NCBI GenBank assembly: GCA_028534125.1
Contig: CM052816.1
Coordinates: 75,332,001-75,396,000, forward strand
DNA: 64,000 nt
Source: Lama glama
Lineage: Eukaryota
Direction: 5' to 3'
The position numbers and the translations under genes were made by a program. The notes beneath the pieces are model-generated. The model was not told the DNA's origin. It made no database searches and worked only from the letters and a program-made list of their open reading frames with translations. Of the stretch, positions 1-64,000 are shown piece by piece; position 1 is the first letter of the stretch, and each line of letters begins with the position of its first letter.

Positions 1-2170
1 GATGTAGCTATGCTAGCATCACACAAATTGGACTGTAAGGCAAAAAGCATTATTATGAAAGAAAGATGGTACTATACAGTGATTAAAAGAACAATTCACC
101 AAGAAGCTTGAACAGCCCTAAAGCTGCATACACCCAACAAAATAGCCTCAAAACACTGCAAGTTTGAGATTTGCAAATATTAACTACTGTGTAAAAAAAT
201 AGATAGATAATAAATTTATTTTATATAGCACAGGGAACTATATTCAATATGGTGTAATAACCTTTCATGAAAAAGAATATGAAAATGAATATATGTATAT
301 ATATGCATAACTGGGACATTATATTTTACACTTAAAATTGATACATTATAACAGTATACTTCAATAATAAAAAAGCTTATTTCATTTTGATAACTAAAAT
401 CCACAATTTTAGTTGAGGACTATTTTCAGCATAATTCTCATATTACATGTTAGACTATGCAGTTTAAAATTAGTAAAATCATGTATGATTAGACAAGAAA
501 ATAAACAAGCTTGATATAACAGGTATATAGAATTATGCTCCTCAAAATTAAAGAATATTCATTTTTTAAGCACATTTGTAATATATTTAAATATTAACCA
601 CATATGTCATATAGGAGATCTCAACAAATACCAAGATTAAATATCAAGTTCATACACACCAAGTTATTTACAATACAAAAAGTAGAAATAAATAACAAAA
701 ACAAAATAATTTAAAGAGGCATTAAGGAATTAAAAATTAAAAATTAAAATATTTTTTAGATTGAAGAAAAGTAATGGACAATAAACCTAGATATTAAACC
801 TTGTGAAATGAAGCTAAAATGGTCCTTAGAATAAAATTTAGAGCCTTTTATGCATATATTAGAAAAGAAAATATGTGAATTAATAAGCTAATCATCTAAC
901 TTAAAAAGCTGAAAGAGTAAAAAGAAATTAAATCCAAATAAAGGAGGAAAAACTAAGAAGAGAAACTGATTAAATACAAATCAGATAATACAGAAACAAC
1001 AAAATAAAAATCTATTTGTCCTAATGAAATAGACTAACCTCTAGAAAAATTGATCAAGAAAAAAATGGAATATAAAAATAAATAATGCTAAAAAATGAAG
1101 AGAAATTATAACTATTGGGGCAGTAGAATTTTAAGAGAAGTCCATATTTATGCCAATACATTTGAAAAAGTTAATGTTTTTAAAAACAGAACTTTCTAAA
1201 AATAACTTAATTAGAAATAGAAAGGCCAAAAAGCCTATAATGATTAAGCAGGAAAAAACAACTTTAAAAAAATCTCTTCTTACTGACAAACATAACATTT
1301 GGACCAGAATATATCCCAAGCATAATCTTCTAACCCATTAAAGAACATATAAACTCCTATTTCATATGAACTGTTCTGGAGAAGAGAAAAAAGATTAAAT
1401 TACAAATCAAAGTCAGATAGGATTTATGCTAAGAATTCAAGTATATTTTAAAATGAGAACATCTGTAAATGTTATTTCCCACATCAACAGATTAAAAAAG
1501 GAAAAAAAAAGATTTGATCATTTCAGAAATGTAAAGAAGGTTTTTGATAAAATTCAACACCAATTCACAATTTTTTTAAAAAGCAGTTTTTAGCAGACTA
1601 AGCATTGAAAAGAGATTCCTTACTCAGATAAAGTGTATCTACCAGATATCTTAAATTTAGCATTCTATTGAACAATGAGAGACTCTGAAAATTTAGAAAC
1701 AAGGTAAAGATGTCCACCCTCTTTACTACTATCCAGCACTGTGTTGAGGGACTAGCTAGTAAACTAAGAAAACACACACACATTGGAAAGTAAGAGATAA
1801 AACTGTTACTTTTTGTAACAAGTCAAACTATGAGCTGCCTGAAAATAAATCTAACAAAAGGGGGAGAGAAACTTCATGAGCAAATTATAAAGCCTTACTT
1901 GACATAAAAGAAGTCCAGAGTGAATGAAGAGAAGACTAATGTTAGAAGGTGGGAAGAGTCCAATATAATAAAGATGACAATTCTCCCAAAATTGTTCAAT
2001 CAATTCATGCAATCCCAATCAAAATCTCAGTAAGTTTTTTCAGTGGATCCAACTAATATATTCTAAAATTAATATGAAAGAATGAAATGCCAAGATTAGC
2101 CAAAGCAATTTTGACCAAGAAAGGGAACAGACCAAGGGTGAGACTCATCCTTCCCGGATATACAAAGACA
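1..2170 (+). mobile_element. Ancient degenerate LINE-1 (L1M-type) ORF2 fragment, endonuclease to RT region, interrupted at ~161-373
   Basis: A-rich sense strand with eroded ORF2 motifs: cccaacaaaatagcctcaaaacac (PNN.ASK), tttgataaaattcaacac (FDKIQH), caatcccaatcaaaatc (AIPIKI), gccaaagcaattttg (AKAIL); many stops and frameshifts. Confidence 0.85.
161..373 (+). mobile_element. Younger artiodactyl/camelid-type L1 3' end nested in the old L1
   Basis: gtttgagatttgcaaata…tatagcacagggaactatattcaata…tatacttcaataataaaaaa; closely resembles the reverse complement of 63525-63740. Confidence 0.85.
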
Positions 2171-2179
2171 ATGGTTGAT

Positions 2180-2280
2180 AAATTTCCCAGGACTGTAGAG
2201 TTTAGTAAACAGCAGAGCTAGGATGAAACCATGGTTCACATCACGGCCAAGTTCACACTCTTACACACTATGCTCCTCAA
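2180..2280 (-). mobile_element. MIR fragment
   Basis: agtaaacagcagagctaggatgaaacc…actcttacacactatgct resembles the reverse strand of MIR. Confidence 0.55.
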
Positions 2281-4231
2281 AGACACTTAAGTCATAACTT
2301 AAAGCCATTTCTAGGATTGATAATGGAGAGTGGGCATGTGAAAGAACAGTCAGGGATAAGGAAGTTATTTATAAGAAAGACCAACCCAATTAACTGACTG
2401 TGGATCACATTGAATCACATTATGAATGATTATCAAGAAATGTAGAATTCGAAAAGTCTTTATACAGTAATACATACTTTTGATTATCTATAAAGATACA
2501 GAAAAAGGATAAAAATACAATAAGCATGTTAAAAAGAATATATACATAAGTAACTCTTCGAGCAAGATTGATAACTTTTTATATGCATTAGAGAAAATAT
2601 AGAAAATATGTATTTGGAAGAATCTAGGTTGTTTATCCTTTCATGAGTGATACTGAGAATTATGGTAGATATGTGAAGAAAAGCGTGGCATCGCATCAAA
2701 CTTGTCTTATTAATGGGTAACTAGGACACGAGAGCTCACTGGTCAGAACACCTGAGATGACTTGAGTCAGACATTTTGTCAAAATCAGCTGAAATCAGAA
2801 TGGGCATACATTTAAGCTTTCCATTCATCTTGTTCCTGCCAATTAGTTTTTTTTTAAGATCTATTAAACATCCAACACTGTAATACTCTGTAGACTATTA
2901 AAAGAAATATAATTTGTGGACCCTAGCCACCCTTAAATTCCTTATATTTTAATTAGAGAGATATGGTCCAGAACCCAATTAAAAAGGAATTTAAGGATTG
3001 AGAGATATGAATCTGATATAAGAAAGAGATGCACAACAGAAATAGAAGCAGAAAAGAATTTAATACATTCTGTGTTAGTGTCTGGTATTGAAATTAAGCA
3101 TATTTTTTTCCATTGTTATGTTACTGGAAAATAACTTCTTTAGGTCTTTCAGAGATCAAATATGGTTACTGGAAGGGTCTTCCCTTCACCCCAGGAGAGC
3201 ATAAAGGGATTGGGTTTCTACTTGGTGGAGGGATATCAACTGAAAAAACAGAGAGAATGTAGGGGAAAAGTGTCCCAATCTATGAGCTGATTGGATATTT
3301 GGATTTGATTACCTGTAACTACATATAACAGAGTTAACTGGCCACATGATTGCAGAAAGAAGCTGCCTGAAAGAGTAGAGTTGTAATGGCCAATACCTTG
3401 CAGACAAGGCAGAGGTGATGTGACAAAATTAGGGGGTGGGGGAAAGACTAAAAATGTGGAAATAATGTCATTTTGTATTTGTGTTCCATGGCCTCACCTA
3501 TTGTCTGTAATTATCCTGCTGTACAAAGATAAATTCTCTCCTGAGCATTGGAGGTGCCACTTGCCACAGAGGAGCAGGAGGAATTGGATTGCTCAGCCTG
3601 GCAGTTTGGGCAGAAGCCCAGCCTGAGAGATGTAACCCACTTGCTCACTAGCAGGAGAAGGAGTTTGGTAGGTAGACACAGACAGGGTAACTCTTTTGCA
3701 TCTTTTCTCGTTACCTTTTACATTCCTAAAAGAAAACGTAATTATCGTAGTCTTATTTCATGTGGCATCTGAAGTTGGTTGTTTTGGAGGATGAGGAACA
3801 TTTAGTTTGTGCCAATAGATCTTTGGGTTTTTACTTAGTTTGTGCTAGGATTTCTGTGATAGCTGTACTATTACCCAAAAGTTGTGTACTTCTGAGCTAA
3901 GGAAGAGTCAAATGGACATAATAGATTCACTTTCAAATAATGTCACACTTAGTGTCATGCATGTGGGTTTTCTTCCCTTTTGTTATATTCTCTAATTAAT
4001 ATACATCTATACATCCAGACGTTCCTTCTTGCTCTGTGGATAGGAATTAGATACAAAAAGAAGTCCACTTAAGAACTCATAGATGAGACAGTTTATATAG
4101 GTACAATAATGATATTCATTTTTAATTTATAATTTATACCTCACATACTTTTTGAAAAGATGTGTACATGTTACAATAATAACACATTTGACACAGAGTA
4201 ATTAAAATAAAAATAAAAGGAATTAGTGATG

Positions 4232-4277
4232 AAGAGAAAGAGAAAAAGGAAATTAAGAGAAAGAGAAAAAGGAAAAT
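4232..4277. repeat. 23-bp tandem duplication (aagagaaagagaaaaaggaaa-tt/at)
   Basis: Two adjacent copies at 4232-4254 and 4255-4277. Confidence 0.85.
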
Positions 4278-4359
4278 GGAGTTATTTAGCTACTAAAGGA
4301 GCTTGTTAAGGAAGCTCATAGAAATAATTTTCTGATGGTAATCACACTCATAACAGTTA

Positions 4360-4545
4360 ATTCTTTGGCATTTGAGCACTCTGCTGTGTTTCACATGCAT
4401 TGCCTCATTTAATTCTCATAACAGCCCACTGCGTGAGGTTGGTCTATGATATTTTCCCCATTTCACAGCTAAGAAAACTGAAGCACACTGAGATTATGTC
4501 ATTTAACCTGTTGTCATGTAGCTAAGATGTGGAACTGGGCAATCT
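4360..4545 (-). mobile_element. MIR
   Basis: ctcatttaattctcataacagccc…ccccatttcacagctaagaaaactgaagcac is the MIR core, reverse strand. Confidence 0.8.
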
Positions 4546-5914
4546 GATAAAGAATACATGCCATTCTCTCCAGGATGTCCGCTGATGTAGACTGATTTAG
4601 TGGACAATAAGATTACACTGTTCAAAGACATGAGAGGATTTGTCCTGGATCTCTGGAATTTCCATCTCAGATTTTTTTGAAGTTACTTCATGATGAACAC
4701 AGAGCAACATGCTATTTGCTATTTTCCCAAAACTCCAACTATGTCTTGGCATCACGGAGATGTGTCTGACTTGCCATGTACATTGTCTATTAGAAATAAA
4801 GTATTGTGTCCTAGGAAACCTGTTAAATCTTCTTATAGCTCTTTGATCCTAATATTCCAGGAAATTATTCTAAATAATGAATGTCTTCTATAGGACATAG
4901 ACCCTCATGTTTTGTGAGGTCTTTTCTGTTATCATGAAACTTGAGGGTAGGGAGTTTTAATTACTCTGGGGAGACTTGTGGCTGTAAAATCTTGAGCAGA
5001 ACTGGGAAGGGAGGGACTCTTGCTGCTGGCCACATTTTCCTATTTTCTTCTCACCGGAAGTTCCATCAGAAGGCATTTTCTTTCAAACCCTTAGTCCCTA
5101 ACTCCTCTCCTGCCAAAATTCCAACTTTCATGTGTTTAAATGAGAAGATGAGAAGAGGGTACTAATAATGACATAAAGTAAGACCCACCGTCCATCTGTC
5201 ATGGGCTGTGGCCTCAGCCACACCTCCAAAATGGCAGAACCCAGGACTCTCTGTGTCCCACAGCTCAGCCGTGGCCTCTGTGACTCTGCTGCTTTCCACG
5301 CACAAGGTGACTTTTTTGATGAACGATGCAACCTTTTTGGGGGTGATGGTTCATCATTTCATTGTGAATCACAGGAAATGACAAAATATTTGGGGGCCAT
5401 GTTCTTTCAAAAAATGATGAATGAGTCAGTGTCACTGTTGGAGAAACAAACAGCTCAGACAGCTGATGAGTGGATGTGTTTTCAGCCAGGAATCTGGGGT
5501 GGAAGATGTTGGGGGTTGTGCAGGAAGACAAGAGGGGGAACAAGAAGATATTATGTCCACTTTAGGAACCCTTGATCTAGTTTCATTCATAAACTGGAGA
5601 ACTTTAGGATATCTCCAGGCACATGTTAAATATTGTTTACCAAAAAATTAATATAACTCATATATATACATTTTGCCTTCAACTTCTAGATTTATAAAAA
5701 GACTTTAAGGGTTCTTTGTACAGCCTGTCCCTCTGCTGCCATGTGGAGCTGTACTAGATTTCCTTGGAATTGTCCATCCAAATACTTTTAATGGCCATAT
5801 ATAAACTGCAGCCCCCAAACAGGGGGTATGGGTCTGCATGCTGTTCAGAGAAACTTGCCACAAAAAGAAGGTCTTTGAAGCTTCATGTTTTATCTTAAAA
5901 ACAAAATCTGTGCA

Positions 5915-6044
5915 AAGAATATATATATATATATGTATATATATGTATATATATATATACTCTAACTGAATCGCTTTGCTGTACACTAGGAACTAGCACA
6001 ACAACTAAATCAACTATACTTCAATAAAACAAAACAAAACAAAA
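5915..6044 (+). mobile_element. Very short artiodactyl-type L1 3' terminus with (TA)n and (CAAAA)n tail
   Basis: ctgaatcgctttgctgtacac…aaatcaactatacttcaataaaa; same tail motif as 33730-33798. Confidence 0.8.
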
Positions 6045-8049
6045 GCAGATTTTGTCCTCTTCTCCTTAATGTGTGCATTTGTGTGTATGTGTGTCTGATG
6101 AAAACAATCTCTTCCCTTTTCAAATAGGTAAAGTTGATGTTCTAGAAATATATGCCATGCTTATGCATTGGCTTTAGAACCCTACACTGTCATGTACCTA
6201 TACTGCAGTTTGAAAAGACTATCCTGAGCCATCCTGGACAAAATTTTCCCCCAATAATAAAGAGGCAATTACATTCATTGTCTGATTGTTTGCTAAGGCT
6301 TAAGTCTGGACACTTTAATATGCCATTGGAATTCTGAAAACCAGTACGTAGATAATTTCAAACCGTTAGCCAGGAGTGAGATGAAACAGCACATGAGGCG
6401 ACTTTCTTTTCTCTATCCCACATCCTAATCTCCAGAAACCTGCTCAGTCTGCTCAGCCAGTCTGATATGCACCAGATCAGGCCCCGCTGTAGGCAGGTTT
6501 CCCTGGCTGCCCTCCCCCGGTACCCAGAGTCACCTTGCCCGAGTATCCGTGGTTTCCTCCCAGAGGTCTACTCGTCACAGGTTTGTACAGTACAGATCTG
6601 TGCCACAGCTTGACAGCTTTGTGATGGCAGCACTCTCCTAATTGTCAGGGAAGAGGCTGGTAAACTCATCTGCAACAATTAGCTGCTAATCAGAGAGTAG
6701 TTAATATTAGTGTGTTATTCTGTGCCACGATTCTTTTCTTCCCTTCGGATTTCTCCAAGGATTTCTCAGAGGTCTGATTGTCCCTCTGATGTTGATTCCT
6801 CAGTCACTAGTTCTATCTTCTTGCCTTGCTAGTTAAAACAAGAGGCAGGGAATTCTTGTTCATGGTCTGATCACACAGTACCTTGAGTCCCTCTTTTGGC
6901 TGACCTGTGTTTTCGTCTGCTTCTAGCTGCTAGTTCCTAGGATGGGAAGGAGGAAGTTGACTCAGGAATTCAGCTGGGGCCCCTGAGAAGGCATGTTCCA
7001 TCACCTTGTCCACCCAACTGCAAGGGGTAAACTCTATGTAATGCAGGCATCAGCAATGGAATCACCTTTCAGGATAATGGCCATCCTAAGGGGTAGCAAT
7101 GGGTATTCCTTCCCGGGACCCTTAGGCACAATGGGTAATAATAATTGTCATATACAGAAAGCCCTCTAATTTTCAAAGTGCTGTTTCACTTGATTATCAC
7201 AATAGCCCAATGAGATATGTGTGCACAGAAATAGTGGGCACCACTGATGTTAACTACAGATATGAGGAGGAAAGAGAGAGATCTAGTAGATATCTTGTAC
7301 ATCATCCTGAAATGGCCCCACCGTGGTTCACGTCATGCCCATCCATGTCAGTGTTCCCAGTCTGATGACTGGTCCTGGGAAATGCCTTTTGTTCATATAA
7401 GATTAATCTCTGGGTCTCTGCTGGAGGTTTAGGAGAGCTGCCTTTAAACCCACAAAGAGATGCGTGCCTACTCTCATCTCATAGAGTTCAGTTCTACCTC
7501 TGACTGGAGCAGGGGTCTTAGGTGTGGGCAAAAGACCGATGGTTCTTGAACTTTTTCACCCTGCCAGATCCCTTCTCACATGGAAAGGCACTTTGCAGAG
7601 TTAACTCTCAGATTCTGAAAGCTAGCATGTCTCTTTTAAGCCAGACCAGATCTGTCTTTGGCTATGGTTCCACACTTCACACAGTGTCCGGCCTGCCATA
7701 TGCTGAGTTGTGTCACTGTTTAGTAAAAGAGGATGCTGCATGGATCTGGTGGTTTGGAACATTCTACTCACTTGGCCCTGGGCACAACACTGGCTTCCCA
7801 TCTGCTTCTGAGTACAGCTCCTGGATCTGATTCCAATTCTGATAGTAGGAAATAGTCTAAATCTGCCTTCACTGGACCCTTACCCAACATTACATGCCCA
7901 GAGCTTCTGTCTTGTTGGAAAGTTTTCATTCAGTTCAGTAACTCAACTCAATTCATTAAGTATTTTGAGTAATATGAGAGGAATTATGTTCTAGTTGGTG
8001 GTGGACTTCAGGTCAGAACTCTATTACAACCAAAGTAATATGTCCCAAA

Positions 8050-8512
8050 TACTGTTTCCTTTTCTCTCCAGGTCTACCCACCATCTTCCACCTTGCCCTT
8101 GGCTCCAGAAGGCTGACTACTATGGGATTCGTTAATGGGTTTTCGTGTTCTCAAGCTTGCAGCTGGGTTTTACCACTGGAGATACCTCAAGGGGGGTACA
8201 GGAAAGTGATGTGGGGTATTTATTGCTCTGCATCTCTGTTAGAGCTCGCTTCGAGATCGAAGAGCCCCTTCGCTGAAGGTTCTTGCTTCTCTCAAGGCAG
8301 GATTCATTACAGCTCTCTTCTGCTAGTTTCTAATAACACTCCTTATCCTTATTCTTTGCTGTCTAGGAGTCTTTAAACTGTTACTAGCCTTGAGTCCCTG
8401 CATTACAATCTCTGGTTTATCTACCCCCCATCATCCCTTTACGAATAAACTCTCCTTGAATTATCCTAAATGAGTTTTGCCATCTGTTTTCTGTTAATAC
8501 TCTGACAGATAC
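8050..8512 (+). mobile_element. ERVL solo LTR, LTR33-like
   Basis: Matches recalled LTR33 segments: agaaggctgact, ggggtatttattgc, tgttactagcc, aataaactctcc, and the 3' end gccatctgttttctg…ctgacagatac. Confidence 0.75.
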
Positions 8513-8600
8513 TGTGTGATTTGAGGCAAGTCACTTCGTAGGACTAGTGACCTCAAATGTAATATGAGAGGTTTCAAGCAGATAATATCCCCTCCAGCTT
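8513..8600 (+). mobile_element. MIR fragment
   Basis: tgtgtgatttgaggcaagtcactt…ctcaaatgtaatatgag. Confidence 0.55.
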
Positions 8601-8937
8601 GAAATTTGCTTGGCATTTTAGGGATTGCAAAATAAAGCTCTTCTTTGGGAGCTTCAGGTCTCATTGAGGAGATAATGTATAGACCTATGAAATGCAGAAT
8701 AGAGCTAAGTATCTGAGAGACAAGGATGCGTAATAAGTGCTCCAAGAATTCAGAAATGGACAAGGTCAGCATAAACTGAATGGTCAAAGGAAACATATAG
8801 ATCTGCCAATAAAGTCTGCTTCAACAAAGAACCTTCTGTGGTGGATTTTCTAACCTGGGTCTGCGATGAATGTTGTATTCAAGGCTGTACCAGGCAGAAG
8901 GAGTGTTACGGGGCTATCCCAAAGAGCCCACACAGTA

Positions 8938-9136
8938 CGTCGGCCCTCAGTATCCGCTGGGTATTGGTCCCAGCCCACCCCCCCCCCCAGTACCAAAATC
9001 CTTAGATGCTCAAGTCTCTTACATGCAATGGCATAGTGCAGTCAGCCCTGCCACCCTCAGTAACAGCAGGTTCTGTGTCCATGGATTCAACCAACTGCGG
9101 GTCACTGCGGAACCCACAGATTCAGAGGGCTGACTG
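8938..9136. mobile_element. Tigger/MER2-group non-autonomous DNA transposon with an internal inverted terminal copy
   Basis: TA flanks at 8936-37 and 9137-38; 5' end gtcggccctcagtatcc…taccaaaatccttagatgctcaagtc (MER2-like); 3' TIR cagagggctgactg. Confidence 0.85.
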
Positions 9137-10700
9137 TATTGGCAAATCTTAGACAAGGCCTTCTGGAAATGATTTATTCTTGAGACTGGACCCAGCCACA
9201 TCTCACAATAAAATATCAAACTTCTAGGATTTCTTGAATTGAAACATTTAAAAAATATATATCAGGAGATTAGGAATTGAGGGGCGGCAGGTCTAATTTT
9301 AATTGTTATTAATCAGCTGTACCTTAAATATTTTTTAATCTGAAGACAATGCTATTTTACATTTGTTATAGGTGTCTTTTCTTTTATTTGATGCAGAGAT
9401 ATTAAGGACATACACGCTGATATAAGGACAATATAACACCTTCATATCCACCATACAAGTTGGGAAATAAAATATTACCAATACAATTGAAATCCATAGC
9501 ATATCTTTTCCCATTTGGATACTACTTTTTTTTCACCACCAAAGATAATTTCTACTCCCTATCTCCTCCCATCCACCCCAATCTAGAGCCAAGGCCAAGA
9601 CAGATAAGTTGCTTGGCCAACTCCCTTTGTAAAGGGAAACCTCCCTTTCATGGAGAGTATAGGGTTACACTACAGCCACAGAAGATTTTAGCTTCACATG
9701 AACACTGTTTACGTAGGCACAGGCCTTTTCCCCACATACCTGTAAAAGCCCAAAGCCCTAGGTTTTTGTATCAAATGTCCTCATGACATCCAAGGCTTCA
9801 GAGTTGGCTTAGCCAACTGGATTCTATCTACCCTTTGGTTTGGTTTTAACCATTGAAGATTTTCCTTACTGGCTCAGTTGTGCATTTTTTAAATAAAATA
9901 TTTTAAAAAGATATTTTCACATATTTCTCTTGTAGTAGGAGACTTTTTTTTAAAAAAAGAATCTAGTTTACCATATCTTAGAGTGCAGAAACAAGACACT
10001 CTACTTAGATTCAAAGACTAGTTATAGTGGAACTTGAAAACCCTTCTCCCATCTCATAGGCAAGATGACTGTTGCCTAAACTAATTATAAAAATAGAAAA
10101 ACTTTTATAGTCAAGGAGCTAATTCAGCTAATTCAAATCTGGTGCCATTCAAGTACATTGACAGTGAGAAATGAATAAAGGAAAGTAAAATAATAGTCTC
10201 CTTGGCTGTATTCTCTAGCATTTTTCATTTAAACTTCCTTAAAAGTAAGAATCATTCTTTTAAAAACATTCATTTGAGTTTATTGGAACCAGAGCTTGTC
10301 TTATTTATTTTTATATCTTCCCTGGTTTTTAGCATGTTTCTTTTCTCATTGCAGGTGTTCAAAATGTATTTGCTGATTTAATTTGAATTGACTTTTCCAA
10401 GGCCAATGCAAAAACAAAATGGCCCCAATATTTCCTCTTGTTCTTCCTGTTCTGACACTGAAATTGAGCCAATTCACAGCAATCCCTTCCTTATGTTGTA
10501 CAAATTTGTGAACTTCGTGATCTAATCTTGGGCTCATTCACTTGCAAAGGATTTGCCTGGCTTGTATAAAATAAATAACTTCTAACTAGGGAGTTGTGTT
10601 TTAATTATTTGCAATCTTGTATGATCTAGTGTTAACTCTGTAAGCAAACATAAACTTTAGCAAGTAGAAAACAGTAAATGGCAGGGTTTATTATGGTTAC

Positions 10701-10731
<31 letters not shown>
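10701..10731. repeat. (TTTTG)n microsatellite
   Basis: Seen directly in the sequence. Confidence 0.9.
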
Positions 10732-11444
10732 ATATCAACCCGGGATCACTAGAAAATGATTGGTTATCATGGGAGATCATTCCAACTTTCGTTATTTCTC
10801 TTTTCCTGAAGAGACCAAAAATGAATAAGAATGTGGAGTACATATTTGACCACACTTTAAATCCAGTCTGAACAGTTCCTTCCGGAAGATGATACAAATA
10901 ATCTGGCACGATAAAAAAGGGTTTTCAAATAAAAGAATTTCCTTAAGAAGTAAAACAATTGTTTGGAATGTGTTAGTTTCTGTGTGTGCTCTACATAGTA
11001 TAGGTCTAAGTCCAGATAGTATCAAGACGTTTTGGCGTGGGGCTGGGGGCAATCCTTGAGGTAAGGTTTTGAGTGAGTAGACACTTTAAGTAAGGACTGG
11101 CAAAAAAAGAAGATACATGAGGAAACAGAGATGTGATGTATCAAAACTGGAATGAGAAATGTCTGTGTCCTAGCAGGGAGCTGACTGAAAAAGGTATGAG
11201 GAGTGAGTGGAAAGGCTCATTGCTGCTGTAATTTTCCCCTCTCATAACTCCCATGACTTCCGCAGCCAGGGTTTAGTCTCCATTACTTCTCTTAAGGTGC
11301 TTAAACAACTTTGAAAGGATACAAGAAGAAGTGACAAAGTAGAGAAGGAGGAAAGGCTGTTAAGTCACCCCAAAAATGGAACTACTGAGTTTCTAAAATT
11401 TATTGTAAAAAAAAAGAAAGTTTTCTTTACCTAATTTATATGAG

Positions 11445-11715
11445 AGGAAACTCAGAAATGCATACTAACAGAGGATTTGTTAAAGTATGTATTAGCATGT
11501 GCAATATGATGCAATCGTGTAAACACTCTTTGATGACTATGTAATACCGTGGAAAGCATTGATGATATAATCCAGTGTGCTGGGGAAACACCAGTCAAAC
11601 TGTGTAAAATATGAATGCATATGAACACATTCTAAAAGGATATATGGGTAATTGGATAGTTTTCTCTAGGGAAGCTCTCTTAGGGTAGGAAAATTGCATT
11701 CTTAATTTTTTAGTT
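11445..11715 (+). mobile_element. Ancient L1 (L1ME/L1MC-type) 3' fragment
   Basis: aaatgcatactaacagaggatttgttaaa…gtggaaagcattgatgatata…gatagttttctctaggg resembles old L1 3' UTRs. Confidence 0.5.
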
Positions 11716-13619
11716 TATCCCTTAATGTTATCACATTTGCTTTGCAGCCAATAAAATTAACATATGCATGCTGGGATATAGAAGAGGGGGTAGGCTGAAG
11801 CTGGTGGAGAGTAGGACCATCAGCCCCTGGATAAGACTGGTGGTGTGATTGTCCCCAAGTTTCCTTGTCCTATTTTTATTTTTACCATGAGAAATTAAGA
11901 AAGATCTTGAATGGCAGAGAATGGCTGTCTTCTTTCATATCTATTATTAGCCTGGTGCAAGACAAGTCCTAGGTGCTCGTGAAATACTTACAAAATTAGT
12001 TTTCAGTTAATACATTTTGAGTGTCATTGCATAATTTTTTTCATTTCACAAATTGCAACATCCATTACCCATTTTAGATACAATGTAGAGTAATGGATTT
12101 TTCATTTGAAAGTAAGATAATACTATATATAATATATATATATCTCTTCCTAATTAATACTCTACATAACCAACACCATTGCAAGAAATAATGCTTTATA
12201 ACAAATATGTACTTTGGGGTGAGTGTTTTGGAGATGTTTGTATAGCATGTAATCTGCATGGGTGTTCTTGGATTTATAGAACAGAATATCAGGTAGCATT
12301 AAGGTGATGCTATTCATATGTTCTGTGATATGAATAATGGTACCTATGTTCTAGTTTTTATAAACCAGTGTATACGTGTGCACCAGATCTACAGATATTG
12401 CTTATTATTTTAGCTTTGCCATGAGTTTGGAAAGTAAGAGGAGATAAACTGTTCTTTACATATCCAGATCTCAAGGCTGGAGAAAGAGAAAGGGAGATTG
12501 AAAGAAAGACCAGAGGAATATATCATCCCCATGCCTCAGATAAATTTTTGATTAGAAAAAAATGATCCAGCTGTGGGCAAGTGGTGTTTTGTGAGGGCAT
12601 CATAGAATCAAAGGCTTATATTTCAAGAAGATGTTCTTTCTGTAGCGCAGACATGATGAAGGGTAATGTTGTGTTATTTCAGATTTTCATTATTCATAAA
12701 AGGAAAACCAATGGTGCCAGACATGCAAGAACAAAGCTAAATAGGCTTCAGAGGCCTTCTGGCTCTCAAATCTAAGAGAATATAATAATTGGATTGTTTA
12801 TTTGCCATGTTTCTTATTTGTTTTCTTCTTAGAGGAAAAGCACAATAGAGATTCTTCATTCAGAGTAGCAGGTTTTAGTGATAGGGGTTTGGTTTATCTA
12901 ATTTGCCCCGTCCCTTTCCCCAGGCCATTTATTCTATCTGTCCAGGTAGCCAGAGCTGCTCCTGTGCTTGCAAATATTCAAAACTGCCCCAAATTCTGGA
13001 GTCTGCCACTACACGAAAGTTTCAGTGGAGAAACCAGGGAAGGAGGTGCCGTTAAAAAGTTATCAGCGTCTTAAACAATCAGCTCCTAAAGAGGAGTAAG
13101 GGAGACAGGACTGGCTATGTGTGTCAGCCACATCTCCCTCCCCAGTTGTTTTCCTTTTTCTTATGAGGTATATATTACCTGAATTTGACTGAATCTCCTT
13201 TGTGACTCTTTCAATGGCTGCTGTGCATGCTTAGATTTAGCTACCTGTCCCAAGGATAAAACTAGTGGGGGAAGAGATGGTCAAGGAGTAAGCTACCCCA
13301 CTACCCTACGCTTGAGCCCCCTACAGGTGGTCTGGGTTAAGTGAGAGCTGTGGGTTGTGGCTCTGAATATCAGGAGAACCTACACTTGTGGTACGAATCT
13401 GGAATGGCATGTCAATAAGGAGCAGAGCCTTGCAGAGATGGTGGGTCTTGGCATTGCTGTATCTGGCACAGGAAAGGGAACTCGTGATCCAGGGAAGCAA
13501 TAAGAGAGAGGACTTTAAAACACGTTAAAGTACTCTTGGATGGCTATGGTAATGTTTCCATTGAGGAGCTCCAAGAATTTATGGCCACCATAGTGTTTAT
13601 AACTTTTTGGCACAATTCT

Positions 13620-14280
13620 CTTTCATTTGTTTATTCAGCCAATATTTGGTGAGAACCTACTATGTGCCAAGCACTTAGTGCTCAGAGTTAATGATGCAGA
13701 AATAATAGTCAATAGTGGTAATAAAAGCTAATATTTGTGCAGTATTTTCTGTGATCCATGTCTGGTGCTTATCAACTTATTTTATTTTATAATTTTATAC
13801 ACAGATGGCATTATCAGCCCATTTACAGATTAGGATATTGAAGTTTACAGAGGTGGAAGGATATTATTTCATACAAGTATTTGAGTATCTTTCTTGTGCC
13901 AATTGCTGTGCGTTTTGCTGGCGATACAAAAGTGAGCAAGACAGATTAGATTCTTATTCTTGTGGAATTTAAATTCTAGCTGGGTGGGGATAGATGATAA
14001 GCAAATAGGCAATTAAATAAAATGAAACTTGAAGCTGGTGATAAATACAATGAAGAAAACAAAACTTGATCATATACAAGGGAGGGTGGGTTGAGTTGGG
14101 TACTTTAGGTATGGGAAGATTTACTGTAGAGAATGACATCTAAGCTGAGATTTGAATGAAAAGGTGTCAGTCAGGCACACAACGAGGGGCAGAGCAGGAG
14201 AAAGAGTGTGCACAAGGGCTAAATTGGAATGAGCTGAGCGTATTCGATTAGCAGAGAGAAGCCTGTGTAGCAGAAGCTCC
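13620..14280 (-). mobile_element. Cluster of L2 3' fragments (13620-13700, 13865-14280) with a MIR (13715-13860)
   Basis: tattcagccaatatttggtgagaacctactatgtgccaagcact and gacatctaagctgagatttgaatga (L2 reverse strand); cccatttacagattaggatattgaag (MIR core). Confidence 0.75.
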
Positions 14281-15131
14281 ACAAGCAAAGGAGATCCCAT
14301 ATTGAGTGGCCTGGGAACCATGAGCTTCATGTCACTTAAAGCTCCTGAGAGTTCAGTTTCTTTTGACTTCATGGAGCACCCTGGGGGACAGCAGTTGGGG
14401 CAAGAACCAGACAGTCTGTTATGCAACAGATTTTCTTATATTTCCTCTTAGGTAAAGCACATCACTGTCTTGGGTACAGACTGTCTTGTCCTTCTTGGGC
14501 TACCCAGGCCCTTTGGGAGTTGAAGCAGAGCAGAGTATCAGAAAAGTGTGGCTTTCTTCTGGTTTTCTCCCACATTGTTCGCCAACAGACAAAGATTCCT
14601 TTGGTGTTCTTCTCTAAGCTCTGCTAAAATAGCCAAGGCCAACATTGTCAAAAAAAAATGCCATTTTTCTCCTTAATCTTTGCCACATTTCTGTGATAAA
14701 CACCACCTTCTATCTTTCTTATTTAGTCATCCTTGATTCATGCTTGTCCCTGACTCATTGCATCTGGTAGAGTGGTCATTATGAATCTGGAAACAAAGAC
14801 ATTTGAAGGAGAGCAGCTTGGTGGCTTCAAGGATAAGAGAGATGAGGGTTTCTTGTGCTCAGATCTCCTACTGCCTTGTTCTTGTGCCCAAGGACTTGTG
14901 TTTGACTTATTAAGATGATCAGATTGCCTTCCAGAATTCACATGTAAGTGACCTCAGAAAACTTACCAAAATAAATGTTTTCTTATAAAGATTATTAATA
15001 AATGTATTAATAAATAAAAAACAAAGATCAGTTAGACTTTCTTCTTAGTGACACAGCAAAGGATTCAGCTAATAACCCACAACATGTGTGTTTATGACAT
15101 CTCCCCAAACTTGGAAATCATACATGCAGAA

Positions 15132-15192
15132 GTGTGTGTATCAGTGTGTATGTGTGTATGCGTGTGTGTGTGTATGTGTGTGTGTGTGTGTG
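15132..15192. repeat. Imperfect (TG)n microsatellite
   Basis: Seen directly in the sequence. Confidence 0.9.
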
Positions 15193-15294
15193 AAGAGATG
15201 GGAGCTAAGGGTAGGGAAGCATAGGAAACTGAGGAAAGAAAGCAAGGAAATGGGTTTGTAATTGATGAGGAAGAGATGCCATTATTACCTTAAT

Positions 15295-15441
15295 TCCTCA
15301 CTATTCAAAGTGTGGTCCTTAAAACAATAGCATTGATAATACATGGGAGCTTATTGGAAATGCAAAATCTCATGCCCCACCTCAGATTTTAACAAGATCC
15401 TCAGGTGATCCATAAGCACATTAATATTGAAAAAGTATAGC
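15295..15441 (+). mobile_element. MER5A-like hAT-Charlie MITE, internally deleted
   Basis: tcaaagtgtggtcc…gaaatgcaaaatctcatgccccacctcaga…ttttaacaagatcctcaggtgat. Confidence 0.8.
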
Positions 15442-15655
15442 CATAACAATTGCGTGTGTTTGGAGATATTATTCTTACCCTTTACCTTTGGTTATTAATT
15501 AGCTCTAGAAGATGATATCCAGCTCAGTATATCAAAAAGTATCACATATAGTTTTTATAGCATTTGTCATACTTTATAATAATAGTGATTTTTCTTGCCT
15601 AATTCACCCCACTATTATATGATTTCCACAAGGGCAGCGTCAGATGAGTCTTGTA

Positions 15656-15875
15656 CAGTTGACCTTTGAACAATATGGGTTTGAACTGTTTGGGTCTGCT
15701 TACACATGGGTTTTCTCCAATAATAAATACTACAACAAGATTCGTGGTTGATGGAATCTGTAGCTGCAAAACCGAGAATACAGAGGAACTGAATAAACAG
15801 AGAGCCAACTATAAATTATACATGGATTTTCCACTGCAAAAGGGTCAATCCCCCTAATTGCTTAGGGATCAGCTA
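15656..15875. mobile_element. Tigger2-derived MITE (Tigger2a-like)
   Basis: TA + cagttgacctttgaacaatatgggtttgaactg 5' TIR; degenerate 3' TIR agggatcagcta + TA. Confidence 0.85.
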
Positions 15876-16562
15876 TACTGCTTTACTTCCATGTCCTTGA
15901 TCCGATGCATGGCATGTAACAGGTAATCAATAAATGTCCACCAAAATCTTGATACTACAGAGCAGGACATGAGACATAAGAGATACTTGATAGAAGGAAC
16001 CTACCTTCCCTTCCCTTACTTGATAAGTGCTGTGAATTTAATACCCCAATCTCCCACCTCTTCTCAACCACACCCAGAGCGCTTATCACAGTGTCTTGCC
16101 CACAGTAGGTACTTGACTTGTTAAGTAAGAGCTAGACAAATCTAGTCTCTACAAAAACTTGAGCCTCACAGAAGTTTCTGGAGTGAAGATGGAGATCAAT
16201 GAATAACAACTACCTATCTGCATGGTTTAATTTTAACCTGAAAGATTTACTGATTATCTTGAGAACTGTCAGATCAATTGAAAGAAGTTTTGAAGGGAAA
16301 AATTAAGAGATTGGTAGAAATAAGTGCCTAAGTCACATATTCTGTTGGGTTTCAAACAAACCCAAAAGCAATGCTTCATGTGTGATAGTTTTCAGTTGCC
16401 GTAAGTACTCAGAACAGCTTCAGAGTAGAGTGGCACAACGAGAAGCGTGTGAGAGATGAGTTTTGCTTTGGGAAAATGTGTGTACAGGTACAGGGAGGCA
16501 ATTCAGTGTTTGGTTTCTACTTCTGGAAATTACTTTATCTGCCTGTACAGTTTCCAGTAAAG

Positions 16563-17258
16563 CAGGCTTTCTCATCCTTGTTACTACAGCAGTTCTCCCT
16601 TATCCAAGGTTTTGCTTTTCTCGGTTTCAGTTATCCGTGGTCAACTGTGGTCCAAAAATATTAAATGGAAAATTCCAGAAACAAACAATTCATAAGTTTT
16701 AAATTGCTCACTGTTCTGAGTGGTGTGATGAAATCTCACGCCAACTGCTCCAGCCCACCCTGGTTTGAATCATCCCTTTGTCCAGAGTGTCCAGTCTGTT
16801 GGTCACTTAGCTGTCTCAGTTATCAGATTGACTGTTGCAGTATCTCAGTGCTTGTGTTCAAGTAACCTTCATTTTACTTAATAATGACCCCGAAGTGCAG
16901 CAAATTGCAAGAGTTTGAATATTCTCTTACTGGGCCTAATTTATAGTTAGACTTTATCATAGGTATGTACATACAGAAAAAATATAGTATATATATAGGA
17001 TTTGGTACCATCCATGGTTTGGGGCATCCACTGGATGTCTTGGAACGTATTCCCTGCAGATAAGGGGAAACTCTTGTACTGACAGTTTGGGCTGGTTGAC
17101 TTGTTGTGGGAGCTCTCCAGGGCCTTGTAGGATGTTCAGCTGCATCCTTGGTCCTCTAGATGCCAGTAGCACTGCCCCTCTCAGTTGTAACAATGCAGAA
17201 CATCTCCATGTGTTGTCAAATATCTCCTGGATCAAAATCACCCAATTAAGTACCACTT
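16563..17258 (-). mobile_element. MER20 (hAT-Charlie), split by a MER44 insertion
   Basis: caggctttctcatccttgttacta (16563-16586) joins ctgacagtttgggctgg…tgtaggatgttcagc…tagatgccagtagcac…caaaatcacccaatt (17079-17258); homologous to the intact copy at 39849-40091. Confidence 0.85.
16587..17076. mobile_element. MER44/Tigger7-derived element
   Basis: TIRs cagcagttctcccttatc … gataaggggaaactcttg with TA duplication (16585-86, 17077-78); internal aaatattaaatggaaaattccagaa and gtgcttgtgttcaagtaacc match recalled MER44. Confidence 0.9.
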
Positions 17259-19129
17259 CTCTAGGGGAACAGATGGGTCTATTGGTCTTTCTGAGTACCT
17301 AACAAATACTGCCACTCTATTGATTTTCCTCTTAAATCTTTATAATTCAGATATAGATTCTTCCCAGTGGCAGGACCTTCTCTTTTAGGAATCTACCCTC
17401 ACCAATACTGTGTTGGCAGATTTAGAAGATTGGGATATTGTAATCATTGGCTTATCAGCTCTGTACACACAGCAACAGCTCAGAGAATGGTTCGGTTTGA
17501 CTCTCTGCTGAACATGGTCCGTCCAGACAGATGCTGCAGTGGAAAGGGAGAATGCATAGCTGAGCTGGTTTATGGGAAATTAGACAGTAATTTATGACTT
17601 CTCTATTTCTTGGGATCTCAATTATTTTTTCTGGCAGCCCTATTGTTAGTCCTTAAAAGAAGTATGAAAAGGAGGCTTAACAGTTTTACTAAGGTGGCAA
17701 TTGAAGCAGGCTTTTTACCTGCCCCTGGATTGGAACGCTGCTGCTCTAAACTGTTAACTCTCAGCTCGTCTATTGGTTTAAAAAAAACAACCCAGTAAAT
17801 TAAAGAAATTGTGATGAATTTTGAGCTTCTCTACTGGGAGGCATTGATGTAACAGAGTTTTACAAATTTAGCATCTGGGATCCCGGATCAAAACATTTAA
17901 GTGAGGAAACCAACCTCCTTTACTTCAGCTTACTGTCTCTGAGATGTGCTGAGGGAGAAGGCTTTACACAATATGAAAGGCACAGATTTACCCAAGAGAA
18001 ATCACAGCATGGTTATTTTGCTTTTTCCTTTACAAAAGGATTGATCTCAGCATTCTGCAAGATATATCGGGTTTAATTTAATATTAAAAATTGTGTTTCC
18101 TGTACATTTATGTCAAGTGAAGTACACATATCAAATTATGAGTGTGTAGTTTTTAATTATCTGTTCAATTTTAGAAGTGTTTCGGTTTGTGATACATCCT
18201 GTGCATTATCTCTGATGACACAAAGTCTCATATTGCCCACAAACACCTGATCATGTGCTGGAGGACTGGGGTGGAATTACATGCCAGGAATAAGGAGTGA
18301 CCCTTATTCTGCAAAGGTTTAATCTTTGTCTCTGAGAAATCCAAATAACTGATCACTTTAATCAATGGGATAAATAAAAATTAATGAAATTAATTGTAGG
18401 TTGTCAAATAAAGACCAAGTAATTAATTTTGAACTTTTTTTTCTGTCAGATTGAGAATTGTGCAGTTAAAATTGGACATAATTGACTGACTTCCAAACCA
18501 AGTAAAAGTGATTTGAGAATTAATGTTGTTTTCATAATCTGTGTATTTTCTCTCCTCTGTTACATTTAGAAACCAAGAGTAGGTTTTATTTATTTTAAGT
18601 ACTATCAGAAATGGGGCAGTACAGATCTACCTGCAGAGATGATCATGAGCTGAGGTCAGAGTCCTGTGTGCCATCAATCTGGTTTGTGCCCTCTCAAGGT
18701 CAGGATGCACACCAAGGTTGTGTTTAGGGATTTAGCACAAGGGTAAGAGGTAATGGAACTGCCTAATTAGGACTCTAGAGTCAGTGGTATTGAAGGAATA
18801 CCAACAGGCAGACAGACTCAGCAGGTAACCTGGTTCTAGTTACCAATCTAACATTTTGTGATGAAATTTCAGTCTTCTAAGGGTGGGAGGGGGTCCTAAG
18901 AGCAAATAATTCCCTAAGAAGACTTGAATATGAGATAAATAACCAAGGCAAAATTCATGTTAATGAAAATGAGACAGAAAGCAAGAGGGATTTGTTGACA
19001 AATGCCACTCTATTGGCTGGAATCCATTTCTTCTAAGATTAAATCTATTCTGCAGGCTAAGGCAGAGTAATGCCTATAGAGGAAGGTTGAACGGTAGTAG
19101 TTTGGATGAAGGGAACATTACCTAAACGC

Positions 19130-19970
19130 TGTATCAGTGGTCCAGCAGGATACAAGGCCATTGGCAATGGAATTTTGGAATAGGCCATACCTGAAAGAGA
19201 ATTTGGAGGTCAATACAAGAGACTTTAAGGCTGATTGAATGTGAGGATTGAGGGGCAAGTAAGAATTCAACATGAATCTAAGGATGAGATAAAAGGTTTA
19301 TGAGATAAGTATGAAAGGGACACATATAAAGGAGCAGGTTTGAAAGGGAAGAAACTGAGGTTCATTTAGGACATTTTAAGTTTCAGTTTCCCATGGAGTA
19401 GCGAAATTTAGCAGCCTGGTAGGCAGACAGGGAATCTGTAATGCAGGTCAGATTAAATAGTGTCAATATATTATGCATCTATTGTAAGGCATGAGGCCAA
19501 AGAAATGAATGAGATCAAGGAGAAGCATGGAGCGAGTTGAAGTCTTGAACAGAACTTTGGACAACACTCTGGTTTAGGAATTGGAAGAGCAACAAGAGAC
19601 AGCCAAGGAGACCGAGGAGGGACACCTTCAGAGGAAGCAGGGAAACTCCAGCGAGCCGAAGGAGGGAAATATTTCAGGAAGGAAGCACAGTAATATCAAC
19701 TGTTCCAGGAAGGCTGAGCAAGACTCCCTCATGCGTTGATTCAACAGCGTTAGCTAAGTGCCTGTCCAGATCTGTGCTAGGCTGTAGGAATGAGGTCGCA
19801 GAAGGCTGGTGAGGTTCTTTAGTAGTCCTTGAGGCTATTTCAGAGGTTTTATATGAGTTACAATCATAATAATCTATTTACAGTGGGTTCAAGATGGAAC
19901 CAAAGTCAGGAAAGAGAGAGCCGGGTTGTGTAGATTAACTTCTGAGAAATCTAAAAGCAAATGGAGGGAA
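19130..19970 (-). mobile_element. L2 fragment
   Basis: Purine-rich reverse-strand L2 signatures: gattgaatgtgagg, ggagcaggtttg, ttaggacattttaagttt, gaatgagatc, cagccaaggagaccgag. Confidence 0.75.
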
Positions 19971-21409
19971 AAAAAAAAAGAGGGCCAATATTCGCCTAAC
20001 CTGTAAAAATGATTATTAGTAAAAGCAGCTATTTCAGTTTTGTAGTGTGTCTTCTGTGAACAATTTTGACCTATTGACTTGAATCAAATGTTTCTACATT
20101 AATAAAGCTAGATACACACTAGTGGGCATAGGAATTACAAGGCATAATGATTTGCTTTTTAGGAAGCTTACATTCTAGATGAAAATCAGTGTGTATAAAT
20201 ATGTAGGGGGTTGCAGATAGAGAGCAAGATATAAAGATAGAAAAAATTCAATGAGCAAAATGAGTGTTGGTAACAACATCTAATAATAATCACTAGTTGA
20301 TGAGAGGGAGCTGCAGACCAGAGGAACTGTGAAATTCAGGGAAAAAGTAAACCATCAGGAGTGTACAAAGGAATCCATGTAAGTCACAAAAGAAGACCGG
20401 GAATAAGACTTTCATAAAGGGAAGACAGGAGAGTAACTCCACTCCAGAGCTCTGACTCTTCTTATGGGAAGTGGAGATAGTGCCACCTGCCTATCTTCCA
20501 CTCTAGCAAAGGGCCTCAGAAACTAAATCTACCCTTTCAGTTCCTCACCAAGCAGTCTTCTTTTGTTTCACAAATGGAAGGAACATATGCTTCCGTACTC
20601 CTGTGTGGTTGGCCCTACTATCACAAGAGGTACCAAGATATCAAATTCACAGGAAACCTGGTTCCCAAGAAAGCAGGAATCTTAAAAACCTCAGCTCTGT
20701 GCTAAATAAAACATGAATAGAAGGATCAGGCAAGGAAAGGGAAATACAGAGTGCCATGCATAAGCTTTTGCAAGCAAGCTCAGTGCTCTGCAGAGGCCAG
20801 GAGGGGAGCGGTTCTTATATTGACAGTCAGAGCCTTGATTCTAAGGTTAGGAATGTAGATACTGGAATTGCACACTCATGGGCATGTCAAACCTTAGCCC
20901 ACCAGGCCTTTTTTTCTGCACATTCACAGATGTAATGGACTTGATACATTTTCTTTGACGTTGATTAAACCCATAATTTTGTAAAATCTGAAATGGAATG
21001 ATGGCCAAACAGAAGCCAACCAGAACTTCATCTCAAAGGGCTTATATAGATAATACTGGAAAGATACTGAATGGAAGAGAGGCAGTACATAACATACATA
21101 ACAGATCAATTTTCTCAAGATGGTAGACTATAAAGATTTAGTTGCCATTCAAAGCAACAAGAAATAGCATAATTTTGATTGTTCTATATTTGCTAAATCT
21201 TAGACAAGTCATGGATAAAAATCTTGTTTGCAAAAAATATTTACAAACCTAAATCCTGCAACTTGAGTTATTTCTCTTCCTGCCTTCCTTCTAAATGAGC
21301 TTATACAGTCAACCCAATCGTATTTGTCTAGGTAATATTTTTCTTAGCCACAAGTGAGTAGGTGTTTTGTGATTAGATATATCATCATAAGAAAATAATA
21401 GTAATTTAA

Positions 21410-21640
21410 GTTTTATAGTTGTTTTATGGAACTTTCATGAACATGGATTCATTTCTTTCTTGTAAGAATCCTATGAAGTAGGTGTAGAGAGTATACTAAG
21501 TGAACAATCGAGAAACTCAAAGCCAGAACTGTCAACAATCTGATGACTCTCCAGTGTTAAACTGTGAGTTAGTGAGCTTGAATTCAAGCCTAGGCTCCCA
21601 GCACCCCTTTCAGTGCTGCTCTCAATGCACTGCATTGTCT
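21410..21640 (-). mobile_element. MIR (MIR3-like) fragment
   Basis: aatcctatgaagtaggt…gagaaactcaaagccaga…cttgaattcaagcct…cagtgctgctctcaatgcac. Confidence 0.55.
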
Positions 21641-21659
21641 AGTTTACTTTAACGTGAAG

Positions 21660-22606
21660 GCTAGACTGCACCAGACTGAAATCAAAGTGTTGGCCAAGGC
21701 TGTAATCTCATTTGACGTTGAGGCTCCTCTTGCGAGCTTGCTAATTGTAGGCAGACTCTAGTTCCTTTAGTTGTAGGATGGTGACCCTCAGCTCCTAGAA
21801 GCTGCCCATTCTTCACTCTGTAAGGAGGAGAACGTTTGCTCTTTCGATTTGAATCCAGTGATTGGTGGTCTACAAATTAATTGACAACAGACAGATAAAC
21901 AGGGGAAAAGACAAGGTTTATTTATGTATACAAGATGTACGTGCGGAAGCACTCAAAGACGAGTAACTCACTGAATAACCAGAAAGGCTCAAACACGAAA
22001 CCTAACAAAAGAAGGATGGGTAAGCCTTCAATGGGAGAGCATGGAAGGTTCTAATTTTTTTTTTTTTAATTCTGATGAATAGCTGAACTCACACTTCTGG
22101 TGCTAAGGTCAGTTTTTTTGTTTTTTTTTTCCCCAACCAAGAAACTCTCTGGGAGGAAAATCAATGGCGACTATGTTTTCAGAGACTTGGTTTAAGTATA
22201 GATAATGTTTCTTGCTTGTGGCTGCTGATTGTTCAGACATATTCAGTTCAATGTAATTTTCATACTACTTTGGTGGGCTATTAATTCTTCAGCTGCCACA
22301 TGGCCCTCCTACAACATTGCATTTTGCTTCTTCAAGACCAACAGATCATCTGCTGTTTGTTATCTCTATTTGATGGGCTTAATTGCTTAGGTTAGACAGG
22401 CCCAAGGTAATCTCCCTTTGGTAAATTCAAAGCCAACTGATGAGCACCCTTAATTATATCTGAAAAGAATCTCTTTTCCATATACTGGAACATAATCATG
22501 AGAATGATATCTCATCATATTTACCACATTCAAAGGGAGCGGATTATACTGGGCATCTAGCCTAGGGGTTGGGAGTTTTGGGGCCATCCTAGAATTTCCT
22601 ACCACA
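21660..22606 (-). mobile_element. MaLR LTR (MLT1E/F-like), split by an ERV1 LTR
   Basis: ctgaaatcaaagtgttggccaaggctg … [insert 21819-22291] … gccacatggccctc…ttgcttcttcaagacc…ggggccatcctagaatttcctaccaca. Confidence 0.8.
21819..22291 (-). mobile_element. ERV1-class solo LTR (MER41/MER4-group-like)
   Basis: TG…CA termini (tgtaagg … ttcttca); aaattaattgacaacagacagataaacagg…tttattta is typical of MER41-like LTRs on the reverse strand. Confidence 0.7.
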
Positions 22607-22985
22607 CCAAATGATAGGATGAGAAGCTAAGTCCAGTACTACAAAAGATCATAAAAATGAGATCATCATACAGATTCCTTACACTGTCAAGTTTATAAAA
22701 TGGATGCTGCATGCTAGCAAATTAGACTAGATAACATCTAAGATCGTCCATGGCAGTATGCAGAATGGAGTAACTCCATTTGTGTATTCAAGAAGACTTT
22801 CTAAACCACCTTTCTTTCTTCCACTCTTTCTCTTATCTGATACATAGTTTTCAAGCATAAACATATGCATGTGAACATTTTATATTAAACTCATTTATCT
22901 TCATTAAGATTCCAAGTTCTTATATTAGGCAGTTGGGTCTGTAGACCTCAAATCCCCTCATTAACCCCAAAGAGTTGTTATAACC

Positions 22986-23487
22986 TGTAATAGTTAACTA
23001 TTGCTGTGTAACAAATTATTCGAAAACTTAGTCACTTAAAACAACACACAGCTTCTGTGGCTCAGGAATCTAGGCAAAGCTTAACTGGGCCCTTTACTTC
23101 AGGGTCTCTCACAAGCCTGCAATCAAGATCCCACTGGGACAGGATGTGTTTCCAAGCTTAGTCAGTGGCTGCTGACAGGATTCAGATCCTTGAGGGCTGT
23201 TGGACTGAGGGGCTCAGTTTTTAACTCACTGTTGTCTGGAGGTCGTTCTTTGTCACATGGGCCTCTACAGCATGGCAGTTTACTTCATCAAAACCAGCAA
23301 GAGAGAGAGTAGCATGATGGACATCACAAACTTTTGTAACCTAACCTCAGAAGTGGTATCCCATCCTGCTTGTGTTATTTAATTCATTAGAAACAAGCCC
23401 TAGATTGGGCCCGCACTCAGATGGAGAGATGTGAATGCCAGGAGGACAGAGGACGTTAGGGTCTGTCTTAGAAGTATGCCTGCTGCC
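22986..23487 (-). mobile_element. MaLR LTR (MLT1F-like)
   Basis: tgtaatagttaactattgctgtgtaacaaatta…cttaaaacaac…tctgtggctcaggaatc…gtgaatgccaggagg. Confidence 0.85.
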
Positions 23488-25154
23488 TGAGTGAGGGAAT
23501 GATGTAGCAGACTGAGGAGAAACTAATAAAGGTGCCTGTTTCCAAGAAATGAAAGAAAATAACCTCTTCCATTACATTCACTTATCCAGAGCCAGAGCAA
23601 AGGAACTTGCCTGGACTGAGCTCATGATGGAAGTAGCCAGCCCTTGTCTGAGTAGAGATGGCAAATCAAACACAACATGGAGAAGCTAAGTTCAGAATCA
23701 GAGAAGCAACATTAAGCATCAGGTCCAAGGGACAAGTAGATAAGAGAAGGATAAGAGGACAAGAAAATGGGAATACTGAGCCAATGTACAACCAAAATAT
23801 TAGGCCAGATAAGCAGACAGGTTGTGAATGTAGCTACGAACTAAAAAACAGTGCTTAGCACTGTTTCACTCACAGGCAGCCTTCCTAGTTTTAAAGACAC
23901 AGGGCTGGGCCAGACTTTTTCTCTGTTGTTGAAAGTCATAAAGCAGTATTGCTGTATTTTTATTTTAAGTTCAAACAAATAGAAAATGTAATGATTTAGA
24001 GGAAATGTTGAAACTGGAGAGGAATTGCTATCCAAATGAAATTAAAAGTCCTGAAAATATTCTTTTTTTGGCTAAAATTAGATTATGTATTTTCTCCCAA
24101 AATGCATAGATAGTGTTTTGTATTGATTGATAATTTAATTCTCCTCTCCAAACAATATTTGCATCTGGTGCATCATCCTGCACATCAGCGTAATCTAGCT
24201 TAGAATGAATATTGGTGAGGGGATCAATGGTTTCTCCTCTGACTGTTGGCTGTTTTTAATTTATATTTTTAACATTACCTTATTTTAGCCTTAATAACAA
24301 ATTAATATCATTATTAACATGTTGAAAACAAAGAACAACTCATTTCTGGAGGAAGAAATGTAGTCATATTTAATTCCCTTTCTGCTTCTAATTCTGTCTT
24401 CAACTAGATTACAAAAATAACCAATTACTTTCATCCACCTTTTTTTCACATGCCTGGAAATAAACTTTAGATTTTTTAAATTTTGTAAATTTTGTAAATT
24501 AGCCCTTATTTTGAGGGCTTATTTATTGATACCTATTTTAATCCTAGGTTATTTCATTATAACTTTTCTTATACTCACTTTTTTATTTCTTTCTTTAAAC
24601 ATACTCTTGAACAATATTACAGTTTGCTTAGTTTCTTCATTAATACTAGCAATCGACTGAACAGCAACTAATAAATCAACAGGCAGCAATTTAAATCCCT
24701 ATTAAAATTTGCCAATGCCAGATCCAAACTGACAGTTTTGCTTATTCAGAAATTTTCTTCCCATACTTTCTCCTAAAGATAAATAGATCAGATAGTTCAG
24801 GATGAAATTAAACACAGCATTTCTATATTTGGGGGTTATCTTTCATTGTTTGAAAAAAGTCCAATAATTCTGAGGTATTATCTGTTCCAAATCTTGAAGG
24901 TTATAATTTGCAAGATATCAAAGTATTTTTCAAAATATTTTCTCTAAATACCTACCATGGTGTCTGAAATTCATACTCTTGTGACTCTTATGGGCTGTTT
25001 AATGCTAGGCATAGATATAGAGATATGCATAGAGACATGTAGATATAGATTAATGCAGACATGGAATATAGACAAAGAGAAGTATTGCATCACTGAAAAA
25101 AAGTTGCTTCAATCAGGCAAAGGCCCTGAGGTGGTGATAATAAACTTAGAGGGC

Positions 25155-25192
25155 TGTGTATGTGTGTGTGTGTGCACACGTGTGCGTGTGTG
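25155..25192. repeat. Imperfect (TG)n microsatellite
   Basis: Seen directly in the sequence. Confidence 0.85.
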
Positions 25193-26345
25193 CTGAGTTG
25201 GAAGGGTGAAACATCTAGAAAAAGCTGTGCCTCAGGGGATGTAGATCAGGAGTAGAGCAACAAGATGTGAGGAAGCCAGAGTAGCAGATGGGGAATGATG
25301 ACATCTGCTTTTTCTAATATGTGAAAAATCCAGAATACATTAATTTAATTTTACTTCTTAGTCATGCCCAAGAATTAAAGGAGGCTTTAAAAAATAAAAT
25401 TACAACTTGAAATATTTTTTTCCTTTTTTGGGTCCAATCATATTTCAAATGGCACTCTGTACTTACAAGACAAATCATACACAGGTTCATCACTACACTT
25501 CTGGAGTTTTGTATTTGTAACTGCCAAAAATAACTAACCAACTAACTAGATTCTTCCGAGGAAGAAATCTCTTCTAAATTTGGAAGCAACTCCAGCAAGA
25601 GCTTTCACTGTTGAGAGTAACTGTCCGTGAAGAAAATAGTCTATTAGTTAATTTTTAAATGTTGTCTGTTGTGTTAATTTGTAAGAAAAAATAATTGTTT
25701 TTTCAATATGTAAGAAGTACTTGACTTTATCTATGTTCACGGTTGCCTAAATGCAGGGTCAGAAATGAAGTTGAATGTGCCAGTACTGTACTGTTCTCCT
25801 GCATTTTTTTTCTCCCTTCCTCTATTCCTGTGACCTCTTACACTTTCCCAAGTGTATGAGGTGACACTGATCGTCTGCTGGTGAAAAGGTCTTCTTTATT
25901 CATTGAAACAAGCCCTCTAGGCTTAAAATAAACCTGAAATAAGGGAAAGAGCAAGGTTGCAGACAAAGTATTTGGAAACTGGCGAGTCCCTATAAATTCT
26001 AGTTTATGGACGGTCACGTATGCCACCTACATAGAAAACCAGTTCTAATGAATACATTCCAATGAATACATTAAAAATAGAAGACGATCTTCTGAATTTT
26101 AAAATATTTATTAGATGGCATCTTTTCTTATCATTTTACAAACCGTTTGGTCTATTGAAGTCCTCTGTGTACTACACTAGGTTATAAAAAGGACACTTCT
26201 AAGACATTTGAATGAACTAGGTAAATATTCCTGAGTATTTCCTTTGGCTCATTTGAGGAAGAGACAGGGACATTGCAAGAGGGAAAGAAGTTAGGAAGGA
26301 CAAAGGACTGAAATGTAACCACATCATGCCTTGTTATTTTTCTAG

Positions 26346-27054
26346 GATCTCATGATTCCTTCAGCTTCTACATTGATGAAGCCTCTCCAGTGGGGCCTGA
26401 ACAGCCAGAAACTGTCCAGAATTTTGTCTCTGTGTTTGGAACTGTAGCCAAAAAGCTGATGCGGAAATGGCTGGCCACTCAAACAATGAACTTCACTGGT
26501 CAGCTAGGAGCTGGGATCCGTTATTTTGATCTACGAATTTCCACCAAGCCCAGAGACCCCGACAATGAACTCTACTTTGCTCATGGTTTGTTCAGTGCCA
26601 AAGTCAGTGAAGGCCTAGAGGAGATCAATGCATTCCTCACAGATCACCATAAAGAGGTAGTATTCTTGGACTTCAACCATTTTTATGGGATGCAGAAATA
26701 CCACCATGAAAAACTGGTGCAAATGCTGAAAGACATCTACGGGAATAAAATGTGCCCAGCGATTTTTGCCCAGGAGGTGAGTCTCAAGTACCTGTGGGAG
26801 AAGGACTATCAAGTGCTGGTCTTCTATCACAGCCCAGTGGCTCTGGAGGTGCCCTTTCTCTGGCCAGGCCAGATGATGCCAGCACCCTGGGCCAACACCA
26901 CCGACCCAGAAAAACTGATCCAGTTTCTTCAGGCGTCCATCACTGAGAGAAGAAAGAAGGGGTCGTTTTTTATATCTCAGGTGGTGCTGACCCCCAAGGC
27001 CAGCACCGTGGTCAAAGGCGTGGCCAGCGGTCTCAGAGAAACAATCACAGAAAG
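26346..27054 (+). CDS. PLCXD3: PLCXD3 internal coding exon (exon 2), PI-PLC X-domain containing protein 3; 709 bp, phase 1 start, phase 2 end
   Basis: Acceptor ttgttattttttctAG (AG at 26344-26345) and donor AG|GTAAGT (GT at 27055-27056). Translation (G)SHDSFSFYIDEASPVGPEQPETVQNFVSVFGTVAKKLMRKWLATQTMNFTGQLGAGIRYFDLRIS...YFAHGLF...ASGLRETITER is near-identical to mammalian PLCXD3 as I recall it. It includes the two PI-PLC catalytic histidines (SHDS, AHG) and the GIRYFDLR motif. The ORF-track start (GTG 26390) and stop (TAA within the donor site) are artefacts of not splicing. Confidence 0.98.
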
Positions 27055-27147
27055 GTAAGTGTCTTTAAAATATCAGGAGAAATTTTAAGTAATTAAACCC
27101 AAATTCAAAGAGCTAGTAACTTATGGAACTAATAAAATTCATACTCA

Positions 27148-27564
27148 TGTATGTTAGTTTCCCAGCTATCACAACAGAGTACTACAAGCTAGGTGGCTTG
27201 ATACAAGAGAAATTTACTGTCCCTCAGGTCCAGAGGCTAGAAGTCTGAAAGCAAGATGTCAGCAGGATCGACTCCCTCTGAGGGCTCTGAGGGGGAACCT
27301 TTCCCATGCCTCTCCCAACAGGGTCCATTAACTTATAGATGCATCATTCCAATACCTGCCTCCACCTTCACATGGCATTCTCCCTGTGATTCTCTCTCTT
27401 CTCCTCTTATAACTGGTCATATTGGATTAGGGTCCACCCTGATGATCGCATCGTAACTCCATTACATCTGTAAACATCCTGTTTCCAAATAAGGTTACAC
27501 TTACAGGTACTGGGGATCAGAACTTCATTATGTCATTTTGTAGGACACAGACCAACCCATTGCA
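27148..27564 (-). mobile_element. MaLR LTR (MLT1C-like), ~95 bp downstream of exon 2
   Basis: ttagtttcc…gaggctagaagtctgaaagcaagatgtcagcagg…tcatattggattagggtccacc…ttccaaataaggttacac…caacccattgca. Confidence 0.9.
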
Positions 27565-27619
27565 GTATGCACTTTGACTCCACATCTGGTTATCTTTTCA
27601 TAGCACTCCTTTTCACATT

Positions 27620-27856
27620 TGTGTGGCACTTTATAGATTACAAAGCCCCTTCTCTACTATTTTCAGGGTATTTTCACGTACCTAATTCCATCTGATTTGC
27701 GTGACAACACTGGGAAGTAGATATTGTCTCAGAGATAAAAATTAAGGTTCAGAGAAGTGATACGTTTTGCCTAAAGCCACTTGGCAATGAATGATGACAC
27801 AAAGACTCAACCCCCATTCTTCTCAAGCCATAATCTGTGCCTTTACGCTATACTCT
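27620..27856 (-). mobile_element. MIR
   Basis: ggcactttatagattacaaagc…aaattaaggttcagagaagtgatacgttttgcctaaagccac. Confidence 0.7.
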
Positions 27857-28150
27857 AAGCAAGAATCATCCTCCAGAGGGTAGACATTTCATTGATTAAG
27901 CCCAGCCATACATGTAGAGTAGTGATTACCTGTGAGGTATAATTAACAATCACCAAAGATCTCTGTAGCTCATTCCCCTGACACAAAATGTAGAATGTAA
28001 TTATTATTTATTCTTTTCAGTTAAAGTACTAAGCAAGACAAACATTGTCTGAAGACCAAACACAATTCCTATCACACCTTGTATCTTTAATTGATATTTT
28101 GAATTATGATAAAGAGAGAGTGCATGAATATCTTGCTCAGGGTCTTTGTA

Positions 28151-28204
28151 AGAAAAGACAAGAAAATGAGGAGAAAAGACAAGAAAATGAGGAGAAAAGA
28201 CAAG
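28151..28204. repeat. 21-bp tandem repeat, ~2.6 copies (agaaaagacaagaaaatgagg)
   Basis: Exact copies at 28151-28171 and 28172-28192, partial copy at 28193-28204. Confidence 0.9.
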
Positions 28205-28209
28205 GAGGT

Positions 28210-28830
28210 GAGAATGCTATGGGTGGCCTTCCAGCATAGCATATAGGGTGAGAAATGGCAGATGAAACTTGTAGTGGGGCAGGCACATATTTGCAAGTAG
28301 GCTTTTAGCCAGGCTACTGGGAATTTCATCCTGTGAACAACGGGGAGCTGAAAAAATTATATTTAGTGGTGGAGTGACTTGACCAGGTCTGCATTTTGAG
28401 ATAATTGATGAAGCATGGAGGGTAGATGGGGTGGGGAGAGTGAGCAGTTAAGAGGTGCCTGGAACTGTTTTAGGAAGGAAGTGCAAGCCAAACTGAAGAA
28501 GTGAGAAAATGTAGGAGGGGACAAGATGGCACAGCAAAAGTTAGGGTGAATTGGTGGCTATTCAGCTATATGGTTTGAATGAGAGAAAAGAGTTAAGAAT
28601 TAAGTTTCTTCTTGAGAAGCAGAATGAGTGATGAAACCATTCACAGAGGCAAGAAACAAAGGTACACAGACTTCAGAAAGCGGTGGGGAAGACACAATCA
28701 GGGTTATGCCAAGTTTAAGGTGCTAGTGGGTCATCCAAGCAGATGTGGCCAGTTGACCATTAGGAATGTAGGCTGACTTATTTGGGGAATACTGGCATTT
28801 TTTGGCAATGAAAGCCACAAGCAAATGGAG
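28210..28830 (-). mobile_element. L2 fragment
   Basis: tttcatcctgtgaacaacggggagc, gagtgacttgaccaggtctgcatttt, accattcacagag, gccaagtttaaggtgctagtgggtcatccaag. Confidence 0.7.
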
Positions 28831-29989
28831 AGGAAGGGTTCTTCCATACAAAACTATAACTTCCTTCTCTTATTCAGATGTTAGCTGAGATCTCCCTGTT
28901 CCTTCAATTCGGATAAGACTCCTAACCCTTCACTGTACACCCTACACAAGTTTGAAGGCTTCCCTAAGATTTCTGCTGATGTCCGGGTTTCTTACATTCT
29001 GATGCTATGAGCCTTGCTGCTTCTGGATTACAAAATTTTATGAACTGATTGTCCCATGTGGCCTGTCCATGTCCCACCCTGTGTAATTTGAGACATGGAA
29101 CTTGCTTCTTGCTCAATTTCCACAATGGTTTATTTGGACTTAACTGAAGATCTAAGGAGACAAGGGAGAGTTTATAATCATGATTTAAAGTTGAATTTTA
29201 GACTTATCTGGAATTACAAATTTCCTGGCCTGGCCCATCTCCTGATGACATCTGTACCACTTTTCACTGTAGACTCAAGTCCTCTGACTGAATCCTCTCC
29301 TCCATCTCTTTCTCCTTGTCCTTTTCTCATCTGTTTTCTCTCCCTCACCCCTTTACTGCAGTGGAGACTCTGCACTCTCCTCTGGATTATTATACCAAAC
29401 TATTCACCTCTCTCCCTGGCCCTAAGCCTCCATTCAGTTAGTCCCATCAATGTATTCATTGGAAAAGAAGACTTTTTATTTAATAGCACCACCTTCTACA
29501 AAAATTACTTGTTCTGGTAAATAACAACTTACCACTTAAAAATGAGGATATATAGTATATACACATGAGTGTGTTGTTTTTCAAATTTACCCCAAAAAGC
29601 CCCCAGATTTTTGAGGAATTCCCATGAGAGATGGGTCTGGGGATCCGCCGACCCCAATTCTCTTTATTTCTCGCCACACTTTTAATGAAAAATGCTTTGC
29701 TTTTAACATTTACATATTGGGCATGAAAGGGAGTCTTCCCTTCCAGCTTTACCTTCTGTTGTATAGTTTTATGCTTAGGAAAAGAAAACACTTCCAAATA
29801 ACTTGCCTACTTTGCACTTGGCCAAGAACTGTACCCTGCTTCCATACCTGTGCAGGGAATAGCCTTTGGGAAATCAAGAAGCAAAATCTACTCAAGGAAT
29901 AAACGACTTTCAATTCTCTCTCTTATGGCATTTCATTAAGGCTTTGCAAGCTATAAGTTGAACTGCTTTTTGGTTACTTATGCTTTAGT

Positions 29990-30240
29990 ACAGTATTACC
30001 AAAGTAGGATTTGTGGAATAAAGATCAGATAAGTTAGGGAAGTGTTGAAAATGATTAATATATATCTGTACAACTCTCCCAAAAGAGTCACAGTGCACAT
30101 TAGCATATAAAAGGCACTAACAAGTATTTTAGCGAAGAATCCTATTTAAATTTAACTAATAATAATGTTTTCCAAGCACTAAATACTTTTTTTTTCCAGA
30201 TAGCACTTATTAACAGCCCATGGAATTAATTTTGACAAAA
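29990..30240. mobile_element. hAT-Charlie element (Charlie4/MER80-like); inverted homologue of 61147-61497
   Basis: cacagtgcacattagcatata and gataagttagggaagtgttg correspond to aatatgcta…attgtga and aataagtttggaaaacac in the 61-kb copy. Confidence 0.6.
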
Positions 30241-30829
30241 TGTCCTCAGCCACCTGCTCTAATTCAGAACTTCTCACTTGCCTCTGGCTTATAAGTCTGC
30301 AATAGTAGAGTGTATCATTGAAAAGAGAGAAGTGGGGAAAGAATTTTTGAAGTATAAATGAGAACCCTATAGGTAGAATCAACTTTTGTCTGTCTAAGAT
30401 TATGCAAATCACTTGCAAATGATTTGCAAATATGTCTGAACCTGGCTGTGACACTTGCGCTGTAAGCATTCTCAGTGGCGTTTGTCTCAGTACTGGAAGA
30501 CCTCCTTTTGAACCAGTTGCAAGGCCTGTATTGTGCACATGGTGTTAATATGCAATTCAGAGGTTTGGGTTGGTTTGATTTGGGCATATTTCAGCTTTCT
30601 AGGGGAGGCCTACAGGGAAGGGTTGGGGTCAGTCCTTGGATAATGCCTTGCAAAGGTAATTTACTTACTCTTGGTGTAGTCAGTGAAAGAACACTTGACT
30701 CCCTAAGAACATATTTCGTCTCTCTTCTCACCAAGTGAAAAAGACTTTTTCGGCCTGTCCCTTGCTCTTATGCCAAAGCAGTTCATTCAGAAAGTCCTTT
30801 GCCACCAAAGGAGAAGTCACTATGCAATG

Positions 30830-30935
30830 TTAAGACCTCTCTTGGCCTTTGGTATACTTTTATCTGCAAAATTTGGAGTTTGAATTCAATTGTCTCCAAG
30901 ATTCTTTCCAGTTCTAAAATCCTACAATTCTAAGA
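30830..30935 (+). mobile_element. MIR (MIR3-like) 3' fragment
   Basis: ttatctgcaaaatttggagtttgaa…tctccaagattctttccagttctaaaatcct. Confidence 0.65.
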
Positions 30936-31614
30936 TCCTGCTTTTGACTAGTTTCTCTATGATTCTTTACTATGCCTAATATTTGGGTTAACAAAACTCT
31001 GAGCACATGAATTTAGAAAACAGTGTTTGACGATGTGGGTGGCTTTCAGGGAAATTCAATCAAGCCTGGATTTAGGTTCCATAGCTTTCAATCTGGCCAC
31101 TGGTTCCAAATACTGCAGATGCGTTTTCTACACTTCAGCAATGCCAAAAGACACAGATTTTTTTTTTTATTTCTTAAAGACCTATTTTTAATTTATTTTT
31201 CAAACACCAGCTTTTGCACCTCACCCCCACGGAATTCACACCTTCTTAAAAAGAAGGTATGCAACTTGAGTCAAATCTTTCCCTAATTTGTGGAAGTTTA
31301 TTAAGTTGTAAGGTTTTTTTTAGTTAAAAAAATTCCGTTAGATCACCTGTCAGAATATTTAAGGAGCAGTTCATCTCTGTAAGTAAACTGATGCTGAATG
31401 AATTTACACGATGCTTTTACAGGCCAACAATGTAGATGATGATGATAACACTAATAATAATGATGGTCTATTAAGTGGTCTCTGTCTGTTTAATACTAGG
31501 CTAACTGCTCTGCCCATTTATTCTCATGATCACAGTCATTGCCTTGAAGCTAAGGCAGAATTTTCAGGATGTGGCTGGTTTTCAATAAGCACCCATTTTA
31601 CTCATGTGGGGAAA

Positions 31615-31835
31615 GGAAGGCAACTACATTGGCTGAACGCACATTACAGGCCAGACCCTGTGCTGCGGCTTACGTGAGTTGTATCCATTCAATCCTCTCT
31701 GCAGCCTTGCAAGGTAGGCATGAGATCCGTTAGAGATGGAAGACTGAGCCTGAGAAATGTCTGGTACCTTGCTCTGAAATTCCGTATTAGTCTAGCAAAG
31801 CCAGGATTATTATTTGGGTCTGACTCCAAGTCCCC
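31615..31835 (-). mobile_element. MIR
   Basis: cattcaatcctc…aaggtaggc…gagatggaagactgagcctgaga…gcaaagccaggatt…tctgactccaa. Confidence 0.75.
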
Positions 31836-32149
31836 CACTTACTCCTGCAAAGTAGGTGAAATTCACATTCTTAGCAATGGATGCGTATAATACATTATTT
31901 ATCATCTTGGAAGGCAGAGTCAGATCTAGAGAGGTGGGAAGGTAACGTATACTGGCAGTGTGGCGGGCAAGACTGTGAGAAGGGCAGATTGGAACTGTGT
32001 GGCTTGGCCTCAAGAAAGCAAACCCAGGCAGCATGCTGGCAGGGGTCCCTCAGGGAAGCACTGCTGCTGTTGAATAAAAGAAATGAAGGGGACTTAGAGG
32101 TGACCTGGCTCAATCCTCCTTGCCCTGTATTTATTGCCCACTTGACTGT

Positions 32150-32256
32150 TTTCCGTTTAGTAGGGAAACTGAGGCCAGAGGAATGCTAAACAGTCGCCGA
32201 AGGTCACAGAGCTAATGGGCAGCAAAGATGGAGTCTTATTCCAGGTCTTCTGGCTT
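32150..32256 (-). mobile_element. MIR fragment
   Basis: gggaaactgaggccagagg…gaaggtcacagagctaatgggcag. Confidence 0.75.
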
Positions 32257-33137
32257 GCAGGAACAGTTCTGCCCTCCACACTTCAGGAAGGGATGAGCAC
32301 AGAAAATAGACAGAAAAATGTGGGTGTGACCAGAGAATATCAGGCGGCAGGGAACAGCATGGAAATGTGAACCAGCTTTTGGTCTGCACCATTCATAGCA
32401 TAGCATAGTGCCCTGGAACCTTGGCTGGAAGGGACAAATGTCAGGCTGGGGATAAACCATGGATTTTGTTCAGGGCCAGCCTTCCCTGGGACCTCTCTCT
32501 TTCTGTTTCAGGAGCACAATAGACTATTTTTTTCCATTCAGTGGGAACACATCCCAGCTCGCAACCACACCCCAACAACACTCTGCTGCCCAACTTATCC
32601 TATCAGTGCCTGGACCCAGCAGGTATGGGACTGGTCTCTGGGAAGGTGTTCCCCTGCAAACCAGTCATCTTCACATTTTAGCATCTTTGGGGAGCCAAGG
32701 AAAATCTCCCTAAGTGACGGAGACTCAGAATGGTTCAAAGACAGCTACAGGGTGACATGAGAGAGCATCAGTCTTCATAAAGAACAGCTTTCTGGCTCTA
32801 CTCGCCCAGGCCATGCCCCCAAATAGGTCGCCACGCTAGTAGAGCTAGTCTACTATCAGTGTATTCAGTAAAAGTGAAAGCTGCTTTCTCAGGCTACATA
32901 TGCCTAAAGAGAAAGAATATCAAAGGCATTATGGAAAACCAGCATTAGAATAATTATTTATGTTTTCATCATAAGATCCATTTTTCAACATATATTTATT
33001 GGAGGCTTCATGTGTTCAACAGATGTTATTCCCAATTTTCAATTTAGGAAACTGAAGGTCAAAAAGACTAAATAATTTGTTCAGGCAGTGATGTGAGGCA
33101 GTGCTGGAATCAATTCAGAATGTGGGTCTTCTGCCAA

Positions 33138-33252
33138 AACTCTAGTTCAAAAAGATACATGCACCCCAATGTTCATAGCAGCATATTTACAATAGCCAAG
33201 ACATGGAAGCAACCCAAGTGCCCATCAACAGACAATTGGTTTAAGGAGATGT

Positions 33253-33288
<36 letters not shown>

Positions 33289-33301
33289 CATATAATGAAT
33301 A

Positions 33302-33351
<50 letters not shown>

Positions 33352-33798
33352 GAAATATTACTCAGCCATAAAAAATGAAGTATTGCCATTTGTAGCAACA
33401 TGGATGGACATAGAGATGATCATACTAAGTGAAGAAAGTCAGACAAAGACAAATATTATGTTATCACTTATATGTGGAATCTAAAAAATAATAAAATAAA
33501 TCTGTATACAAAATGGAAATAGACTCACAGACATAGAAAACAAACTTACAGTTACCAAAGGGGAAAGGGAGGAAGAGAGAAATAAATTATGAATATGGGA
33601 TTAACAGATTCAAACTACCATATATAAAATAGGTAAGCAGCAAGGATTTACTGTATGTCATGGAGAACTATACTCAATATCTAATAATAACCTATAATGG
33701 AAAATAACCTGAAATGTGTGTATGTGCGTGTGTATCTGAATCACTTTGCTATACACCCAAAACTAATACAATATTATAGATCAACTATACTTCAAAAA
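33138..33798 (+). mobile_element. 5'-truncated artiodactyl-type L1 (end of ORF2 plus 3' UTR) inserted in a MIR remnant
   Basis: aaagatacatgcaccccaatgttcatagcagca…atagccaagacatggaagcaacccaagtgcccatc (FTIAKTWKQPKCPS); 3' UTR gactcacagacatagaaaacaaactt…caactatacttcaaaaa. The reverse-strand MIR core lies at 33030-33135. Confidence 0.93.
33255..33349. repeat. Compound (TG)n…(TG)n(TA)n microsatellite inside the L1
   Basis: Seen directly in the sequence. Confidence 0.95.
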
Positions 33799-34799
33799 GA
33801 GTCTAAGTCTTTTGAACTACTAGAACAAGAAGTCTGGCTTGTAAATCAGAAGGAAGTTCCAGAAAGCTCCTCTTTTCCTAGTCCAGGGCTAGGAAACTGG
33901 ACAGTGCTTATGCTGCCCTCAGAGGTTCTGACTGAGCACCTGATGCTCAAAGATTTTCATTTCTAAGAGACCCAGGTGAGCCTCGCTTTAAGTTGCACTG
34001 CTCCTGCCTGCAGATAAGCTGCACCTCAACTGCTCCAACCAAAAGAGGAACTTGGTTTTAAGAAATCTGGAAAGAGAATCAGCCCCAAGATTTATCAGTG
34101 CCCTCCCCACCTCAGGTCCTGGTAGTCCTTCCTTAAATCTAAGCTATGAGTCCTTGACCCACAGGACCTGCTAGATTTAAGTTCAGACTTGCTGGTCCTG
34201 TCACTAAGGTAGAGCTGCTGATAGTTCATTTCCAAAAAGTGGTCCTCAGCTCTTCTCTCCCATGTGTTTCTCTCCCAAGTGACATAGCTTGAGCCTAGGA
34301 TTGCTGTGCTTCAGAAGCACAGGCAAAGGCTCCTGGGAGGGGTTCTTTGTCCCCCTGGGCTCTGAAGCACATCCCACGGGAGAAGCCTTAGTAACTTCCA
34401 GACGCAGTGTCTTCCACCAAAACCAACCAACATTACAGCACCAATTAACATTACGGCTCTTTGCCACCCAATGGCCTCGCCAGCCCTGATTTCAAACAGT
34501 AAAAAGACTTCCAACTTGAGGCTTTGTGACAGAAGAGTGGTTTTAGCCCGGGTCATGCTGAGGTTATGGTAGGAATGGAGGGCTGTCTGTAACTCTCTCC
34601 GTTTTAACAACTTTTGACTCAAGAATTTTTGAAGCAGGAGTGCACATAAAAGCTCTTGCTCTCCTTCATTCTGCTGATGTTATAAGATTAAAGTACAGGC
34701 AAATAGAGATAGACTCCTTTCATTATTTGTAGCAGGAAAGTCAAAGACTGGAGAGAATTGCCAGCTATTGAGAGGTCAGATACCCATTCAGTGCCTTGT

Positions 34800-34847
34800 G
34801 AGAGAGAGAGAGGGTGAGAGAGAGAGAGAATGTGTGTGAGAGAGAGA
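34800..34847. repeat. Imperfect (GA)n microsatellite
   Basis: Seen directly in the sequence. Confidence 0.85.
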
Positions 34848-35179
34848 ATGACTTAGGATAGAAGTCTCTGGATCTCACTTTTCTGATGTGGATTGATGGA
34901 GTTTAATGTCTGAAGAGGAACTAACCTAGTATGTAGCTGGTACTCACAAAAAGCCGAGCAGGTGGGTTGATGGGGTAGAGGGAATAAGGATGAAGTGTCC
35001 AGGCAGCAGGAATGTTTATCAGTCAGATCATGGCACAACAGTGTAGGGACTTCAGCCAGGAACTAAGGGGATGAGAGGCTTGTTTGGGGTTTGAAAAGAA
35101 CCATGACACGGATTGTCAGGTAGATGATCAAGTAAGAGGTTTCTGATTCAAGAAGTAAAATGGACCAGATCCAGACAGC

Positions 35180-35653
35180 TCAGACCATATTCTGAGGCAG
35201 TGAGAAGGAGGCCTTCGGGAGGACATACACCATGGGAACCATGACGTCCCAGTGAGACAGTGATAGAAAGGACTTATAGAATCAGAATTTAGGCTGGGTG
35301 ACTTGCGGGAAGGTTTAAGGAAGCAGAGGTCCTCTCTAGATTGGATGCTGTCAGGACAAGTCTATAATTGGGTATCTCAGTAAGTCTCAGCTTTAGGACT
35401 AGAGAGAGGATAAACTATAATTGGTAAAGAAGTTCATTTTTGTCTAGAGAGGTCAATGTTCTGTACTTTGTGGGTGATATTGTTTCTGTGCTCAGACAAA
35501 ATTATAAATATCCTTTTTTTAATCTCACTTTCTCATGATCTCGAGCAATCTCGCCTGAGGTTGGTATTCTGGGAGATTATGTCCAGCAGGAGTAGAACGT
35601 GGCCTAGGTGTGAGAGTCAGGGCAGCTGCCAGATGTCAGGACCTGCTTTTTCA
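35180..35653 (-). mobile_element. ERV1-class solo LTR (MER110/MER90-like)
   Basis: ggtttaaggaagc, gattggatgctgtcagga, taattggtaaagaag, tgctcagacaaaattat, tgaggttggtattctg, gtggcctag match a recalled old ERV1 LTR; the subfamily is uncertain. Confidence 0.65.
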
Positions 35654-37756
35654 TTGCCTTCCTTTTACCTCTTTTCAGTGAAAGGTGAAGGGCAGTCTAT
35701 CACTTATTTCCGTCTGGTTTGAAAGCCTCTGACGTGCATTAGGCTTTCCATGTGCTTTTTCTTCGTTGTTCCTTTTGTCATTGAAACAAGGCTGTATCTG
35801 TGCAGAAGCCCAGACCATTCTGACAATGAGGCAAATCAAAGAAAACCTAGCCTAGGGCACGTCTACTGGAAATGCAAACTCTTCGGATTGACAGTCACCT
35901 TTCTTTGCAGTCTTAAGTTTCTGTCCATCTCACTGGACAAGAGTTGGAATTAGTTGACAAATATAAGGAATCTTAGGTGCTGGAGACTGAAGGCGTTAAG
36001 ACTAGGAAAGAAATGTGAGAACACAGCATTTAGTAAAGGGAATTGTGGATTCTTTAATATTGGTGAACATTCCAACTTCCTTCGTAAGGTTTTACAACTC
36101 ACTTAGGGCAGAAGGAAGCCAGAAGATGAGATAGCCAACTCCTATGTTTTCAACCAAATCTTTTTCTTGCCCTTTTTTGGCAGGGGAAGACATTGTTCTT
36201 TGCCTTGTTTGACTGAGTGTCCCTCAAGTCTTGTTTGTGTTGGATGTACTTGGTGATTGATGTACTAATTACCAGGAGTGATTCTGACAAGTGGCAAGTG
36301 TACATGCTTATTTAAGTGAGGTGATATAAGCCAAATCTTCTCTGTCAATGGATAAAGGAGCAGGGAATCGCTTTAAGTGTGTCCCACCTAACAAAACAGT
36401 TACATGAATTTCTAACAACTTACCAACCCCGCTAGGCACTGACATTTCAGCCTTTAACTTACCATATTCAGTTGATAAAATGTTTTCTTCCCTAATATTT
36501 TCAATCTAACAACAACAATAAAAAGCTGGAAATATGAAATTTTCTCAGCATATCCAGTCTTAGAGGACTTCAGAAGAAAATACTATATTTGTCAACTACA
36601 GACACTAATATTTGACTTCATTATATGAAGCACAAATCTTCTGGCTCTCGCTCTGTGTCTGGAATTGTAGCCTATTGCTAATTAACTTATTTAAAAGTAC
36701 TAAAAATAACTAGACAAGAATAGCTAGAGACTTGCTTGTCATAATTGACTTTTTTTCCCCCAGAAATTACAAGTGTGGCTTGAATTTTTGCTTTAAAATA
36801 TTCCTTCCTCCCACCCCCTCATCACTTATTTCCCTGTGGCCTCAGCTGTTAAAAGAAAAGAAGCTTATGAGTTGTTTCTGGAGCTGTGACATCCTATCTT
36901 GAAGGAGCGATGTGTGGCGGTGAGACTGCAGTGTATGATTTCATCAGTGAATGCTAGAGACACAGGCTGGCCTTTGGAAATGCCTGTGAGTTTTGACCAG
37001 TGTAAAACTGAGTGAATTCACCAAATAGCTGCTGCTTATCTAGAATACTAAACAGCAAAGCTGTTGCCCATATGATTTAGCTCAGGTTCAAAAATGAATC
37101 AGTCATGAAAATAAATAACACAATAACACTATAAAAATTATTCATGAAAATACATCTTTCAGATTTTTGGAGTTCATTTTTGAAGGATTTAATTTATATT
37201 TCCTGTTTCTCCAAATCAAATATTTGTGATACGTAGCTTGTCATGATTAGATTGTAGGGAAACTTGGTTGAGTGCTCAGTTCAGGCGGAGCTCAATCTAT
37301 TGACAGAGACCGTATGTGGATTCGGGGGAGACCTGATGGATCTATTGCTAGAAAATAGCCAGGAAACTTAATTTTATTCTCGTCTCAGTTTTAAATTTAT
37401 TGGTTAGCAGTTAAAGGGGTGATTTAATGAACTTAACTCTTGCTGCCATTCACAAGCAGAGCAGGCTTCCACATGAATTTCTACAAGTTTCTACATGACA
37501 GAGGAGAATTTCACACCTTTCAGGTACACACGGCTCATTGCCACCATGTGTTTGTACATCACCTATGTATCCAAGCAGCCTCCAAAAGGATATGGACAAG
37601 GACTCCTCTACCTGTTAAAGACTAAGGCTCCTTAAGACCATGAACCATGATCAGGGACATTTTGACATTTCCATTACATGGGCTGTGTGCATAAACCTGT
37701 TTCAATGAGCCACTGTTTTCTCCCCCAGCTAGCACTAGGTAGGCAGCTTTAGACTT

Positions 37757-37795
37757 TGTGTGCGTGTGTGTATGAGTGTGTGTGTGTGTGTGTGT
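37757..37795. repeat. Imperfect (TG)n microsatellite
   Basis: Seen directly in the sequence. Confidence 0.85.
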
Positions 37796-38560
37796 TGGAA
37801 AAGATGAGAGAAGCAATGAAAATAAGTAGAAATCTAGTCTTCTCTCAGCACCTATGAGAATACCTTGCTTTTCTCCTGCTCATGCAGGAAGGAAGAGTTT
37901 TATGTTCAGTGTGTCCTCATCTTCCAGTTGAGGTTAGAGAAAAAAGTGCTCAAATACCCAACATGAGACTTTCTCACCTAGTTTCATGATCGTTCTGGAA
38001 CCTGCAATTGTGTTTGTTTAGCTTGCTCTCGACCTCATATTTTCTTTCCTTCTTGAGGTATTTCTTTGATGGTTATACTTGAGAGAAGTGTTTTTTGTTT
38101 TCTTTTCCAACATTGCATGACTTATCTCTGTGATATTTGGGGGCTTTACACCTTCTATTATACTTGCTAAAGATTCAGATAGCACTTAAATATGGTGGAG
38201 TGAAGAGGGGAAGAAAGTAATGTAACCCACTTGGTGGCTAGAATGTTATTTATCCTAAGACTTTAGAGAATTTTAATTTCTTTTTCAAAATGGACCAGAG
38301 TAACTTTTCCCAGGGTTCCAGCAGAAGAATCCATCTATTTATTGAGTCAGCCAGACTCTCAACAACAAGAACATAAGACCAAGCTGCGGGCTTAGAGTGA
38401 GAACAGGAGAGGCGAGGTGTAATGTCATAAAATTTTGCCTCATGATCCTTGTCCTTGGTTTGTAGGGCAGTGTCCTTGGGAATGTGAGATTTATATGAGA
38501 CACACAATTACGGAATGGTACAAGACAGAGTTTGCAACTCTTAGTACTAACTCTTTGACC

Positions 38561-38688
38561 ATACACCATGATCAGGTTAGATTCCTCCCAGGGATACAAG
38601 GATGGTTCAACACATGCAAATCAATTGACGTGATACACCACATCAACAAGAGAAAGGACAAAAATCACATGATCGTCTCAATGGATGA
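38561..38688 (+). mobile_element. Isolated 128-bp internal L1 ORF2 (RT-domain) fragment flanked by 13-bp direct repeats
   Basis: Encodes [42 protein letters not shown] (L1 ORF2 motif IHHDQVGFIPGMQGWFN…NHMIISID); taactctttgacc occurs at 38548-38560 and 38689-38701. Confidence 0.95.
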
Positions 38689-39848
38689 TAACTCTTTGAC
38701 CTGCAGATTTCATATGCCATAGGGGCTCAAAGGAAGGAAGGATGACAATAGTGACTTCTCTAATATTTCAGGACAATAATACACTGACCTTTCCTGCCCT
38801 TTAGCTGTCCTCCAAACATTGTAATGTTTTGCTCAAATATCAGGAGCACATTCATTTTCTCCACTCAAATGTGATCTACTGTTGTGGTTTTTTAATCACT
38901 GACCATTGAAAATAGTAAATAGCCTCTTTTCTAAGGTAGAAAATTATTATTGACTTGGGGAATATTTCCAGACAATAAGGTTCAGATTAGGCCAATGAGT
39001 GAGAGTTTTAAGGAGGTTTGAAAGAACCAGCCACAGACATTCAACACGTTGAGTGTTTATTGTTGTCTTTGTTGTTAATGGCAGCTGTTTATGGGGGGGA
39101 GGCAAAACCATTATGTGAAAGGATTCTCTTTTGACCACAAAATTCAGCAAGTATTTTGAGAAAATCTGATAACTACACACTACATGTTTTAATTTAAAAA
39201 TCTGAGGTGGGGAAAAAAAAAAGGCTTTTGAGCTTGACATTCTGTCCTGAACAATGAAGATGCCAAGATATATTTCTTTATTATCAAGAGTACAAATCAA
39301 ACAAAGTACGTTCCTTCACTTATTGAATTAACTTGACCACAGGGGAGCCGCTCTGGGGACTTCTGAAAGACAGCAGAGAGGCAACCTTTTGACAAGTGTG
39401 GTTGGCCTTTGCCCTGCCTTTCCTCTCAGTTTTGCGGCAAGAGGGGACAATTTTATAGCAACTTGACAAAACAGCAGTGCAGAAAGTCCCAGCTGTTCTT
39501 GCCCCAGCTGTCTCTGAGATCTAATAATATAGGGTGGGAATAGCACATCTCCCTAAAGAGCACACACATTTTAAGTTGCTTTAATTTTCCTGCCAATTAG
39601 ACTTTTAAGATGCCAAATGCATCTCCAGGCAACCTCTGTGACAATTTAGTACTCTTTGGTAAAGAAGCCTAAGGCAGAGAGAGATTTTCAAGTGGCAAAA
39701 TAGCATGGAAAAATTTTTACTCTTTCATTACCAAAGAAAAATACATGTGCCTCCTTTTACTTACGGAAATATGAAGACACAGGGATATTAACACTGACAC
39801 TAGTGAGGGCTGCTAAAGAGACCGGGAGTCAGAATTCTCAGCCTGGAA

Positions 39849-40091
39849 CAGGGTTTCTCGGCCTCAGTGTGATTGGCATTTTGGACTGGATATTTCTTTG
39901 CTGGGGGCGGCGGTGGGCGAGGAGGCTGTCCTGTGCACTGTAGGACATTCAGTAGCATCCTTGGCCTCTACCTGCTAGAGGCCAGTAGCTTCCCCAGTCA
40001 TGACAGTCAGAATGTCTCCATGCATGCCCAATATCCACCCTTCAGGAGTGTGGGTGAGAGAGAAAAAAATCCCCCTGGTTGAAAACCACTG
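39849..40091 (-). mobile_element. MER20 (hAT-Charlie), apparently inserted into a MIR
   Basis: TIRs cagggtttctc … gaaaaccactg; degenerate 8-bp TSD gcctggaa / gcctaggg. MIR-like flanks are gggagtcaga (left) and gccactg…agtcactt…ctttacttgttaaa (right). Confidence 0.9.
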
Positions 40092-40214
40092 GCCTAGGGC
40101 AGCCACTGCCCAAAAGATCTTGTGACAGTCACTTTTCCTTGAGCTCAATGCCTTTACTTGTTAAACAAATGAAACCAACTGCCCAGGGATTAAGGAAGCA
40201 TCAAATATTTAGTT

Positions 40215-40689
40215 ACATGGCATGTTTTTTGTTTAAGTGAAGCCAAAATGTATACATCTTCAGTGTCTGCTGCCTTCAGATTAGTCATCTGGGGAATTTA
40301 TTCATTCATCCAAGTGATGCTGAAGCAATTTTAAGAATAGTTTTAGCGAGGGGTAAATCTTGATCTTTTTAAGGTGAATTGGTTTCTGAAACTCAGTCAG
40401 AACCAAGTAAATAAGGTGGGTGAGCAAAGCTGATGAATGCTGTTTGGAGTCAAAATCCAGATGGAACAATACTGAGACTGATTTTTCTTATGTGCCTTGT
40501 GAACATACTCAGAAGGCAATTTCAGTAGAGGAGTCATAGAAAGGTTTTGAGTCATCTTACCATTGATGGGCTCCGGGAACAGTCATCTCCACAGGTGACA
40601 ATTCTGAATGATAGCTCACTTTCAGCTTAGAAGTCAGGAGGTGTTCATTATAAAAAGAAAATCCCACTGCTTTAGAGTCATACCTTATA
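40215..40689. mobile_element. MARNA-like (TcMar-mariner) non-autonomous element
   Basis: tgagactgatttttcttatgtg…gaaggcaatttcagtagaggagt…aggtgacaattctgaa…ctttagagtcataccttata matches recalled MARNA. Confidence 0.7.
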
Positions 40690-40769
40690 CAGTAAGATAA
40701 TATAAGAGAAAATGTTCTTGATTTTTGAAAAGAAGTCTTTTCTTAAATACATTTATCATTATTTGTATT

Positions 40770-41098
40770 GTTTAGATTCAATGATAGACATTTATAGAAC
40801 TTTTACTGAGTCTGTGCTAAGTGCCTGCACTTCAAAATGACTAAGATGCAGACCCTGGTTATCACGATGGTTTCTTTCTAGTAGGGGGACATATTGGTGA
40901 ACGGTTTGTTCTAGCAGAGTAAGTGCTAAGATAAATCAGAAGCAGGTGTTTACCTGGATTCTCAACCCAGCCCTGCCACTTGCTAAGTAAACTGGAGGAA
41001 GTCACTTAATTTTATTTGCCTTCAGTTTCCTGATCTTGTAAAGAGAAGGCATTGCTAGCCTCTATCACCTCTTCTAGCATCAATATTCTGATCCTATG
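40770..41098. mobile_element. L2 3' fragment (-; 40770-40945) followed by MIR (+; 40950-41098)
   Basis: ctgtgctaagtgc…aagatgcagaccctg (L2); cccagccctgccacttgcta…aagtcacttaa…cagtttcctgatcttgtaaa (MIR). Confidence 0.7.
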
Positions 41099-41619
41099 GC
41101 AAAGGTGACAGTTCCTAAGGGCACATGTATTACAATGTTCTGTAAGGGAAATCTAATTACATGCTCTCTAAATACTATTAGTTTCATTTGGATCATCACC
41201 AAAACAAAGAAATACCCCATTAGATGTTCACGAGCACCAACTCTTAAGAAATGTGACCCATTACCAGTGGTTCGTTATTAAAGAAGATCATAAACCAAAT
41301 GAATTACCCTGCCTTTCTTCTTCCTGGGCTATGCAGGGTTATAATGAGCTGGCGGTAGCCTTGGTTGACCAGAAGTTGCTATATCCAAAGAAAATGGCAA
41401 GTGGCGAGAAGTAAAATGTCTATATTTAAAACAATTCACAAATTCTTCATTAAATTAACGTGTTATTGGGGAAAAAAAGTTACATCCATCAACTTAGGTT
41501 CAAGTTTGTATGACTTTCAGGATGTCAGTTTCTGACCTGAGCACAGTTCTCCATTCTCAATGGTAAAATGAAGGGATTGCAAGGAGAAATAATATATTCT
41601 GAATGACTACAATAGATGC

Positions 41620-41805
41620 TAACACATGTTCTCATTTTAGACCTCCTACCAACTGAGTGGTGCAGATATTTTCACTTCTGTTTTACATGTGGTAAAGATG
41701 AGGCTCAGCAAAGTAAACCAATTCACCCAGCCTTACACAGCATCTATGGCAGAGCCGGGAGTCACACTTAACGTCTGTTTGATTTCAGGGTCTGTGTTCC
41801 CTGTT
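41620..41805 (-). mobile_element. MIR
   Basis: gttttacatgtggtaaagatgaggctcag…cacacagcatctatggcagagccggga. Confidence 0.7.
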
Positions 41806-42514
41806 TTCACTCCTATACATCCCTCCACCTCTGGAGTTGTCTCTGATTAAGTTCTGAAATTATAGAATTCTTTTCACAAGTAACCCAAAGTGATAGCATG
41901 AAAGCATCACATATTTACTAGCAACTGCAAAATGAAAGAGAAGAAAATGTTTACATCCACTTCCAAATTCAGGGATTTTAAGTGACCAACAACTTAAGAG
42001 CCCCATCAGCAGAGTAGCTTTTCCCAGTATGTGAAAATGGCTTCCAAGGAGTGTCATTAATTCTTAGCCAGAATATTTTAGATTTCCAATGCTTTAGGGA
42101 CAGAGGAAAAGGCAATCCAATCTGCAGGTTATCTCCTTCGGTCAGGGTACTACTGGGCATGCTAACATTAAAATAAGCGTGGTGTTCTGTTTGGCAGCTT
42201 GCCCATCTCTAGCTTTTAACCTTCATCAGTGAGAACCTTGTATATATTACACTTGTGATCATTAGTTCAAGATTAAAATAGTCAATTAGGTGAAATATTT
42301 TAACTGTATTACATTTGTGTCATGTAGCTTCAACAAAAAAACTGTAGTGAATTACGGAGCTAAGAGATTAACTGATAGCCCTGAGATGTGGCTTCCAGCA
42401 GCGAGCAAAGCAGTCTGCCCACTCATTTCTTCATTCTTTCACTTATCCTCCACCCTGGGGGTGACTGAGGCAGATGCTATTGTTCATTCCATTAGGCATC
42501 TCATTCATGTTTCC

Positions 42515-42750
42515 AGGAGAGTTTAAGCAGCTCAGAGCAGTCACTCTGGACATAGAGCTGGGCCTGTCCTGACTGCGTGATCTTCCACAAATTCCTTAAA
42601 TTCTCTGAGCCTCAGTTCCTTCTTTGTAAAATGGAAATAAAAACACACCTGTCTCATAGGTATATTTGGGAGGTGTACACGAGATAATCACACCAGGTGT
42701 TTACCTCAGTGCTTGGCACACAGTGAGTGATCAATAAATGTTAACTTTGA
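42515..42750 (+). mobile_element. MIR, near full length
   Basis: tctctgagcctcagttccttctttgtaaaatggaaataa…cagtgcttggcacacagtgagtgatcaataaatgtt. Confidence 0.85.
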
Positions 42751-45499
42751 CAACTGCTATTAACATGAACAGTTTTGTAAGGACACTCAATGGTGCTCTG
42801 GTAAATTAAAAGAATAAATAATCCCCTTCGAGAACCTAATTTTCTAGGAAGAGATTTTGTTATTGAGACTAACTAAGCTTACTTTAAATAGAACTTTATT
42901 GTAGTACAGCTTATTATGATGATTTGGATTTTTCAGTAGCTGTGGATATACATAACACTTTCATACCCTAACTGTCAGAAGTTTTGTGGCAGTCTTGCAA
43001 CAGATATTTTGGGGTTTTGTTTCTCTCTAACACTAATATTACAGATTTCCATTATGTTTATCATTATTTTAATTTTATTACAATCATTTTGAGAACTAGG
43101 CTTAAATCTGTTACAGTGATTTTGTGCAGCAGAATTACCAGTGGGACTTCACAATCCCACGTGTTCAAGCCCTGTCTCTGGAGCGTCTACAGTGGGCCTG
43201 GATGCCAGTGTTATTCTGGTGTTAGGTCAGATGTGAGAAATGCTAAGTGATTATACTGTGAACTTCTTGAAGAAATGGACCACCACTTCTTCAGCTTTGT
43301 ACCCCTTAAAATGGCTTTAAATAGCTATTATGTATTTTGTGAGCAGGTTTGGAAGTCAGATACCACAGAAGATAATAAAAGAGAAACTAAGTTACATACT
43401 CCAAGCAGAAACAAAGTCTTGCATGTTTTAAGAAATGAATTAATAACATTTGACAAATTCATAATTGGCCAATGCTGCCTTAAATTATGACAATAGCAAC
43501 TTATAGGTGACAATCTCATTTTCTAAAATTCAATCTCTAGTATTTTTCTGTTTTCTATATTGATTTATACCAAGGAGCAAAGACTAGCCACATTTGACAA
43601 ATGGGTTACACACCTGTTCTTCAGGGATCTAATAACAGGTAGGGCTGACTGAGTAATGTTGACAAAGCACTGTTCTGAGGAAGACATGTTCTCGTCATTA
43701 ATCACATTTCTTATTTAACTGCACACCAACCCAGCAGATTCTGTTGCAAGTAAGCATATGTCCATCTCAGGGTGAGGTCAAGCGTGTCTGTATACACAAG
43801 GTTGTTATAGTAATACAGCAAATGGTTCATTAGGTTGATTCTAGGATCTCTGTCACCCTTGATGACAACTTGGTGTGACTGGGGTAATTGTGCAACTAAT
43901 TCTGGAAGCTAATGTGACCCCCTCAGATGAAATTTCCACACTCCCATGCGGCCCTCCCTGTTTGCCATGTAACTTGCAGTAACTCCATGTGACTTTCCAG
44001 ATGGCATGGCCCACTGAGCCTTTCCCATTTTGGCCCCATCAGCAAAAAGATGGGAAGGGAGAAAGATTTCTCCTATCTCTGGAAGTACGTCCCCCAGGAG
44101 GTTTTGGTAAGGGTTCATAGCATGTGTTTCAAAATACATTAATAGCAGAAAACTTTGTTCGGATGTGGTCCTCTATAAACTGGGTTATATGTAAACTGGA
44201 TGGAAGTCAGAGGCCTTTTTCATTTTTAAAAACAGGGGTATATAATCTGGCAAATGTTGATATGCCTAATAATAATAAGTTTAACATTTGTGTTAGTGAA
44301 GGAACAGTTAAAAGAACTGAATAGTTAAGTGAACGGTTAAAAGTCAGTTAATAGTAATGAAATGACTTACCCAAAGTCACTTACTAATTTTTGCCTAGAT
44401 CAGACTCTTCCATAATCATGCTCAGTGTTCTCTCCACTACCATGAGACCATCTTTGGCCATAATGCCCATCATTATAGTAAATCTTTCAGGGACATTGGG
44501 ATGCTCAGTTTTTTTTGGAGGAAAAGTGGTTGGGCAGTGAAGATAAATGGCTCAGTTTTGCAAACAATCACTTCATAAAAGTTAAAAATTGAAGCCAAAG
44601 GAAACCAGTTGATGCCCAAGGGAAGAAGACAAAGTAGATGAAAAATAAATAAGCCCTGAAGTATGGTGAGCAGAAGTTATTTTCTTCTTTTCCTGATATC
44701 CTCACCTGTCCCAATCCAAACTTAAGCCTGACCAACACCCCGTCCCTTGCCCATTCTCCATGTCGTACATGCAACCACTCTTGACTAGGGCAGCCTGAAT
44801 GGGGAGGGAGGCATTTGGTGAATGAAAGCAAGGCAAAGGTACTCATTTCCTCTAATTGCATATAATATGTGTCAAAGTAATTCAAGAAAAATCTTTAGCC
44901 AGTCTTCTAGCTCCCTTAGATGACACTGACATCCTTTCCAGGCATGGAAGAGAGTTTGGACCAGGATAAATGCACATTGACAGTCTACAGTATGACTCTG
45001 TTAAGAGCTCAAAGAAAGTGGAGCTTCAGGCTGAAACAGGAGCATGGAGGCTGAAATAAATGTGGATTGTGATGTTATTATTTCAGATAAGTATCTTTTT
45101 GCCTGGAAAGATAATTATGCAAGCTGAAAATTGTTCTAGAGTACATCATCCCTGTTCTGGTTGGAAAGGTGTTGCTCTAAGTGCTGTGTGGTTTTTTTGC
45201 ACTCTATGCATTTTCAAATACACTCTCCAAAGACAGAAGAATCATTTACATCGCGAAATCAAGCGTTGAGTTAAGAGATGTGATATCTAGAACTCCAAGG
45301 GTATTTTCTGTCTGTCATCAGTCTAAAAGATTGCCTCCCTCTGTACTCCTACTAGACTGATGCCTAGAGTCAGGCCAGTGTTCAGGGAGGAAAGAGATGG
45401 TAGTACAGTCAGGTTTGTCTTGGAGTAGACATGTACAGTTGGGTATCAAAATCTTGGTGTGCATCTGTCTGTATTCTGCTGGGAGTTTTTCTTTAGACA

Positions 45500-46440
45500 T
45501 ACAGACCTGAAAGTATCTGGAGGTAAGAGAAAGCCCACAATGCATTAGGGAAATAGCAAAGAGTTCTGTGTGCTGTAACATAACGTGTGGGATTAAAGCA
45601 GGAGAGAATTCTAGAGAAAGGAAAATGGTGCACATTATGAAGGGCTTTCTTTTTATTTGGTGCAAGAAATTTGACAGTTTTCTTGAAACCTAATTGAAAT
45701 GTTTTGTGCAGGGAAGTAATATGATCAGCTTTGGATTTAGACAAATCACTCTCTCTACAGTGGAGGGAGAGGATTCAAGCGGGACAATACTACAGCCATG
45801 GAGCTTAGAGAGGAATTGCCAAACCAAAATCCCCAAGGGAGCAGGGAGTTTGTCTGTTTTTGCTCCTCAGTCCCTAGGCACATAATATGTGGTCAATAAG
45901 TGTTTGTTGCTGAATGAGGCTGTGCTAATAATTTCGATACCATATGGTGAGCTAAGCCTATGTGATGGCAGTAGGGACTGAAAGAGGAGAGATGGACAGA
46001 GATTCTAAAGATGTTAGTGAGGTAGAATCTACAGCAGTTGAACAACTGACTTATTATGAGGGGCAGGGAGAAGTTGGAGGAGTCAAAATAAAAACAGTTT
46101 TCTGGCTTGGGTCACTCATAGTGCCATTCACTGAGGTCAGAAACATTAGACATGGAGCAAGTTGAGGGAGGGAAGGTGATAATTTGCTTCAACTATGTGG
46201 ACTTTGAGTTGTTTGTGGGACATCCGTATCCTGATGATCGTAAGGCAGCCCGTGTAGAAGGGCCTAGAGCTCTGGAGAGAGGTGTGGGTTGCAAAAGTAT
46301 TTGGGGAGGTTACCGTCATACAGATTGGGAATTAAAGCTATGGGAATAGAGAGATGGCTGGAAGGGGCCAAATGTTAGAAGAAAATACCTCCAAAGTGTA
46401 TGGCTTCCTAAAAGCCAAAGGAGAAGAATTCAAGAAAAGG
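45500..46440 (-). mobile_element. L2 fragment containing a short opposite-strand L2 3' end (~45815-45917)
   Basis: gcagggaagtaatatgatcagctttggattttaga, tagtgccattcactgag, ctttgagttgtttgtgggacatcc; the inner piece ends caataagtgtttgttgctgaatga. Confidence 0.75.
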
Positions 46441-46689
46441 GGCGCATATTTTAGACAATAAAAATGTAAAAGAAAACATACTCCATCCATGGAGAAGTTC
46501 AAACTCTGATGAAGTAGGAGACAAGCAGATAATATACAGCCACTAACACTCACAGTGGAGAAATAAAATACTGCTGGAGTCCAGAGGAAAAGTGCCTCTA
46601 CCAATCCCCCTACTCCTCAGTTTCCAATGAAAACAAAGTCAGAAGTGGAAGAATCCTGAACAATTGCTTCCCAAAGGAGTGATTTCACA

Positions 46690-46856
46690 GCACAGCATAG
46701 CTCTATATTTACCTGATGTTTTGTTTATTATCTGTCTCTCTATAATGAAATTGAAACACCACAAGGCATGGATTTTTGTCTCTTTTGATCACATTTGTGT
46801 CAGTGCCTGGCATGTAGCAGATGCTCAAAAAAAAGTTTTGTTGAATGAATAAATGT
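46690..46856 (+). mobile_element. L2 3' end
   Basis: cagtgcctggcatgtagcagatgctcaaaaaaaagttttgttgaatgaataaatg. Confidence 0.8.
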
Positions 46857-47544
46857 CAATCATACATCTGGACCAGGTGTATACTTACCTCAAACCATAT
46901 CTAGGAAAGTCTGCTTATATAAAACTCTGAATGTAAATTCATTTTCTTTTGTTTGGCTTCTTGTCTTGAAGGCTGAGTGCTCAAAATGTTGGTTTTGACT
47001 GAAGTTTCTGGTATGCTGTGCTTTAGCCAAGAGTTCATTGTGTCATGAGGATTTTTCAGCACCTTTGGTAAAACTTCTTAGCACAATGTGCACTATCTCT
47101 AAATTATATGAGCAAATCTTCGTGTTATCTTGCTCTTTAGGATTTTCACTAAGAGGATTCTCCTTCAGATAGGCCCAACTCTGGGAAATATTCTATAGCC
47201 GGCGATGACACTATGGGTCTTTTTCCAAATTAATTCCACTCATGTATAACCCTTCTGAAAAATTACCTGAAATGTAAAAAAATCCCACAGCTCCAAAAGA
47301 ATGACTTGTTTAAAAAAAATTGTCTCATTTTAAGCTCTCTAAACAAACATTTTTCAGCTGTCAAGAATTGTTCAGATATAAGTTGGTTATTTGCTTGAAT
47401 AACTCAAAGACAGCTGGGTATTAAAAATTTCAGACTTACCAGTACAGAATTCTGAATATAAAAAGGTGGCTTGTATAATGAATTATTACTTTTATTTCAA
47501 TCGAGTACATTAAGAAAAATAAGCAGAGATTTAAGACTGGGCTA

Positions 47545-47900
47545 ATTATCATTCATTCCTATCTCAAACACTTGCTTTTCCAGGACTTGCTAGATGTCAT
47601 CCATTTAAAGTTAAATAAGACACCATCTCTGCCTTCATGAACCCAGGGGTTTTTCAGGAGGAAATTCACAGAGGAAGTGATTTTGGATCTGAGAATTATG
47701 ATGAGTAGGAATTTGCCAGGCGAATCTGTGGAAAAAGAACTTTTGAGGCAGAAGAACTACTATATATAAATTGTAGGAAGTGTGAGATAGGCAAGGATGT
47801 TCATGTTTGAGACGCAGAGGTGTTTAATGGGTCTTGAACCTAAGTTCACATGGAAGGGGGCCAGGTGAAGTAACCAGAAGTTTAAAAGGGGTCAGCCAAT
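47545..47900 (-). mobile_element. L2 fragment
   Basis: aaataagacaccatctctgccttcatgaac…cagaggaagtgattttggatctgag…gatgagtaggaatttgccagg. Confidence 0.65.
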
Positions 47901-48699
47901 GGAGTGGTTCTCTTGTGTGCTGAGCCTTTTCATTGCTAAAGAAGACATGGTTCTGTACTTTATAATTATAAATACATATGTGCATAGGGAGAGTCTATCT
48001 GTGGCTACAGTCCATATTGTGACCAATTTTATCATCAGTCAAGTTCCTTGATGAAAATTCTCACGATCTAGCCATTTTGGGGAACAGGCCATTTCTGGCC
48101 TCATTAAGCCTGCATAACTTAATACTGCAGTAGATAAATTAAGTACAGATGATCTAGTTCTGAAATCTAATAATCACCATGAAATTTAATATTCACCATT
48201 CCAGAACACTGCAATTATTTTGCTGCTTTTAGTCAAATGTTTCCTCAAAAAAAAGTGGCATATTTCTCATCCTCACATGTTTCAAAGCAGCAAAGTGACG
48301 TACGGAAGTTGAGTGATATGATCCAACTTAGCATCTTGAGACCAAGCTCTGTTTGGTCCTTAAAGTGTAATGGGCAGTAGTAATATCATTAACATTGCTC
48401 GTTCATTATGCGAATGAAGAAACAGTTTACTATACTGGCAGCAGAAAGAAGCCTGGAATTTGAAAAGTGGAGGGCATCTTAATTGCTCTCCTTATAGTAA
48501 CTTGATCTTAAATGTATGAAAATGGAGGACCACAAGTCAAAGAGAAATTGAGCCAAATTGGTCCTAAAACTCAGGCCTTTGGGCTCCTGGTCCAGTGGCT
48601 TCTTTTGAGTATATGTCTTCTCTCATCACTGAGATAATGTTTGAGCTGCCTCTGTTCTCCAAGAAACCCAAATAGAAAGTGAGGTGAGATCTTCATTTC

Positions 48700-48930
48700 C
48701 CTTTGTTTACATTGAAGCTTACTATGTGCTCAGACCTCCTGCCAAATTCTGGGGATACAATGATGGAAAAAGAAAACAGGGTGCCTACTAGCCTGTAGCT
48801 CACGTTTCAGTGGAAATAGATATTAGTATGGTACAAGTAAAGTCATACTGATGTGAAATGACAAGCTACAAGAAATGCTAAGTGGAAAGATGTAAGGCCC
48901 AAAGAGAGCGCATGTTAGGGAGATCTAGTG
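48700..48930 (-). mobile_element. L2 3' fragment
   Basis: attgaagcttactatgtgctcagac…tctggggatacaatgatggaaaa. Confidence 0.65.
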
Positions 48931-51900
48931 AGTCAGATTATTTACCCTGATTTTTTTTGTTGTTTTCTTAGAAATCCAGACGATCCAAAGGTTAGAGCAA
49001 GTTTGTCTCAAAAAAAAAAAAATCTGCTCTGATTTCCTGGGATTTCTTTGATGGTTTATGAAACATATCATCACTTAATTTAAAGTTTTTTCAATCCTTA
49101 CCAGAAGCAATCTTATAAAAATATAAAATATTATAGAAAATATAAAAATTATTTTTAAAATTTGGTGAATTTTGCTCACTGTAAGAGCAGGAATCAGTTC
49201 TTCACAGAGTTTTTCATTTCAAGGTGGTGGTAAAGAAATAACTAAAGTTGTCAAAACTAGATACTGGTCCCAAATTCCAAAATTTAAAGTAAAACAAACA
49301 AGATCTAAAAAGGAATTCAAATAACAAGAGATTCTGATTTGTTTATGCAGTGTTTTTTACCAGACTTCAAAAGGCCATTTTCTGGGAAAATACTATTGTC
49401 TATAATTGCTCTACTTCATAAGTCTCTGTGGGCCTTTTCTATACTGAGTCTTCTAGAATGGCTACTCAGAAAAAATGTCTTAACCTTCTCCTTGGACAGA
49501 ATTACACCTGCTTTTTCTGATTCATGTCGCATGCTTAGGTCACTCTTACCTTATTCCTTTAAGCATGGTTCAAGAAAGATGAAATCTGTATTTAGTTACC
49601 CCATTCTCCATTGCCTTGACAGCCTATCTAATGGAATGTATCTAAACCCTAAGAAGAAAAATGGAATCCCAAGAAAGTTCATAATATTCTCTGCATAGTG
49701 GAGATAGGACCTAATATCCGAAGATTAATTCCCTTACTTAAGCCTCAGGTGGAGATAAGGGGGACATGGAGGAAAAGAGCAAGTGAAGAGAGAGTCTTAA
49801 AAAGTGCCAGGGTGTGCAAGTAGACGTGAGGTCAGGTGATGAGAACTGCAGGAGACAGAGCTCTCCCAGGACCCCCCTTATGGGATCTGCTGTAGAACTG
49901 CCTGAAATCAAACACATCTCATTTATTTTCAGTAAGTGAACAGGGAGGAGAAACTAAAAAAGTAAGAGAATTGGGCTCTTAAAGAGAGGGGAATGGAGAA
50001 GAGGCAAAGCCAGGCAGAAGGTGTTTCAAGCTCAGTCATTTCTAGGATTCTCACCGCGGAAATGACCTTGACTATTTTAAAGCAAGGGTACTCGAGCAGC
50101 ATGTTGCAAAACTGCATGCTGAGCTGTCAAATTTTGATCAATGTGTAGAATTTACTTAGGCTTTGTTGTAAAAATAAAGAAAGCAAGCTGCAGACTGCCC
50201 CAATGTTTAGGACACGAAGAAGAAAAGCCTTAGCAGAATACTCAGCCCAGAGAACGATTTGGCTTTCCAGGCTCCTTGGCACCTTGAAGTTAAAAATGTT
50301 CTAAGTGGAACTACTTAAAGACTTGAGCGAGTGGGAGATGGGTAAGGATTATGGTACCTTGTGACACGGAGGAGGGTGGAAACTTCTGGCATGGGAAGTG
50401 ATGGGGTCTTCATCAGCCTCGGCCATCGTGGAATCATCTGTGGACAGTTATTAGCTCAACTGCACAGGCTGGGCAGCACAGAGGAGAGCTAGACATATAC
50501 AGTTTTCTGCAAAGAGGTGATGCAGAGCAGTAAGGAAAAAAAATAAAACCTGCATGTTCACTGGGACATTCCAACTTTAGGAGTTCACAGGTACAGTCAG
50601 TGCGGTATATGGAATAAGCACATACTAAAGGACCACCAAGGCACCAGTGCTCCACAACCTTAGGTGATTTACACACACTGTGATGTGTGCATTTGTGTTG
50701 TAATAATTACTCACCTGCTTAATGCTTTTTTTGAGTCTTTTAATCTCCTCAAGTGTGCAGCAAAAAAAAAAAAATTCTAGCATTTTAAAGTGTCATTCAA
50801 ATCTCCAAAGTACAAGAACCATTGCTTTAAACCCTTGGACCATTTCATGTGGGGAAAATGTGGGATGCTTTTGACAACCCCTCGCCCGCAACTCCACACC
50901 CCTCCATGGAGTGGTATGTGCTCTGGTTGCTGCTGCTCAAAGGATTTCTCAGGGATGATGTCTTTTTATCACACTCTGTGGCAGAATTTAGTACAACACA
51001 AAGTTAAAGAACTCCATACACTTTTCCTAACAAGAGGACTTGACATCTCTGAATTTGGGAGAAGTTATTTCTCTGGAGAATGACAGCCCTCCTTAGGAGC
51101 TGTTTGATTCTCAAAATGACGTTTTTCATCCAGACATAACACTTGGAATTTCTGATTGTTCCTTTATTCCTCAAGTTATTTTTAGTATTCAAATGGCCTT
51201 TAATAAGCACAGCTATCCTTTTAAAAATAAAGCTTGCTTTGGAAATACTAGCCACTTAAACAACTACTGGATAGAACAAGGGTCTTGTAGATGCAGAGCT
51301 GGTAACACGTAAATATCTAGAATCTTTCTAATACTTCTGCATTAGCGGTCATTATCTGTTGATGGATATTGTCAATAAATCATAGGAAAGATCAGCAAAC
51401 ACATTATAATCATCTAGGGATTTTGAACTATGTGTTCTAGATCCAGTTACTGGATAATTGGAGTAAGTGCTTGGATGTGTGGTTATTATTTGACCTTGTT
51501 AAACCCTGCCACTTTTCACTACCCTTGGCAGACTTTCCAGAGCTCAGTGTTTCCATACTTTCTCTGAAAGTGAAGGCTTGTTCTCATTCACAAGTAGTTT
51601 AAAGTTTCTCTTCTTTTTCACCCAGTTCTCATGGATTAACTTTAGGTCTTGATCCCACTGCCTTTCTGCTAGGTGACTCTCCATTTGTAAAGACCACCAA
51701 GCACAGCACCTAATACATTCAACATCGCCTCAAGCTCAGTGCCCTTGGGATCTAAAACAAAACCAAACCACAACCCCCAGTAATTTGCTCTATTTGCTAG
51801 TCATCATTTTATATGGTGCTTATGACATTTCTGGAAAACAAATCTGTTTCAAAGTTGGAAGACCTTTGTCATTATATTTGCAAAAGCCACTTTGTCTTGT

Positions 51901-52639
51901 TAACTAACTATTAAAGCTAGAGCAGAAGATACTGAGATTGCACCCTGAGAGGTAGGGAAGCAAAGAGAAAGAGTGATAAAGCGAGCGAGTTTCATTTTTA
52001 ATGGACTAGTTTTCTCTTTGGGGACTATTTTGGTTTTTTCTCTCTCAATCTTTTCTTTTTTGTCCCTACTTGGTGATTCTTTTGAGTAACAGTGCCTCCA
52101 CCTGGTCTAGTGTTAGAGCAGGGGAAGCCCGGAACTGCCACTCAGGGCAAGATTGAGAGAGAAGATAGTGAGGCTGAGACCAGGATGAAATTGAGTTGGT
52201 CTCACATATCCTCTACGAATATCTGTCACATTCAGAAACAACTCTAAGCTGATGACCATCATATATGATTAGCCTGTGCTAATCACAAGGCTACAGGCCC
52301 ACATACATCAAGCTCTCTGCCTTTAGAACCTCAAAATCCCATGAGAAGAACTCTGACATAGCAATAGGTTGTTACAGTGTAGGGTGCTAAGCAAGGAAAT
52401 TAAGCACAAACAATGGGTTATAAGAGTTCAGAGGAGAGAGCCATCATTTTGCCTTGGAATAAAAGGTTGCTGAAGACCTAGAAACTGATCTAGTAAATAT
52501 CCAGAGCAGACCAACTACAGAGAGGCAAGCTTTGCCAGTAATGGACCAGAGATCATTTAACTAGGTGAAGCAGTTTCTTTTGTTGTGCTGAGGACTCTCT
52601 TCAACATTTTAATTTGGAAAGTTCTACAATGTCCATTTT

Positions 52640-53662
52640 TTTAACACAGAGATATCACTACATATCTGCTAGAATGACTACGATCCAAAACTCTGACAAC
52701 ACCAAATGCTCTACCAAAAGTGGAGCAACAGGAACTCTCATTCTTCCCAGGTGGGAATACAAAATGGAACAGCTATTTTGGAAGACAGTTCTAACAAAGC
52801 TAAACCTAGTCTTACCATGTGATCCAGGCATCTCACTCATAGCTATTTATCAAAATAAGCTGAAAACATGTCTACACAAAACCTGCACATGGATGTTTAT
52901 AGCAGCTTTATTCATAATTGCCAAAACTTGGCAGCAAACAAGATGTCCTACAATAGGTGAATGGATAAACAAACTGTGATACATCCTTACAAGGGAATAT
53001 TATTCAATGTGAAAAGAAATGAGCCACAAAAAGGCATGGAGGAAACTCAAATGCATATTGGTAAGTGAGAGAAGCCAGCCTGAAAAGGCTACATACTGTG
53101 TAATTCCAACATGACATTCTGGGAAAGGAAGAACTATCAAGATAGTTGGATAATGATGAGGGTTGCACAACAATGTGAATGGAATTAATGCCCACTGAAA
53201 TGTACACTTAAAAATGGTTAGAATTGTAATTTTATGTTTTACACATTTTACTATGCACACACACAAAACTGAACGGATGGTAAAAGCTCAGTTGTTGCCA
53301 CAGCTTTAAGGAAAGGGAGGATAGTTTGCACAGGTGGAGCACAGAGGATTTTTAGGGCAGTAAAACCATTCTTCATGACACTGTAATGGTGGATTCAGGA
53401 CATCATTCATTTGTCCAAACCCATAGAACTGACAGCACAAAGAAAGAATTTTAATGTAAACTGTGGACTTCAATTAATAATAATGTATCAATACTGATTT
53501 ATGGACTGTTACCAAATGTACCACACTCATGCAAAATGTTAATAGGAAAAACTGTATGTGGAGAGGTGGGAGAGAGGGTATCTATGGAAACTCTCAGGAT
53601 TTTCTGTATAATCTAGCTTCTGTAAATTTAAAATTTCTCTAAAAACTAGAGTCTATTAAAAA
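52640..53662 (+). mobile_element. L1MC1/2-like 3' end (ORF2 C-terminus plus 3' UTR)
   Basis: TCTWMFIAALFIIAKTW..RCP..GEWINKL in ORF 52614-52979; UTR ggtggagcacagaggatttttagggcagt, catttgtccaaacccatagaa; ends gtctattaaaaa. Confidence 0.9.
53147..53264 (+). mobile_element. Short L1MB-like 3' terminus nested in the L1MC
   Basis: ggttgcacaacaatgtgaat…tgtacacttaaaaatggtta…aattttatgtt; degenerate flanking duplication at 53130-53146 and 53265-53281. Confidence 0.75.
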
Positions 53663-53802
53663 GTATCTATTTGGATAAAGTCAAATAAGTATACAGTGAA
53701 AACAAAATATATGGTTGGCCAGGAGCTACTGTCAGTTTTGATTTGAGCAAAAGAGTTTATCCATCTGTAAAAGTTAATGGCTTTAAACTTGAAAATATGC
53801 AT

Positions 53803-53803
<1 letters not shown>

Positions 53804-53841
<38 letters not shown>
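53804..53841. repeat. (CA)19 perfect microsatellite
   Basis: Seen directly in the sequence. Confidence 0.95.
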
Positions 53842-53843
<2 letters not shown>

Positions 53844-54064
53844 TTAGGGAAAAAGATAAAATATGATAAGTAACTGGAAACTTGCCAGATAGTTGGTTGT
53901 ATGCATAGCTGTATTTTTCTTTCACTGGTGGTTTGGGTTGAATGATGGGCTATGCTCAGAAGATTGTTCCTTCATGAATATTCTCATTCTCTAGGTTCTC
54001 TTACCACATTGCCATTCCAGGTATTGCCTTCGAGCATTAGGTAACATTAGATAAGCCAGATTCA

Positions 54065-54250
54065 GAGCAGTATGGATGAGAGGGATGCACTCTGGCAGCA
54101 TTTTAGCATAATGGGTTCTAACTCCATCTCTGCCACTGAGTGAAAACAATACAAGGCAAGCTACTCACCGTTCCCCACGCACGGTTTGCACATCTAACAG
54201 AAGATTGGACCATGGGCTCTCTGAACTCCATCCTCACTTTCAAGTTCTGT
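54065..54250 (+). mobile_element. MIR
   Basis: gggttctaactccatctctgccactga…ggcaagctactcacc…ggtttgcacatct. Confidence 0.65.
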
Positions 54251-54469
54251 TGTCTTGCCTGGTTAAATTTAGCCAAGACATAATGTGGAGAATCTCAAAG
54301 AAAACTCATGTCTGCAGAGATAACCATTTTGAGACAAATCTAATGTTGACTTACTTCATCAATTACAGTTTGGACTTTGAAAAAGAAAATACCCAAGTCA
54401 GTATCCTGATTACCCTGACTGGGTCAGAATCGATCTGCTTTTTGCTCTGTAGAATTATTTAACTTCCTT

Positions 54470-54680
54470 ACATATCTCTTATCACAGTTTGTAATTAGAC
54501 TCTCATTTTCATGATTACCATGTTCATGGCTTCACACATCCACCCACCAATAAATTGTGAGCTATGTGAGAGCAGGGAATGAATTGATTTTTTTCACCAT
54601 CAACTCCCTAGTCCCTAGAGCCCAGAGTAGGAGGCAACACATATATACTGAATTAATAAACAAATAAATGAATGAATAAA
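54470..54680 (+). mobile_element. L2 3' end
   Basis: tgtgagctatgtgagagcaggga…tactgaattaataaacaaataaatgaatgaat. Confidence 0.7.
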
Positions 54681-54933
54681 TTAATTTAATGCAACACAAA
54701 TATAATTTTCAACACTGTGAAGTAAAATGAAATTATGATTGTTAAGACCTGCCTTATTCTGCACGAATTAGAAAGCTTTCCCCAAATGAAATATAACATA
54801 GGTTGCAAGCTGTGGTTTCTAACAGGAACTTAAGAGTTTTAATTTTTAGGAACCAGTAGTAATTTACATTAATTTCTACACTAATGATCTGCTATTAATT
54901 GATGTAAGTCACAGACATCAGTTACATTTATAT

Positions 54934-55072
54934 ATTTTTTATTGAAGTATAGTCAGTTTACAATGTTGTGTTAATTTCTGGTGTACAGTATAATGATTCA
55001 ATTTTATATATATATATTTTTTTCATTACAGGCTATTACAAGGTATTAAATATGGTTCCCTGTGCTATACAG
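54934..55072 (-). mobile_element. Short artiodactyl/camelid-type L1 3' end
   Basis: ttttttattgaagtatagtcagtttacaatgttgtgttaatttctggtgtacag…ttccctgtgctatacag. Confidence 0.88.
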
Positions 55073-56702
55073 CTGGGCCCAATTTCTAGGCAAATTAATG
55101 AATTAGAATTATAAGAGAAAATTAATGGGAGGTATGCTGAGTATAAAACTTACAACAAAAATAATTATTTTCTTAAGTGACAAAATAGAAATAGATTTTT
55201 CATTTTCGATTCAAATTTTTCAATTGATGATTTGATCATTTGGAGTTCACATTTTCATTTTCCTGTGGAAAAAGAAACTAAAAAATGTAAAAAGTCCTGC
55301 TTTTATTTGAATTAAAGCTGAAGAAATCTGAACACTTACTTAGTCTACCTTTTCTAAAAATATGCTGCATTTCTGGATGGTTGACTTGGTACTTAACTCT
55401 TTCAGTCAAATATGTCAATAAGCTATTGGACAGACTGCCTTTTGCCTTCTTCCATCCTATGTTCATGGAGATGATTCTAAATGCCAGATTAATGCTGGCC
55501 CTTAATGACCAATTTATTATTCATGTTTTAGAAGTCCATCTGAAATCATTCCCTTTCAACATGCCCATTAATTCAAAACATCAATTTAGAAAGAGTATTT
55601 CTTCAGTCCAAGATAATGTTCTATGGCAAATGGAGAACCAGAGATGCCATTTAAAATTTAGAACAAAACAAGATGGCAAAAAAGCAATACAGTTTTTTGT
55701 TACTTGTCTGAAATTGAAATAGATGCCTGAGGTGTAAAGAAGAAATTTTCAAACAAACAAATAATCCAGTTCTGCTTAAGCAAGGAAATAACACAATTCA
55801 TGGAAATGTTTGCCTTGGGTATAGCAAATACATGCTTGGGCTTTGGGGGAAAATGTTTTAATATGACTGTGACTTGACATTGAAAAACATTTTCATTAAG
55901 ATCAGAACAATGTCAGAATATACTATTAGCTGATGTCATTCTTTATTTTCTCCAGATTTAAGCCTATTGGATTTTCATTGTGACTAAAAATACTCTCAGT
56001 CTAGACATGTGTTATGGTTTTAAATTATTTCAGTCCAGTGCTCAAACTAGAGATACACACTGAGTTTAGTGATTTTTGTAGTAGTCCAACACAGAACCAC
56101 CTACTGGGGCTAGATATTTTGACTTTGGAACTGAATCGATCATTTATTTTAGCCAAAAGGAAGACACTGTTTATATAAACAAAGTTAATTTTTCTTTGCC
56201 TAATGGTAATTCATTTTCAAAAAATTCATTGGTAACTTGGAGATATTTTGTTTTGGCTTTGGACTTTTTTTGTTCTGGTTGTAAAAAAGATTTCTGAAGC
56301 AAAACAATACATTTTAAGTAAACATAAAGTCTTCAGATTGTGTAATAAAGGATAAGTACCTCTATTTGAAGGAGGAAACATGCTTTGAATATCTTCAGCC
56401 CAATTTCCCTATATCATTGTAGTGTATTAGGTGGTCTCCACATGTCCATACCCTTAGAAGCCCAGTAAGTGGATAAGGACCCAGGGTAGAAAAAGACAGA
56501 GCTACCAAGTTTAATGCTAAGGAGCCTACAGCTTGTGTGATGTCGACACGGCTTTGACAGCACAGGTATGTTGATGGCAATGAGTTAATTATCATTAAAA
56601 TTTTACATGCTTCTGATAAAAAGAATATTTATTTTCACCCTATATACTCACATTTGAGTAAGTATAAATTTCTGAAGCTACCAAATTTCCAGTTTTAGAA
56701 AT

Positions 56703-56758
56703 ATGAGACTTCTAGGACCCAGCCAGTCATCCATTGCTATTCTTAGTTTTGTCCAGAT
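56703..56758 (+). repeat. 56-bp dispersed direct repeat, copy 1
   Basis: 53/56 identical to 57819-57874. Confidence 0.95.
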
Positions 56759-57818
56759 GTTATCCTTCTTAGATAAAAATACAAAAAAAAAAAGGAGGGG
56801 GGGAACCATTCCTCATGTTTTTCTATATGTGAAGCAAGGTATCAGCTTACTGAAATAACAAAGTATATTACAAAATCTTATATATTTGAATTTTGGGATG
56901 AATCAGCTCCTTTCCTATTGATTTACGTATATTTTTATGCTGCTATAGGGTGTTTTGCTCCTGTTTTGAAACTTTTCCTACAACAGTTGCTGTTGACCAT
57001 TGATACATTAAACAGAGAGAGAGAATGAGGTGTTGATGCTGATAGTAGAATATTGACATTAAATTTACAAAGAATTCTGGACATCTCATTTTGTATGCTC
57101 ATTAAAATATAGTTTGTGAACCTTCATCTTAAATGATCAATCTGCCTTTTTGGCTCAAGTTCTTTGGTACCAAACTTTTTGTACTACTATTAAGGAGTTT
57201 GGCGGACAGAAACAACAACATCCAACTACTGAACAGATGGTGACCCTAGGGTGATTTCCTGAGTTTATGTTCTAATGTTTGGTTTACACTAGAAACTTTA
57301 AGGTCTCATCTTCACATACTCTTCTGATATCACACTTCAACACCTAGAGCAGTGCCTCCATTGCCCAGCACAGTGCCAGACATGCAGTAGCATTTGATTT
57401 AACAGGAGCAAACGAAAACTATGGCATCGTTAGCCAGAATGATCCCAAAGTGGGATACTCTGCTAAGGCTAATGTTACCATAGCTGGATCAACTGGAGGA
57501 TATATGGATTACCCTGTGAGGGGTGGTGCCCTCACAATCACATCTGCTTGCTGCTGTGCCCATTTCCAAAATGGAGAGATTCCTTCCTGGCTACCCAGAT
57601 TTACTCTTGAGTAGATAGATGAGAAGACAGGAACTCAGCAGACCTCAACCCCACAATCAAGTCTCATGTATTACAATCAAAAGAAAACCTTCTTATGGAT
57701 GGTAGAGATTCCAATGAGAGGGGGCTGTGAACTCTCTTGGTAAGAGAACATGACTAAGAATGTGCTTCTTTGCAACCTGGTTGAATTGTTTGTTCCCAAA
57801 GCAGCAAGTTAAAGGAGC

Positions 57819-57874
57819 ATGAGACTTCTAGGACCCACCCAGTCATCCATCGCTCTTCTTAGTTTTGTCCAGAT
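57819..57874 (+). repeat. 56-bp dispersed direct repeat, copy 2
   Basis: 53/56 identical to 56703-56758. Confidence 0.95.
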
Positions 57875-59681
57875 ACTATTTTACTCAGGAATTTTAGTTT
57901 ATAACCTGTAGGTACCTAGTAAGTAGATGACTCCAGCTTCGTTTTAGATTCAAGTCATTTCAAATTAGCAACATAGGGAAGAATTAAGAAATGTAAAAAT
58001 ACAGAGTAATAGAAACTTTCTTTTCTACCATGACCTTGACTATTTTCCACCACCCTTTATGGCCTGTAATAAGGTAAGAGGAATGATGCATAGCCAAGGC
58101 AATTGGGTGAGTAAACATAGAAAACCCAATCACAATCCAACCCATTTACAAGTGAAAAGTTCAGCTGAGGGCAGGAAGATTTCCAGTCTACCTAATTCCA
58201 AATAATGGGTTTAATTGGAACAACTTAAATTCATAGGGCACTTTGCAATTTTCAAGGGTGTTTGCAGTCATGATTATATCTGAGCCTCCCAAAAACCCTG
58301 AGATCGAGCAGTACATTTCCATCTGCACAGAGAGGGTCAGTGACTTGCAGACATGATTTAAGTAGGGTCATAGTCTTGGTCTCAAGAATGACTTTTTCAT
58401 AGTCAGGAAGAAAGCTGTCCATCTGGACGCTGATGTAGCAGTGTAGAGGTGTGATATGGATGCTGGCGTCTTCCATGGGTAGCCTTTAGCAGTAGAGGTT
58501 TAGAATCAAAGGGTCACAGTTCTCAAGTCAATCTGGCTGATTTTGCTTTCCACTCAATTCTACTTAGATATATGAGTCTAATGTAGCTGAGAAAAGTGAA
58601 GCATCATTATGGACCTCTATGGAAATAGTAGTGAATTTCATTCAAAAATGAAGCAGCTGCATCTTTTACGTTTTTGTAAAATGCCTTACTTTACTAGGAG
58701 ATTATCAAAGGTTTCTGTTTGTTTCTTAAATATCAAACCCTTTTCATCCCCCAATATGGACCTGAATACCAGGAATAAGACCTGTTATAAAATATATTCT
58801 ATTATTAGTAGCTAAGAAAGCCACACATTTGAAGATTATTTTCAACTGATTCTGCTTAATGACTTCCAGTGGGACATGAGTTCCTAATAAAATTAGCAGC
58901 AACGTTCTTTGGGTTTTTTTTTTTTCTGCTGATTTCAACTTTTAGCTGAAAAGTATTTATTAATGCTTTCACTTGAAAGTAGTGCTGTCCCTCTGAAACA
59001 GTTCCCTGTCAGAGAGGACTTTTCCACTTTGGGAGAAGATTCTTCTCTGGGAGAAAATTCTTCTTGGGCCGTGCTTCTCCCGGGAGCAGGGCTCATAAGG
59101 CTGCTGAGCACCTGACCCACGTGGTCATCAGAGACAGCGCCCATCTCTGGTGCTGCTCCAGTTCACCACGACTTCCCTTTGTGGGGTTTCTTCCAATTTG
59201 AACTCGAGTTGTTTGGAAGAAAAGTTTCCAATCTAGAATGACAAAAAATACGAGGGTTTTTTTTTTTTATCACTGAACTTTCAATCTAGAGCAGAGAAAC
59301 TGAGAACACTTGGCATTCACATTATTTTACAACAATTACATATCAATTACATATATTATATGTTTTGTTGCCTCTAGGGTAATTGTGATATTTCAGTGTT
59401 GTCAGTTATGTCATTAAGTTGTTTCATAAGATCATGTTATCTGTTTCCAGGGACACTGTGTGCAGTCAATTTCAAGATTCAGTTGTAGGCAAATACGCTG
59501 ACGGAAGGCTATCCTGCATGCTGGCCACAGCATTCCCTAAATGAAACTGCTTCTTATTATCTGGCAGAGGTACTGCTGATGGAAGGACTCGGGAAAGCAG
59601 CATCTGTGTGAAAACATGCAGTTAATGCAGTTATAGGTGTGACTGTATAGAATTTTGGAAGTTAATTGAGATTCCAGAAAA

Positions 59682-59730
59682 CACACACACACACACACGC
59701 ACACGCTCACACACACACACACACACATAC
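59682..59730. repeat. Imperfect (CA)n microsatellite
   Basis: Seen directly in the sequence. Confidence 0.9.
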
Positions 59731-60764
59731 CTGAATCTGTTCTCAGTTTTCAACAGCTCTCCGTTTGCCCACCTGAAGGCCCCTCTGGCCTTCTTTTTGA
59801 CCAATGACATTCCTTCTATTTCATCCAGAATCCATCCCATAACAACTTGTAAAGATCGATGGCTGCAAGCGTCCCCTGAGATAATCCAGGACTGCGTATG
59901 GTCTGCGATGAGGGAGATTTTCATTTCACCTTTGTGAGGATCCTTTTTACTGCATCCTAGATGAACATGAGGAAGATTTTAATTAAGAAAAAATCATAGC
60001 AAGTAATTTTTTTTAGGACCACATTTTCAAACACTGCCTTAAAACATAACCAGGCATAGTTGCTAATAATGACACATTAGCACATTCTAATGCTCAATGA
60101 CTCTTAGAATCAATAGCTAGTTAATTAATGACTTAATTAAAACTACAGTGAGCACCAGCCTTGAGGAAGGGCAGCATTATTGTCATTATGTCACTCTGCC
60201 AAACCTTGCTTCTGTACTCACTAAGTGCAGACTCATTCAGGCAGGCAGATAATGTACATGGCCAACTAGTCACATGCCTATGTAATTCCAAATTTGGGGG
60301 ATAAATTACATTTACTTACAGTTTTCTCTGTATCTGTTGACATCTTTAAAATAACGAGAGGAGACTCGCCTGATGTCTAACATCCCCTGACAATACCATT
60401 GCTGCTGCAGGCTGGAGCTGCGTCCTACAGGATCCAAACTTCCATATTTCTCATCTGCAGCCACTCCTTCGTTCCCAACAGCTGTTCAGTCTCAGATCTT
60501 TCTGGAAGGCTTTTCTTAAGGTTCTGGTGGGACCTCACCTGCATGCTTGATATCTTTTTTGGTGGGAGAGAGGAGGCTCCCTGAACTCAAGAGGAAGAAG
60601 AATGTGTATGGTAACAAGCTAGCGTTGACTCTTCTAGAAGGGGAGCTGCTTCCTCTCCACTAGTACTGCCTAAAACCTTCCTGCTCCCTTAAGAACAAGC
60701 TGTTAAAGAATTCCAGGAAAAGGATGATGATGGAATTCCTGGGAAACGTTAATAGAGAAATAGT

Positions 60765-61135
60765 CAAAATAATCTTTGGCCATAGTAAGAGAATCATAGT
60801 ACCCAGAATGAGGGTAGAGATACTGTTTACTCTATACCCAAGTCAGAAAATTGCATGATTTTACAAAGGGACTTATTTTGGAGGAAAGGAAAGAAAATGG
60901 GATGTTTAAGATAGAGAAGGACAGATACAGATGGTGGAATCGGAGAGTCCTAATCATTTTCAAATATTTGGAGGAATATCGTGTCAGAGAGAATAAACTA
61001 GTTCTGGATGGACCTAAGAAGGACTAGTGTGTGGTCAGAAAGAACCTTCTGATGATGGGAGTCGTCCGGAAATTGGAGGGTCTGACTCGAGAGGCTGTGA
61101 AAATTTCAAGTTCTTGAAACACGGCAGGGTTGAGT
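60765..61135 (+). mobile_element. L3/CR1 3' fragment
   Basis: gggatgtttaagatagagaagg, ttttcaaatatttggagga, agaaagaaccttctga, ggagggtctgactcgagaggctgtga resemble the L3 3' region. Confidence 0.65.
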
Positions 61136-61146
61136 CTTCGAAAAAG

Positions 61147-61497
61147 ATGCTTTCCTACAGTAATTCTGTAGAACATTAGGTCCATTAGATGCCTGTTGAT
61201 GGTTTGTAGGAAGAAATTTAAAAATTGTGTTTGTGTGTGCATGCCTGTGTGTTAATAGTTTTGAGACTATTCTTGGGTCAAATAAGTTTGGAAAACACCA
61301 GTTTGAGAACAGGGAAATAACAGCTTAATGTCCTTAATGTGGCAACGTGCGTAATATGCTATTATATGTATTGTGAACATCAAAGAGGCTTCGATATTAC
61401 CTAAATTTATTTGACCAAGGGAATATTAATTTGTTTCAGGAATATCTTTCAATATCCCATGGAGCATTATCCCACGGAACTCTGTTTAGGTAACATT
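61147..61497. mobile_element. hAT-Charlie element (Charlie4/MER80-like)
   Basis: ggtcaaataagtttggaaaacac…aatatgcta…aaatttatttgacca…cccacggaactctgtttaggtaaca, with an internal inverted pair ggtcaaataa / ttatttgacc. Confidence 0.7.
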
Positions 61498-62739
61498 TTT
61501 TATAGAGAATGTGGTCACTGATTATAAACATCTTAAGGATATTTCCAAATCTGATATCCTCTGATGCTTTTCTAAAAGGTGCAAGGAGGAAATATACAAG
61601 AAAGAGGAGGATGCATTAACAAACAAGACACATATATGGCACCTATATCGTTTGGCAACATCTATTGTACATTATTAGCTAGGAATTTTCCATGTGGTAA
61701 AAGAATGCCCAAGTGGAATATTTAAAAAGTGTCAGGTAACATGATTTCCCAAAAATATAACCAACAAATAACACAATGAAAAACACTCTTCTCAGACTAA
61801 TTGACTTAAAATTTTGCACTTGTTTGGTACTATTAAAAGACTCTGACTTTGTAAGACCGCTGTCAGGAGGAAATTATAGAATTAACAGCATAATGAATCT
61901 TATTTTCTTGCAGAACAGATGACATATTCCTCTACACTTTGCACCTGCAGTTGTCACTGATTAAAGGGGAAAAAAGGAAAAGGCCCTCTGATCACTATGC
62001 ATGATTACAGGGCCCATAGACACACAGACTCATTAGCACCTGGGATATTATGATCAAATTAATTCTGTTTGTGTTCATTCTGCTTGTTAGCATTTTCCCT
62101 AAGGAATGAGAAATTTCTGAATTTGACTTTTTAAAAAATTGCACATCTGATTTGAATGCTATAAGCACATTTATCTTTGAAAGAACATGTCCGGGACATG
62201 GAGTTGCACAAAGTACTATACACAAAAGGCTGTGATGATGTAAGGAAAACCTCCCTCCCTCCAGCTTTTGCTGGGCAGTTTGGGCTGGAAAAGTCTCCCA
62301 TTTTAGTGACCATGACAATTGTTTTCTTTAGAAGTAGGCTCAGATTTTCTGGGCTTCTGATACATTACTCCTAGCATAATGGTACCCAGTGGGAAATCCT
62401 AACAGATGACTGATGTAAGACGATGTGCTCACTATTTCTAAGTGGTCTAGACTTGGTGGCCTTTCTGTTTTGCCAGAGGAAGTAGAGGTACCCATGTGAC
62501 TCTGCATAGTGCATGGTCCAAAGCATAAATGAAGTTTTTCTCAGGTAATCCTCTCCCACCTCCCTCCCAAAAAAAAAAAAAAACCCTCAAACCAGCCAAA
62601 GACCTGCCATCTTTGTATTGGGGGAGTGGAAATGTAGTGTCAATTTCTCTATCTCATTAAGGGTGCCAAAGTTTACTCCTAGTTCCTACTTGGGGAGAAA
62701 GTCTACTGATCACAGAATTTCTTGTCATCTAAATTGAAG

Positions 62740-63177
62740 ACTTGTAGGTTGGGTTTCCCAAGAAACAGACTCTTAGACTCTGAGATTTGTGTGCAGTTTT
62801 ATTCTGGAGTTCCATTGACATCCATGTCTATGGGAGAGTGAAGGGACAGGACTGGTTAGGGGGAGAAGCTGGGCTGTGGTGCTGTCACAACAAAGGCCTT
62901 AGCTGCACATGCAGGGAGCCCTGGAACTAGGGTAACCTTCTGAGTTGTCCCATCTTGAGGCAAGTGCCTATATCCACTCCTTCCCAGTGATCAGTCATTG
63001 GATGCAGGTTGTCCCCGGAGAGGGTGTGTGACCTTGAGTGGTGTACTAACTCTTTAGCTGAGGGCAATTCTCAGACAGACATTGACCCGAGAGCTGACAG
63101 CCAGCAGCGTTCTGAGCAGCCGGAGGAGTGAGTGCTCTCACTCTGGGAAGGGACGGTCTGGGCAGCTCTTCCATACA
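62740..63177 (-). mobile_element. ERVL solo LTR (LTR16A-like)
   Basis: ggttgggtttcccaagaaacagactct…gtcacaacaaaggcctt…cagtcattggatgcagg…gtgaccttgag…agctgagggcaatt…ccataca. Confidence 0.8.
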
Positions 63178-63299
63178 TAGAGAAACTTTTTCAGTCACTT
63201 GCTTCAGGTATCCTAAAACTAGGGAAGATGAAGGTAGCTAACGTTTATTTACTGCCTACCTTGTAATAAGCACTTGAAGCATTAACACTAAGAATGGAG

Positions 63300-63510
63300 G
63301 AGCAGCTATCATTTATTGAGTTCTTATCTCTCAAATGTTATGTTCATTTTGTTATGAATGCTATTCAATTCACTCTCCACATTAATTCACTCTTTTTATT
63401 CTCTTTCACAAAAAAGGAAACTGGAGCTGGAAAAGTTTAAGTAACATGCCTAAAGTTACACAAGTATAAGTAAGAGTGCCAGGATTTGAACTCAGTCTGC
63501 TTCAAAATTC
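63300..63510 (-). mobile_element. MIR
   Basis: agctatcatttattgag…aagtaacatgcctaaagttacaca…gccaggatttgaactcag. Confidence 0.75.
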
Positions 63511-63519
63511 ACTCTCTCT

Positions 63520-64000
63520 CTCTTTTCTTTTATTTGAAGTATAGTCAGTTACAACGTGTCAACTTCTGTTGTACAGCATAATGTCCCAGTCATGTATATA
63601 TATGCATATATTCATTTCATATTCTTTTCCATTAAAGGTTATTACAAGATATTGAATATAGTTCCTTGTGCTAAACAGAAGAACTCTGTTTTTTAAACTA
63701 TTTTTAAATATAGTGGTTAGCATTTGCAAATCTCAAACTCCCAAATTTATTCCTTCACTCTCCCTTTCCCCAGTAATGCTTGTTTACTGTGTCTGTGAGT
63801 CTTTCTTTTGTAGATGAGTTCATTAGTGTCCTCTTTTTTTTTTTTTTTTAGATTCCACATGTAGGTGATATCATATGGTATTTCTCTTTCTGGCTTAATT
63901 CATTTAGAATGAGGATTTTTCAAGTCCATCTATGTTGCTGCAAATGGCATTATTTTATCCTTTTTTATCACTGAGTAGTGTTCTATTATATAAACATATC
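63520..64000 (-). mobile_element. Young artiodactyl/camelid-type L1 3' end, running off the window edge
   Basis: tttgaagtatagtcagttacaa…catttgcaaatctcaaactccca…tttagattccacatgt…gtccatctatgttgctgcaaatggcatt. Confidence 0.92.

Follow-up and report, generated by a model that had tools for sequence, protein, structure and literature searches.

The closest described counterparts of the locus analyzed here are tailless, L1-derived copies flanked by target-site duplications (TSDs). In the sections of the 2015 paper by Noll et al. that are cited here, tailless retropseudogenes are defined with TSDs of 8-35 nt, internal priming is favoured as their origin, and breakpoints are said to prefer A-rich internal sequence (PMC5322556). 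For human L1 copies flanked by TSDs, the same sections give counts of 90 (3'-truncated) and 5,593 (3'/5'-truncated), obtained with relaxed criteria and with the data not shown (PMC5322556). Internal priming, including priming at staggered breaks without an endonuclease site, is likewise described in the parts cited of two further papers (PMC5402677, PMC4859970). The initial annotation of this locus had placed the event outside the known profiles; this view had to be given up, because internal (non-tail) priming is a named third class in the cited portions of these papers (PMC5322556, PMC5402677, PMC4859970).

At the present locus, the 3' UTR and the poly(A) tail that characterize canonical poly(A)-primed insertions are absent, and instead of the features of endonuclease-independent insertions (no TSD and often a deletion of target DNA) a perfect 13-bp duplication is found. 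Three of the five features of the tailless class were observed, namely 3'-truncated L1-derived sequence, no oligo(A), and an abutting TSD within 8-35 nt, and an RNA origin is presumed. Thus, the locus is most likely a further case of a known, common class, that of tailless, internally primed L1 copies with TSDs. A literature search gave no paper on this locus among the 10 of 195 matches listed, in none of which PLCXD3 occurs, and its absence from print is not thereby proved.

Structure and Genomic Context of the Insertion

The window, that is, the whole stretch of 64,000 nucleotides that was analyzed, contains the following features.

1390..1562, + strand: remnant of a much older L1, spanning the same ORF2 reverse-transcriptase (RT) region as the insert and used only as a register reference within the window
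26346..27054, + strand: coding exon, AG..GT-bounded, with a PI-PLC-X domain (context)
38548..38560, + strand: left TSD copy, 13 bp (or 12 bp, should its first T match only by chance or through microhomology)
38561..38687, + strand: internal L1 ORF2 fragment from the RT region, covering codons 559-600 and the first base of codon 601
38688, + strand: single A at the 3' junction, not L1-templated; a poly(A) tail is absent
38689..38701, + strand: right TSD copy, 13 bp; the primer would be its complement

The sequence TAACTCTTTGACC occurs at 38548-38560 and again at 38689-38701, identical at 13/13 positions, with a spacing of 141 bp and no extension on either side. The 128 bp between these two 13-mers, translated in one frame, matched residues 559-600 of human L1 ORF2p (PDB 8UW3), with an E value of 1e-16 and 31/42 residues identical. 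The ORF2 fragment (38561-38687) is truncated at both ends and carries 5-7 replacements at conserved residues; a base further on, the A at 38688 lies outside the L1 template, because residue 601 is Ala, whose codon requires a C at that position. Alignment of the insert with the old L1 remnant near the window start gave a z score of 8.6, and the 300-bp flanks showed no similarity to the matching parts of this old L1 (z 0.46 and -0.15). A short aligned patch was considered as a possible extension of the L1 into the right flank and was discarded as not significant (z -0.15). No run of at least six A or T was present at either end of the insert, and the sole such run in 38301-39000 lies at 38888. 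The 43- and 73-aa peptides had no match in Pfam. The description given in the initial annotation, of a tailless ORF2 piece between identical 13-mers, with no L1 on either side and NSLT read in translation on both sides of the insert, was therefore borne out, with the end of the homology moved to 38687. We regard the insertion as real; both it and its register rest on protein back-translation. The frame stays open across the insert because 141 is a multiple of three, and a stop follows soon after; hence the open frame does not suggest a function, and we predict that the insert is inert.

Between the PI-PLC-X exon and the insert, which follows it on the same strand, there are 11.5 kb. We take this exon to be exon 2 of PLCXD3, and the insert presumably sits in the intron that follows it; no next exon was found downstream of the PI-PLC-X exon within the window. 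Other repeats were also observed in the window. Old L1 ORF2 remnants occur at ~1000-2100 (including the RT region at 1390..1562) and at 52650-52980, and the stretch at ~33145-33800 is, as we take it from its translation, a 5'-truncated L1 3' end comprising the ORF2 C-terminus and 3' UTR, containing a (TG)n/(TA)n microsatellite and retaining little tail. Two direct copies of a 56-bp sequence, at 56703-56758 and 57819-57874, agree at 53/56 positions across a distance of 1116 bp; their flanks are unrelated, and this dispersed duplication resembles the product of local templated copying. A perfect 13-mer direct repeat at 43446-43458 and 43590-43602, with copies 144 bp apart and no recognisable element between them, is within chance expectation and could conceivably mark an unrecognised insertion.

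Age and Spread of the Insert

We addressed the decay of the insert by comparing it with 66 L1 fragments, all of which were used, with 52-66 fragments per column. Nine of the 42 insert residues differ from the commonest residue in these fragments, and residues 577 and 589 were excluded from the decay count as variable columns. Seven single-base changes were counted at conserved columns (565, 567, 570, 576, 581, 597, and 599), comprising six transitions and one transversion; five of the seven occur in no more than two fragments. An RNA-editing or APOBEC signature was considered and rejected, the changes being mixed (three to G, two G>A, one T>C, and one A>C). The decay thus amounts to 4.8-6.8% of 104 replacement sites, the seven changes corresponding to 6.8% (95% CI 2.7-13.9%); it may be overestimated, and the age derived from it may be too high, because the 66 reference fragments are themselves decayed and are not the host's source subfamily. 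At a mutation rate of 1.1e-8 per five-year generation, taken from the cited part of its source and applicable only to a camelid host (PMC7305198), the age would be ~22-31 million years, with a range of 12-63 for the seven changes (hand arithmetic). A perfect 13-bp pair survives a decay of 5-7% with a probability of 0.16-0.28, and at 6.8% the probability is 0.16 (0.02-0.49); the perfect repeat therefore leans toward a younger event without establishing one.

To the decay we add the content of sequencing runs. The region was represented by 621 words (463 flank, 98 internal, and 60 junction words), and only 17 of the internal words avoid all seven changes. Twenty of the 24 listed runs contain 0.86-0.94 of 65 sampled region words, and none has all 65; these 20 runs come from 8 studies and carry three organism labels. 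The four other listed runs, with shares of 0.00-0.03, are small (2-68 million letters) and carry no evidence. Under random sampling, which these predictions assume, an empty allele together with ordinary L1 copies predicts a word share of 0.77; the 17 runs with shares of at least 0.91 reject this prediction (P 0.0002-0.003), and the three runs at 0.86 do so only weakly (P 0.045). Because this prediction is rejected, the diverged insert sequence exists in the sampled animals and is not an invention of the assembly. An empty allele with an identical donor elsewhere predicts 0.90 (P 0.46 for 4-6 words missing of 65), and a fixed insert with 1-2 SNPs gives P 0.38-0.43 for the observed shares, so that the two explain the word shares equally well; on prior grounds we favour a fixed insert over an empty site with a donor. 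The suggestion that the event was recent and possibly polymorphic is unsupported by these data, in which the insert is ~5-7% decayed and 20 runs of three labels hold 0.86-0.94 of the words.

Junctions and Priming Register

At the 5' junction, the codon preceding I559 is ACC (Thr), and the commonest residues there, among the relatives reaching this column, are Ile (22) and Leu (12). Estimated at the level of protein rather than host L1 DNA, the microhomology at this end would be about one exact base, which is ordinary for an L1 5' end. The microhomology previously noted at this junction is therefore a real similarity, but a small one, with Thr ACC standing where Ile is commonest. Searches for mammalian L1 DNA or for the flank found no match in viral contigs, prokaryote genomes, metagenome contigs, plasmids, or phages; the flank motif was among the sequences absent from the metagenome contigs. 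Word-indexed protein searches gave six C-terminal L1 fragments, none covering the insert region, and a further search of this kind was matchless. The stretch at 37636-37655, 921 bp upstream, matches the sequence across the insert's 5' junction at 18/20 positions (blastn E 0.05); as a local template for the junction it was set aside as probably a chance match, found post hoc.

For an L1 on the + strand, TPRT begins with a bottom-strand nick where the left boundary of the duplication will form, and the primer is therefore the complement of the duplication's first bases. In human ORF2p, D600 is followed by A-E-K-A-F-D-K, and these are also the residues found most often at this place in the 66 L1 fragments. 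The longest run shared in exact register by the duplication and the back-translated L1 continuation is one base. The TTTGAC emphasized in the initial annotation begins at position 7 of the duplication, 6 nt in from the primer end, and is shifted by 4 nt against the L1 register; with this 4-nt offset, 10/15 positions match the back-translated protein, TTTGAC included. Among 20,000 draws of random 13-mers from the window, allowing ±5 registers, a run of 7 was obtained in 4.4% and a run of 6 in 11.9%. Thus, the match with L1 exists, but it begins at position 7, lies 4 nt off register, and has a chance of 4-12%; internal priming, which it was called on to support, stands as the best reading, while this particular argument for it is weaker than had been claimed, the exact-register run being 1. 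We consider it about an even question whether the TTTGAC pairing took part in priming.

In the +4 register and with the duplication read as 12 bp, 7/10 primer-terminal bases would pair, that is, two of the last four and five of the preceding six (counted by hand). Under the snap-velcro rule, pairing among the last 10 bases can compensate for mismatches at the primer terminus (PMC3649969, in the part cited), and ORF2p is described as extending A:A terminal mismatches in the cited part of PMC10830420. Pairing in the +4 register would fit the snap-velcro rule and the mismatch tolerance of ORF2p, but 3-4 nt more would have to be lost. At the empty site, the bottom-strand sequence would be AGTT/AG under the 12-bp reading or GTTA/GT under the 13-bp reading; compared with TTTT/AA, the former agrees at 3/6 positions with the T/A step kept, and the latter at 2/6. 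Human L1 insertions at TCTC/AG and TTCC/AG are on record in the cited part of PMC4859970. The ORF2p stagger is given as 12-18 bp in the section cited of PMC10830420, and the 13-bp length of the duplication falls within this range.

Origin of the Insertion

We propose that an internal L1 ORF2 fragment was probably inserted via priming inside the L1 RNA rather than at the poly(A) tail, and that the insertion is likely old and fixed. The DNA end that served as primer, complementary to the first bases of the duplication, would have been freed by a nick at a degenerate endonuclease site (AGTT/AG) or by a staggered break already present. What the sequence shows is the anatomy of the insert and its decay; the nuclease, the RNA template, the register of priming, and the age are what we infer. 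The freed end would likely have paired imperfectly with the A-rich stretch 3' of codon 600 (A-E-K-A-F-D), possibly aided by the distal TTTGAC match, and 3-4 nt would have been lost, either by a slip at initiation or by a small deletion later. The reverse transcriptase would then have copied ~127 nt and joined the other end via a microhomology of about one base, the 12-13-nt stagger would have been filled in to give the duplication, and the insert would afterwards have decayed neutrally. Internal priming is supported by the closeness of the duplication to the L1 homology, 0-1 nt at either end; against it stand the exact-register complementarity of at most one base and the extra 3-4-nt loss that the TTTGAC register demands.

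As an unlikely alternative, a staggered break may have been repaired recently by copying 128 bp from a decayed L1 elsewhere, with DNA (through polymerase theta or synthesis-dependent annealing) or a transcript of that locus in trans as the template, so that the insertion would be young, perhaps private, though its sequence is old. A decayed insert within a perfect duplication is explained well in this way, with a likelihood ~4-6-fold in its favour, and so are the one untemplated base and the poor endonuclease site. In addition, no run has all the words, and the shares fit the loss of junction words alone (P 0.46); a fixed insert with 1-2 SNPs matches them equally (P 0.38-0.43), however. Templated copying in this genome would accord with the 56-bp dispersed duplication described above, but no donor for the insert was found within the window. 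Furthermore, in the parts cited, repair-type insertions are described as usually without a TSD and often deleting target DNA (PMC1920257; class 2 of the templated sequence insertion polymorphisms, TSIPs, PMC5110952), and from the counts in the cited sections of Noll et al. 2015 we would expect old fixed tailless copies to greatly outnumber polymorphic ones.

It is distinctly unlikely, to a degree beyond that of the repair just described, that the insert is a young polymorphic copy of a long-dead L1 (5-7% decayed) placed into a staggered break with 3-4 template bases looped out. In such a case, just as improbably, priming would have relied on pairing at a distance of 6-12 nt from the DNA end, and the copy would be tailless and TSD-forming, with a single traceable donor. 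If the locus were truly polymorphic with an identical decayed donor, it would mean recent tailless, TSD-forming copying of a fossil L1 in this lineage.

We regard as slightly more doubtful still the capture of a 3'-truncated L1 RNA, in which the nicked end, with 1-2 untemplated bases, would have jumped to an RNA end at codon 600/601; this implies no internal pairing and makes TTTGAC a coincidence. The lack of in-register complementarity and the 1-2 extra junction bases agree with such a capture, and non-templated addition and template jumping by ORF2p are described in the part cited of PMC10830420. However, Noll et al., as far as the sections cited report, found no truncated-RNA intermediates of 5S and U2 and preferred internal priming by default (PMC5322556), and the product would anyway belong to the same tailless class.

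Two further explanations have little to recommend them. A 5'-truncated, poly(A)-primed L1 that later lost ~2.5 kb of its 3' part, the deletion ending at the last A of the tail, would account for the lone A at 38688 and would give a long time for decay, but we consider it very improbable: the deletion must end within one base of the duplication, and the duplication has no initial A-run, unlike the tail-primed sites in the cited sections of PMC5322556. A deletion via TTTGAC microhomology was rejected, for the right copy is intact and such a deletion would have cost it TAACTC. We also rejected twin priming of a minus-strand element, the left end being without poly(T) and the right-edge top strand, GACC/TG, not being endonuclease-like. 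Finally, it is scarcely credible that the repeat surrounds an old L1 remnant by coincidence or that the assembly is at fault, for although 0.76 perfect 13-mer repeats at spacings of 30-500 bp are expected by chance window-wide and one further non-microsatellite example exists (43446/43590), the chance of one enclosing the L1 homology to within 5 nt at each end is ~3e-6, and 20 independent-looking runs must contain most of the insert words.

Comparison with Known Systems

Taken as an internally primed insertion, an old tailless L1 copy of this kind is one among probably thousands per mammalian genome, and it offers at most a clean presence/absence marker for host phylogeny and another example of loose priming by the L1 reverse transcriptase. 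Srikanta et al. 2009 are said to have described internal priming of L1 and Alu in hominins with the empty sites verified; unlike those hominin cases, the present locus comes from a non-primate mammal and is known from the filled site alone. It resembles internal priming as presented in the cited portions of PMC5402677 and PMC4859970, which refer to that work, in being 3'-truncated, with a TSD and no poly(A); an endonuclease site may be missing in such cases, since staggered breaks can serve (PMC5402677).

Like the tailless copies in the sections cited of Noll et al., the locus shows no oligo(A), a TSD, a break beside an A-rich stretch of the source, and W at the first position of the TSD (PMC5322556). 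Unlike their consensus TT/WAAAAWW, it matches only 4/7 positions and has AC rather than TT upstream, and the end complementarity, which is 2-18 nt in those copies, is seen here only with a 3-4-nt offset (PMC5322556). As in the non-classical insertions of Sen et al. 2007, in the part of that paper cited, an internal piece of L1 is found without a tail at a non-consensus site, with extra nucleotides and microhomology at the ends; those insertions, however, have target deletions and no signs of endonuclease, and this locus has instead a perfect 13-bp duplication (PMC1920257). The locus is also like the TSIPs of Onozawa and Aplan 2016 in being a short insert from a distant template and of similar size (73-414 bp in the experimental cases). 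In the cited part of that work, class 1 combines a TSD with poly(A) and TTTT/A, and class 2 is a repair patch; the present locus combines a TSD with the absence of a tail (PMC5110952).
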